NCBI GenBank assembly: GCA_965603825.1
Contig: CBFDEM010000027.1
Coordinates: forward strand, 682,001 to 746,000
From: Blepharisma stoltei ATCC 30299
Taxonomy: Eukaryota > Protista > Ciliophora
Length of the DNA: 64,000 nucleotides
Direction of reading: 5' to 3'
Below are positions 1 through 64,000 of the stretch, one piece after another (the first letter of the stretch is position 1; every line of letters starts with the position of its first letter). Position numbers and translations under genes: made by a program. The notes beneath the pieces are model-generated. The model was not told where the DNA came from. It was given only the letters and a program-made list of their open reading frames with translations, and ran no database searches.

Positions 1-739
1 CATACTGTAAATTTATTGGAATTAGTCCATCTTTCCCATTATAAGTTTGGATTTTTTTCAAAATTTCTTCGGCTTTAGAATATTTTTTGTGGACAACTAA
101 AAATCCGGGTGTCTCGTCCATATCGATTTTTAAGATAGAAATAATTAGATTGCAAAAAAAATTTATTATTGCAATCATTTTTCAATTTTCAATATATTGA
201 GAATTAAATATTTCAATCAATACAGCTGCTAAGCAAAAAATTACCCCGCCACTTGGAGCTCCTAAATTTAGCCTAGGCATTAAATTCAAATTTTCTGTTG
301 GGCAAAATTCCTTAAAAGTCACAGAGATTAGAGCTAAATGCCCAATCACCCCAAATCCAAAGAAAAATAATAATATAGTAAGCCCTATGTAATTTTCCGA
401 AAAAATTATAATAAAGCAAGAAAACACTATAACAATTGAGTCTATTTTCATTGCGAAAGTGCGGCCATAATGATCAGATAAGGAGCCTCATAGATAAGAC
501 CCTACAATGCAGCCCAGTTGAAACATTGTGCTCATAATACCCTTTTCCTTATTTGAGATTCCTCATTCATTTTCAAGATCTGATGCATAATAGCTAGGAG
601 TAATGACTAGGCTTTGAAAGCTCATGTATGACTAATTTAAAGTTACCAGAAAACATTGCTGGAAAATATACCATTGATATTTTCCCCAACCTATTTGGTC
701 GATGTAATGTGAAGCTAAATCATCAGTAGTTTCTGCCAT
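1..739 (-). CDS. MFS transporter, SV2/SVOP-like, paralog 1 (3' part runs off the window start)
   Basis: ATG at 739; MAETTDDLASHYIDQIGWGKYQW..., colinear with the four neighbouring paralogs; intron 632-646; TGA=Trp at e.g. 488-490 and 182-184; frame open to position 1. Confidence 0.9.
632..646 (-). other. 15-nt spliceosomal intron
   Basis: GTAACTTTAAATTAG; removal deletes an in-frame TAG; same position in all five MFS paralogs. Confidence 0.9.
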
Positions 740-874
740 TGAGAATTTTCAATAATAGAATTTGATTTTTATTTAAATTTTACTGAAAAAAATTATTTGG
801 GCCGAAATCTAAAAAGCTTAAGCATAAATACTTTTTTGAGGCAGTAAAAGACAGCTAAAGAGAATTTATAAGGC

Positions 875-2266
875 CTAATTTTTAATAATTAATCCTTCTT
901 TTGTAATTATTGGCCTAGTTTCTTTTAAAAATAATGCACAGACTGCTCCAATTAAGAAAGCGACTGCGAATATTGCAAAGGCAAGCTCTTCACCACCTTC
1001 TGTGTCTAGAAGTGGGCCAGCAATCAATGGAGCTATAACTCCTGCAGCTCTTGAGCTTGAAAGAAATAACCCTTCAGCTGTGCTTCTAACTTCTGAAGGA
1101 AAGGATTCTGGAGCCATTGTGAATAAAGCTCCATAAGCTGTAGAACTGATGCCTGCCCATATAGAAGAAACTATGATAATCTATATTATTAGTACCGAAA
1201 CGAAATTTTTTGAAAAAATAAACAAAAATGATGCAAAAGCTGTTATAAGCAGTGAAATTGATAATGTGTGTTTTCTTCCTAATTTTGTGTCAATCATATA
1301 AGCAGAAAGGTATGCGCATGGAATACCTACTCCTTGTTGCACACAAATTATTATATATTTTACTACAAAATTGTACTGGCTAAGAAATTTTGGCATAAAT
1401 AAGATAAAGCTCCAATATCCAAAAAGAATCATAAAAAATATTGTGGACATAAGCAGTGTTGATTTGATATGTTCTCTATTAAATATAACATGAAGTCTGG
1501 TTTCTTTTTTTTTCTGCACAGGATTTATGACTTCTTCTATTGTTTCATATTCGCTAGAGAATTTATTTTCTTTTGCTATTTTATGCAAAGTTTCATTAGC
1601 TTTGTGAAATTGTAGTTTTGTGCAATGATATTCTGGACATTCATCTAAATCCAGTCTTGGTATGGCCACGAGAATTTGATAAAAAAATATCAAACCAGCC
1701 ATAAATAGCCAATTAGCTAAATAATTGCTATTAATTCAGTAGATAATAATAGCACAAATCGCAAAAAATGATCCTCCCGCATACCAGCCACTTGTTAATT
1801 TTGTCATATAGTTTAAGTTCTGTTCTGGGCAAAATTCTTCAAAAACTACAGGCAAAATAACAATTTCCGCAATATTCCCAACTCCTGAAATAAAACACAG
1901 CACCAAAAGCATTGGAAAATTTGAGGAAAATAGTCATATAAAACTCGAAAAGACAAGTAAGAGCGCATTGATTTTTAAGCTGAAAATTCTACCAAAATTG
2001 TCTGAGACACTACCCCAGATATAAGCTCCTAATAAAGATCCAAGCTGGAATAAGGTACCCATTAATCCTTTTTGAGTATTTGAGATGTCTCATGCATGGC
2101 CAAATTCCTCCCCAAAATAACCAATTGACATCTGGTAAAATTGTATGCTAGCATAAGACTAATTTAAAATTACGGCAAAAACAAAATAAAATAAACGATT
2201 TTGGTAGGGACCCCAGCCGATTTTGTCAATTGCTTCTATGGTAACTTGGACTGGATCTTCCGTCAT
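875..2266 (-). CDS. MFS transporter, SV2/SVOP-like, paralog 2 (453 aa)
   Basis: ATG 2266 to TAG 875; introns 2159-2173 and 1181-1195; motifs DKIGWG, KLGRK, PESFPSEVRSTAEG; many hydrophobic segments. Confidence 0.92.
1181..1195 (-). other. 15-nt spliceosomal intron
   Basis: GTACTAATAATATAG; removal restores the MFS frame. Confidence 0.9.
2159..2173 (-). other. 15-nt spliceosomal intron
   Basis: GTAATTTTAAATTAG; conserved position across paralogs. Confidence 0.9.
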
Positions 2267-2510
2267 TTTAATGACTATAATTACTTGTGGTATTTCAATC
2301 TGATTTTATTTAAAATGATTAAGAGTCATAGATCTTGCTTTATGACTGGATAGTTGCTTTATTAAAAAGCTAAATTATATTTCAATTAGGACGCAAGATT
2401 CCTGATTAATTGAAAATTCTAAATATTTTTTTTATGACTCTTAAAAATTTCTTATCAATTTTTCCATATTAAATTCTGAATTTCAATTATGAAGGCAATT
2501 AAATAATAAG

Positions 2511-3917
2511 CTATTGTGGACTATTTTCTTCAATTAAAATTGTGGTTTTTAAAGAAGGTCGTGTCTCTTCTATAAAAACTGTACTCAAACTTGCGATTAA
2601 ATACCCAGATGCGAATAATGCCAATGCTACTTCTTTTCCATTTTCTATATCCAAAATCATCCCACCAATAAAAGGTGATATAGATGATCCAATTCTTGAC
2701 CATGTAAAGAAAAATCCCATAGCAGAGTTTCTTATTTCAGTAGGGTAGATTTCAGGAGAAAGCGTAAATAATGATCCAAAACTTGCAAAATTAACCGATG
2801 CAAGCATCATAATGACAATTATCACCTAAATAAGTTTTACTGCAACAATATGCTCGAGAAAAATAAATAAATATACTGAAAAGCTTGTAATAGCCAGGGA
2901 TAGCAGAAGTGTGTGCTTTCTTCCTAGCTTTGTATTTACAAGAAATGATGCCAAAAATATGCCTGGAATTCCTGATAATTGTTGGATTAATATTATTGTG
3001 TATCTAACTGCAAAAGAGAATTGTTGTAAAAATCTGGGCATAAATAAATTCATGCTGAAGCTTCCAAAATATATAAAAAAATAAATAATTGAAACAAAAA
3101 CTGTTGATTTTACATATTTTTTAGAAAAAATAGCCTTCATTTTGATGGGAGCCTTGACTGATTGTGCATTTGTATTATCAACAGGAGAAATGCTAATTGA
3201 AATAGAGTCTTTTCCATTTATTTTTGCTATTTTAGATAATAATTCTTCAGTTTGACTAAATTTTCCTTTTGATGCTAAGAAGCCTGGGGTTTCATCTAAC
3301 CCAATTCTTAATATTGACATTAAGACATGACAAAAAAGTAAAATTATTGCCATAAAGCATCAATCAGGCAAATAATTACTACCAATTATTTCAATCGAAA
3401 TCGCGCTAAAAGCAATAAATGCTCCACCTATTGCAAACCCTGAAGTCAATTTTGTTATAAAATTCAATTTCTTCGTAGGACAGAATTCTTTAAAAAGAAC
3501 TGGGATTATTACCATTTCCCCTGTGTTTCCAAACCCAGAAGCAAAGCATAAAATTAAAATAACAAAAATATTGTCAGCAAAAATCCAAACTAAATGAACA
3601 AAAATAAATATAAATCCTGCTTTTTTGACTGTAGAAGCTCTTCCGTGACGATCAGAGAGATTTCCTCAAAAATAAGAGCCAATAAAGCATCCTAGCTGAA
3701 ATAGTGTGCCCATTAAACCCTTTTGTGTATTGCTGATTCCAAGATCTATTGCATAAATAGCAGCAAAATAGCCAATTGAAAGATTTCTAAACTGTATATT
3801 GAAATATGACTATTTAAAGAATACAATCATGCATTGCTCAAAAATAGACCATTGGTACTTTCCCCAGCCAATTTCATCTAAATAATGCACTACTATTTCA
3901 GTTGGAATTTGTGTCAT
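2511..3917 (-). CDS. MFS transporter, SV2/SVOP-like, paralog 3 (458 aa)
   Basis: ATG 3917 to TAG 2511; introns 3810-3824 and 2826-2840; DEIGWGKYQW, SDRHGR, DETP, PEIYPTEIRNSAMG. Confidence 0.92.
2826..2840 (-). other. 15-nt spliceosomal intron
   Basis: GTAAAACTTATTTAG; conserved position across paralogs. Confidence 0.9.
3810..3824 (-). other. 15-nt spliceosomal intron
   Basis: GTATTCTTTAAATAG; conserved position across paralogs. Confidence 0.9.
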
Positions 3918-4346
3918 TTTAAGTAAAGCTGGTGATTTTTATTAAATTAGCATAACATTAATGATACTTTTTTAGTAACTAAATCGCATTAAAGTATTAG
4001 CGATAGTTATTAGTTGTCATTAATTGGCGTTTTTCTTGCAGCTCATATATGCCAAATCTCTTTAGAATATTAATAATTTTGAATTTATTATGCTAAAAGG
4101 CAAATTGGGATTCAAAGAGAAAATAGAAAAAGAACATATTCGAGAGCATATATGATATTAAAAGGATACTATTTAAAATAGAGATTTTTGATTCTACTAA
4201 ATAATATATCTTCAGTAAGCAAATTACCCTTTCTTTGTATGTTGCGAAAAAGTCATGATTAACATTAAATAAATTAGCCTTAAATTTGCTTATTATTAAT
4301 TATTTTCCATCAAAATAAAAGAGAATTTACTCAATTAAATAATGAA

Positions 4347-5753
4347 CTATGGCTGGCTATCTTCATCAATCAAATTTGTACTTTTTAATGAAGGTCGTGT
4401 CTCTTCTATAAAATTTGTGCACAAACTTGCGATTAAATATCCAGACGCAAATAACGCCAATGCTATTTCTTTTCCATTTTCTAAATCCAAGATCATCCCA
4501 CCGATAAAAGGTGATATTGATGATCCAATTCTCGACCATGTAAAGAAAAATCCCATAGCAGAATTTCTTATTTCAGTCGGATAAATTTCAGGAGAAATTG
4601 TAAAAAGTGACCCCAAGCTTGCAAAATTAACCGATGCAAGCATTATAATGACAAGTATTACCTATATAATTTTTACTGCAACAATATGCTCTAGGAAAAT
4701 AAATAAATAAATTGAGAAACTTGTTAGAGCCATAGATAATAAAAGCGTATATTTGCGCCCAAGCTTTGTGTTAACCAGAAAAGATGCTAAAAATGCACCT
4801 GGGATACCTGATAATTGTTGGATTAAGATTATTGTGTATCTTACTGAAAATGAAAATTGTTGCAAAAATCGGGGCATGAATAAATTCATGCTAAAACTTC
4901 CAAAATATACCATAAAATAAATTATTGATACAAAAATCGTTGATTTTACGTATTTTTTGGAAAAAATAGCTTTCATTTTTATAGGAGGCTTATTAATTTG
5001 AGTATTAGCACTTTCTGTGGGAAAAATGCTGATTGAAATAGATTCTTTACCATTGGTTTTTGCAATTTTAGATAATAATTCTTTAGCCTGGTCATATTTG
5101 GCCTTTGATGCTAAGAACATTGGAGTTTCATCTAACCCTATCCTTAATATTGACATTGTAATATGACCTACAAGAGAAATTATTGCCATAAAGCATCAAT
5201 CAGGCAAATAATTACTATTTATTAACTCAATTGAAATTGCGCTAAATGCGAGAAATCCTCCACCTAATGAAAACCCTGAAGTCAATTTTGTTATAAAATT
5301 CAGATTCTTTGTAGGACAAAATTCTTTGAAAATAACAGGAGTAATTACCATTTCTGCTGTATTTCCAAAACCAGACGCAAAACATAAAATCAAAATAATA
5401 AAAATATTATCAGCAAAAATTCAAACTAAATAAACAAAAATAAAAATAAATCCAGATTTTTTGACTGCTGAAGCCCTTCCATTACGATCAGAGAGATTTC
5501 CCCAAAAATAAGAGCCTATAAAGCATCCTAACTGAAAGAGCACACCCATTATACCTTTTTGAGTGTTGCTTATACCGAGTTCTATAGCATAAATAGCTGC
5601 AAAATAACCAATTGAAAGATTTCTAAATTGAATATAGAAATATGACTATGTAAAAATTACAATCATGCATTGTTCAAAAATAATCCATTGATATTTTCCC
5701 CACCCAACCTCATCTAAATAATTCTGAACTACTTGGGTCGGCATTTGCGTCAT
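4347..5753 (-). CDS. MFS transporter, SV2/SVOP-like, paralog 4 (458 aa)
   Basis: ATG 5753 to TAG 4347; introns 5646-5660 and 4662-4676; same length and close similarity to paralog 3. Confidence 0.92.
4662..4676 (-). other. 15-nt spliceosomal intron
   Basis: GTAAAAATTATATAG; conserved position across paralogs. Confidence 0.9.
5646..5660 (-). other. 15-nt spliceosomal intron
   Basis: GTAATTTTTACATAG; conserved position across paralogs. Confidence 0.9.
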
Positions 5754-6174
5754 TTTAAGAGATTTTATCTAGGTGAAAACCAAACTGGTGAATTTATTCA
5801 ATTAATATTAAAATTAAATAAAAGTTATATAAAAATTAATGATATGAAATTTAGTTTTTTGGCCTTTCCTAAGCGAATTTAAAATCTTACATGATGTATT
5901 TGACATTATTAGTCACATTTTCTTAAATAAAAAAATAAGATCATTTTATGTATGCTTAAACTAAATTCCATAATATCATTATAGTTTTTAATTTTGAGAT
6001 TAAAATAAAGATATTTAAATTCAAAAATAATTAGATAATTTAAATGTAACAAAATCTAAGGCGTATTAGAAATAATTAAATCATTATCCCTTGCATTAAA
6101 GCCAAATGACTTAATAATTTTATTAATTAAAAATGTGAAGTATTTATTAATCGATAAAAATTAGCTATTAGTGA

Positions 6175-7575
6175 TTATACTTCATCAATTAAAAGTGCAT
6201 TTTTAAGAGGAGGCCGTGTCTCTTCTATAAAAATTGCACATAAGCTTGCAATCAAGTATCCAGACGCAAATAAAGCCAATGCTATTTCTTTTCCATTTTC
6301 TAAATCCAAGATCATCCCACCAATAAAAGGTGATGTTGATGATCCGATTCTTGACCATGTAAAGAAAAACCCCATAGCAGAGTTTCTTATTTCAGCTGGA
6401 TAAATTTCAGGAGAAAGTGTAAATAATGATCCAAAACTTGCTAGATTGACTAATGCAAACATCATAATGACTAGTATCACCTATATAATTTTTACAAGAA
6501 CAATGTGCTCAATAAAAATAAAAAAATATATAGCAAGACTTGTAATAGACATTGATAGCATAAGTGTATATTTTCTTCCAAGCTTTGTGTTTATTAAATA
6601 TGATGCTAAAAACGCGCCTGGGATACCTGATACTTGTTGGATTAATATTATTATATATCTCACTGCAAGAGAAAATTGTCCTAAGAACCTAGGCATGAAT
6701 AAGTTTAGACTAAAGCTTCCAAAGAATGTCATAAAATAAATAACTGATAAAAAAATAGTTGATTTTACATACCTTTTTGAAAAAATAGCTTTAATTCTAA
6801 TAGGCGCTTTTTCGATTTGCTGCTCACTAGCGGATTCTGCAGAATAAATAGTAATTGATAAAGGGCTTTTATTATTAGTTTTTGCTATTTTTGCCAGCAG
6901 CTCTTCAGCTTGTGCATATCTTGCCTTTGATGCTAAGAAAGCAGGGGTTTCATCTAACCCTATTCGAATTATTGACATTAAAATATGGCTAAAAAGTACC
7001 ATTGCTGCCATAAAGCTTCAATCAGACAAATAATTACTACCAATTATTTCAATTGAAATAGCGCAAAGAGCCAAAAATATTCCACCAATAGAAAATCCTG
7101 AGGTCAATTTTGTAACAAAATTAAAATTTTTTGTAGGGCAAAATTCTTTAAAGAGGACTGGATTAATCACCATTTCTCCTGTTCCTCCAAATCCAGAAGC
7201 AAAGCATAAAATTAAAATAACAAAAAGATTGTCAGCAAAAATCCAAACTAAATAAACAAAAATAAATATAATACTTATTTTTTTGATAGATTTTGCTCTT
7301 CCTTGGTGATCAGAGAGATATCCTCAAAAATAAGAGCCAATGAAGCATCCTAATTGAAATAGAGTTCCCATTAAACCTCTTTGAGTATTGCTAGCTCCAT
7401 GCTCGATAGCATAAATAGCCGCAAAATAGGCAATCGAAAGATTTCTTAATTGCACATTAAAATTTGACTAAATAAAAATTACGAGCATGCATTGCCAAAA
7501 AATAGACCAATGGTACTTTCCCCAGCCAATTTCATCTAAATAGTGTGAGACTGCTTGGGTAGATGCTTGCACCAT
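6175..7575 (-). CDS. MFS transporter, SV2/SVOP-like, paralog 5 (456 aa)
   Basis: ATG 7575 to TAA 6175; introns 7468-7482 and 6481-6495; same motifs as paralogs 3 and 4. Confidence 0.92.
6481..6495 (-). other. 15-nt spliceosomal intron
   Basis: GTAAAAATTATATAG; identical to the paralog 4 intron at 4662-4676. Confidence 0.9.
7468..7482 (-). other. 15-nt spliceosomal intron
   Basis: GTAATTTTTATTTAG; conserved position across paralogs. Confidence 0.9.
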
Positions 7576-7856
7576 CTTAGAGAATTTATAAAAATTTTGT
7601 TGACATATTAAATTAATGAGTTATGATTCTAATTTGACGTCATATATAATTTATTTGTATGAGCCGAATAAAAAATTAATTACTGTTGAAAATTTAAAAA
7701 AATTATGAAGTCACCAATCATAAAATAAAGAATATCTAATAGCGTTTAAGTATATCTTGATTTTGAATCCAATAAAATTTGATGAAAAATAAAAATCCTC
7801 ATTAATTATAGGTCAAATATTTAACAAAATCATAGGTGCTTGAAGAAAAAGAGCCA

Positions 7857-8840
7857 ATGATGCTCGCCTTCAAGCGTTTTATGGAAATAGAAAGGGAAGT
7901 CCAAAAACGATTTCAAACTTTTATTCAAAGCTTCGAAGACGACATGCACACATTTTTCCAACAATATCTTCTTCCTCTCTCCGGCGGTAAACTACCTATA
8001 TCCTCAAAACCTATAAGCATTGACCCTCCCAAACCCGAACCTCAGCTCCCTGTCAAACGACCCAAAGAAAATTTTTCCTTTCCTCAATCATCAGCACCAA
8101 AAAAATCTCAGCCACAGCCCAAGCGAGGGGACTCAGAGCTTAATTCTTATATGGAATTATTAAAGTCCAGGGTCAGAGAACTTTATGAAAAAAATATTTC
8201 CCCTTCTTTTATCTCAAAACTTTTCAATCTGAACCTTGAATTAGTCCATTCTTTAGGAAACTGAAAACAAGTCCCTGACGAAATTTCGTCAAAAATGATA
8301 GAAATGAAAAATGAATGTTTAAAACTCAAAGAAAAAGGCTTCACATTAAAAGAAATAGGCAAAACTATAAGAATCCCTAGGAAAAAAGTATTAATTTTAT
8401 TCGGAGAATTAACACCTATTGATTTATTAAAATCTGCTGAATCTAAAAAATGTGTTGTTAATAAAATAGCTGAAGGAGTTTCCAAAATCGCTTTATCACA
8501 AGAACTAGGAACGCCTGTTTACAAAATTCAAAATTGGGTGGATAAAGTTTCTAATGGCAGACCACTCAGTGATGAAGACTCTATTCGTTCTGAAGGCGAA
8601 ATTTCTCGCGAAACCATCCGAAACTCAATTTTTCACTATTATCAAACTAACAACAAAGACCTCGCCGCTTCTATTTGTAGCCAAAAGCCTGAAAAAATAG
8701 TCCAATGGGTAGACAGATTTGAAAATGGGACCGATATTGAAACTATCAAGTTCAAAAAATCCACCCCACAGCCCTTCCCTGAATCCTACGAAAATCTCTC
8801 AAATTCTTTAATTTCTGATTTTTTTAAAAAGTCATATTAA
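7857..8840 (+). CDS. Uncharacterised protein (327 aa) with several helix-turn-helix-like repeats
   Basis: First in-frame ATG at 7857; TGA 8262-8264 read as Trp joins two ORF-track fragments; segments GFTLKEIGKTIRIPRKKV, GVSKIALSQELGTPVYKIQNWV, AASICSQKPEKIVQWVDRFE resemble HTH units. Confidence 0.7.
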
Positions 8841-8856
8841 ATAATAATTTTTATAA

Positions 8857-11262
8857 ATGGAAAGAGCATCCTTAAAAATCTACGTCCGTGTCAAATCTGA
8901 AGAACATAACGACACAATTACAACGTCAAAAGATCTGCATGAAATCAAAATTTCTGACGCACAAGAGCGAGCAAGCCACACTTTTGATTTTTATAGGGTT
9001 TTTTTGCAAGACTCCAATCAAGAAGAAATCTATGATACAACGTGCAGACCGCTGGTAGACCATATGATGGACGGGTTTGACGCCACATTATTTGTGTATG
9101 GACCGACAGATTCTGGGAAAAGTTTTACATTGTTTGGAGGAGAAGGATTCCATAACCGTGGGATGTTTTTAAGAGCGATGGAAACGATTTTTGAAGAGTC
9201 TCAAAGACTGTCTTATCAAAAAGATATCCGAATAAAAATGCAGATGCTGGAGCTTTATGGAGATAAAATTCGCGATTTAGGATTAGCCTATAAAGATGCA
9301 CATGCAATAAATGTTTTCCCGAACCAGCAGCTGGACATTGAAGAAAGTATGGGGAGAGTGATGATTGGCTCAGCTTCAGAGTTTGAGGTTAGGACCCCTG
9401 ATGAAGCTAATGGGGTTGTAAATCAAGGATTTGAATTAAGAGCTGCTTGTGAAGCAAAATCTGGAAAATATTCCACAAGGGCACATACTATTATTGCTAT
9501 CACTTTAAGCCAAAAATATAAAACTGCTGAGTGGGATCAGTTAACAAGCAGCACACTTTACTTTGTAGATTTAGCAGGCTCAGAAAAGCCAAAAACCCGT
9601 AAAGGGAAAGAATTTTACGAGTCATTAAACGCCAGCTCAAGCTTCCACGCTTTAAGCAAAGTTCTTGCTACCTTAAATTCAAGCCAAACTTCATATAGAG
9701 ACCACAAATTGACCAGAATTTTGGAAAACGGAATGTCAAATAACGCTATGATTTCTATGATTGTATGCGTAAACCCAGACAAGGTGCAGTTTGAAGACAC
9801 TTTGGCATCACTTACCTTTGCAGACCGATGCAAGCCACTTACAGCTGGCGGTGCTGCCTTTTTTGCATCTGATAAATTGACAGGAAATGAGGTCGATATG
9901 AAAATAAAATTATTGCAAGACGAAAGAGCTGAACTTAAAGAAAAATTAAGAAAAATCGAAATGACTCAAGAAGAGCAGCTTAAAAAAATCGTGGATATGC
10001 TAGGAATTGAAGGAGATGTAGACACCCTTTTACAGGCACAACCGGGGTCTAGAGAACTTGCTAAAATAAATCAGCAAAAAGAAGCAGTCCAAAAAGTTGA
10101 CAGTTTAATAAAGAAAAATAAAGAACTTGAAAAAAAAGTTGAAGAAAATAAACAAATTTTTGAAAAAATAAAAAAAGCGGAAAATCAAAGCCAAGAGCAG
10201 CATTTGAGGAAAGTTTTGGAGCTGAAAGATGAGCTCGCAAGGCTTAAAGAAGAATTAGAAGAAAATAAAGCAAATGCGGAGCATAATCAAAAGGAGCAGA
10301 TGGATACCAAAGCAGAAGAGTTGCAAAGAATGCTAAGCAATTCGCATAAACTGGTCGAAGAAAAACTTGCTATTGTGCATAATTTGCCTAAAGCAATGCA
10401 GGCAATAGGAAATTTGCCATCAGCTCAAGATATGAAGGAGCTTGGGAAGCTAGAAGTGGAAAAAGAATTTCAAAAAAGATTTAGAGAACAAGAAAGAAAC
10501 CATCAAAAGCAGCTTGAAAGTGTAAAAACACAATATGAGCAGCTTGTTAAAGAGAAAGAAGCAATGCTTTCTAATATGGTCAAAAACTTTAAAGAAAATA
10601 GAAAGACAAAAAAGGACGAAATTTCAGCTTTAAGGAAAGAAATGACGCAGCTGTATGAGCTTATATCAAACCAAAAAAAGGTGCTAAATAATATTGAAAA
10701 TGGGAAATATAATCAAAATTTGAGAAAAGTTTATATTCCAAAAGATATGATGCCTGAATTCCCAACCCCTGAAACTTTTCCTCATCTCTTTAAATCATTT
10801 CAAAGAGAAAAAACAGAAACTAATGTGTCAGCCCACAAACCCGCAACAAAACAAGAAAAATCCGAAATTCAGCCTTCAGGCAGAAAAATCGGAAATTACT
10901 GTTTGATAGCTGATATGTCAACAGTTCCTCCAAATGAAGCAAAAAGGCTTGTAGAAAATCTCCGAGAACTATATAAACAATCTGAAGCTGAGCTAGAAAA
11001 TGCCAAGAAAAACCAATCTTCTATCCAAGAGCAAAAAGCAGCCCTCCAGGAACAAATTAAAAATGCTAAAGAAGAGCGTGACCGATATAGAGAACTTTAT
11101 TCAAAAGAAATGAAGCAAAAATGTGAAGCGAAAAGTATTATCGAAATCCAAAGAAAAACCCTTGAAAAAAATTACCTGCTAAGCAACGAAAGAGGACAGT
11201 CAAGATCTTCAAATGTCAGACCTACAACTGGAGCAAATTTAAGAAGAAATAAAATAGAATAA
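8857..11262 (+). CDS. Kinesin-like protein (N-terminal motor plus long coiled coil, 801 aa)
   Basis: KIYVRVK, FDFYRVF, P-loop YGPTDSGKSFT, FVDLAGSE, YRDHKLTRIL, TLASLTFADR. Confidence 0.93.
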   Translation: MERASLKIYVRVKSEEHNDTITTSKDLHEIKISDAQERASHTFDFYRVFLQDSNQEEIYDTTCRPLVDHMMDGFDATLFVYGPTDSGKSFTLFGGEGFHNRGMFLRAMETIFEESQRLSYQKDIRIKMQMLELYGDKIRDLGLAYKDAHAINVFPNQQLDIEESMGRVMIGSASEFEVRTPDEANGVVNQGFELRAACEAKSGKYSTRAHTIIAITLSQKYKTAEWDQLTSSTLYFVDLAGSEKPKTRKGKEFYESLNASSSFHALSKVLATLNSSQTSYRDHKLTRILENGMSNNAMISMIVCVNPDKVQFEDTLASLTFADRCKPLTAGGAAFFASDKLTGNEVDMKIKLLQDERAELKEKLRKIEMTQEEQLKKIVDMLGIEGDVDTLLQAQPGSRELAKINQQKEAVQKVDSLIKKNKELEKKVEENKQIFEKIKKAENQSQEQHLRKVLELKDELARLKEELEENKANAEHNQKEQMDTKAEELQRMLSNSHKLVEEKLAIVHNLPKAMQAIGNLPSAQDMKELGKLEVEKEFQKRFREQERNHQKQLESVKTQYEQLVKEKEAMLSNMVKNFKENRKTKKDEISALRKEMTQLYELISNQKKVLNNIENGKYNQNLRKVYIPKDMMPEFPTPETFPHLFKSFQREKTETNVSAHKPATKQEKSEIQPSGRKIGNYCLIADMSTVPPNEAKRLVENLRELYKQSEAELENAKKNQSSIQEQKAALQEQIKNAKEERDRYRELYSKEMKQKCEAKSIIEIQRKTLEKNYLLSNERGQSRSSNVRPTTGANLRRNKIE

Positions 11263-11302
11263 AATGTAATTCTTAAATATAGTAAATAATGATTAAAATA
11301 TT

Positions 11303-12229
11303 TTAACCAAATATGAAATTAGTTTTCCCACCAGGTGGGGCATGGACCTTTACTGACGTTTTCACATTTAAATCAGTTTTTCTTGATTCATCATAATCTC
11401 TTTCTTCATTTCTCTGGTATCCTCGCCTCTCTATTGGAGACCTATCAGAGCTTTCTTTATAATACCCTCTATCTTCATAAGGGTCTTTATTGCTCCTTCT
11501 TCTATCATTCTGCCTTCCTTCATTTTCATAATCTCTCTGGCTTCTCTGAGGTTTTTCTTCAATATATTCATTATTTTTCCTATTTCGTTGAGGTTCTTCG
11601 TTATATCCACGGTTCCTTTGGTATGAGTCTCTAGGTTCTTCATTGTAACCGCGGTTTCTTTCTTCATTATACCCACGGTTTCTTTCTTCATTGTACTCAC
11701 GGTTTCTTTCTTCATTATACCCACGGTTTCTTTCTTCATTGTACCCACGATTTCTCTGATTTTGCTCCCTTGGCTCTTCGTAGTCTCTATTTCTTCCACC
11801 TCGTGGCTCTTCATAATAGTCCTGCTCTCTAGCATTTCCATAGCCACGATCGTTATAATTCCTTTGAGGCTCTTGATAATCCCTTTGGTATTGGTCATAA
11901 GGTTCCTCATTTCGGTTTTTCCGATTTTGTTGCCTTGGTGGGATTTCGTCATAGTTGTCTCTTGGGACGTATTCTCTGTCTATATCTCTTTGAGGCTTTT
12001 TTCTATCATAATTTTGATTGTAAGCAGGCTGGTTTCGTTGTTGTCGCTGTGGTTCTGGGTCTGAGAAAATGCTAGATTGCATTTGTTTCAAGTGCTGCTC
12101 TGATTTTCGCTTTGGTTGAGGATCTCGTTGGCCACTCCAAGCGAGGCTGATTGATGAGTGGCCGCCTGGGGCTTCATGCACCTTTACGGAGGTGTGATCC
12201 GTGTTGTATTTGTAAGTGTCAGCGTCCAT
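11303..12229 (-). CDS. Low-complexity protein with terminal SPIRAL1/Jupiter-like PGG motifs (308 aa)
   Basis: TSVKVHEAPGGHSSISL near the N-terminus and TSVKVHAPPGGKTNFIFG at the C-terminus flank an R/N/E/Y-rich linker. Confidence 0.75.
   Translation of the reverse strand: MDADTYKYNTDHTSVKVHEAPGGHSSISLAWSGQRDPQPKRKSEQHLKQMQSSIFSDPEPQRQQRNQPAYNQNYDRKKPQRDIDREYVPRDNYDEIPPRQQNRKNRNEEPYDQYQRDYQEPQRNYNDRGYGNAREQDYYEEPRGGRNRDYEEPREQNQRNRGYNEERNRGYNEERNREYNEERNRGYNEERNRGYNEEPRDSYQRNRGYNEEPQRNRKNNEYIEEKPQRSQRDYENEGRQNDRRRSNKDPYEDRGYYKESSDRSPIERRGYQRNEERDYDESRKTDLNVKTSVKVHAPPGGKTNFIFG
11637..11757. repeat. Coding tandem repeat, 24-nt unit, about 5 copies (RNRGYNEE)
   Basis: Repeated ttcattatacccacggtttctttc-like units with no spacers, inside CDS 11303-12229. 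Confidence 0.9.
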
Positions 12230-12413
12230 TTTTAATTGTTAATTTTTGAATTATTTTGCAGATGATGAATTTTTCTATGACAGATTTTAATTTATTTTAT
12301 GATAAATAATTAAAAAATTATGATTTTTTTAAATTTAAATAAAAATTATTTACTTATTTTAATATTTAATACAAAAAGTCATATAAATAGTTATATATTA
12401 AATCATTATAAAG

Positions 12414-13163
12414 CTACTTCCGATAAGGAGTCATCAGTATAATAATTCCTGCCATCAAAATTAACAAAAAATAAATAATTTCCAATTTCTTCACCTGCTT
12501 AACTCTTTCAAATCTTGACCAGCCTGTGCATTCCATATATATCACTCCAGGGCCTTTTATTTTTACAAATGCCCAGTCATAAAAATACAAATTACTGAAC
12601 GATGTTTGAGTTGATGAGTGCGTAATTTTAATATCTTTTGAAAAAGCTACAAGTGAATTAAATGCAACTGAAATTTCTTCATCAACTCCCAGCCTTTTTT
12701 CAGTCAAAAATCCAGCTGTCTGAATATATAAAATTCCTTCCCCACAGATTTCTTTTCAGTTATCTTTTTGTAAAAAGACCATTAAATCACTTTTTTCTTG
12801 TATTTGTACCCCAGATGTAAATGCTAAAATTGTATTTGATCTAGCACATAAAATATCTCCAATAATTGCTGGATTAACAGCAAATATTTTTCCACCTGTT
12901 GGCTTACTCAGACCAACATATTCTACAGCTCCGTTTCTGTTTTTAAGCCGATGATTGAAATTAGTTTTTGATGAAAAAATTTGAGTGAATTTATTTCAGC
13001 AACTTTGCTTTAGTTTTCTGATAGAGAGTTTTCCTGAGGCGTAAATGATATTTTGGATTTGTGTATATACACTTTGGTTTGCTAATAAAATAAGTTGGAG
13101 GGATTGATCGTTATCGCCTAAGACTGAAAAATTATATTGGTCTTTCTTAAGAATTTCTTCCAT
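12414..13163 (-). CDS. AIM24-family protein with C-terminal transmembrane segment (249 aa)
   Basis: ATG 13163 (MEEILKKDQYNFSVLGDNDQSLQLILLANQSVY); two TGA=Trp; GEGILYIQTAGFLTEKRL, SLVAF, KIKGPGVIYME match the AIM24 pattern. Confidence 0.75.
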
Positions 13164-13425
13164 TATAAATGGATTCTACAAGGTATTTTTTTAGTATTTC
13201 GAGTATTAAATCCCTATATTAATAAGAAAAATTTGGATTTTAATTGATAATAAAGCTTCAATTAAATTAGCTAATGCTTTTATCAAATTTTGGAAATAAT
13301 TATTTCAAGTTTCTATATTTTTATAATAAAACACAGCATCGTTTTCCTGAAATATTAGGATATGTTTAATAGTAACTTAAATCTCTCTAATAAAAACCAC
13401 ATTTTATTTATCAAAATACACATAA

Positions 13426-14421
13426 ATGGGACTTATAGAATGCTGCTTCGGTTGCTTCACAATTTTTGGGTGCAGATCTCGCATGGTAAGATTTTTTTCT
13501 TTTTTTCCTCCAAAGCCTGCAAGCTATGAAATTATTACTGTTAATGATGAGCCTATGATATTTCTTAACAAGCAAACTGATAATTTAATTGACCTACCCT
13601 GACTAAAATTCTCAGTCGCATTTCTAGACACTGAAGAGAACGAAACTATTCCAATGCTTTATATAAAGCACGAAACTGCCTATTATACCGTAATTTTTAG
13701 TCATGGAAATTCTGCAGATATTGGGATCATGCGAAATTATTTAATAGAATTCTCAACACAATTAAACGTTAGTGTAATTGTCTATGAATACACAGGGTAC
13801 GGTCAAAGTACTGGTAAACCATCAGAAAAATCATTATATGCTGATATAAGAGCTGCCTACAATCACACTATTAATAACCTAGAAATTCCATGGGACCGGA
13901 TTATCCTTTATGGTCACTCAATAGGATCAGGCCCCACTTGTGATTTAGCTTCAGAATTTTCTGTAGGTGGAATTGTGCTTCAAAGCCCTATCGCCTCAGG
14001 CTTGCGTATTTTTTCCAAAAAACTAAAAAAAAGCTCAAAATATGACCTATTCAATAACATTGATAAAACACCATTTATAAGGTGTCCTGTCTTTATTATT
14101 CATGGCACTCTTGACAAAGAAGTCCCAATCAGACATGGCCAATGGCTCCATTCAAAGCTTAATTTAGCATACCCTCCTTATTGGGTGCCTGGAGCTGGGC
14201 ACAATAACATCGAAATCCTCCACAAGCAAGAATTTTTCAGTGCCCTACGAAAATTTATTACAGATTTAAATAAATTCCATAAAAGCGAAAATTCAAATAA
14301 TTATGACAGCCTAAAGCCTCTAAGCCCAAAATCCAACCGTCAAGAAGCCTCTAAAGTCGCTTATTGGCCTACAAACTCAGAAGTAACAGAGCCTCAAAAA
14401 GATAACACAAATATAAATTAA
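13426..14421 (+). CDS. ABHD17: ABHD17-like alpha/beta hydrolase, putative depalmitoylase (331 aa)
   Basis: MGLIECCFGC N-terminal Cys cluster, FFPPKP, SHGNSADIG, YEYTGYGQS, GHSIG nucleophile, HGTLD, GAGHNN; TGA=Trp at 13600-13602. Confidence 0.88.
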
Positions 14422-14428
14422 TATAAAT

Positions 14429-15016
14429 ATGCTGATTTTAATTCCATTTCTTATAATCTCATGTCATGCCTCGTTTTTTACACTTCCGCCAAGGGTAGAA
14501 ACGTGTTTTCAGCTAACTACAGCTAAGGGAAGTGACATTTGGGGCGCCTATGTGATTTCTGGAGAAGGAGACACTAAGGTGATCACAAGAGTTCATAAGC
14601 CAGATGGGATTATTATATGGCAAAACCCAAGGGACACAAGAGAAGGCAGCTTTGATTTTGTCTCTGAAAATGGAGGGAAATACAAGCTTTGTTTTAGGAC
14701 TATGGACTCTTTAGCGAAAACTGTCAGCTTTGAATTTAATTCACAGGACAAAACTCAATTTAAAGAATTACCAAAGGAAGAAGAAATTGGGCCGATAAAT
14801 GATGGGCTTACCAAGATGAATAAAGAACTAGATAAAATATATAGAAATATTCACTTTTACCAGAGAAGAGAAAAAGTGCATAGAGATTTGGCAGAAAGAA
14901 CATGCGATAGGGTGCTTTGGACTGTGCTAATAAAGATAGCTGTACTTGTCTTGATATCGTTCTCACAAATATATATGTTGAGGAAGTTTTTAGAGCCAAA
15001 AGGAAGCAGAATTTAA
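14429..15016 (+). CDS. p24/emp24/GOLD-family cargo receptor (195 aa)
   Basis: Signal peptide, ETCF...GKYKLCF GOLD pattern, YQRREKVHRDLAE, C-terminal TM ending QIYMLRKFLE. Confidence 0.92.
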   Translation: MLILIPFLIISCHASFFTLPPRVETCFQLTTAKGSDIWGAYVISGEGDTKVITRVHKPDGIIIWQNPRDTREGSFDFVSENGGKYKLCFRTMDSLAKTVSFEFNSQDKTQFKELPKEEEIGPINDGLTKMNKELDKIYRNIHFYQRREKVHRDLAERTCDRVLWTVLIKIAVLVLISFSQIYMLRKFLEPKGSRI

Positions 15017-15496
15017 TAAATAACAAAAATCATATAAAATTGTGGGTAAATTAAATATGATTGTTGAAGTATAAAAATGATGCAAAGAAAGAATGAACTT
15101 GAATCAGAGAAATCAGAAAAATAAAATAAATTGGTTTGTCAAGAAAGCATAAAAATTAAAAGATATATAAAATAAGCGATTTAAGAATTAGCTATCCATA
15201 TGAAGCTAAATTATTTTTGGCTCTTATTATAGAATTCTGATAATTCTAAAAAAGATTAAACACTTTAAATTTTATATCCAGCAAGTAATAAAGCAAAGCA
15301 CTCTAATTTTAATTAAGAATAATTGAATTTAGTAGCACAAGTGAAACCATCCATATTTGTGCTACCATCTATATATTAAACAACTATCTGTTTATCAGTC
15401 AGTTTATTACATAAATCTGCTTAATCACAAAAATTATTATTCTTTTATATTTTGGTTGATTCTTAATGGCATTATTTTTAATACCTCATAAAAAGA

Positions 15497-16891
15497 ATGG
15501 GCAGTTGCAATTCTATGAGCAAAACAAAAAACTCAATAAAACCCCAAATCTCACAATCAATCGACAAACGAGAATTTCCCCGCACTGGGCTCGTAAAAAT
15601 TAAAAAAAGAAATAATATTGGCAAGGTTACAAGTGTGCATGACCTCAGTTTTGAATTAACCGAACCAAAATTTGTAATTTCCAAGCTGCTCAATCTAGGC
15701 GACCAAAGAATATGGGCATCCGCTTGTATTCTCCCTGGTTTTGATCCCCACAAAGAGCAAGATAAAAAATGCCAGGATTTTAGCCTTTTTGCCTGTGATG
15801 GGGAGAGCATTTTTCTCGCTGAATTTGACGGGCATGGGCCAGTAGGAGAAAAAGTGGTCGAGTTTTGTGGAAATATTGTCCAAAATGAATATAATTCAGC
15901 TAAGCTTTTATATCAAGTAACTGTTATTTAGGCAAATCCCCCAGACTTTTTGACAAATATAACACTTAAATGTGATGAAGAGCTCAGAAAACCTTCAAGT
16001 GGGATCGACGTCACCCGCTCTGGCAGTACCGAGGTCCTTTGTCTTATTCATAACAACACGATTTTTTCCGCAAGTGTAGGCGACTCACGTGCAGTTCTCG
16101 CTACCACCTGCCCTCCTCTTCGTCCTCCAGCCCCACAAGCAGCACTTAACAAAGATCGCCAGCTATTAGAAGAAGCCAATAAACGTCGAAACAGCGTGGT
16201 AAACCCACTAATCCACAGTGTGCAGCTTACAAAGGATCAAAAGCCTGAAGATCCTGACGAATTAGCAAGAATTTATAAAGCTGGAGGAAGGGTCCAAAGA
16301 CTTACTGATGAGCATGGTAATAAAATTGGCCCTTATCGAGTATGAGAAATGAATGCGAATTCTCCTGGACTTGCTATGTCAAGGTCTATAGGAGATACCA
16401 TAGGTTCAAGGCTAGGGGTTATTGCAAGCCCTATAACAACTGTCCATCATATGAGTGTTGGGGATGACTGCTTTTTGATAGCTGCCTCTGACGGGGTATG
16501 AGATGTTTTTGAAAATAAAGACGCCGTGAATTTTGTGGAATATTATAGAAATAAATGCAAAAGAGATATAACTGAAAGGCCACATGTAGATAAAGTTAGC
16601 TATGAAAATACATGTATAGCACATTTATTATGTGAAGAAGCAAGGATCAGATGATATGCAATTGTTGGGGAGGAGGATGTACTGATTGATGACATTTCGT
16701 GTGTGATTATAGAGTTTAGAAGCGAAAGTGTAGGGATTACGAGGGAATCTGGAGTACTGCCTGACGCGAATACGCAAGCTATGAATCCTGAAGAGCATAA
16801 TCAGCTGAAAAGAGCTCCGACTACTCATGAAGTACAAGTGAGAGACCCGAGAAGAGGCTCAGTTGTTACAGATAGAATTGAGCTTGAGTAA
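15497..16891 (+). CDS. Protein phosphatase 2C (459 aa)
   Basis: CQD, FDGHG, VGDSRAVL, LTKDQKP, GPYRV[W], PGLAMSRSIGD, ASDGV[W]DV, IDDISCVI; intron 15917-15931; TGA=Trp at 16343, 16499, 16652; MGSCNS myristoylation-type start. Confidence 0.95.
15917..15931 (+). other. 15-nt spliceosomal intron
   Basis: GTAACTGTTATTTAG; removal deletes an in-frame TAG within the PP2C domain. Confidence 0.9.
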
Positions 16892-17545
16892 TTAATTTTT
16901 AATCAAAAAGACTCCATTAGATAAGAGTACAAATTAAATGATAAGTACTTCTCCTTCAGCAGTTTCACGTTTTGAAACCGTGAAATGTAAGCTGATCAAC
17001 AGAAAGCAACTCAAACCCATTAAAAGCACCTATAAAAATTCATATATATTTAATTTTAATATACAATTACCAACAAAGCGTAATTGGATTTTAAGAAAAA
17101 GGAAAATCCTTACTTATGCGATTAAATATATACATAAAATTGTGACGTCGCACAGTATACCTTTTCAAGTGAGCATTTCCTGGCTTGGACTTTGGGAATG
17201 GCAAAGTCCAGCAATGCTTTGCAAAATTACCTATGTTTTGCATCCATAAGCCAATCTGCCGCAAAGATTTGAATATGAATCTGATAGCTGGAGGCAAAGC
17301 GAACTTTCTTGTTAACACAATCAACTAAAAAAGTCTTATAATTTATTAAGAAATACACAATCTGGAAGTTTTTTGTAGCTTGTATTGAATGATGAAACTG
17401 TTGAAATTTCTCATGCTGCAATCCTAACCCAAGCTTAGCTCGAGATGACTATTTAAAATTAAATAGCTTCATTCACTCCTTTGAAAGTCAGATTACTCAA
17501 TTAAGGGTACAATTATTGCCGCATTAATAGGCTATACTAAATTAA

Positions 17546-18546
17546 TTAAGTATGCGATGTAAATCCTTCACTTCTTGGATTTCCGAGACTAATAGATTCA
17601 ATTTGTTCAGCAATCTTGAAATAATGCTTCATTATATAGGTTGTCTTTTTGAGGCCTGGCTTTCAAATATCAGGATAATACTCAATAATCTGTTCACTAT
17701 TCATCCCAAGCGATTTATGGACCTTTTTGTTTACAAGTTTCTTTCTCTTTAGTAGATAATCCCAATCGCTTTTACGGATCATGCACCTTCCGATAATTTC
17801 ATCTCGAGCTGCATCTATAATATTTTGAGGAATTTCTCGCAAGATGACTTTGAAACTTTCGTAATTGCTTGTAGTCACTTCATTGATTTTGTTTATGATT
17901 TCCTTTTGAATAGCGCTGATACCTTCTCTGTGGGCAATTTTGAGCTGCAAGTTTTTGTCGGCTTTTCATTCCTTATTTTTTTCTTCTCTTTCAAGCTTTT
18001 GGGACGCTTGCAGTTCTTCCACAGTCTTCTTTAAATCTCTAGTCAATTTCATATATTTTTGAACCTCTTCGATTTCTTCTTGATGCTTTATAATTGCTCA
18101 TTTTGCTTTATCGATTGCTCATTCTGCTTTATCAATTGCTCATTCATTATATTGAGTTGGCTTTGGAGATCTAATACGACAATTTTAAGTTGATCGAATT
18201 CTGTAGTTAGTGCGAAAGTTTCCCTTATATGGTTGTCCAACTTTAGCCCCTCAGCCATATTACCGAGAGCTGTTTTATCTGAAAGCCTTGATTCCAAATC
18301 TTCTTTCTCCAGCTGAAATTCTCTCGTTTTAAGCTTTAAATTAAGTTTTCAAAAAAGAACGAGCTTATCCCAACTTTCGAAACTCGACTGGATGAAATTC
18401 ATTATTCTCTGGGGGCTAAATGAACGAGGTTTATGCATGTATTCGTCAGCGAAGCTTTTGTATTGGCTTCTAAGCTCTTCAGCGCTCAATAAATTTTCTT
18501 TTAGCATGTTTTTTAAGTCGTCTCTAAGCTGTAAAACTTGCTCCAT
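17546..18546 (-). pseudogene. Orphan coiled-coil family member A, frameshifted near 18091 (333 aa if repaired)
   Basis: ATG 18546; TGA=Trp at 18349, 17966, 17663; TAA at 18088 arises from a 1-nt loss in the third copy of a 21-nt repeat; downstream frame ends at TAA 17546 and aligns with the C-terminus of gene 31333-32433. Confidence 0.7.
18084..18144. repeat. 21-nt tandem repeat, 3 copies (NEQLIKQ heptads)
   Basis: Minus strand GAGCAATTGATAAAGCAGAAT / GAGCAATCGATAAAGCAAAAT / GAGCAATT-ATAAAGCATCAA. Confidence 0.85.
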
Positions 18547-18655
18547 TTAATATTATCTTTGGCAGTACCCCATTTTTATCAATTTTCAAGTGCATTCAAT
18601 TGAATTGCAATAAAAAATGCATTATAAATGTTAAGTTATATGCTATCTAAAAAAT

Positions 18656-21076
18656 TTATTTAAAAAGATTACTTTTTTTATGTTCTAATCCTTCTCCCCA
18701 CCATGTCTTACGGTTATGATAAACTTGCTTGATATCTTTAAGCAAGCTTCTTATAGCATTCCCATCACCTTTCAATATATCTTCATCTACAAACATATAT
18801 TTGCTGGGAAAACTCGGCTTCTTATAAAGAGTTTCTAAAGCTTTCCTAATATTATGCAATGCTGCAGCAGAAGTTTTTGGATTAGAATGAAGCCCATTTA
18901 GAGGACTTCTTTCTAATTTTTCTATAATTTCACATAAGATTTCTCCACTTCTGAACTCATTGATTGTATTTTTGTTTAAATTTGGGCTTGCCACCCCCAA
19001 GCTTTCGATCCACTTTTCTAACCCTGAGTTTTGTGAGTCAAAAAATTCAACTTTTTTTGTATTATTAATTTTTAATTCGCCTTCTCCACGATTCATCCCA
19101 TAATGTTTTAAGCTTTGTGGCTCAGGAATTATTGGGTTGCTGAACTTAAAAACCCCTAAATAAGGTCCATCAAAATAATAATTGTCTCCTTTTCTTGGTG
19201 GCAGGCCATCAGCAAACCTATGAATATCTTCTAAAAGTCCTAAAATTGTGCCTAAATCGCCTTGATTTATTTGTTTTTCTTTCCATGTATGTCTTTGTGA
19301 CATATCTGCATCATTTCTTAAAATGTGAAGACTTTTCCTTATATTGCCTAATGCTGCATGATCAGTTTTTGGGTGTTTTATTATATCGATGTCTTTATGA
19401 GGGAATAAAAGCTCTATAAGTTCTGCTAGAAGGACTCCATTTCTCATATTAGAAGCTACTTCTAATATAGAGCTGATGTTTTTGTTAATAAGGCCGAGCG
19501 ATTGAAGCCAGGCTACTAATGATAAATCAAGTTTTTTAAGGGCAATGGTGTCATATGGAAGGTCATTGGTCTCAAAATGCTGAGGAGGGATTTTTCTATA
19601 AGTTACCATTAAATATCAAAATACAGGCCATAAATAGTCTTTTTTGCCTACACAGATATCTTCTCTATAATAGTCTATCCATTTAGGAATTTCATTTTGT
19701 TCTTCAATTATTTTTAAAGCTTTTGAGAAATTTTCTCTGATTTCTGATTCACCTCTTGGAGTGTAATTGCATTTAATTTTTTTCCTTATAATTACACTTA
19801 AAAGTTCACATATTAACACCCCATTTCTAAAATTATCCCTATCCTGCCTTTTATCAAACTTTAAGTGGTTTTCTAATTCCAGCGCAGTTATCCATTCAAT
19901 TACTTTTGCTTTCATTTCATCAGTAACTTTTATTAATTTAGGAGATTTTATTTGCTCAACAACTAGACTTTGCTCTTTTGGCGAAACTTGTCCAAGATTT
20001 GATTTACTGTATCCTCTTTTTATAGTCAATTTTGGGCTTGATAAGTTTCTAGGCGGATTTTCTTGAGGAGATGCATTGCTACTTTTAGCTATTTGCTTAT
20101 GCAAATAAAGTGACTTTATGTCGTTTAAGATCCCAAAAATCGCTTCTTCAGAGCCATCATGAATTTCTTCAGCTGCCCATAAATGATCTGAATTTATTTT
20201 TGGAAGGCTTCTTAAGTATTCTAGTCCTTTGTTGATATTAAATAAATGCGAAGTAATTGATTTTGCGACTCTTTGAATACCTTTAATAGGTTCATTTCTG
20301 CCTTCTAGTCTGTTAATTAAATCACATAAAAGACACCCACTTTTCATTTGGTCAATTAAATCATAAATAGTCGCTGTTTTCCCCAAAAGCTGCAAAGAGA
20401 TAATCCACGTCAAAATTTTTTGTTTATCGTCTTCTCTAATTCTTGATTTTTTTATTTTTTTTTGGGATTGATTTGATTTTTCTAAATTTGCCAAAGAATG
20501 AGACACTGATCTATAAGGCGAAACAGCCCCTAAAGACCGTCGCCTTGATAAGGGCGATTTTTCTATTACCCTTTTAGTTGGGGTAATATCAATTTTTGGC
20601 TGAATTGCTGGTACTAAGTCGTTTAGCTCAGGAGGTTTGCCTTGTTTGCTTTGTTTTCCTCTTGACTGAGGGGTGATATTTAGCGTGATTTCTCGTTTTA
20701 CAGGAGAACTTTTAAGCCCAGAAAGGTTACCTGATCGAAGTCTATCTGAAATGACTTTAATTATAATGAAAAGGACTCCTTGATCATCCAAAATTTCTTG
20801 GGCTCGGACTGATTGTCATTCTGGAGGCAGTCAAAGCTTAATTTTGCGTAAAATAGTTTCCCAGTTCCATATGTCAGATTCTAAGCCGTTGCTTTCTAAA
20901 ATACCTTCCATATGGTCTTTGCCTTCAATATATGCAATAATTTCACTAATAACTTGTCCAGAGCGTAAATCATTGAGTGTTTCAACTAAAGGGCAAGCAG
21001 GAAGAGGAAAAGTATTGATCCAGTCAATTAGCATTTGATGCTCTGTTGAAAAGATTCCTAAGCTAGCTAGAGACAT
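18656..21076 (-). CDS. Protein with five calponin-homology (CH)-like domains (806 aa)
   Basis: TGA=Trp at 20831, 20816, 19616 joins three fragments; five blocks with W(I/L)xxL/F followed by LRSGQVISEII, MKSGCLLCDLI, FRNGVLICELL, MRNGVLLAELI, FRSGEILCEII, most followed by NIxKAL-like motifs. Confidence 0.85.
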
Positions 21077-21205
21077 TATTTTTTATAAAACTATTTTTAA
21101 AATTTTAGATCAGTTAAGCAAGATATATATACAATTTGGATAAATTTCAGTTATATGGAGTTATATTTATAAAACCTTTTTTATAACTAATTAATAATTT
21201 AGGTC

Positions 21206-22672
21206 TTAAGAAATTTTTTGCATCAAATAGACTTTGAGCTCTTCAAGCCCAATTTGGCTATCTCCATTCCTATCAGCTTCAAGCAAAAACTTTTCCCAAT
21301 CTGAGTCTTCTATATCAGGGATGCTTTCTTTCAGTTCTTTCAATGACAGTTTTCCATCGCCTCCTTGGTCATACATCTTGAAGGCACTTTCCAGTTCATT
21401 TTTCTCAAAAGCTGATTTCCAGTCCTTAGAAGCTGTCACAAATTCAGTATAATCTAAAAATCCGCTTCCATCACTATCAATTTTCTTCAGTACTTCAGAA
21501 ATTCCAGGCGGCGTTGTTATTCCTAGCTCCTTATACCCCTCCAAAATTTCTCTTTGGCTTAATTTTCCATCCTTATTTTTATCCATCTTACTAAATAACT
21601 CTGCAAATTCTTTGTCTTCTTTAGCGCTGGTAACTTGAGAACTGATAAAAGTCATTATAGATTTTTCTAGCTTTCCTTGAGCATGAAACTTGCCTAGATT
21701 TCCTAGCGCCTCAGTGCTGAGTGCTGTTTTTGGTAGCTCATTATTGATGTAACTCTTGAACCAAGCATGATTAAGCACCTGCTCAGCATTAAGCCTATCT
21801 TCTGGGTCAGTCGCCAGCATGCTTTGAATTAGGCTTTTGGCCTCTCCAGACACTGAATTCCACACAGGCTGCCTAAATGTCAGGTTCCCTTGGGTAATTA
21901 TTTCAGCCATCTGCTCGACATTTTCTGCGAAAAACGGTGGGCTTCCACACAACATTATATATAAAATGACCCCAGCGCTCCAAATATCGCATTTCTCATC
22001 ATAAGACCCTGTAAAAGTCTCAGGAGCCATATAAAAAATCGTCCCAACTGCTTGATTCAGCTTATGATGTGGCTGCAGTTTTTGGGAAATTCCGAAATCA
22101 ATTACTTTTATTTTTGCGTCTGGGTCACTGTTTTCTAATAATAGGTTTTCTGGTTTTAAATCTCTATGGACGATGCCGTTCTTGTGGCAATAGTTAATAG
22201 CGCTCATAAAGTCATAGACGTATTTTGCAGCTGCTTTTTCAGATAAATTCTTTTCTTTTAAGAGTTTGCCGAATAAGTCGCCGCCTGTTAAAAATTCAGT
22301 GATAATGTAATAACTTTTCCTAGACTCTATCAGCTCATACACTTTCATAATGTTAGGATGATCCAAAGTTCGCAATATCTCTACTTCAGAAAGCATTTGG
22401 GCGCTGGCTTCCTGTGTCATTTTGCTCCTTGGGAGCTCTTTCATAGCTCTTTCTATGTTAGTTCTCTTATCAACAACTTGGTAAACCGTCCCAAAACCTC
22501 CACTGCCAAGCTTTTTTATAATAGTGTAATGATCTTCAACAGCGCCTTTCTTTTGGGAAACAAAGTTAGCTTTGCTAACATTTTTCTTCTTGGTTGTTGA
22601 GGAGGTTGTGCCTGGCAGACCAGAGCTTTTTTTTTTCTGAGGACGATCAAGCTTTGAGTTGCAACAGCCCAT
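21206..22672 (-). CDS. CDPK: Calcium-dependent protein kinase (488 aa)
   Basis: MGCC acylation start, LGSGGFG, HRDLKPEN, DFG, APE, four EF hands. Confidence 0.97.
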   Translation of the reverse strand: MGCCNSKLDRPQKKKSSGLPGTTSSTTKKKNVSKANFVSQKKGAVEDHYTIIKKLGSGGFGTVYQVVDKRTNIERAMKELPRSKMTQEASAQMLSEVEILRTLDHPNIMKVYELIESRKSYYIITEFLTGGDLFGKLLKEKNLSEKAAAKYVYDFMSAINYCHKNGIVHRDLKPENLLLENSDPDAKIKVIDFGISQKLQPHHKLNQAVGTIFYMAPETFTGSYDEKCDIWSAGVILYIMLCGSPPFFAENVEQMAEIITQGNLTFRQPVWNSVSGEAKSLIQSMLATDPEDRLNAEQVLNHAWFKSYINNELPKTALSTEALGNLGKFHAQGKLEKSIMTFISSQVTSAKEDKEFAELFSKMDKNKDGKLSQREILEGYKELGITTPPGISEVLKKIDSDGSGFLDYTEFVTASKDWKSAFEKNELESAFKMYDQGGDGKLSLKELKESIPDIEDSDWEKFLLEADRNGDSQIGLEELKVYLMQKIS

Positions 22673-23065
22673 TTATATCCAACTGAATTTTGATGGAGTA
22701 ATCAGAATAACTAAGGAGTATTTTTAGCAGATTTTATAGTGCTAGAAGTAGAAGAATATTTTATGGTTTCCTATGAAAAATTGTTTAAAAAGAAAATATT
22801 TGAAATATCGGCAGTCTGTTTTTAGATTTTAAGAGGAATAAATTAACTAACCTTTAAAAGCCTTTTATTTTGATATGCTGCGCAATTGCAAATTTATGGC
22901 TTGGATCATTAATGCTATAACTTATTCTTCAATAACCCTCTCTCCTTTTCTATGCACATACCCTCTTTGGGAATTTATTAAATTATTTCTACTTAGCTCT
23001 ATCATTATATCTTTACAAATTCCTCATCAAGATAAAAAATAAATATTTAGTCTAAAGAAATAAGC

Positions 23066-23704
23066 TTAAAAAATATTAAGTCTTGCCAAAGGTCCGTGCT
23101 GGGTGATTTCTTTGACGTTAATTCCATCAGGGACAAGTCTGCCTTCAGCTCTAAGTTGTTCGTATTTTTCAACTGTGTGCTTGGTGAATCCCCACTTGTC
23201 ACTTTCAATGATTCTTTGTCTGCCTGGGAACTTATATCTGGCTCTGTTCAAGGCTTCATTGGCATTTTCCACATCTCTGTCCTTAACTCTTACAGACATG
23301 ATGACATCTCCTATCCTGACTCTGGCGACTTTTCCTGTAGGTTTGCCAAAGGCACCTCTCATTCCCATTTGTAGCCTATCAGCGCCTGCGCAGGAAAGCA
23401 TTTTGTTGATTCTTAAGACATGCCATGGGTGGCATCTGATTCTGAGGTGGAAACCTTCTTTTCCAGTCTTCTTCAAGAGGTATTTGTTGGCTGTGATACG
23501 GGCTGCTTCAAGAGCTTCTGAGGAAAGGTTTTCATTTTCGTCTGAAACGAGATGAATGCACTTAGGGAAAAACTCACAGTCAGCCTTTTTGAAGCCATTG
23601 TCGTAGATTCTGATTCTTGGATCAGGGACACCACGGCAGTACCTGGATTTTGGATAAGGTTTGTTAGATAAGTACCTATAGCACCTTGCAGGTCTACGTC
23701 CCAT
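23066..23704 (-). CDS. RPL10: 60S ribosomal protein L10 (uL16)
   Basis: [10 protein letters not shown]...[10 protein letters not shown]...[15 protein letters not shown]; true ATG at 23704. Confidence 0.99.
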
Positions 23705-24065
23705 ATTTACCACTAATTATAAATAGATAGCATAAAGAGATTAAATAGAGCAGGCTAATCCTTTAAGAAATGGCATTTAATTATAATTCATAAGAAAATA
23801 TTCAATAATTATGATTTTTATAAAATCCTCAAATAATTATCTTAAATATCCCTGAGTTTACCTTATATAAGTTATTTAATTTAATTATTTTTAAATTGCA
23901 TTAAAACTTGTATTTTAATAAAATTTTGAATTATAATTAATATTTATTTCTATTTTAAGTATAATTTCAGCTAATTTTTAATTATTTTTGAGCTAACACC
24001 AATTTTAAGTTTTCACATTTTTCTATTACAATGTCACCTACACAACAGGAACTGTTGAAATAAAT

Positions 24066-25511
24066 ATGAGGTTGATCATTTTGCTAACCTTCATTTGCTT
24101 CTTCGCAGCAGGCAAATTTACTGACGAAGAGTCATCTTCTCCTTTAACTGATATCAGTTCTTACACCCAAGCTACTTTTTCTACTTACATCGATCATTAT
24201 AGCGCAATGCCAAACCAATTTTCGATGAAATATTATTATAAAACAACTTATTGGAACGAAACTGGGCCAATTTTCTTTTTCTGTGGAGGAGAAGGCCGAA
24301 TTGAAGTATTCCTCAACAGCACTGGATGGGTTGATGCCCTGGCAGAACAAATGAATGCCATCGTTGTTTATGCTGAGCATAGATATTTTGGCAGCTCTCT
24401 TCCATTCGGAAATAAGTCATACACCAAAAACAGCTATACCAAATATCTTTCTCCACATCAAGCTATGGCAGATTTTGCTTATTTGTTGACTAGTTTACGA
24501 GCACAATATAATAATACTAAAGTTATCACATTTGGAGGCGGCTATAGTGGGATGATATCAGCTTGGATGAGAATTAAATACGCCAATGTTGTAGATGGGG
24601 CTGTCGCAAGCTCAGCACCAGTAAACCACTTTTATGGCACAGTCGATCCAACAGAGTTCTATCACATAGTCACGAATGATTATCAAGCTGTTGATCCATC
24701 ATGTCCTGCCTATATACGTACAGCTTATGACTATATCACTAATATGACGGATTACCCTACAACTTATTTCAACTTGACAATGCTTTTCCAGACCTGCTAC
24801 CCTATAATCACTCCAGGTGACATGTTCAAGCTCAAGAAATGAATTCAATATGCAATGACTTTTATGGCAATTTCCAATTATCCTTATAAAAGCAATTTTT
24901 ATAATCCATTGCCAGCATATCCTGTAACTCAAGCATGCAATTTATTCAACGACGTTGAAATCGATGACATTTGGGGTGTATTAAAAGCTGTCAAAGATGC
25001 CGCAAATATATATTTCAATTTTTCAGGCCAAATCGAGTGCAATGATCTCAATAATTTCGTGCAAGGAAACTTCGGGCCAGGAAATGGTTTGGATTATTTG
25101 AGCTGTACTTATTTAAATGTTCCGATTGGATCCAATGCTACCAACTCAATGTTCGGAAATATCCCATGGGACCAAACGTGGTGGAACAATTACTGTGTCT
25201 CCACATGGGGAAGAAGCCCAATCCTTAACTACGCTACCGTCTATTTCGGAGCTACAACTGATAGCCAAACTAAATGGTACTTAAGAGACGCAACTAATAT
25301 TATTTTTTCAAATGGATCACTTGACCCTTGGATCTCTGGAGCTATCACGAAAAGCATCAATCCAACTGTACTTGGCTTTGTTATGGCTGGTGGAGCTCAC
25401 ATTGCTGACTTGAAAGCTCCTAATGCTAATGACCCGGCAGAAGTGACAAACGGAAGGGCAATTATCAAAGGCGCAATTGAATATGCCCTTAGAGAAAAAA
25501 TCCCAGAGTAA
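24066..25511 (+). CDS. Peptidase S28 (Pro-X carboxypeptidase/DPP7-like), secreted, nucleophile Ser replaced by Gly (481 aa)
   Basis: Signal peptide, GPIFFFCGGEG, AEHRYFGSS, QAMADFA, ASSAP, NIIFSNGSLDPW, GGAH; TGA=Trp at 24840. Confidence 0.92.
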
Positions 25512-25576
25512 ATTCTTATTCTAATAAGCTTTCTTAAGATAACGGTCATATATTAATTTTATTGCTTTTTTTATTA

Positions 25577-27271
25577 CTAGCATTGGTCAGGTCTAAAAAA
25601 TGCAGGTGCAACTGAAGGACAAGTTTCATCCATATGATCATAAGCCTCAATGCTCGAATAATCATCTCCAAGGTCAATCCTATAATTTCCCATAAGCTGA
25701 CAATACGGAATATCTGGATCTTGGTCGATACAATTTTGAGGTCTATTTATATTTTTTTCAAAAATATTAAGTGAATACACATCCCTCGGCGTAAATTCTG
25801 TTGCCTGAAGTACCAAATTTCCAAGTATTCCTGCTCTTTTATATAGTGCAAGTACAAAGCTGGAGCATACATAAGAAAATCCATCAGGATAGAGCCACCC
25901 CTCTTCTTCTACTACAGCCATTAAATCTAGCAGCGTCATACCTCTTTTTCCTGCCTCAATTTCCAGTTCAGGGACATTCAGCCCTTTACTGCCCAACCTC
26001 ATATTCAAAGCTAGCTCAAAAATGCTTTCTATTGCTTTTGGCATTATTTTGGATGCTGCTTGAAATGCAATACTGACAAGTTCAGGGGAAACTATAGGAG
26101 GATAATTCAATGTTGGGGTATCAATTCAGCCAAACATAAAGTTATGATACCCATAAGGCATCCCTTCAACAGTTTTAAACCACTCATAAGCAGATGTCTC
26201 ATTGAAAAGTGCTTGGATTTCGGGTTTTAATGGTAAAACTACAACGTTGAAGCTGGCATCTTCAGCCCATTTAATTCAGGTTTCAAATTTATTCATTTGG
26301 ATTCCAGTTCGCGGCCAATACCATCCAGCTTGGCTTTCCAAAATATATAGGTCTTTTTGTCCATTTTCTTCAACCCATAGAGCAACTGTACTATGCCCTA
26401 CACGGCTGCCACTCCCATACATAATCATCTCATCAAGCCCATCCAGCCTTGTTACAGCTAAAAATGTGCCTGATTTTATTTGTGATTTTTCTAGGGTGAT
26501 TGCAGTATTTTCTCTTTTTTCCATTGTATAATTAATAGCTTCTTTTAAAAATTTCACATTTGATTCTTCCATTCACCATGTAACATGAGATCCTATTATA
26601 GGAAGCCATTTATTGGTAGTAAAACCTCCTGCAAATAGCTCAAGGGTCATAGCCAAGTCTATAACTAAATTTCTAAGGTCATCACAAAAGGTGAAAACTC
26701 TGACACCATTTTGTTGGATATCGTATATATCATTTTCAGTAAGATTATTAAAAGTAATGGAATGTTTACCATGAAACTCAGCATTTTCTATATGAAATTG
26801 GTTCAATATTGAAATAAGATAGGTATCATAGCAGAGAAAGCTTGATGATTTGCTGGATGTTAATGTGATTGTAATTGAGGTATCTGATGAAGATGATATT
26901 TCGATAGTATTTGATTGGAAGCAGTGGTTAGAAAAAGAGACTGCACCTTGTCCGATAAATGCTGCAGCTTTAAAAGTGGGTAAAAATCTTATGAAATCGG
27001 GGCCTTCTCCTCATTGGCAGCTCATTGACTCTAAATTATAATCGAGATGCTTCCCAGAAGAAATAATTCCTGTCAATTTTTCTATTAGCTGTGTACTAAG
27101 AGTGTTATAATCCTTAAAATACACAATAGTATGCTTCTCAAAAGGATTTATGAACTTAGAGTATTGAATATCGCCCATAAAAGACTTTCCGACATTGTAA
27201 TCTTTAATGAAAAGATATGGGCCTGCGAATGATAGCGCAATCATGCAGGCGAAAAGAAAGACTTTAGACAT
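25577..27271 (-). CDS. Secreted protein with permuted papain-like (NlpC/P60-type) motifs (564 aa)
   Basis: Signal peptide; TGA=Trp at 27011, 26573, 26276, 26126 joins the fragments; RVGHSTVALW, YGYHNFMFG[W]IDT, SYVCSSFVLALYKRAG, EFTPRDVY. Confidence 0.75.
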
Positions 27272-27876
27272 TTTATTTATAAAATGGTATGACCGGAATT
27301 TATTTTAAATTTTACTATTAAATAAAACCCAAAATTCAATGTTTAATGATTAATATAATAAAACAAAAATCATTGAAAATAATACACAATTACAAAACGT
27401 TATATTTTATAATGCATCAAAATGCATTTATTTAAAGGATATTATGGTGAATTGCTATAGATAAAAGCTCCTGTATATTTCATAATTTCAATGCTTAGAT
27501 AAGGATAAAAAGATAAGAAAATTTTAATATTGGTATTTTTAATGAGATATGACAAAAAGTTAAAGTTACATAGATTTATCACATCGATAATACTCTTAAA
27601 AAAATTCAAAAAATTCCCAATTTTTCTCTAAAATAATTCTATTTCTTGTTCTATTAGCAAGTAAGAATTTTAATCTATAAATTAATGGTTTATAAAAAAG
27701 CTTGGAACAGTTTTTGGTACCAATTTAAACAAGGAGAGTTATTAGATAATCTAAAACCTTTTTAATAGTTTCAGTTATCGAATATTTATCTAAATACTTC
27801 GACTTATTTGATTATATCTAAAATTATTCGAGCAGCATTATAATATACTGTAGCTTGATGCTATTAAAATTTAAAA

Positions 27877-28407
27877 ATGTCGATTATAGACGCTGTGAGT
27901 TGTATGCTCGAAATTTATCTCGACCAAACAGCCCTAAGCAGCTACTCCAAAACATTTTTCCATTCCAAAAAAATCCCCAGGATTCCTATCGGCAGCTATC
28001 TCAATAGGCTTAAACAATATATGAAATGCTCAGAAGAATGCTACGTTTTAGCCCTTATTTATATAGATAGAATTTCTACCAAACACAATAGCTTTGTAGT
28101 GAACTCTTTGTGCATCCATAGGCTGATTTTAGCCGCAGTTATGTTATCAGCGAAGTTTTCAGAAGATAAATTTTACAAAAATTCATACTACGCTAAAGTA
28201 GGAGGAATTTCTTGTACAGAGATGAATAGCTTAGAGCATCAATTTTTGATTATGATTGAGTTTGACCTGTATGTCTCTGAGAAGGAGTTTCAATTGTATT
28301 TATCAACACTTATCAATAATTTTGGTATAAGCCAGAATGAGGTTGAAGATGATGTAAATAAAAATCATCAGGAAATAGTCCAAGAAGAGTTGATAGCAAA
28401 AGTATAG
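27877..28407 (+). CDS. Cyclin P/U (Pho80-like)
   Basis: PRIPIGSYLNRL, LALIYIDR, HRLIL, SAKFSED, NSYYAKVGGI, EMNSLE. Confidence 0.95.
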   Translation: MSIIDAVSCMLEIYLDQTALSSYSKTFFHSKKIPRIPIGSYLNRLKQYMKCSEECYVLALIYIDRISTKHNSFVVNSLCIHRLILAAVMLSAKFSEDKFYKNSYYAKVGGISCTEMNSLEHQFLIMIEFDLYVSEKEFQLYLSTLINNFGISQNEVEDDVNKNHQEIVQEELIAKV

Positions 28408-28751
28408 AGTAGATGCACAGTTTGAGTATATATAATCTAATAATCTAAATTCTTGATATCAATTCAAGCTAGTTATTTGTTTTTTTTTGCTGCAAAAAAT
28501 TATGAAATGGGCTAATAGTTAATTGAAATAAGGAAATAATTAAATTTTCACCAATTTTTCTTTCTAGATGCAAGACAAAGCATTCCAATAGATTTTCTTG
28601 ATTTTTTCTGGTCTCAAAATTTATGTTGATTTTTCTTAAATAAAATGATTATCAATTCTCTCAATTACAAAAACCAAATAAATAAAATTAAAAAGCAAAA
28701 ATATATACAATACTCTACTTAATTTATATTCCGAAATTAATTTTACTATAA

Positions 28752-30437
28752 TTAGCAGAGAACAACATCTAAAAATCTATTCCACTCACTCGGTTTCTGT
28801 CTTTGTATTGCAATCGACAAATTTGTGATTTTCGTCAAAACATGGTCTAGGTTATCGAATTTCGGGTTTATTATTTGTGTTCGTGATTTTTGGTTCACTT
28901 TTTCTCCAATTATCATCATTTCTAATAATTCTGCATATTCCTGCACAGATGAGCTTGCTAATTTCCCTAACTTATAGCTTCTTTTCAGCCTTTTAAACAC
29001 GATTCCAATTTCTTCATGTTCTTCATAAATTTGCGGACAAAAATGTTTGCAAATTCCTTTGTCGTCGTCTTCAAGGCATTTTAAGACGAGCAGCGATGGA
29101 ACACTTACAAAAAGCTGTGAGTCAGAAAATTCAAGCTGCTCCTTTAAGGTAGGGTATTTTTCAGCATTTTTTTCTATCAGATTATAAATATGCACTACTT
29201 GGTTGCACCTTTTTGAATTTAAAATATATTCTTTTCCACGTTCCCAACTCCCTTCAAAATTTGTCAGCGCTTCAACCAGTTCTGGATTATTTTTGAGCTG
29301 TGGATCTACAACCTCAATATTTTGGTCATATTTTCTAAATAATGTCCTAAATGCAGTAAAAGCTTGTCTGATCTTGTCAGCTAATTTTCTTATAGGGTGA
29401 CTCTGCATAGGATGCATCCTCCTAGAAATGCCTTCAGCAGCTAACAAAATATTCAGCGATAAATCGTCTCTGCCTTTTCCTTCAACATTTGCAACTGAAT
29501 TAATTTTTCCTATAATGACTACAAACTTGTCACGCAAACTATTGAATTCTTCTGAGTCCAAAGTGACTCTTCCTCTGGCTTTTTCTTTGACTTCAATAAG
29601 GGACATTTCTCTTTCTAATTCAATTGCTTGGGTTATAAAACGTCTTGCATCAGTCTCTATTACCATAAGTTCATGCACGTATAAATGTTCAAAATCTACT
29701 CAATTTGTATCAAAATCCTGCAGCGCTTCAGTTAAATCACTAATTATTTCTCCCACAACTCCTGTCGAAGTTTCTTCACAAATCCTATTATAAATTTCTC
29801 TAAAAATATGCTGAATTTTGCAAAAAGAATGAAATAATTTACTGCCTGCGTCCAAAACTTCGCTTGAAAATAAATATTTTTCCCCATTCACATACAAGTA
29901 AGGAAAGCCTTCCTGCGCTGAATCCAATATTTCTGTTAAAAAGCAAAGTGTTCCTTCTTTATATAAAACTTGATAGGCTTTAGAAAAAGCTTTCCTATAA
30001 TCCCGAGATACACAATTTACTTTAAAAACCTCACAAAGCCTTTCGATTTGATTTAAAAATTTTTTGCAGGCTCTTTGGCCTTCTTCTGAGTCCAGGTCAT
30101 ACTTTTGGTCTTGATTTTGTATTAATTGTGAAGCGCATATAACTGTATGCTCTAATAAAAGGAAATCAGAAGTCCGGCGAAACTCTTCTATGTCGCTTAA
30201 AGGCCTCGCTGGAGCTGTGGACGCTCGAAGGGCCATATGTTTGCTGGAAATTTCTTCAAGAGACATGATATCTTCTTTGTCTGATGAATTGTTGTCACTG
30301 GAATTTTCTTCAGATTCAGAAGAATCAAGCGGGTCTCCACTAAAATTTTGTTGGCTTCTAGGGGAGGTAGGACTAGCTGAAAACTCAGCGAGACTTTCGT
30401 TGTTTGAACTTTGGTATTCGGAGAACTGGTTTTGCAT
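28752..30437 (-). CDS. Uncharacterised helical protein (561 aa) with acidic/Ser-rich N-terminus
   Basis: Single frame with TGA=Trp at 29700; ATG 30437 to TAA 28752; no family recognised with confidence. Confidence 0.8.
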
Positions 30438-31332
30438 TATAGTTTTATTAGGGTTAAGGTAAAGAAAAAAGTGAAGGTGATTTTTAGAAATAAAGGGAAA
30501 AGGTGAGGAATAAAATTAGGAGATTTTATAATGCATAAATTAATTAATTTATTTAATTAAATATAATTTGAGGAAGAAAATTTTAATTTTTTATAAATTA
30601 AAAGGTAAGGTTTGTGCATTGTCAATATTATTTAATTTATTCATTGGTGAGTTCTTTATTATTGATGTATTTTTATATAAATTTGAAATTTGTGAACTTT
30701 GTGAAGACAAAATATTGCTTTGTCTTAGGCTCTGCTTAAGCATTTAAGCTAATGACCAGTATAAAACATTTAAGGATCACCTTGATACAGTGATATAATA
30801 AATATTAATACCTGATGATGGGTTTCCAGAAGATTTTTGAGGTTGACTAGATAATAGATCATGCGTGCAGTGCCATGCCTTGATAATCTTTTGCGATTTC
30901 ATGGACTGATATTTAGTGAAGTAACTGCTATAAAATATTTGCAAGAGCTGATGCAAAATTGATATACAATGGAATGGATAAGTACTTAAGTACACTGAAA
31001 TAATTTTGTGAAAATTCATTCAAGAATTAAGCATTATTTGGATCATAATTATAAGAAGAAGACACTAAATAGTATATCATTATCCTCTAGTCATCCTAAA
31101 ATTGCCTACTTCCTTATTTTAATAGCATATCTGCAATTTTAATTCAATTTTTGTTCACGCTAACTAATAAATTGTTTAATCAATTAATCTTAATTAATTT
31201 TTGATTTTTAGCAAATAATCATATCAAGCATTTGCAAAATTTGTCGTAGTAACGATGATCATATATATACACTGCTTAATGGGGCTACCTAAGCTGGCAT
31301 ATAAGAAGCCATTAAATTTGTTTAAATTTTAT

Positions 31333-32433
31333 ATGGAGCAAATCAGTGAAATCAAGCTTCAAATTCAAGGGCTTAGCAAAGAAGTCAAATCTGCAGATAC
31401 TTTAAGAGCCCTCCACCAATCATTTACTTCAAAAGTAAAGAAAAATCCAGACAGCTACTCCATAACTGGAATCCTCAATTTTTTCAGCGATCTTCTCTGC
31501 AAGTGGGATTTTCTTGTCCTTTGGTGGTCATGGAATTTCAAGCTTGAAAGCTTAAAGCTAAAGCAAGCGACTGAATTTCCTAGTGACTGAGAAGATTTGT
31601 TCCTAATTATGAATAATGAAGAGGAGAAAAACAAGCTTCCTGATAACATAAGAAAAATAATTGAGGGAATTTCAGCTCCGATAAATGCCTATATAGCCCA
31701 AATTAATGAACTTAAAGAGAAAAATCTGCAATTATTAAAAAAAGATGAAGAAAATGAAGCACTTATTGCTGCAAAAAATGAAGAAATTGCTAGAATGAGC
31801 GAGAGGATTGAAAGATTGAAAAGGACAATTGATATAGTTGGAGACCTTAAACTGGATAATTTTATGAGAGAATTTTATTTAATTAAGGAGCATGCTAAAA
31901 TACAAGACCAAAAACACCTTGAACAAGAAAATAAAGCTTCTCAGCCTCAAGAAGAAACAAAAGATGCAGTAAGCTTGGGAAATAATAGCTTGGAGAAGCC
32001 AAAAATATATGAAAAAATCCAATTACAAGACTCTGAAAAAGTAGAAAATCCAGTAATGGCTAACAATGAGGAAAATTTTGAAAAAAATCCAAATCTTGAG
32101 ATAGCTAGAGGAGGGGTCAGCTCGCAGAGTAGACAAGAAATAATAGAAGAAAATAGTGAAATAGGAATAGAAAAGGATAAAGAATACATCGATAGAGAGC
32201 CTATTGAGCAACATCAACCAAGTCTTGAAATTTACGATGATTGACAAAGTTACAAAAACACTTTGAGAGATAAAGACAACAAGCCCCTTAGACTGAGCAA
32301 CGAAGAAATGGTACACATCTATAAACACTCTCCTTATAGTCAGAGAAAAATAGTTAATATTATGAAGTACTTTATGGGAATCGCCAACGAGATAGATGAA
32401 ATAAACAGAAAAGAAGGATTTGCATATGATTAA
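31333..32433 (+). CDS. Orphan coiled-coil family member B (366 aa)
   Basis: ATG 31333 (MEQISEIK); TGA=Trp at 31588 and 32242; ends RKEGFAYD-TAA; shares four sequence blocks with 17546-18546. Confidence 0.8.
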
Positions 32434-32478
32434 ACAATTTCTTATATAATGATTAAGAATAAATATTCAATTTAATGA

Positions 32479-33345
32479 TTAAAAAGTTCCTGCTCTCACA
32501 TGTCGAATCATACTTAGCAAAATCCTAGTCCAAGGTAGAGAATTATTGCTGATTTTAAAAATATCAAAATTCCTTTTCTCTAGCTCGCCATAAAAATGGT
32601 CACATTGTGATAGTGGCAAAAATGCAATATTTGTGTGTTTCTGTAGGTTTGGCAGCATTTCTCTCGCTTTTTCCATATTCTGTTTACCATATGCGGCAAC
32701 TTCTAAAATTACGTCAAAAAATTCCTCAGGGATTTTTTCTTTTTGGTCTAAGTCATCTACTGCTACACTTAGAGGCAGCTTGTATTTTGTTAAAAGCTCT
32801 TCTGGGAAATAAAATCTGCCGTTTACTGTATAATGTTTGGATAGCAGCAATAAATCGCTGACACCCCAAGCTCGGCCTGCAAAAGTTGCAGCTGTAAATT
32901 CTGTTTCTCCAAAAAGCCCAAATAATTCAAGCAAAATATAAAAAGTCATTGTGTAGTTATTGTCAATAAACCTATCAAAATGTTGCCAAGTCTTAATTTC
33001 TTGGTCTTGAAGCCTACCTCTTATCATTCTTTCAAAGTGGCTTTTTCTTACAGTAGAGTATTTTCTGAGCTCACAAAGGGATATTGATAGAGGCTCTCTG
33101 GCTGGTCTTAATTCTCATATATCGTTAAGATTGGAAAGCCACCATGCAAGCTTAGAAGCCTTAAGAGTTGGATTTGTCACTGTTTCTTGAGCTTTTAAGA
33201 GTTCTAGTCTGAATGAGTGGATTACAAAATAGAACTGCCGAAGCTCAGCAGGAATGAATTTTCCATGAAGAGAAACTCCAATATCAAGAGAGCTAGCTTG
33301 TTTTTCACAATATTCTAAAGCTTTCCAAGGCTCGAAAATGCTCAT
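32479..33345 (-). CDS. NDUFAF6: NDUFAF6-like complex I assembly factor, squalene/phytoene synthase fold (288 aa)
   Basis: FVIHSFRLEL, KLAWWLSNLNDI[W], REPLSISL, GRFYFPEELL, AFLPL, LEKRNFDIF; TGA=Trp at 33115. Confidence 0.75.
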
Positions 33346-33365
33346 TTTTAATCAATTTATAACTA

Positions 33366-33600
33366 TTATTGATAGAGGCTACCTAGCAGGCTAATTTTCA
33401 TGAGTATCACTCAAAAAAAACACTATGCATGCTTAGGAGTTTTAAAAATTAGATTTTTTTAAATCCTTCTTATGCTTTAATATTTGGGTGAAGTGGAAAA
33501 ACTTTAATTCAATTTTTTCGATCGAAATTAACTGTTTGTACTTTTTTAGAGTAAAAACTTTGCATGTAGAAAATTAAGAGCTTTGAATGGAGGAGGAAAC
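33366..33600 (-). pseudogene. Decayed partial tandem duplicate of the NDUFAF6-like 5' coding region
   Basis: tattgatagaggct and cactatgcatgcttaggagttttaaaaattagattt match 33082-33095 and caccatgcaagcttagaagccttaagagttggattt near 33140-33176; multiple stops and indels. Confidence 0.65.
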
Positions 33601-33937
33601 CTTTTTTAACAAACTTTATTTAAAATATATAAAGGTTTTTCTTTCAATTTGTTTTCGTTTGAAGCTTTTCGTTATAAAAATGCATCATTAAAAAATTACT
33701 CAACAATGGACTATTGACTTCTGCCGCTCTACATCGAGTTCTTTCGAAGTAGCTTGACCCAGGGCTATTTATTTTCTGAATAAAATTTTGTTTTCTCAAA
33801 TAGCCTATACAGTTATGTTTGCTGATAATTTATATCTAGCGTTCACAAGCTTATCAATACAAAAAGGTATTTTGCGATTTTCTCTATTACTAAATTTAAA
33901 CAGTTCGCAAATATGTCCCGCTTTGCCTCTAAATAAA

Positions 33938-35251
33938 ATGTCAAATCCCGCGAAAGGCAGATCTATCAGCTACTCCTACGAATTTCTCGGCTCACGATTT
34001 GAGTCAAAACTCGACTTCACAGCCCAATATTTCAACTTATACCGATCAAGACTCAATGCTTTACATTGGAGATCAATCGATACTGCAAAAGCACAGCGGG
34101 ATGTTCCAATTCTGCACCAAATAATGGAACTAAAGCCAGACAATGTTTGCATAGTCTCAGGCGTCATTGTGAGAAACCATAAAACAAGGCCGTCTATTAT
34201 AGAAAAATATATAGCAAAAGTTGGGACTTTGGAGCCTCGTCCCAGCTGCTTTGGGAGTTTTTGTTCTGAAAAAGACGAAATCTATTTAGAGGACGAAAGC
34301 GGAAGGGTTTTATTGGATTTTAGAAACTCAGAAAGTGACTGAAATGACTTAATTACTGGAATTGTAGTAGCCGCTTATGGAATTTTGCGAGAAAACGCAG
34401 TTTTCGAGACCCTTTCTCTATATTACCCACAAGTAGACAGGCCACTTCCACTAGAAAAAGCAGGTGAGGAGTATATATGCTTTGTATCAGGCTTAGAAAT
34501 TGGTAGTCCTTATTATGATATGATTCTTCTGCATCTCCTAGCTCAATTTATACAAGGGAATTTAGGTACTCAGTCCTATGATGAGGCTAGTAAAATTGTA
34601 AGACTGGTCATTTTGGGTGATTCAATATATAAGCCAGACACAGCCAGGACTGTCGATAGAAAAGCTATAGGTGACCAAGTCATCAGAGGATTTACCGAAA
34701 TTAACGAATCCTTGAAATTTCTTGACACTTTTCTAGCTGAACTAGCAGGGACTATCCCAGTTGACATTATTCCTGGAGAAATGGACCCTTCAAACTGCTC
34801 TTTACCTCAGCAGCCTTTAAATCCTTATTTATTCCCTATAGCAAGCAGATATTCTGCCTTGCAGTCTTTTCCGAATCCTTATGAATTTACTATTGATAAA
34901 TGCAGAATTTTGTGTACGGCTGGACAAAATATTTCTATGTATTCGCATTATGCGCCGCCTGATAAGACTTTTGCTGAGCTTATGGCGCTAAATGTGAAGC
35001 ATAGACATATAGCGGCAAATGCCCCAGATGCACTGCAGTGTATCCCTATGCAGGATAAAGACCCGTTTATTTTGGATAATTTGCCACACTTGTATGTGGT
35101 TGGGAATTTAGGGAGTTATCAGACAGGAATGGAAGATGGGGTTAAACTGGTTGCTGTCCCGAGGTTTTCGAGCCCTGGGCATAATATTGTGCTTGTGAAT
35201 AGGTTTACGTTAGAGTCAAAAACCATATCATTTGAGTCAATGATTGATTAA
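33938..35251 (+). CDS. POLD2: DNA polymerase delta subunit 2 (437 aa)
   Basis: QYFNLYRSRL, YLEDESGRV, LITGIVVA, FVSGL, PGEMDPSNCSLPQQPL, RHIAANAPD, DPFILDNLPHLYVVGN; TGA=Trp at 34340. Confidence 0.95.
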
Positions 35252-35308
35252 TTAATTAAAATCTGATTTATTGCCTTTTATTAAGAAAATTGATAGGATT
35301 TCTGATAA

Positions 35309-38300
35309 TTAAAGCTTAATAATGCTATTAAAATTAGATTTTTGTCTCCGGACGCCGGGGTAGCGTTTCCTTTTAGACTTTTTGTCAATCATGCTCCAAG
35401 CTAGCTCTTCTTCTCATTCTTCTTCTTCATCAGATACAGAATCATTATGATTTACTTCTGAGTGATATCTAATAGTACTTGGAATTGTGGGCTGATCTTC
35501 TAAAGATCTTATTCTTTTGAACTCTAGATCTGTGAAACTTTCAATACGCAGATTAGAGGCGAGTTCTCTTATTTTTGCTGGCAAATTCATGCATTCTTTA
35601 AGCAAATTTGACTCCAAAAGATCTTGAGAAATGCTATTCCCAACATTATAAGGGATCACTTCTTTTCTAGATAAACTTCTATCAAGGCATGCTAAAAGCA
35701 TAGATGCTGATTCAAATGGCTCTAGAGGCTTGATTTCTATTTTCGTATAAGGAGACTTTACACAGACTTGGCGACTTGTAATGACCAAACTTAATTTATA
35801 TACTTTCAATAATTGCTCTATTAAGCTTGAAAACTGATGATTTGCTTCTTTAAGCACCTCGTCACAGTCGTCCAAAATCAGCAAAATATTTTTATTCTTA
35901 AGGCTTTTTTCATTTTTTTCATCTAAAGATACAACCCACCCTTCTCTTTCCAAGCACTCATAAAACTTCGCAAAACTGTTCTGGTCTTTCAAGCTAATCC
36001 AAAACGTCCCATCATTATATATATACCGTGAATTCACAAAGCTCATCAGCTGCTTTGCAAGTCTTGATTTCCCTACACCTTTTTGTCCGACTATATGGAC
36101 GATTTTTTTATCAAAAAGCTCTTGGATAATTTCAAACATAAGCTTATGGCGACCTATTAAATGATTTTTCTTTTTATTTATATTGGTAGGAGGGGTTGGA
36201 TGAGTCATATCTAGAATTCTGCCTGGATTGAGCAAAGATTCGCTTGATAGGATGTTATGAATGGAATTTCTGAATAATGCGACATTGCCGTTGCCTATTA
36301 AAATCGGGCCTTTTCCAAGATAAAGTTTTGGGCGATTTTTTGAGATTCCGCTGAGGTGTTGGAATAAAATTTTGTTTTCACGAATAAAATTATCACTGAT
36401 GTTTTTGCTTTTTTCTCAGGCTGAATATAATGTGTTGCCTTCTATGATAGAAATATAAAAATTTTCGCAGAATAGCTCAATTGCCCTCTCAAACATCATT
36501 TGAAGCTGCACTATATGCTTATAAATAGGAAATTCCTCATAATCAAAGCATAGTATATGGCTTATTCCTAATTGAGTATTTAAATATAGACCAAGTTTTG
36601 CTGAAAACGGCATAGCCAATACTATCAAATCAAGCCCAGGCCTTTCACAGCTTGGACCAAAAAGAAGATCCATCTCAGAAACCCTTATAGGATCTGCATA
36701 AAATCGATTTGTTTCAAGCACAATTGCATCCTTTTGAGGCATATTTGAAGAAAAATGCAAAACTCTGCATCCTTCTTTAATATATTTTTTAAAATTTTCG
36801 CGTGTCCCTATGTCGCTTTTAATGAAAAAACTTTTATTTTTCCTTTGAAGATTTCTAAGCAAGCTTGATTTAAATTCCGCAAAATAGCTTGATATAATAA
36901 AATCCGCCCCATAATGTCCTGTAGCTATATCCACAGTTACCAATGGATAAGCCCTCAGTAATACGATCACATTATTAGTCCTCCTTTTTATCCTGTCAAA
37001 AATTAAATTTAACTTTTCTTTTATTTCAATTTCTTTATTTCTGTCCTTTAGCAATTTTGCGATATCTAGGACTTTCATTCAGACTTCTTCTGCATTTACA
37101 AACATTTCATTGCAAAAATACATTTCCCCTAAAATATAATAATTTATTTCCTCAAGAGCTTTTAAATTAAGCTCGCTGAAAATTTTCCCTGAAAAAGTGA
37201 GAAAATCGATCATTTCTTCATGAAAAACATTAAAAGAATGCGCCCATCTGCAGTAGGCTAAATTAATTCTAGCTAAAACTAGTTTATTGGGCCAGTCATT
37301 TTCTGGTTCACAGTTATTTCTAGCTATTTTAAACAGCTCTTCTATATCCCCAAATCTTAGACTTCCTTTAGATTGTATCGTAGCCATAGCTTTTAATAAA
37401 TAGCACTCAGATAAAGAGTCTTTAATATTCTGTCCTTCAAAATAATGCCTTGCTTTATCGATTTCTTTATTAACCCTTTCTATCCTGATTTCTTTTTCAT
37501 AGGCTAATTTCATTGAACTCCAGGTCAGTCTGAATTTGAAATTCAAAGAATCGTCAATGGCAAAAGCTTTTAAGCACTTTTTGGCACTGTTCAGAACTGC
37601 AAAACCTTCTTTTTTTTTTCTTAATAAAAACAAGGTGCAGATTGTGCATTGGCTGATTTCGAAGATCAAGTTTCCTAGTTTAGGGTGTTTGTAGCTATGA
37701 AAAATTGTTTTAATATTATTTTCATTAATAAATTCCATAAAATTAGCCTTCATGTTTTCAAATAAAACCTGTGGCAGTAGCTTAGAATTAGTGACGCTTG
37801 CAAAAATGTCTTCATCATGGTCTGGGTTTGAATAAAGTTTTCAGGTAGAAACAGGTGATAAAGCATTCGAATTTATCACCGATTTCATTGTAGCTGAACA
37901 TGCTATATTTGGGACTTGACTAATAGCTTCCATTAGAGCTCTAGAAAGGCTTGCCAAATATTCCATACAGATTATAAACATATTTTGTATAGAAGATGGC
38001 TGATTCAGCAGTTCGTGCCTTAAATAGTTTTGGACTTTGTCTGAAACTATCACTATTTCATTTAAAGAGCCGATAAAGGAGTTTTTTCGAGAATTTGAAA
38101 TTTTTGTGGAGTGGCCTGCTGAGAGGAGATTTTCGTTGGAGCTTGAAAATATTTTTTGGCGCTTCATAGGGCTGTCATATCCTTTATAGCTATCATAGTA
38201 AATATTACTATCACTTAGCCTTATTTTTCCAAGCCATTCTTCGCCTTCTTCATACTCTAACAGCTGTAATGCATCATGCCAATGTTTAGTTACCTTAAAG

Positions 38301-40426
38301 CAGATTAGCCCAAGGTGTTCTCGGAAGACTCCTGAAGGAAAAATAGATAGCAAATTGATAATTTCAAAAGATTCAGGCTTCCGATTCCTTAAATACGTCA
38401 ATGATAAATATACAGCCCTACTATCTTCATTTTTCCCTAATATTGTATGGCTGTTTGTGTATTCTTCTATAAATTCATCAACTGTTTTATCTTGCAATAA
38501 AGGCAAACTTTGGAGAAGCTCTGATGGAGACTTTTTAACTACGTTTAACAGCTTGTCCAAATCCTTAGCAATTTTATGACAAATTTCAGGATTTGTATGC
38601 AAAACTTTTAAAGCATTTGATTTCGACATTTCTTTGACCTCAATTTTCGCCTTGTGGTCTGGATCAATAGGCTTTTCACTGACGACCCAAAATTTTAGAA
38701 ATTGTGTCCTTTCTATCAGTGACCGAATTTTGTTTTTCACTTTATCATTGTAATGAGCTAGACTTTCTCCTATATTATCAAGAATAATTAATACGTGCAA
38801 CGAATCAATAATTCTGGCGAGCTCTTCTTTGCTTTTTTCTCAAGAAATATTCAAGCTCTGTGCGATTGTTGTATTTATAGCGCTAGAGTTACATTTTCCT
38901 TGGAGGTCAATATAGATGACACCATGCTTAAAAAGTCGCCGCTCACAGGCATAAATTGAAGCGCTTTTTACAAGCAAAGATTTTCCCATACCAGATTTCC
39001 CATACACAAACACAATTCGGCTGTTTTTTGTTAAGTCTAGCAGCTTCCTAATATCATCACCTCTTCCTATAATTTTCTGTTTTACCAACGGTGGCTTAAA
39101 TTTCAGCTCAAATCCACAGAGTTCTTTTATTTCTGTTTCTTTTCTTCCTGAAAAAAGTACTAAATTCGCCGACTCTTCATCAGCTTTAAGCAGCTTAAAT
39201 TTCATAGCCTCATGATGTGGTACCTCTTGTGAGCAGCAGCAAATGACCCATGACCCTTCCCTAACTTCTGCCTCAGTCGGAATCCTCGTATTATTGAATT
39301 TTATAGTAAATCTTTTTCCCCACTCACAGTCAATCTTATGCCGAGCGTCATAAAGTCTTCTTTCACACCCACAGCTTTCATCAGGACTGTGAGATCTATG
39401 ATTATTACTTCCTTTTCATAAACAATTTCTTTTATGGTTATGGGCACAGCAGCAAGTATTGTGCATGCCAATTTTCACGCTGTTTTTGGCTTCTAAAAAA
39501 GAGTCATTTATAGTTCTGCCCATCAGAAGATTTCGGTAGAAGCTTGAAGAAAATTCAATAGCGGCGTCGTCTAATATTTTGCATTGGTCATGGATTGTGA
39601 TGACACATTTTATGCCAGCTTCTAAAAACACGTTGCCGATTGCTTGGGAAAAGCAGGCACTTACGATTACAATACAAAAATACTGAGAAAAAGGCTCGAG
39701 TATTTTTTTCAGCCTGCTTCTGTCAACTTCGTCGACCATTCCTAAGCATTCACTGTCTTCAAAAGCCAAGACAAATTCATTTGACCTGTTTTTCTTATAA
39801 TAACCATGACAACTTATATGGATAACTTTAGGTTTGCATTCTAAAATTTCGCTTAAATGCTGCAGAGTGGCAGTCTCAAACCGGATTGATGCGTAGATTT
39901 GGTTCCTTTCAAAAGCGTCAAGGATTTTTCGCCTTTCTGCGTTGAAGTCTAAGTTCCAGTTATCGCATTCTTTGACTTTGAAAGCTCCATCTTTCAAAAT
40001 TAATGGTGCAGCATAAAGCATGCATATGTCAATAATCTCGGCATTTCTTTCAGCGACTGGCTCGATTATTTCTTCTACGTTTTTTTGGACAGTTAGGTTT
40101 CATATGTCGTCTTCTATATCAGCGACTCTATAAAGCAAATGGCCGATTTCGCTTTTTTCTGAGTTTTTTATTTGTATCTCAATATCTTCATCGTTACTAA
40201 TATCAATAATAGAATCCTTCTTGAGCTTTCTATATGCGCATATTTCTTGATCATAAATACTGAGTATTGTTTCTTTGTCTACATAAGCTTGATATTCAAT
40301 TAATAGATCCAAAATATCAGTATAGCCTATACAGCTCTGTTGCAAAAATTTCTCTGGGACTGGAAAACCAAATGTTTCGGTTCCTGTGTTTATACTTCCA
40401 ACGTCGTAGGAGTAAAGCACCCACAT
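35309..40426 (-). CDS. CHAT protease - STAND NTPase - TPR-like - inactive CHAT - STAND NTPase protein (1705 aa)
   Basis: One continuous frame from ATG 40426 to TAA 35309 with seven TGA=Trp (40100, 39416, 38840, 37841, 37079, 36416, 35414); HISCHG and VSAC dyad; Walker A GKSGMGKS and GQKGVGKS; Walker B LIILDN and LLILDDCD. Confidence 0.88.
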
Positions 40427-40471
40427 AACATAAAATATTTGGCTATCAAAATTTCATATTTCTTACAAATC

Positions 40472-41605
40472 ATGGGAGGCTGCAACGAGCGTGAGACGGT
40501 TTTTGAAGAAGAATCAGTGCGAGATCTCAGAACGCAAATGGTAATTGAGTACTTAAAGCAACGGAAGCTGATGGTAAAAAATCTTAAAACGCGTAAAAGA
40601 GCTGAAGACACAGAAAGTGCTGATGAAAACAGCACATATTCAGAAGACGAAAATAAATCAGCTGAAATAGCACCAATAGAAAAGCAGGAAACAAAAAGGC
40701 CAAAAATCGAGGAGCAAGATGAAGCAATCGAAGAAGAGCTAATTCAAAAAGTTGAATTTGCTCCAACGAAAATGAAGCAAGAAGCAGAAACTGAAGAAGT
40801 CTTCATAGGAGCTATTGAAATTTCACCTATGAGGCCGAGCTTGGAAATCCAAAATATTCCCTATGTCGCTTCTTTTAGGCCAACAAAAAAGCCACCTGTT
40901 ATAGAAAAAATAATCCAAGACGCCCCACCAAGGCCAAGCTTGGGAATCCAAAAAATCCCTTTAGTGCACTCAATAAAGCCGAAAAAGGCTGAAGAGCTTA
41001 AAATTGAAAATTTTTCAATCCAAACCTCAGTATCCAGACCGTCACTTGGCTTAGAAATTATGCCAATATCCGTTTTTGAGCCAATCAGGGCGACAATTCA
41101 TTCTCCTATAAAAATTGAGGAAATTGCCAAAGAAATAAACCAGCTAGAAGAAAGAGATTTTTCGCCTTTGCCAAATGATAAAAAGCCTAAGTTTAAAAAA
41201 CTTAAAGAAATCTGTGTAGATGACTTATTTGTTTTTCAAGAAGATATAAATGAGCCTTTACAACCTGACATAAAATTCCCTGAAGAAGAAGAGGATATGA
41301 TAATGATAAAAACCCCTGCTATCAAAGTAGAAGCTCCAGCCAAACAAGAAGCAGGCGTAGAGTCCTCAGAAGAACAAGTCATTGATTTCCAATTTTCTCC
41401 AGAAATCCCGTCCAGAGACTCTGAAGAAATCAGTATGAGAGATAGCTACTCCGGCGCCAATGTATTTGTGAAGTCTCGCAAGCGTATTCATATGTTCAGA
41501 GATAACCCGAAACCTTTAACCCCTGAGATGCACAAGCTGAATTTAGAATGCAGGCTTACAATTGATGAAGAAGCCAGGAAATCAATCGAAAAAATGAATA
41601 AGTAA
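40472..41605 (+). CDS. Uncharacterised acidic low-complexity protein (about 377 aa) with three RPSL repeats
   Basis: First ATG 40472; E/K/P/I-rich; RPSLEIQNIP (40832), RPSLGIQKIP (40931), RPSLGLEIMP (41036). Confidence 0.75.
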   Translation: MGGCNERETVFEEESVRDLRTQMVIEYLKQRKLMVKNLKTRKRAEDTESADENSTYSEDENKSAEIAPIEKQETKRPKIEEQDEAIEEELIQKVEFAPTKMKQEAETEEVFIGAIEISPMRPSLEIQNIPYVASFRPTKKPPVIEKIIQDAPPRPSLGIQKIPLVHSIKPKKAEELKIENFSIQTSVSRPSLGLEIMPISVFEPIRATIHSPIKIEEIAKEINQLEERDFSPLPNDKKPKFKKLKEICVDDLFVFQEDINEPLQPDIKFPEEEEDMIMIKTPAIKVEAPAKQEAGVESSEEQVIDFQFSPEIPSRDSEEISMRDSYSGANVFVKSRKRIHMFRDNPKPLTPEMHKLNLECRLTIDEEARKSIEKMNK

Positions 41606-41668
41606 AATTAAAAGTTGAATAATTCTAAAAATGCTTATTTGGGCATAAGTCCATAATTAACCATAAAT

Positions 41669-41917
41669 ATGCAGAACGAGGACAAAAAGATAGTTGATCT
41701 TTACATCCCAAGAAAATGCTCTGCAACCAACAGACTTGTCGGACCTAGCGATTATTCAAGCGTTCAATTAAACATAGCTGATGTGAACGAAGATGGAGTC
41801 GCCCTCAAGACAAACCAAACGTTTTGCATCTCAGGAAGAGTCAGAAGACAAGGATTCGCTGATGGATGTCTTAACAGACTTTTCAAAGAGAAAGGACTTT
41901 TAACTTTCGCTAAGTAG
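41669..41917 (+). CDS. RPS21: 40S ribosomal protein S21 (eS21)
   Basis: MQNEDKKIVDLYIPRKCSATNR...SVQLNIADV. Confidence 0.99.
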   Translation: MQNEDKKIVDLYIPRKCSATNRLVGPSDYSSVQLNIADVNEDGVALKTNQTFCISGRVRRQGFADGCLNRLFKEKGLLTFAK

Positions 41918-42122
41918 TTTAACATCTCCTTCATATAAACTGGCTTATACTAAAGCTCTTATAAGAATTGTTTGAATTTAAGCTGAGTTATGAAACTTTA
42001 TTTCGTAAATATTGAATCATCGTGGTGCCTTAGTTTTCTTAGATTTAATATAAGCTAAAAAAGCTTATTTATGAATTAGTTTAGATGAATTAGGATTTTA
42101 TTCTAATAAATAGGATAATAAA

Positions 42123-43619
42123 TTAATTTTGTGAAAGCTGAAATGCAAACTGTTTGAGGTTTACAGGCTCTCCTATGTAATGCAAAAATAAAATCGAGTT
42201 TGCATGTCGACAAGCTGCAATTTGCTGACTGTCAAGAACTTTGTCAAAATTTACATTAATTTCATGGTACTCCAAGTTAGGGTTTGCCAGCATTATTTCA
42301 TACAAATTAGAATAGTGGCAAAAAAGTGGCCGGATCACGTTTAAATATCACTCTTTTGAGCCTTTTATAGGAGACACATTTAAACGCTTAGTTTTATAAT
42401 CAGCCAAAACATAGTGAAATACCTCAATATCGTGCTCAGGGAAATAAGTTGGTTGGAATTTTTTAGTCTCTTTTTCGTCTGTCACTGATTTAGGAGAGCC
42501 AATAGGAGAACTTGCGACAGACCTCGACTTCCTTATAACTTGCTGTTCAAATGTTCTTAAAAACTTTTCTTTATGTTCATTTACCTCTGGCTTGATGATT
42601 TTTTTTTGGTACTCTTCTTCAAGTTTTTCGAAAATTCCTTTGTCGTCCATTTCTTTACAAACCCTTAAACCTTTATCTACGAACCATGGGTCATAGTCTA
42701 CCGTGCCATCAGTCAAAGCTTGAAGTACAATACATAAAACCCCTGCTTTTACAGCGACTAATGCAATAACTTTTTCTTGTTTTCCATTTTTTATTTTATT
42801 CGTAAGGGTAAATTGCGGGAACGTGTTGGTTCTGATAAACAAAGTATTAGCGTAATACAGCTTCATGACCTCTTTTGTATCACTTTCTGATAGGTTTCCT
42901 ATAATAGTGCACCCTCTATACATAAACATAACTGAAGTAATAACAGCAGATGGGGAATCTAATGTCAAAATCTCATGCACAATAACAGTTTTATCTAAAT
43001 ATAATAAATTCAAACTATCTTGGATATCCATCCTCACCTCAACAGAAACTGGCAGTACAAGAGAACTGCAGCCTAGTGCCAATGGTAAACACACCTGTGG
43101 ATAAATAATCGGAGACGTCGAGAAATCTTCATCTTCATATAGCATATATGGATAAACCTTATAAAACAAACAAATAAAGACCGGATCCAGGGCTTTTTTC
43201 AGCTTGTCATTCATATCAAGCTTAAGCGTCATTAAGTCTCTTTGGCTCATGCGGCCACTTCTGCCACTCCTAGGCGTCCTTTCACTAATAAGCTCATCTG
43301 TTACACATGGAAAATTGTCAGGAAAAGGGTAAATATTTTTTATTCAAAATAAAGCTTCTTTATATACAGACGTAAGAATTGTATCTGAAATTGTAGGAAT
43401 TATTATCGCAAGATAAAAGTTGGGGTATAATAAATCTACTGCCACTTTACAGTTAGGGTATGACAGAATTTGGAAACTCACTATAGGGAATGGGACTGTA
43501 AAAGCAATTGAGGCGTTTAATGGGTAGAGATAGACAGGCTGATCTGGAGAGCGGCTGCTGAGTATGACTGCTACATACTCAGTTGACCCACTTATGCAGC
43601 GACTCATAAAGTCTTCCAT
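42123..43619 (-). CDS. Inturned-like longin-domain protein, no PDZ (498 aa)
   Basis: Single frame with TGA=Trp at 43344 and 42348; FMYRGCTIIGNL, LCIVLQA, DPWFVD, VFHYV and terminal FAFQL recall Inturned longin 2 and 3 blocks. Confidence 0.55.
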
Positions 43620-43899
43620 TTTATGATTTTTTAAATTAAGTAAATAACTCTTCTCTTCAATTTTTTTCTGTGCAGTGTTCTATGAGGGCTTGAAACAAAG
43701 CAGTAATAAGGAGAAGTCACTGAGAAAATGAAATAAGGAAAAATGATTTTTAGGAAAATTTGATAATAAAAATAATTAAAGTTGTTGAATTAACACATTC
43801 TCCAGTGCACCTCACAGCTCGTAAAATCATAAACTTAAGCAAGTTTATCTAAATCTCTTCAGGGGCTTTGCGAGCCATTAATTCATATTTGTAAAGAGG

Positions 43900-46800
43900 A
43901 TGAGCTTTTACTCTGGCTCTGACGATAATTCTGACTATGGCGGGTTTGAACCGCAGGTCAGCTCAACTCGTAGGTCTTTAAGACAAAGACCTCAAAAGAA
44001 GTAATCAACTACACAGGTACACTGAGATAGACTCTGATAGCGAAGACGAGATAGCAGGTGAAGAGACTTCTGAACTGGAAACCTGACAGGTCTTCCTTAA
44101 TCCACCCATTGACCAAATCCTCGGTTTCTCAAATGAAAAGTACCTCGTCAAATACAAAGACCGCTCATATATCCACCTCAAATGGCTCACTGAGGAGGAA
44201 ATCATTTCCGAGGGTCGCAATGGCAAACTTAAGCTCAATCGCTTCCTGAGGGAACGCATGAATCGACTTCCTGAAGAAGAAGGCAAATTCTTTGACCCAG
44301 CCTTTACAGACGTCGACCGGGTATTATTGACCACAGAAATCTTCCCTGTTGTCCATCCCCGACAGGCAGCTCTCGTAACTGAGCGGTGGCAAGGCAAATG
44401 TGCAGGAATTCTTAGCAAAATTATGAATTTTAGGAGAAATGAATTCTGCTACGCTATACCTTTCTTATACCCTATTGAGCAGTCAGTCAATGGTGGAACT
44501 GAGTATTACAAGAAAGTAAGGTACCCAGTGGACTTTGTAACTATCCATAATCGCTTATACAATGGCTACTACACCTTGCCCATGGAATTTTGGAAAGACT
44601 TGGGCTTTGTCTTTAAAAACTGCCAATTGTTTAACCAAGATAGAGAAGCGGACATCAGGATCATTGGGGACACATTGAGGCAGCTGTCAGTTCACCTTTA
44701 CAAACTCTGGCATGGCAGCACGACTGATGCAGGGCGATACACGCTCAAATGGGTCAGTTTGGTTCCCAATTATGACGTGACCAGTCCAGAGTTTCTTCAA
44801 GTCGATTTAGAAGCTGAAGAATTCACCCAGCAAGACGAAGAAGAAGATTTTAACCTAAATGAGCAGCATTTGTCTCAAGAAGAACTAGCGCAGATACAGC
44901 TGGAAGGGGAGACTGATAAGCTGTTCCTCGTCAAATGGAAAAATTTATCATATAAAGACTCCACATGGGAACCAGAAAGCCTAATCAATAACGCCGCCAA
45001 AATTTCTGATTACTATAGGTTTAACCGTGCATTAGACACACAAGCGCGGCAAGAAATGACTGATTTAAACACAAACTTTACCAAAGTTATGGGCTACCTC
45101 GCTGCAGATGAGGCAAATAAGCGATATAGAGGCTATGGAAATTCACAGTTAATCCATTTATTGGACTCTATAGACTTCCCTACTTTTGATTCAAGGACCC
45201 AAATCCAGCAATTTATTATGTCCCCTGGGTTTAAGGACGGAAAACACCTCAGAGAGTACCAAGTTTTTGGGCTAAATTGGCTGCTTCGAAACTGAAGCGT
45301 CAAAAGAAATAGCATTTTGGCTGACGAAATGGGCTTAGGGAAAACAGTCCAAATTGTAAGTTTTATTAATACACTAGTAAACTCTTATAAATTAAGAGGC
45401 CCGTATCTGGCTATAGCACCCCTTTCGACACTTGCACATTGGAAAAAGACAGTAGAAGACTGGACAATGCTGAACTGTGTGGTTTATCATGACCCGAATG
45501 GCTCAGAAGGCAGAGAATTCTGCAATAAATATGAAAATTATTATATAGACATAATGAAAAGAGGAGGAGTCAGCGAAAAATCAAAACTGGTGAAATTCCA
45601 TATAATGGTCACTTCCTATGAAGTCTTCATGCAAGATTACAACAAATTCTTTGTCGATATCCCATGGCAATTAATTGCTATTGATGAAGCTCATAGGCTG
45701 AAAAACAAACAAGCCAAAATTTTAAGCTTTTTAAGAGAACTTCCTTGTAGGAGATTTGTATTGATGACTGGGACTCCTCTCCAGAATAACACAGAAGAGT
45801 TGTGGTCGCTACTGAATTTTATCCAGCCTCAAGATTTTGCTGACCTTAGTAACTTTTTATCTAAATATGGAAATTTAGAAACAAAAGAGCAAGTCGAGCA
45901 GCTTCAAGAAAACATCAAGCCTTATCTACTCCGAAGGCTCAAAGAAGAAGTAGAAAAGTCAATCCCCCCTCTTCAAGAAACCATTATCGACGTAGAGCTT
46001 ACAAATATTCAAAAAACCTATTATCGTGCCATTTACGAAAGAAACCGTTCTTTCCTATGCAGAGGCACCTTAACACCCCAGCTCACCAATATGGAAATCC
46101 AGCTGCGAAAATGCTGCAACCACCCATATCTAATCAAAGGTGTCGAACAAAGCCATGCTGCAGGACTTATCAGTGATGACGAAAAAATGAAGCGCATGAT
46201 CGAAAGCTCAGGCAAAATGGTCCTCCTCGACAAGCTGCTCCCCAGGCTAAAAGACCAAGGCAAAAAAGTCCTGATTTTTTCTCAATTTACCCAAATGTTG
46301 AATTTAATAGAAGAATACTTACGAATGAAATTTTATAAGTTCGAAAGGCTGGACGGATCAGTCAAGGCTACAGACAGACAAGCTTCTATAGAAAGATTTA
46401 ACACAGAAGAACAAAATATTGACATTTTCTTATTATCAACTAGAGCAGGAGGACTCGGGATTAATTTGACGTCAGCTCAGGTAGTCATTATTTTTGATAG
46501 TGACTGGAACCCTCAGAATGATGTACAAGCTACTGCAAGAGCCCATAGAATTGGCCAAAAACAAGAAGTCCAGGTATACAGGCTGATTACTGCAAGAACT
46601 TATGAAGCAGAAATGTTTGAAAGGGCTTCAAGAAAACTAGGCCTTGACCAAGCTGTGTTTGCAAGAGATAATAAAGCGGAAATTGAAAATCTGCTGAAAT
46701 TTGGAGCTTATAGCATATATGAAGAAGACTCAGGCAGAAGTCAACAGTTCATTGAGTCTAATATTGACCAAATCTTGCAGACCAATACAAGAATAGTTGA

Positions 46801-48229
46801 CTACAATTTAATCAAAAATTCTTATTCCTTTTCCAAAAGTTCTTTTGTGTCGCATGGGTCTGATACCAGTATAAATATAGATGACCCTAATTTTTGGAAT
46901 AAAGTGCTGCCACCACAGACGTCGCTGTCGTCAAGACTATTAACCAAGCTTAATGACCGCAGCTTTACGGTGGAGTCACAAGGAGAAGAATTCATGCAAG
47001 AATTAGAGTTGGCGGTAAATGAGGTCATGGCGTCAAAAACTAATATAGAAACCCATAATATTGAAGAAGAAGAAATTCTGACGTCTTTGCTGTTCCAGGT
47101 TACACAGACCAAACAGTTTGCAAAAGGGACAAGACAGCTGGCGCTGCAGTGGATGAATGAGCTTACAAGGCCTTTAAGAAACCGATCAAGTAGAAATAAG
47201 CCAGATTCTCCACAAATTATGAGCGAAAGTGAAGATGAAAGCGGCGAAGAAAAAAACAGGAAAAAAATCACAAGCTTCGGAGGGACTGGAATCATATGTG
47301 CCCACTGTGAAAAAGAAGGCTGCGGATGAATTTGTGCTGGCCCATGCAAAAGAGGATACCATGACCAATGCAAAGATAAAGAGCTTGACCTAAATCACGA
47401 CTCAAATCTCCCAGAAGATGAAGAAGACAACATAGCTGAACGCTTAGGCTGGAAATGCCACGACTGCACCAAAAACAAAGCTGCCTGCTTTGTATGTGGC
47501 AAAAAAGGACCATTCGCAGGACACCAAAAAGAAGGCAAAAACTACGAAATCGTCGTCAAATGCTCACTTAACAACTGTGGGAAATTTTTCCACCTTTCCT
47601 GCTTAGCAACTAAGCATAAAAAACGCTTCATTTGTCCTTGGCATTACTGTGGGATCTGCAAAGCTTCAGGAAACTCGAAATCCTTACTCCAGTGTTCTCG
47701 CTGTCCTAATGCATTCCACTTACGCTGCTATACCAGAAAAATAGTCCGACTAAACAAAAGGTACATTGTCTGCCACCAACATAAGCAGCCGCAGCGACCA
47801 CCAATTTATCCATCCCATAAAGCCCAGCATAAAGAAAACGTAAAAGCACTAAAAGAAAAACTAAGCGAGCTGTGGAATAAATATAGCCATTTAAGCATAA
47901 CAGAAGAAGAAAAAAAGGCTGGAGAACCAAGGAAAAAGAAAAAAGTCGCCTCAGAAGAGCAAGCTAATGAAATTTACCAGAAATATGGACTGTGTTTACC
48001 AGAGGATTTTGACTACAAAAATTGCAGAGATGAGTGGTGCAGATTCTGTGGGGCGAGGAAGTCAGCTTCTTTTGGACCTGGACCCTGGGGGAAGAAGATG
48101 CTTTGTATGGCACATGCATCTGCTTGGAAAAGCAAAAAAACATTAAATTTGTCAAGTTATAAAGATGTGCCTGAGGTTCCAATTGATTTGTCGAAGAACA
48201 CTGAGCTCAATTATTTGCTAAGGTTATAA
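43900..48229 (+). CDS. CHD-family SNF2 chromatin remodeller with chromodomains, inserted bromodomain, PHD cassette and GATA-like finger (1437 aa)
   Basis: ATG 43900, 16-nt intron 44001-44016, TGA=Trp at 44084, 45293, 47327; ILADEMGLGKT, DEAH, TGTPLQNN, LRKCCNHPYL, STRAGGLGINL, DSDWNPQND, ARAHRIGQ; stop TAA 48227-48229. Confidence 0.93.
44001..44016 (+). other. 16-nt spliceosomal intron
   Basis: GTAATCAACTACACAG; removal joins the ATG 43900 frame to the main CHD frame (RRSLRQRPQKKYTEIDSDSEDE). Confidence 0.8.
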
Positions 48230-48247
48230 TAGATAATTTTAATTATT

Positions 48248-48655
48248 ATGTCAATTTTTGGAGGATTTGGGACAAGAGCCCAAGAGAGCCAGTACAACTA
48301 TTTGGTCGCAGCTTTGATAAACTTATTGCAAGCCAAGGCAAATGGGCTATTAAAAGGCACTGAAACTGTAGACGAATTATTTAAGCAGCAAGCAATACAG
48401 TTATATGATGCCATGGTGGCATTTGAAAGACATAAATATTTATTACCCAAATTTTCTGAAGCGTATAAAGACATGATAGATGGATTTAAAGTAGAGACTA
48501 TGAGCGAATTACGATTAACAAATATTCAGGAACTGCATACACCTTTGCTGTCGGTTGAGCTTAATGATCCTGAAAGAGATGAGTCAGGAAACCTAGTCTC
48601 GGCCAAAAAAATTAAGAGAAAAATCACTATTCTTAAAAGTAATAGACCTAAATAA
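48248..48655 (+). CDS. Uncharacterised protein (135 aa)
   Basis: Clean ATG-TAA ORF with coding-like composition between AT-rich spacers. Confidence 0.7.
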   Translation: MSIFGGFGTRAQESQYNYLVAALINLLQAKANGLLKGTETVDELFKQQAIQLYDAMVAFERHKYLLPKFSEAYKDMIDGFKVETMSELRLTNIQELHTPLLSVELNDPERDESGNLVSAKKIKRKITILKSNRPK

Positions 48656-48906
48656 GAGTGTAAATGGAATAATTGAACAAAAGAATATGTATAAGTAAAT
48701 TTTAGAAAAAATTATTTAGATTTTAAAGGCAGCGCCTGGTTAATGTTGCGGGTAAAATAAATAAAAGAAATAGTGAATTGGATGCTAAAAGCAGCTTAAA
48801 TTTTAATTTTGTAAATTTTGACTTTTAACTTAATTTTAAGTATCCAAAAATGGATACATTTTTTACGTATCTTGAGTAAGTTTTAATTTCATTAAATACT
48901 AATAAA

Positions 48907-49332
48907 CTAGCACTCTTGAAATGCTAAACTTTCAAGATGGTGATCCCAATCGTCGATACTTATTAAAAACTCGCTTTTTTCAGCACTTTCTGTGTTACTT
49001 GTATCTGAATCTTGCCCAATTTCTTCAAAAATCCCTGTATCTTGGCTTAGATTAATTTCTGTATTCTCAATGAACTCATCAAAAATACTCAAATCGACGC
49101 AGCATTGCACTGCAATTTCTTTCTTAAGGTTCTTTTTCCTAGGCTTTTTCGGCACAAAACTTTTTGCGTTGACCTTTTGATGATGGGATCTGCATTGATT
49201 GGCGGACCTTGTCCCTACAAACTCAGCGACTTCAGCTCAGGACCCATAATTTTGAGCCATAGCAAGCTTATACCTTTCGTGCTCTGACTTTGTCCAGCGT
49301 CCTTTGGTGTGAGTAAGATTTTCAGCAGACAT
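48907..49332 (-). CDS. Single-repeat Myb-like (SHAQKYF-class) DNA-binding protein (141 aa)
   Basis: ATG 49332; KGRWTKSEHERYKLAMAQNYGS[W]AEVAEFVGTRSANQCRSHHQK, with TGA 49237-49239 at the conserved second Trp. Confidence 0.9.
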
Positions 49333-49521
49333 ATCTAACTTTAAATAAATTAATGCAAAAAATTTCTTAATTTGCAATAAGTGATTAAATATTTTTATAA
49401 GCCAATCAGATTACTATTATTTATAAGAAAAGTACTCTATTCAAGATTTTTAGGTTTTAATTAAATTTCTCTATTTAAATTGTGATAAATTTGATTTATA
49501 AAGATTTACTATAAATATTAT

Positions 49522-52188
49522 CTAGGAACTAAAAAGTTGGCACAAGTGAACATAGTCTACACATTGATCCAGCTCTTCAAATCTCTGCGAAATCAGCAGC
49601 AAGTTCGCTATATGCGTCGTATCAAACCCAAGCTCTCGATCATTTAAAATTGTTTTGAAAATATCATAGTCAATTTCTCCAGTGTTTTCCTCATCCCACT
49701 GCCTCAAAAAGTCAAATAAATCAATATTCCTGTAATCAAGATGATACCTAATATCAACAATCGCATCCAGTTCGGCTACAGACAAGTAAGAAGCTGATAA
49801 GCTTGTATTTTGTTCAATTGAGCAGCTTGACAATAAATAAAACAAGTGGCTTTCAAACTGGTGCTGGCCCGCAAAGCAATTTGCACAAAAATGGATTCTG
49901 CAGAGCTTGCAAAGCCTGTCAGCAAGTCTCCCACACTGTTCACAGTTATGCCAATTTTCTTCTCTTTGGGTACTACTTCGGTTCCTTGCAGAAGAAATAG
50001 CTTCTTGAGCTTCTTCGGCTTCTTTTTTTAACTTATTTTTCAGTTTGATAGCTTTGTTCATCTTAAAAAGGCTTTGGATTTTGATGGCTGCATCATTTTT
50101 CTTGTTTTTTCTATAAACTACGAACTTTTTGAAATTTCTTGTAATTATTCTAGCAGCCGCAGCCCTTCTTAGCCTTTCTTTTCTATACCTAATCCTATTT
50201 ATAAATCTTTTTACCCCAGCTTGAATAATAATAATTGCAATAAGCTTATTTTCCACATCCAATTTTTTCTCAACCGTCTCTAGCTTATCTTTCTTTATGC
50301 TTTTTTTTGCAATTTCTGCCTGTTTGGTCTCCACATCTGAATTTAAATGTGCAGTCGCAATATTTTTATCAATAAGCTGCTGTTTTAACTCATTAACCTG
50401 CATAGACTGCTGGGCTAAGTCATTTTCTACTTGGTTCCAGACTTCTTCTTTTAACGCTGAATATTTTTTCACTTTTTCTTCTAGCTGAGTCGAAATCGAC
50501 GTGTCTGGGGTTCTTTTTATATTTAAGTCATTTAGCAGCTTTTCTAGATCTTTTATTTGTTGAATTAATTTTTTTTCTGAAGGGAGTTTTGTGCTTAATT
50601 TATTTACCAAATTTGGGATATCTTTTTTGAGCATTCTCCCTTTAAGTCTCATATCCAAAATTTCTTCTTCAAATACAATAGGGTTATTTATGTCAAGATT
50701 CCCTACAATGGCTCGGTATTCTTTTTGTACAGCCAGTTTTGGGTTTAAAATGGTGATAAATTCTTCGTTAGAAATCACCCCATCACTATTTTTATCAAGC
50801 TCTTGGATCATCAGCTGCTTATCTTGGTCTGTCAATCTCACTTGGATTCTGGGCAGCCCATCTCTTATTTCTGCCAAAGTAAGGACTTTGTCATTATCAC
50901 TATCCAGCTGCTCAAAAATATCTTGGACACTTGCCCCTTGTTTCTCGATTTTTTCTATCACTACATCTAGAGGATTTTCTTTTAAAATATCAGCATTTAC
51001 GTCTTCCAATTTTTCAATGGTGTCATAAATCCCTGTTTGTGGCATCATCCCAGCTCTCACGTATTTTCCATTGTTTACTTTAACTACAGCTTTTGTAGGC
51101 TCTAAAATTTTGATTTTTTCTTTCAGCTCATTCTGTTTGGCAAGCTCTTCATTTTTTAAGTCATTAAGTTTAAGCTGCTGTTGTAGCAGCTCTATGTATT
51201 TTTTGCAAAGTTTTCTTGTTTCTTCATGATAGTCGATTTCTCCTCTTATGCAGTCTTTTCCGCTTGCTAAAATATTTTGGGATTTTTCTGTGTTTTTAAG
51301 CTCTTCTTGGACTTCTTTTATGATAAACTCTTCGCTGATCATTGAGGAAAGGATAGTTAAAGCTTGCAACATAGAGCCTGATAGAGAGCCAGCTGATAGT
51401 TTTCCTTTGCCGCCTGTAGTATCATTTTCAGCTAGCTGATGCAGCTTGTAACGCTTTTCACCTAAGCTGCGTGGCTGAGGAACTGGAGGTGGTGGTGGCG
51501 CGATTTTTTCACGTTTTTCTGCTGGGGGAGGTTTATTGTACTCCCTTTCACGCTTGATAAGATTTTTTTGAAGCTGCTTCATGTCTTCGATTTCTTTTTG
51601 AGCCTTTGCTTTATTTTCGTTCATAAGTGGTCTTATTGCGTTTAAGGACTCCTTATGGGCTTGTTCTCGATTTATTTGGTCTTGCTTTCGCTGAATTGAG
51701 CTTGATAATGATTGAGACTTTTCAAGAGAATTTAAATTCAGATTTGTAGATGGAGCAGCGCCAGGAGCTGCTGATTCTGTGCCTTTTACCGGTTTTTCTA
51801 GCTGAAAACCAGTAAAAGCTTCTGCTTTCTTTTCTTTTTGCTGTGCTTTTTTAACAGTTTGCTTCTTTGCAGGAATTTTAGGCGGATTTGGCTTTTTTGT
51901 AACTTTTTTTTGAGATTTTTTAGCAGCTTCTTCTTGCTTTAATTTATTCAGTGCATTTTGGGCTTTAGCCAAGCGGTCTTCTTGCTTCTTGATTTCTTCA
52001 TGAGTTGGCTGTGATGGGCTTTCTTCAAAAGATCGTTCACTAATTGCTTTGACTTCAGTTTGGTATCGAGATGGAGGCAAGTTCAGCTCAACGCCTGGAG
52101 GTAAATCTCTATTAGAAGCGGAGACTGAGAATGATATTGAGTCATCTTCGAATTCTTCTTCTATATAGTCTATTTCTTCATCACTCAT
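49522..52188 (-). CDS. Coiled-coil protein with EF hands, IQ motifs and a B-box-like zinc finger (888 aa)
   Basis: DSDNDKVLTLAE, DKNSDGVISNEE, DEENTGEIDYD; IQAGVKRF, IQSLFKM; CEQC...CKLC...CANC...H. Confidence 0.85.
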   Translation of the reverse strand: MSDEEIDYIEEEFEDDSISFSVSASNRDLPPGVELNLPPSRYQTEVKAISERSFEESPSQPTHEEIKKQEDRLAKAQNALNKLKQEEAAKKSQKKVTKKPNPPKIPAKKQTVKKAQQKEKKAEAFTGFQLEKPVKGTESAAPGAAPSTNLNLNSLEKSQSLSSSIQRKQDQINREQAHKESLNAIRPLMNENKAKAQKEIEDMKQLQKNLIKREREYNKPPPAEKREKIAPPPPPVPQPRSLGEKRYKLHQLAENDTTGGKGKLSAGSLSGSMLQALTILSSMISEEFIIKEVQEELKNTEKSQNILASGKDCIRGEIDYHEETRKLCKKYIELLQQQLKLNDLKNEELAKQNELKEKIKILEPTKAVVKVNNGKYVRAGMMPQTGIYDTIEKLEDVNADILKENPLDVVIEKIEKQGASVQDIFEQLDSDNDKVLTLAEIRDGLPRIQVRLTDQDKQLMIQELDKNSDGVISNEEFITILNPKLAVQKEYRAIVGNLDINNPIVFEEEILDMRLKGRMLKKDIPNLVNKLSTKLPSEKKLIQQIKDLEKLLNDLNIKRTPDTSISTQLEEKVKKYSALKEEVWNQVENDLAQQSMQVNELKQQLIDKNIATAHLNSDVETKQAEIAKKSIKKDKLETVEKKLDVENKLIAIIIIQAGVKRFINRIRYRKERLRRAAAARIITRNFKKFVVYRKNKKNDAAIKIQSLFKMNKAIKLKNKLKKEAEEAQEAISSARNRSSTQREENWHNCEQCGRLADRLCKLCRIHFCANCFAGQHQFESHLFYLLSSCSIEQNTSLSASYLSVAELDAIVDIRYHLDYRNIDLFDFLRQWDEENTGEIDYDIFKTILNDRELGFDTTHIANLLLISQRFEELDQCVDYVHLCQLFSS

Positions 52189-52781
52189 TATATATTTAAA
52201 GGAAACTTGAATAAGCTCATTTAGTCTATTGCAATAGCAGACTTCGCGAGAATTATTTATTTAAAATAAATCTGAACTGCATATCTAAACATTATAACTT
52301 ATTCCTTTTATATTAAGGAATTAAATTAATATTATTTGTGATAATCCAAAAAATCATAGCTAATGAAGAGAGTAAGGTGAAATCCAAATAATAATTAGCT
52401 AAAAATTTAAAATAAGTCTGAAACATATATATATGTGAAAAATAGTTATAATAGTATCTTTGTGTTTTTTATCATTCAATTTTTTGAGCTTAAAAGTTGG
52501 GTGCAGGTCTGACTGGAGGAAGTTATTCATTTAGCATGGAGCCTTAAAATTTAGCTTCAGGTTGTGAAATGTGTATTTAGCACTTAAAATCCAATAAATT
52601 TAAGCTTAATTAAAAATCACTTTCAATATTTTGGGGCTATATAATAGAATTTAGCTCAGCTTCACTGTCATCAATCACTCCCAATCAATCAGGAAGTTCA
52701 GAAAGTTCCTCTGTAATGAGATACTTATTGCATTAGAAGAATCAACAATGACAAGTGAAGATCAGGGCAGAGTTCAACGCC

Positions 52782-54067
52782 CTAAGGAGGGAGATCTGGC
52801 TGTATACTACCCTCTGCATAGCAATGAACAAGAATTTTTTCATTCCTATTAACCGAAAAATCAATAAATTCGATTGCTTTATCAAAATGCTTCGCAATGT
52901 CTTCTGTTTCTTTATCCTTCACTTTCAAATAAAAATAATAAAATCCACTTAATAAGTCAACTTTCTCATTGTCTAAAACTCTGAGAATGTTTTTAATCCC
53001 GACCTCTTTAAGCATGTTTTCATTAGTTGCAGCTAAAATGTTTCCTAGGAAGATATTTGTTGTAATTTCATCCATATAATTTATAAATTGAGAATTTTTT
53101 CAATAGCCAAGTAGATAATATTGCTTATTTGGCGGGTATAATCGGTATTCACCAACATGGTTACCTTTGTTTCACTGACATTCCCATTTATGACCTTGAA
53201 ATAGAAGAGTCCCAAACCCTTGTCTTTTTCCATGAGAAAATTCACCAATATACGTTCGGCCATTCTTCTTTGTTAACTTTCCTTTTCCCTGATAATAGCC
53301 ATTTTTAAACTCGCCTTCATATTCGACACCAACATCAATCCTCTTAAGGTAGCCATATCCTGTAAATTCACCATTTACATAGTTTCCTTTTATAATCACT
53401 TTTCAGGATAGAGCTCCTCTCCATATCCATTTTTTAAATCATTTTCGAAATTTCCTTCAAAGCGAATTCGATAATCCTCCAAAATCCCATGCCCATTTCT
53501 TTTATTGTTAGCTCAAGTGCCGGTGTATGTTTTTCCACCTCAATATATCATAACTCCGTTGCCATGCTTTTCTCCCTGGCTTCAGTCTCCATCGTAAGCA
53601 CCATTTTTTGTGTCAATCATTCTACCTTTTCCATGGAATTTTCCAAATTCTCAAGACCCCTCATATACACAACAAAACGATACTAAAACTCCGACCCCAT
53701 GAGGAATTTTTAATTCATTTATTTCTCCGTAATAAAAGTTATAAAAATCATCAGTGATTGGTCCAACCCATAATTTATTAGCTATTTCTTCAGGTTTAAA
53801 GCGCATTCCAGTCGTTTCTAGATGATCTAAGATTATTTTGTGAATATAAGAATTGAAATGATTTTTGAATAGCGAAAAAGTAGTAAATACTTCAAAATGT
53901 GAGGCTGGAAGATTTTCTTTTATTAAGGAAAATAAGGCCCGAATATGATAAGTTCTGAACAGCGACTGAACTGCTACTAAGTTGCTTTTTATTGAAGGAG
54001 GTTCGAAGTTTTCGTTGCGGTCAATAAGCAGATCAGGATCTTCAGTCTTGTTTGAGATAATTGACAT
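52782..54067 (-). pseudogene. MORN-repeat plus dual-specificity phosphatase gene, disrupted
   Basis: YEGS[W]EFGKFHGKG-type MORN repeats with TGA=Trp; frameshift near 53400; in-frame DUSP start MDEITTNIFLGN...ILVHCYA then loss of the GxSRS motif and TAG at 52782. Confidence 0.75.
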
Positions 54068-55019
54068 ATTTTTTATCGTAAGGATTAAGGGGCTAAGTTC
54101 TTATCACTTAATCCCCTGCATCAATAGGGGAGGAGCTGGCAAAGTAGCATATAATTCCGCATAGAAAAGCTTAATATATAGCAAATATATTAAATAAGTT
54201 ATCTTTATTACATCTCTAGTTAATATACAAAATTAACGAAATCCAGCAGATCAAAATTTTTAAACGATATCCTCAAAAGTACTATAAGCATGCCAGCTTA
54301 TCTCTTTAATGCAAGAAACTAAAGCTTAGTATTAGGAAAAGTATAATAAAGTTGTAAAATAAAGACAGCAAGGAGCATAGGTTGAAAAAGATAGGAATAT
54401 AAAGCAGAAGAAGCCAGATATTGCTATGAGCAATAATGAGGACTGAAGCTGATATGATATTGCTCCAATATGACTCTAATTATTTGTTGGAAGCCATGCA
54501 AAGACTTTCCTATTTTAAAATTTCAATTACTTTGTCATGCTAATTCATAATATCATAGATATCGTTTTCTTACAGGCTTTTGCGTCAGAAGGAATAAAAT
54601 GGTTCTTATAGGTAAGTTTAATGAAATGAGAGAGCCATTGAGATGATTAAAGTAATTGCAAAGTTAAAAAATCTGAGAAAATTTAAAATCTCTGTGAAAA
54701 TTGATTTGCTTGAGAAAGGATCCGCACTACTTTTAATTCTGAAAAGGATTTTTAAATTAATCCTCGTTAATTTTTTTTATATACTTTAAATATTGATAAA
54801 TATATCATCTATATCATAGTGCTATTCATCTTTACCCTTTTCCAATCTTCCTATCAAAATAAATTAATTTTTATTTATTATTTATAATTCCATTTGACAC
54901 TACATTTAAAAATTGCATGAAACTTAAAAGAAAAATCAATCGTCGAGCTCATAGTCAAAACAATATTAAAAAAGAAAAATAAAATTCCTTCAAGCTTTAT
55001 ATCTTTAATGCATAAAGTT

Positions 55020-55338
55020 TTTTTTTGAATTTTCCTTACCAATCAATTAAATAAGCTATTCTTCTTAAAAACTTTCTCAATATCATTTTAAAGCCCATTT
55101 CGCAGTCCTATTTGCCTCCCAAACCTTTTTTTAGTCTTAACATAACCTTACCCTAAAAATTCAAAATCTATTCCGGTTTTTGAATTTTTCCCTCCACCAA
55201 TCGAAATCTCTTTTCTTCCGATCATCCCCCTCCAAATCTTAGGCGAAACTCTTCCGCTTTGATTTTTTTGCGGTTTTTCTGCCCCAATACCCACACATGC
55301 ATATTTGCTTATCGAGATACTTCAGATATATTTAAAAA
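55020..55338 (+). promoter_or_regulatory. Candidate RRM1 promoter with CCAAT, TTTGAA and CG-containing E2F-like elements
   Basis: C-rich stretch unlike other spacers; CCAAT at 55039, 55197, 55284; TTTGAA at 55024, 55179; GGCGAAA 55242; TTTTGCGG near 55266. Confidence 0.35.
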
Positions 55339-57765
55339 ATGGAGGGAAATAGATATGTAATAAAGCGAGACGGTTCGCGGCAAGAAATAAACACTGAGAA
55401 AATCAGAATCAGGCTAGAAAAGCTTATGGAGGGCCTAAACCACGAGTTCATTAACTTGGATGTCGTAGTAAAAAAGGTTTCAGAAGGAATTTATAACGGC
55501 GTCTCTACTTCTCAACTGGATAATTTAGCAGCTGAGACCTGTGCTTACATGAACATAGTCCACCCGGACTATTCATTGTTAGCTGCTCGTGTTGTCGTGT
55601 CAAATCTGCACAAAATGACTAAATCAAGCTTCTTTGAAGTGATCCATAATCTGCATAACATGACTGACAGCTTGGGCAGACCCGCGCCACTTATAGCAAC
55701 TGACGTTTATGAGTTCATACAGGCAAACCAAGAAGTACTTGAAGCTGCGATTGATTTTAACAGGGACTTCGCGTATGACTACTTTGGATTCAAGACTTTG
55801 GAGAGAAGCTACTTGTTGAAGATTGATGGGAAAATTGCGGAAAGGCCTCAGCATATGCTGATGAGAGTTTCTTGTGGGATCCACTTAGGAGATGTGGAAG
55901 CTGCAATAAACACTTATAACTTGATGAGCCAGAAATGGTTTATCCATGGGTCACCAACTTTGTTCAATTCAGGTACCCCAAACAACCAGATGTCTTCCTG
56001 CTTCTTGCTTACTATGCAAGATGATAGTATTGAAGGAATTTACGAAACCCTAAAGCAGTGTGCACTAATCAGTAAAAGCGCAGGGGGCATTGGACTCAGC
56101 GTTCACAATATCAGAGCTGCCTCTTCATATATAAGAGGTACAAATGGGACTTCTAACGGCTTAGTCCCTATGCTCAGAGTCTTCAACGACACTGCCAGAT
56201 ATGTCGACCAAGGTGGCGGAAAAAGAAAAGGAGCCTTTGCCATTTACCTAGAGCCTTGGCACGCTGATATCTTTGAGTTTCTACTATTGCGAAGAAATAC
56301 CGGCAAAGAGGAACAACGAGCAAGAGACCTGTTTTATGGACTTTGGATACCAGATTTATTCATGAAAAGGGTCGAAAGCAACGGAAACTGGACTCTTATG
56401 TGTCCAAATGAGTGTCCAGGACTTAGCGATGTCTGGGGGGAAGAATTCGACGAGCTCTACCTACGCTATGAAGCTGAAGGAAGAGGCCGAAAAACAATTA
56501 AAGCCCAAACCCTCTGGTCCACCATCATTGACAGCCAAACAGAAACTGGCACCCCTTATATGCTTTTTAAGGACCATGTTAACCGTTACTCCAACCAGAA
56601 AAACCTTGGCACTATTAAGTCCAGTAACTTGTGTACAGAAATAGTCGAGTATACCTCAAAGGATGAAATTGCAGTCTGCAACTTAGCCTCAATTGCACTG
56701 AATAGATATGTGATTGACAGAAAAGTTTTTGATTTCCAAAAGCTTTTTGAGGTAACTAAAGTTGTGACCTATAACTTAAATAAGATCATTGATAGGAATT
56801 TCTACCCTCTCCCACAGTGCGCCAGGTCTAACTTCAGACACAGGCCAATTGGTATCGGTGTACAAGGGCTTGCTGATGCTTTTTTGCTATTAAGACTTCC
56901 TTTTGAAAGTCCTGAAGCAATGCAGCTAAACAGAGACATTTTCGAAACCATTTATTTTGCTGCTTTAACAGCTTCAGCTGAGCTTGCTGAGCGACTTGGC
57001 CCTTATGAAACTTATGAAGGCTCCCCTATCTCTCAAGGCCTTTTCCAATTCGACATGAGAGGGGTCATTCCTTCTTCTCGCTGGGACTGGGACAGCTTAA
57101 GAGCCAAAGTTGCCAAATTTGGGGTAAGAAACTCCTTATTGGTGGCCCCAATGCCAACAGCCTCAACTTCCCAAATCTTAGGCAACAACGAAAGTTTTGA
57201 GCCTTACACTTCCAATATCTACACCCGTAGAGTCCTTGCGGGCGAATTTGTGTGCTTAAACCCACATCTTGTAAAAGACTTAATTGAAAGAGGTCAATGG
57301 ACTCACAACGTAAAAAACAAAATCATAGCAAATAACGGCTCAGTCCAAGAACTTCATGAGATTTCAGCTGATTTAAGGAAACTTTATAAGACCATTTGGG
57401 AAGTCCCTCAGAGGACACTTATTGATATGGCAATCACAAGAATGCCGTTTATAGATCAAAGCCAAAGCTTAAACGTATTTATTTCAGAACCCAGCTTCGG
57501 GAAGCTTACGTCTCTGCATTTTTACTGCTGGAAACGAGGCCTGAAAACTGGGATGTATTATATGAGATCAAGACCTGCGGCAGACGCTATCAAGTTTACA
57601 GTTGACGTTGAGAAATTGTTAATTTCTAGTGGATTTAACACAAAACTTGCAGAAGACTTTGCAAATGATGAAAATTCAGACCCAAACCAGCCTTTGCAAG
57701 AGAAGAAAGGGAAAAGGGTTAGTTCGAACGCAGAAGAAGAAGTTTGTATTTCATGCTCTGGTTAA
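55339..57765 (+). CDS. RRM1: Ribonucleoside-diphosphate reductase large subunit (808 aa)
   Basis: ATP cone [46 protein letters not shown], terminal CISCSG. Confidence 0.99.
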
Positions 57766-57839
57766 TTTTAATTAATCTTGAATTATTATGGTAATTTTTG
57801 TGCTAATTTTGATTAATTTTATAATTTTTAATGGTAAAT

Positions 57840-60359
57840 TTAAAATCTCATATCAATTCTTGGCTCATGACCCAAAATCGAAGAGTCACTTTTGTCCCAG
57901 TTTTTGTTGAAATTAAAAGAAAATTCAACAGGAGAGTATGTGAAAAGTCCTTGAATGTGGTCAAAAATAGCTGCACTGTAGGAGTAGCTTAAAAAGTGCT
58001 CTTTAGGAGAAAAGGTCCTGAACTCCAAACTGCAGTCATCAAAGGTAGATGGGATTATTTGGTGATAGGCAGCACCTAAAGAGACTGCATAGTCTGGGGC
58101 AGAAACTTTATTCCCAAATGCGTCAAGAGCGTGCTTTTGGACTGTCTGGAAGCCAAGATCAAGTCTATGGGCAATAATTTCATTAACTGCTTGATCTCTT
58201 GACAGTTCTGACGACACAAATGACTGATAAGGCTGGCTTGAACCTAAATCTTCAGTCCTTGGCCAAAAATCAGTCGTAAGTGGCAACAATAGAGGCTCTA
58301 AAATTGCATTCCACAATGATTCATAATACTCCAATGCATCTTTATTATACAAGCTTGAATCCCCATCCAAAATACTTTCAGGAAACTCTGTAACTACAGG
58401 AAAAGCTTGCCCCCATCTTCTTTTAAATGAGGAAAACCTCTTTTTGTATATATGCGAGGACATATGTGTATGCTCAGAGCCCATCTTAGGATCTCTTTCA
58501 CTATTTCTCGACCAATCGTGCATGCTGTCTCTTCTTCCACTCTCTACACTGCCTCTTCTCGGTGACAGTGACATACTATCGCCGCTGCCCTCGCTCATTT
58601 TCCGCTTATTCAGTTCTCCTAATAAAGAATTGCTGGAATTATTGATTTTTGGCATCGTTAATTTATCATTAGTCCTTCGGCTTCTAGGGCTGGCCAGCTC
58701 GTCAAAACTCCCTATTGCTAAATTTTCATTTCCAGATGATTTTATAAGGAAAAGACTTTTATTGAGGGTCACGTGAATTGTGGAGAGTCTAAATAAGGGG
58801 TGAAACTTGTGAGGACGCTCATGGGTGATGGTATGGACTGAACTTTGGAGATTACAGGTGCCTTCAAGCTGTACAAAAGAGTAGAACCAATGGGTCCGAA
58901 ACCAGTATGGGCAGGTGTAGTTTTTTATGTTGTTTTCTTCAGATCTCATTATAACTTCGTCGAAATCGTCGTCAATAGAAGAGACGGTAGGCTGGGCGTC
59001 ATAAATTAGCATAGGGGTGGGGTGCATAGGTTTTCGCCTCAGACACATTACTTCGAGGGTAGCTCCAAAAGCTAATACACGGACCTTGGTAAGTTTTATA
59101 AGTTTTTTATTAGTGTAGTAAACTGAATTTCCAGCTGAAATTACTATTAACTCAGCCCCAGTGTAGCTGCTTTTCTTTTCGTTTTCTTGTGTTTGCAAGC
59201 GATTTAAGGTAAAATTGATAGCCTCTAGAAAGTTTGTATTTTTAGATGACGCTAAAGAGGTAGAATAATGAGTCAAAGATGCAAGCGACTGGGATACATT
59301 ATATATAAGTGATTGGTGGAACCCTTGGAATATTTCTGAGTTTTCATTGAATTTTTCTAATGGAAATAGCTGCAAAAATGCATCCCCAGTTATCCCAGAG
59401 TCAGTTTTCCAATTAATTAGTGAAGGAAAAAACATGATTTCTCTTTTAATAATCTTCATAACGTCTTTAAAAGAGTTTCTGATATCAGAAGTTTTCAAAA
59501 TCTCCTTATATACATCAATATAAGGCCTTTTTTTGGTGTCAACTTGGTAGCCAATACTTCAAGCTTCATCACAAGAGATAGGTATAAAGACTCGGCAATA
59601 GAAAATGACGGTGATTTCATGAGAAGTTTTTTTTAGTATTTGCCTTTCAAAAGCAGTCATTAATAGAGAAATCACTTTTTCTCAGTAAAGTAGCCCGCTT
59701 GGGGAATGCTCCCACATTTCTTTGGATAATTCTATTAATCATATAGTTTTGGCTGATTTTGATCTATAGGTGATTTTTGTATCTTTTGTGATAACACCGC
59801 TTAAGCCGCTTTTCCTTTCTACAATTAAGTCACTTATTTCAGTTCTCACGCCATTTTTTGATAGCCTTTGGCTTTTGTATACAGCAGAGTCCCTAAATGC
59901 TTGGGAAAGCTTTCACATTTCGCCTCTCCCCAAGCTTTGATCTTTTATAGACACCAGCACTGCCTGTAGTTCATATTTTGCTAAATCCGGCCTCCTCACA
60001 TTTACATCTAAGTTCCTCAAATGGTTTATATTTAGTACTGAAGCTAGCTGTGTGCTTATACTGAGTGTAATATTCGCTTTATTAGTCATTGAGGTCGAAG
60101 TCACTTGCACCACAAATGGCTGGGCTGAATTATCATTTGGGATGATTTCCAAAATATCTTTATCCTGTACTCCATGGAAAACATCACTATTGATAATTAA
60201 ATCTGCGCTTGAAAACTGTGGGGTGTGGAACGTGGACTGGAAAACCTCATTTACCCACTCTTCAGCCTCATGTGACTCAGGCTGCTTTTCAGTCTTTTTC
60301 ATGAAGTTTTTCCACCGAGACTTGACAGCTTTCTTATTTTTCCCATCATTTTTATTCAT
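57840..60359 (-). CDS. DEPDC5: DEPDC5/IML1-like GATOR1 subunit, C-terminally short (839 aa)
   Basis: KDQSLGRGEM[W], TKITYRSKSA, IELSKEMW, NFLEAINF, YTGAELIVISAG, KPMHPTP, RRWGQAFP, EPLLLPLTTDFWP; four TGA=Trp join the fragments. Confidence 0.9.
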
Positions 60360-60368
60360 TTTAAGAGA

Positions 60369-61751
60369 TTAACTATCTACTTGTTGAGGCTGAGCCACTT
60401 GAGGCCTGAGGGTTGTTTCTAGGTTGATAGGCTCGCCCATCATTCTTTCCCAAAGGTTCAGCACGTCATCGCATGCGCTTTCAAAGTGTGAGGTGGCGTC
60501 ATAAGATTTGCTAACGAATAAATTGTCAGCTCTTCCGTCTTCTGTAGGCTCAAAGGTATCATAAACTTTAATGAAAGATACAAGAACATCTCCTATAAGT
60601 TGGTAAGCTGGCTGTAGTTCGGCTTCTGGGGCGTCAGTTTCGACACTGGTACTGCAGATTGCGATATAATAGCCTTCAGAACAGACACAGTGAGAGCTGG
60701 ACATAAAGGAAACGTAAATATCATTGCGTCGTCCTACTTGGCGTTGTGGGATTATAATTTGGCCTGAAGGAGCATTATCACTATTAGGAACCGGATGATT
60801 GAGGATGCAGATAGCTCTGATGACTCTTCCTGTAGATCTTGCTTTATTGAGGTTTAACACATAAGAAGGGTCACATAAAATCAATGGAGCTCTAGCCACT
60901 TCACCTTCAGCTCTGACCCCACAGACTTTTCCATCTTCTCCAAATAGGATTTCGTCAATTGGCTTGTTCAGCATATAAGTGCCTCCGTATATAGCAGAAA
61001 GTCTAGAAAACCCTTCAGCGATACCACCAATACCGTAGACTGGGTATAAGAAAGGAGAATTCCCATACAGCCCAATGCTGTCCATGTACAGCTTAGCTTT
61101 CATTATCAAATCGTGGCTTGGCTGGTCCAAAAAGGCATCACTAGTATAAAGCGCAACCGCGTGGCCTATAAAATCAATAGTGTTTTCTTCCAGCCCAAAC
61201 GCAGCGAACAGTTCTCTGCCTGGCTGCCTCTGCAAGTTCATGTTTTTGTGAGTCGCTGGGTCATTTGGCTCGTAGTTTTGGACGAATTTGAAGAATTTCT
61301 TGCATCTTCGCTTCTCAAAGAGCCCCATAAGGTCGCTTTTGAGGGCTTCAGAGTCTGTGGCAGGGACTTTGTGAACCTTGGCTTTAGCCTTTGAAAAGAC
61401 GCCGCCAGCTGAGACTTGCATAACATAGGAGCCGTCGACACATTTCCATTCCAAATTATTGGCGACAGTCTCTGTATGAAGAATGAGCTTGACGAGTTTG
61501 CCATTGGCCATAGTAAACTTAGGGATGAGGTCGACGTTCCATTCTCTGTTAGCTCCAAGTTCTGCAGGAGGTTCTGTGCCTGGGTAGAAAACTCTATAAA
61601 GATTGGTCAAGTTTAATGATGCTGTTTCGCCTCCATAAAAATTGTTGCGGTCTAAATGCAATACTTTCTTGCCGTGGGCGGACAGCAGGCCAGAAATGAT
61701 ACATTCTGTGAGTCCGGTTCCCAAGACTATAGCATCGTATGTTTCTTCCAT
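60369..61751 (-). CDS. GDI1: Rab GDP-dissociation inhibitor (460 aa)
   Basis: YDAIVLGTGLTECIISGLLS, DRNNFYGGE, WNVDLIPKF, FSRLSAIYGGTYML, SYDATSHFE. Confidence 0.98.
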   Translation of the reverse strand: MEETYDAIVLGTGLTECIISGLLSAHGKKVLHLDRNNFYGGETASLNLTNLYRVFYPGTEPPAELGANREWNVDLIPKFTMANGKLVKLILHTETVANNLEWKCVDGSYVMQVSAGGVFSKAKAKVHKVPATDSEALKSDLMGLFEKRRCKKFFKFVQNYEPNDPATHKNMNLQRQPGRELFAAFGLEENTIDFIGHAVALYTSDAFLDQPSHDLIMKAKLYMDSIGLYGNSPFLYPVYGIGGIAEGFSRLSAIYGGTYMLNKPIDEILFGEDGKVCGVRAEGEVARAPLILCDPSYVLNLNKARSTGRVIRAICILNHPVPNSDNAPSGQIIIPQRQVGRRNDIYVSFMSSSHCVCSEGYYIAICSTSVETDAPEAELQPAYQLIGDVLVSFIKVYDTFEPTEDGRADNLFVSKSYDATSHFESACDDVLNLWERMMGEPINLETTLRPQVAQPQQVDS

Positions 61752-61814
61752 TTTCTATTACAATTGATTAACAATATCCACAAAAAGTTTTAAAATTTAG
61801 TCATCTCTATTTAT

Positions 61815-63974
61815 TTAGTCATCATCATTACCTTCTCTGCGAACCTTTTCTTGGTAGTGCATCTTCAGCTCTTCAAGCGCTCCAGGGTCAACAGGTTCTA
61901 GTCTGCTAAACTCCATTGAAAACTCTCCTTGTCCTTGTGTGTTTCCTCTAATTTCACTTGCATACCCGAACATTTGGGCTAGTGGCGCTTCTGCAATAAT
62001 CCCAGCAGTCCCATCAGCCCTGGTAAAAGTGTCCTTCACAAGAGCTCTTCTTTTAACGAGACCATTAATAACAGTAGCTTGACAGTCATGAGGGGCCGTA
62101 ATTTCGACAGTCATAACAGGTTCTAATACAGTAGGTTTCGCATTGGGAAAAGCATGCCTAAAAGACTGCTTTGTGGCGGTCATAAAAGCGTTTGAGTTAG
62201 AATCGACAACGTGGGTCTGGCCATCAATCAGGACATATTGTAAGTTAAGCACTGGGTAGCCGACCTGTGGGCCTTTCTTGCAGCACTCTAAGAAGGCTTT
62301 TTGAATTGCAGCTTTGAATTCTCCTCCTATGTTGTTACCAATAGTTTTGTCGACGAATCTGCTTGGGACAAGCTCGCCTGGCTTGAGATCTGGGATTGGT
62401 TCAATGTACCCTTGGACCCCAGCGTACTGTCCGTTACCTCCTGTCTGTTTTTTGTGCAAATAGTTAAAATCAGCTCGGCCATGGATCGTTTCTCTATAAT
62501 TTACAGCTGGAGCGCCTAATTCGACTGGCAACTCAAACTCCCTTCTAATTCTTTCAGCGTAAATCTGCAAATGCAGCTCTCCCATACCCGAAATAATAGT
62601 TTCGTTGCTTTCCTCGTCTATTTTTACTCTAAATGTAGGGTCTTCTCTTTGGAATTTCGCCAAGGCTTTATTAAACTTGATCCCTGCATTTTTTTCAATT
62701 GGCCTAATAGATAAAGAAATGACAGGCTCAGGAACATACATAGACGACATTGCGTAGTTTACAGTTCCATCAGTAAAGGTATCCCCACTGTTGCATTCAA
62801 TACCAAATAATGCGCAGATGTCGCCAGCCTCACTTTCATTGATTTCTGCCATTTCGTTAGAGTGCATTCTCACCATTCTAGAAATTTTGGTTCGTTTTTT
62901 GGTGGATGTGTTTATGATGTAGTCGCCCTTTTTTAATCTACCTTGATAAATACGGATATAGGTAAGCTGGCCAAAGCGGTTTTCTTCAAGCTTGAAGGCA
63001 AGACAGACTAAAGGCAGTTTTGGATCGATTTTTAGCTCAACTTTGGCTTCTTCTTTGTCGAGGTCAAGTCCTACGTTTTTTACTTCATATGGACTAGGCA
63101 AATAGTCACCCACAGCGTCAAGGACGAGCTGTGCACCTTTATTTTTGTAAGCTGAGCCCATCAGTATAGGAGAAAACTTAAGGGCAATTGTAGACCTCCT
63201 GACTGCATCTTTAATTTCTTGATTTGTCAGCGTTTCTCCATTCAAAAACTTGTCGCCGATAAAATCGTCTACATCAGCTAAATTTTCAATCAATTCTTGT
63301 CTAGTTTGTTGTGTTTTTTCTAGCATGTTTTCAGGGATAGCTATTTCTGTTGGGATTTCTCCATATCTTCCTTGGAAATTATATGCTTTTCTCTCAATGA
63401 CATCAATAATCCCACTAAATGTATCTTCTTGCCCTATCGGCAGCTGGATCAAGGCAGACCTCACTGGGATTTTTTGCTTTATTGAGTTATAGGTCGTTAA
63501 ATAGTTGGACCCAGCCCTGTCCAGTTTATTAATAAAAGTCAGCCTGGGCACATTATATCTCCTCATCTGTCGGTCCACAGTCATAGTTTGGCTTTGCACC
63601 CCACTGGCACCACACACAAGTAGAACCGCGCCGTCTAACACCCTTAAAGCTCTTTCGACCTCAATAGTGAAATCGACATGTCCTGGGGTGTCGATAAGGT
63701 TGATATTGATATCTTTCCACTTACAATATGTGGCTGCACTTTGGATGGTGATCCCCCTTTCTCTTTCGAGCTCCATAGAGTCCATTTTGGCGCCGACTTT
63801 GTCATTGCCTTTGACTTCGTGGATCTCTTTGATTTTTCCTGTGTAAAAAAGGACTCTTTCGGTGAACGTGGTCTTTCCGCTGTCAATGTGAGCGGAAATT
63901 CCAATGTTGCGAGTTCTGGTCATGTCGGAGAAGGAACGACGAAGAAGAGGGAATCGTCGAAGCCACACCTGCAT
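61815..63974 (-). CDS. GFM1: Mitochondrial elongation factor G1 (719 aa)
   Basis: Arg-rich presequence, RNIGISAHIDSGKTT, ERERGITIQSAA, DTPGHVDF, GMGELHL, QGQGEFSMEF. Confidence 0.97.
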   Translation of the reverse strand: MQVWLRRFPLLRRSFSDMTRTRNIGISAHIDSGKTTFTERVLFYTGKIKEIHEVKGNDKVGAKMDSMELERERGITIQSAATYCKWKDININLIDTPGHVDFTIEVERALRVLDGAVLLVCGASGVQSQTMTVDRQMRRYNVPRLTFINKLDRAGSNYLTTYNSIKQKIPVRSALIQLPIGQEDTFSGIIDVIERKAYNFQGRYGEIPTEIAIPENMLEKTQQTRQELIENLADVDDFIGDKFLNGETLTNQEIKDAVRRSTIALKFSPILMGSAYKNKGAQLVLDAVGDYLPSPYEVKNVGLDLDKEEAKVELKIDPKLPLVCLAFKLEENRFGQLTYIRIYQGRLKKGDYIINTSTKKRTKISRMVRMHSNEMAEINESEAGDICALFGIECNSGDTFTDGTVNYAMSSMYVPEPVISLSIRPIEKNAGIKFNKALAKFQREDPTFRVKIDEESNETIISGMGELHLQIYAERIRREFELPVELGAPAVNYRETIHGRADFNYLHKKQTGGNGQYAGVQGYIEPIPDLKPGELVPSRFVDKTIGNNIGGEFKAAIQKAFLECCKKGPQVGYPVLNLQYVLIDGQTHVVDSNSNAFMTATKQSFRHAFPNAKPTVLEPVMTVEITAPHDCQATVINGLVKRRALVKDTFTRADGTAGIIAEAPLAQMFGYASEIRGNTQGQGEFSMEFSRLEPVDPGALEELKMHYQEKVRREGNDDD

Positions 63975-64000
63975 ATTTTATTAATAAAATTCACGATGAT

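Follow-up and report, generated by a model that had tools for sequence, protein, structure and literature searches.

A gene of the ciliate Blepharisma stoltei for a protein of two tandem CHAT-STAND units, one with an intact and one with a dead protease domain

In the window (the whole stretch of DNA analysed, 64,000 nucleotides), positions 35309-40426 of the minus strand hold a real gene of Blepharisma stoltei, somatic (macronuclear) and intact, for a single protein of 1,705 amino acids whose build reflects a tandem duplication: a unit of CHAT protease and STAND NTPase occurs twice. The first CHAT domain has kept both catalytic residues and the second has lost them. Taken together, an intact gene, live and dead CHAT-STAND units in tandem and a nucleotide-gated switch that would activate the first protease by clustering it make up the account that we hold to be somewhat probable. 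Cell death and immunity in animals, fungi and bacteria rest on caspase-like proteolysis that a STAND switch controls; to our knowledge, its workings in free-living protists are largely unknown. The family to which this gene belongs unites the protease with its switch in a single conserved chain, which also includes the dead copy, an invariant module of metal type and a head that may polymerise.

The coding sequence, which like all features described below lies on the minus strand, comprises 1,705 codons and a TAA stop. Translation meets seven internal stops, all of them TGA: codons 109, 337, 529, 862, 1116, 1337 and 1671, at 40100-40102, 39416-39418, 38840-38842, 37841-37843, 37079-37081, 36416-36418 and 35414-35416, respectively. 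A table-11 list of open reading frames splits the frame into fragments, and under the standard or bacterial code it falls into eight pieces, as would be seen if separate genes ended at the TGAs or if this were a pseudogene or bacterial contamination. Such an artefact is nevertheless barely credible. Alignment with two paralogs from the same genome places five of the seven TGAs opposite Trp (TGG or TGA) in both, TGG and TGA swap freely at the conserved Trp columns of the three paralogs, and reading TGA as Trp gives 13 TGG plus 7 TGA codons, or 1.2% Trp. Single domains extend over TGA codons, as NTPase 1 does over codon 529; in relatives from organisms that use the standard code the open reading frame has the same length and no interruption; and UGA is Trp in the published macronuclear assembly of the species (41 Mbp, 64 contigs). 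The translation is identical, letter for letter, to the public protein P0152 (1,705 aa), and its start Met is common to nearly all family members. The single gene with TGA as Trp that a sequence-only reading of this DNA had pieced together is thus upheld by its TGA-only stops, the Trp alignment and the identity to P0152, but it is not the hidden gene it was taken for, since the public annotation of B. stoltei already lists exactly this product.

A nuclear ciliate origin follows from the eukaryotic neighbours (POLD2 and a CHD-type remodeller) together with another record of the same species, in which 11 IES-like inserts lie within this coding sequence. A scan for 15-17-nt GTA...AG introns gave chance-like sites only, none of them conserved and none ending frame-compatibly in TAG, so the gene is taken as intronless. 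The frame takes up the space between its two neighbours except for 45-57 bp, more than would be expected by chance. Three flanking genes (two upstream unknowns and POLD2) were looked for next to the paralogs and at four loci of relatives, and none turned up again at any of them; the gene accordingly has no operon-like partner.

The first protease domain, CHAT-1 (residues 129-320, 39467-40042), has the core of a clan CD caspase-like protease, and its earlier assignment as a CHAT domain with intact His and Cys agrees with a Pfam CHAT match (PF12770) to residues 163-317 at 51.4 bits against a 24-bit cut-off (E 1.4e-13). It combines His-Gly and Ser/Asn-Ala-Cys motifs with a caspase-hemoglobinase fold: the catalytic histidine, His207 (39806-39808), is the second His of HISCHG (39803-39820), and the catalytic cysteine, Cys258 (39653-39655), belongs to the motif VSAC. 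The His-Gly and Ser-Ala-Cys motifs are intact in this gene, in both paralogs and in most relatives; judged by these residues CHAT-1 looks active and would be a working protease. A subgroup of the family (P0015, P0018, P0022, P0023 and P0026) has lost both the His, replaced by Gln, and the Cys, and its members still keep the full architecture. Protease activity is therefore not essential in every member.

CHAT-1 is followed by a Cys/His module (residues 321-408, 39203-39466) with the pattern CCCxHxHKxxC ... HxxHxPxCxC ... HKxxC ... CCCxPxxPH, in which 10 Cys and 8 His fall within 92 residues. The module had been noted from the sequence, and across the family it proves invariant or nearly so at C325, C326, C327, H329, H331, C335, H343, H346, C352, C354, H363, C367, C396-398 and H404. 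It belongs to no Pfam family and is probably zinc-binding. Alignments to CHAT folds span model residues 131 to about 431 and align only about 190 of them, and the module appears to be inserted ahead of the last CHAT-1 strand (KFxL, residues 409-414).

The second protease-like domain, CHAT-2 (residues 1117-1336, 36419-37078), is invisible to Pfam, and a pairwise BLAST of CHAT-1 against CHAT-2 is not significant (E 0.17). The second CHAT-like domain of the earlier description is nonetheless real: profile-profile comparison with CHAT-1 (hhalign) gives 99.5% with an E of 1.8e-22, and the fold search also returns a caspase/CHAT fold. The position of the catalytic Cys is held by an invariant Pro (LAMPFS), and that of the catalytic His by a gap or Asn in 20 of the 20 aligned members (VLHFSS-N). 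CHAT-2 is thus homologous to CHAT but dead, a pseudo-protease.

Both NTPases reported earlier are of STAND type, with NB-ARC, NACHT and AAA_16 matches above their cut-offs. NTPase 1 (residues 451-640, 38507-39076) carries IIGR, a Walker A motif GKSGMGKS (38978-39001) and a Walker B motif LIILDN. On a fragment it matches AAA_16 at 32.9 bits (cut-off 32.6), and across both NTPases of the whole protein AAA_16 reaches 57.5 bits; the NB-ARC and NACHT matches of NTPase 1 are partial and below threshold. Its profile matches in the PDB include RFC5 (2.5e-7) and the plant NLR Roq1 (1.8e-6), the latter over positions 8-270 (263 profile positions). The Walker B motif reads D then N, not DD or DE, and in some relatives the Asp is altogether absent, so NTPase 1 may bind nucleotide without hydrolysing it. 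NTPase 2 (residues 1421-1650, 35477-36166) is NB-ARC-like, with LIGR, a canonical Walker A motif GQKGVGKS (36065-36088), a Walker B motif LLILDDCD and VITSR, and CMNLP occupies the family's GxP position. Pfam NB-ARC (PF00931) matches it at 36.8 bits (cut-off 23.5) over model positions 4-225 of 248, and NACHT (PF05729) at 35.4 bits (cut-off 26.7); the corresponding NB-ARC match in the search of the organism's own genome, C27:717486-718142, is window 35486-36142. In PDB profiles ADR1- and NRG1-type plant NLRs appear at about 1.5e-5. By sequence alone, neither nucleotide-binding domain is followed by an identifiable winged-helix or MHD motif. All motif coordinates of the sequence-only reading are exact, and LIILDN, LLILDDCD, VITSR, CMNLP and KKSKRKR are all present.

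Between the two units lies a helical region (residues 641-1116, 37079-38506) that is poorly conserved at about 741-860 and TPR-like in its C-terminal half. The earlier description as TPR-like stands on weak scores: all ten of the best named clusters by Atlas features are TPR (top score 0.96), profiles match TTC29 (1.7e-4) and a designed repeat protein (1.3e-4) in the PDB, and paralog P0001 has a sub-threshold TPR_1 match. The region itself has no Pfam match, nor is there a Pfam repeat anywhere in the protein. It sits between the units, not at the C-terminus as in NLR repeat sensors.

The N-terminal domain (residues 1-92, 40151-40426) has a predicted beta-grasp (ubiquitin-like) fold, and in a fold search with the model its closest solved folds are DIX-type polymerising domains. 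It resembles the head-to-tail polymerising DIX and SOSEKI domains (Dishevelled, Axin, Ccd1, plant SOK) in predicted fold only and is not a member by sequence profile: a Pfam search with 28 N-termini from the family gave no match, DIX (PF00778) included, even with E allowed to reach 5, and no PDB sequence match to DIX was obtained. A long coiled-coil-like helix follows (residues 93-118, 40073-40150; H93-118 by DSSP on the model), with weak profile matches to GCN4, trimeric coiled coils and bZIP, and then a linker modelled at low confidence (residues 118-128). For the N-terminal domain, the Cys/His module and the C-terminal tail, Pfam, NCBIfam and PDB sequence searches were all empty.

The genome holds three such paralogs and no other Pfam match to CHAT or NB-ARC; the two besides this gene are named 'CHAT domain-containing protein' and 'AAA+ ATPase domain-containing protein' in the public annotation. 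A proposed search of protists for the same architecture found it in other eukaryotes: the same domain order occurs in proteins of about 1,600-2,000 aa, including some from eukaryote-like metagenome contigs, the relatives' loci lie in eukaryotic gene neighbourhoods, and full-length relatives from other protists are 33-40% identical over the whole protein. The named relative in Stentor is shorter. The family is thus found in several protists and is unstudied. Every domain, including the dead CHAT-2, is under purifying selection, with dN/dS of 0.02-0.25, 0.066 overall and 0.023 for CHAT-1, the most conserved part of the protein, values that are rough because dS is saturated.

The fusion of a CHAT effector to a NACHT/NB-ARC NTPase and TPR-type repeats is known from fungal NLRs and bacterial proteases, and CHAT-NLRs that activate gasdermins are documented in both groups (PMC10197012; PMC12881547). 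The novelty first claimed for an effector-STAND design with a CHAT head accordingly falls away, and with the gene already annotated its significance is lower than first stated. The Blepharisma protein is like the fungal receptors of 'contracted pyroptosis' and the bacterial gasdermin-associated CHAT/STAND proteins in that the protease is fused directly to switch and repeats, so that it is part of the receptor. Unlike them, it adds a dead CHAT, a second NTPase, a Cys/His insert and a beta-grasp N-terminus, and it comes from a ciliate whose gene set is small and conserved, not variable. SAVED-CHAT (PDB 8TL0) and the TPR-CHAT protein Csx29 of type III-E CRISPR (Craspase) are prokaryotic, lack a STAND NTPase; cyclic oligoadenylate or target RNA activates them by way of SAVED or Cas7-11. 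Sequence similarity to these systems is marginal (E 0.018; PADLOC SAVED_CHAT 8.6e-4). With Apaf-1/CED-4 and caspase-9/CED-3, where activation is by induced proximity, the protein shares the pairing of an NB-ARC-type switch with a clan CD protease, and the motif order of NTPase 2 (P-loop, hhhhDD, hhhTSR, GxP-like) is that of NB-ARC. It differs in having protease and switch in one polypeptide, two NTPases and no CARD or death fold, and a TPR-like region between the units in place of WD40. Separase has its pseudo-protease domain immediately next to the active one and lacks a P-loop NTPase. CHAT-1 and CHAT-2, by contrast, are set apart by about 800 residues and an NTPase; separase structures (PDB 5U1T, 5MZ6, 5FC2) are among the fold matches. 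Literature searches for CHAT in ciliates, Stentor or protist NLRs found nothing relevant, and a double live/dead CHAT-STAND module from a protist is undescribed in the literature searched.

The apoptosome, fungal CHAT-NLRs and SAVED-CHAT filaments suggest, as analogues, that the protein may work as a switch gated by nucleotide. The TPR-like region, the dead module or both would read a signal that releases autoinhibition, nucleotide binding or exchange would lead to oligomerisation, perhaps aided by the N-terminal beta-grasp domain and coiled coil, and the clustered CHAT-1 domains would become active and cut a substrate. The same parts could instead form an ATPase scaffold in which the protease fold serves as a binding module and catalysis is dispensable, as would suit a CHAT-2 that is dead in all members and a subgroup that keeps its architecture with CHAT-1 dead as well; with the catalytic motifs intact here, in two paralogs and in most relatives, and with CHAT-1 under the strongest constraint, we regard this as improbable.

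If the switch is accepted, its task may be sought in immunity or within the cell. The sequence-only reading had leaned to an innate-immune receptor of NLR or Avs type, in which the repeats would sense a molecule of a pathogen or symbiont and the protease would drive cell or nuclear death. The order effector, STAND, repeat is present, fungal and bacterial CHAT-STAND proteins do act in gasdermin-dependent death and defence, and PADLOC gives weak matches to SAVED_CHAT and to two defence-candidate NTPase models (mad8 and PDC-S01), but no Avs model matched. Three copies without lineage-specific expansion, strong purifying selection on all domains including the TPR-like region, and relatives that hold their identity along the full length all speak against this role, which seems rather unlikely. 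No gasdermin partner occurs among the genes near the locus, and a genome search with PF04598 gave no match, which says little because control genomes were equally silent. With three old paralogs that have not expanded, dN/dS of about 0.07 and relatives conserved in other protists, the gene set is small and conserved, closer to what a conserved, regulated protease would show than to a repertoire of pathogen receptors that diversifies. An internal developmental or cell-cycle task for the same machine, such as destruction of the old macronucleus in conjugation, encystment or regeneration, would bring its behaviour nearer to separase or the apoptosome than to a pathogen sensor; we entertain it tentatively, as slightly less unlikely than immunity, yet nothing ties the gene to any process, and neither the Blepharisma genome paper nor its supplement mentions CHAT, NB-ARC, NACHT or these genes. 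It is doubtful, too, that this is a new type of eukaryotic signalling machine in which the dead duplicate controls the live unit in cis, an N-terminal DIX-like head-to-tail polymer takes the place of a death fold in assembly, and a zinc module inserted beside the active-site cleft sets substrate choice. Were it so, protists would have evolved their own equivalent of the apoptosome or inflammasome, separately from the NLRs of animals, plants and fungi.

Blepharisma and Stentor both grow in laboratory culture, and in Stentor RNAi can be done by feeding. With three full-length Blepharisma genes and the Stentor relative to hand, the existence and use of an apoptosome- or inflammasome-like protease switch in ciliates are therefore directly testable.

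The protein has no repeat domain downstream of NTPase 2 and ends in a tail (residues 1651-1705, 35312-35476) that is acidic (DEEEEWEEE) and then basic (KKSKRKR). By paralog alignment and dN/dS the tail is less conserved than any other part, and both paralogs likewise end in acidic and then basic tails.

The CHAT-STAND protein has the architecture of a CHAT-plus-STAND unit duplicated in tandem, in which unit 1 (CHAT-1 and NTPase 1) is predicted to be live and unit 2 (CHAT-2 and NTPase 2) to carry a dead protease, with a TPR-like array between the units and a head in front of them. Its gene runs from window position 40426 to 35309 on the minus strand as 1,705 codons with a final TAA, and the frame contains seven internal stops, every one of them TGA (codons 109, 337, 529, 862, 1116, 1337 and 1671). 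In B. stoltei, UGA is reassigned to tryptophan and introns are 15-16 bp long (PMC9942806). No credible intron was found when the frame was scanned for tiny ones, and its 13 TGG and 7 TGA codons give a normal tryptophan content if TGA is read as Trp. The ORF fragments joined in the sequence-only reading were reproduced in the bacterial-code ORF list, and its motif coordinates are all exact, including those of the catalytic His (39806-39808) and Cys (39653-39655). That the seven fragments make up one gene is supported by a three-way alignment with two B. stoltei paralogs, in which TGA and TGG exchange at conserved Trp columns and five of the seven TGAs stand in columns with Trp in both paralogs. 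The start Met and an N-terminus of the form MW(V/I)xYSYD are common to nearly all family members. The same reading had called the gene hidden, which does not hold: the TGA=Trp translation is identical to the 1,705-residue public protein P0152, encoded on contig CAJZBQ010000027.1 of NCBI assembly GCA_914767885.1. NCBI lists the paralogs as 'unnamed protein product [Blepharisma stoltei]'; their UniRef names are 'CHAT domain-containing protein' and 'AAA+ ATPase domain-containing protein'.

In an AlphaFold model that covers residues 1-460 and draws on 29 sequences of the family (mean pLDDT 82), the head before unit 1 is predicted to be a DIX-like beta-grasp domain plus a coiled coil; a long helix (residues 93-118) follows the N-terminal domain, and its coiled-coil matches in profile searches are weak. 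The fragment that holds CHAT-1 (fragment 2) matches Pfam CHAT with 51 bits against a cut-off of 24, and the His and Cys lie where they had been placed. The proposed Cys/His module is likewise real: residues 321-408 hold 10 Cys and 8 His, arranged in the motifs CCCxHxHKxxC, HxxHxPxCxC, HKxxC and CCCxPxxPH, and 16 of these positions are invariant or nearly so among 29 family members. No Pfam family covers the module in a search with the full protein. Because structural alignments to the CHAT fold span residues ~131 to ~431 with only ~190 residues aligned, and because a near-invariant strand (K409-F410) comes after the module, we infer that the latter would be inserted into the protease fold ahead of its final strand.

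Both P-loop NTPases that had been recognised by their motifs find profile support, with AAA_16 matched by fragment 3 (NTPase 1) and both NACHT and NB-ARC (36.8 bits, cut-off 23.5) by fragment 7 (NTPase 2); a Pfam scan of the whole protein agrees with the per-fragment CHAT, AAA_16, NB-ARC and NACHT matches. In the PDB, the two NTPase profiles match AAA+ clamp-loader proteins, Cdc6 and the NB-ARC domains of plant NLRs (Roq1, ADR1-type and NRG1-type) at 1e-5 to 1e-7. In NTPase 1, Walker A is intact and Walker B reads LIILDN, the Asp of which is absent in some relatives, whereas NTPase 2 has LLILDD at this position and further carries GQKGVGKS, VITSR and, where the family has its GxP-type motif, CMNLP. 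The stretch from NTPase 1 to CHAT-2 (476 residues) had been described as helical and TPR-like, a description that is weakly supported by language-model features (TPR-like, 0.96, the best ten named clusters all being TPR) and by a weak profile match to TTC29 in the PDB (1.7e-4), but not by Pfam, in which the region has no match.

The fragment that holds CHAT-2 (fragment 6) has no Pfam match, and its BLAST comparison with fragment 2 is not significant. A CHAT-1 query matches the corresponding second region in relatives, and profile-profile comparison of the family alignments of the two regions (22 sequences for CHAT-1, 20 for CHAT-2) returns a match of 99.5% probability (E 1.8e-22, 172 columns), which bears out the second CHAT-like domain. 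Given this match, and since an invariant Pro (LAMPFS) stands in place of the catalytic Cys and all 20 CHAT-2 members lack the catalytic His, CHAT-2 is, judged from its sequence, a conserved pseudo-protease.

The macronuclear assembly of B. stoltei ATCC 30299 comprises 41 Mbp in 64 telomere-to-telomere sequences (PMC9942806). In the genome searched (41,464,486 bases in 64 contigs, the window being C27:682001-746000), Pfam CHAT and NB-ARC matches are confined to three CHAT-STAND genes, namely that in the window and its paralogs on contigs C16 (1,705 codons, 6 TGA) and C43 (1,702 codons, 12 TGA). NACHT has 11 matches, four of them within these genes, and the small number of NACHT-type matches elsewhere suggests that the STAND repertoire is very small for a 41-Mb eukaryote. 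Further NACHT-type matches above cut-off lie at C63:108805-109341, C53:502669-502953, C53:1349606-1349887, C27:232815-233255 and C62:198535-198858; those on C50 and C57 are weaker and below the Pfam cut-off. The paralogs are old (dS ~2, saturated) and under purifying selection in every domain, with dN/dS, on saturated dS, of 0.066 overall, 0.023 in CHAT-1 and 0.043 in the TPR-like part.

When 1.84 billion representatives were searched with the CHAT fragment by phmmer, 1,984 matches were returned at E <= 0.001, 28 of them below 1e-30, and many of the best are proteins of 1,600-2,000 residues in which CHAT occupies the same place. The order CHAT, NTPase 1, NTPase 2 is kept in six scanned relatives. 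The relatives' contigs are gene-dense and eukaryotic (Arf, a Miro-type GTPase, a mitochondrial carrier, cyclin, TRAPPC10, RabGAP and kinases), and the relatives on them are encoded in the standard code, their frames being free of TGA. A named relative, SteCoe_35861 of Stentor coeruleus (1,114 aa; MPUH01001569.1, gene 6001-9345), has the N-domain, CHAT, NTPase 1 and part of the helical region and stops 138 bp short of the contig end; it may be a natural truncation, or an assembly or chromosome-end effect. The family probably extends past heterotrich ciliates, since a more distant clade is located on a contig with 56% GC and includes EukProt transcriptome proteins. At least one member, P0169, appears as one long protein derived from transcripts assembled with Trinity. 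In five metagenomic relatives that retain the full architecture (P0015, P0018, P0022, P0023 and P0026), the CHAT-1 His is replaced by Gln and the Cys is lost, so both protease copies would be dead there. The distant relative P0031 (EukProt, 2,333 aa) has PF00076 (RNA-recognition motif), CHAT and NACHT/NB-ARC in its precomputed Pfam list, and the CHAT query matches it at two places.

CHAT-headed NLRs as such are already known, and exist in fungi and bacteria (PMC10197012, PMC12881547). By analogy with these proteins, with the apoptosome and with SAVED-CHAT filaments, the CHAT-STAND protein would be a nucleotide-gated protease activated by assembly, of which the dead unit 2 and the TPR-like region would be the regulatory parts. 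The small number of copies, the strong constraint on them and their conservation between species suggest that a conserved cellular task fits somewhat better than a diversifying repertoire of pathogen receptors. In the literature searched there was no protist family with a double live/dead unit, an invariant Cys/His insert and a DIX-like head.

The neighbours of the gene are DNA polymerase delta subunit 2 (POLD2), a squalene/phytoene-synthase-like gene, a CHD-type remodeller and unknowns. Three of the flanking genes were looked for next to the paralogs and at the loci of relatives that were searched, and none of them recurs there. POLD2 (33815-35251, plus strand; OB-fold and subunit B domains, one in-frame TGA) is convergent with the CHAT-STAND gene, their stop codons being 57 bp apart. 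An open frame of 377 codons (40472-41605, plus strand) is divergent from it, with start codons 45 bp apart, and a second of 498 codons lies at 42123-43619 on the minus strand; neither has a Pfam match or was found adjoining the paralogs. The chromatin remodeller (44258-48229, plus strand; 1,323 codons, through two TGAs) has a bromodomain, a chromodomain, an SNF2 helicase and NSD-type PHD fingers.

Window positions 34441-41926 were also compared with the corresponding locus of GCA_914767885.1 (CAJZBQ010000027.1:914051-924549, reversed), in which the CHAT-STAND coding sequence is interrupted by 11 additional segments (63-478 bp, most of them AT-rich) and POLD2 by one of 632 bp. These inserts are as expected for germline-limited IESs excised from the somatic genome. 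Two of them (387 and 380 bp) have the common ends CTCCCCCC...GGGAG, which resemble those of MITE-type IESs described for Blepharisma.
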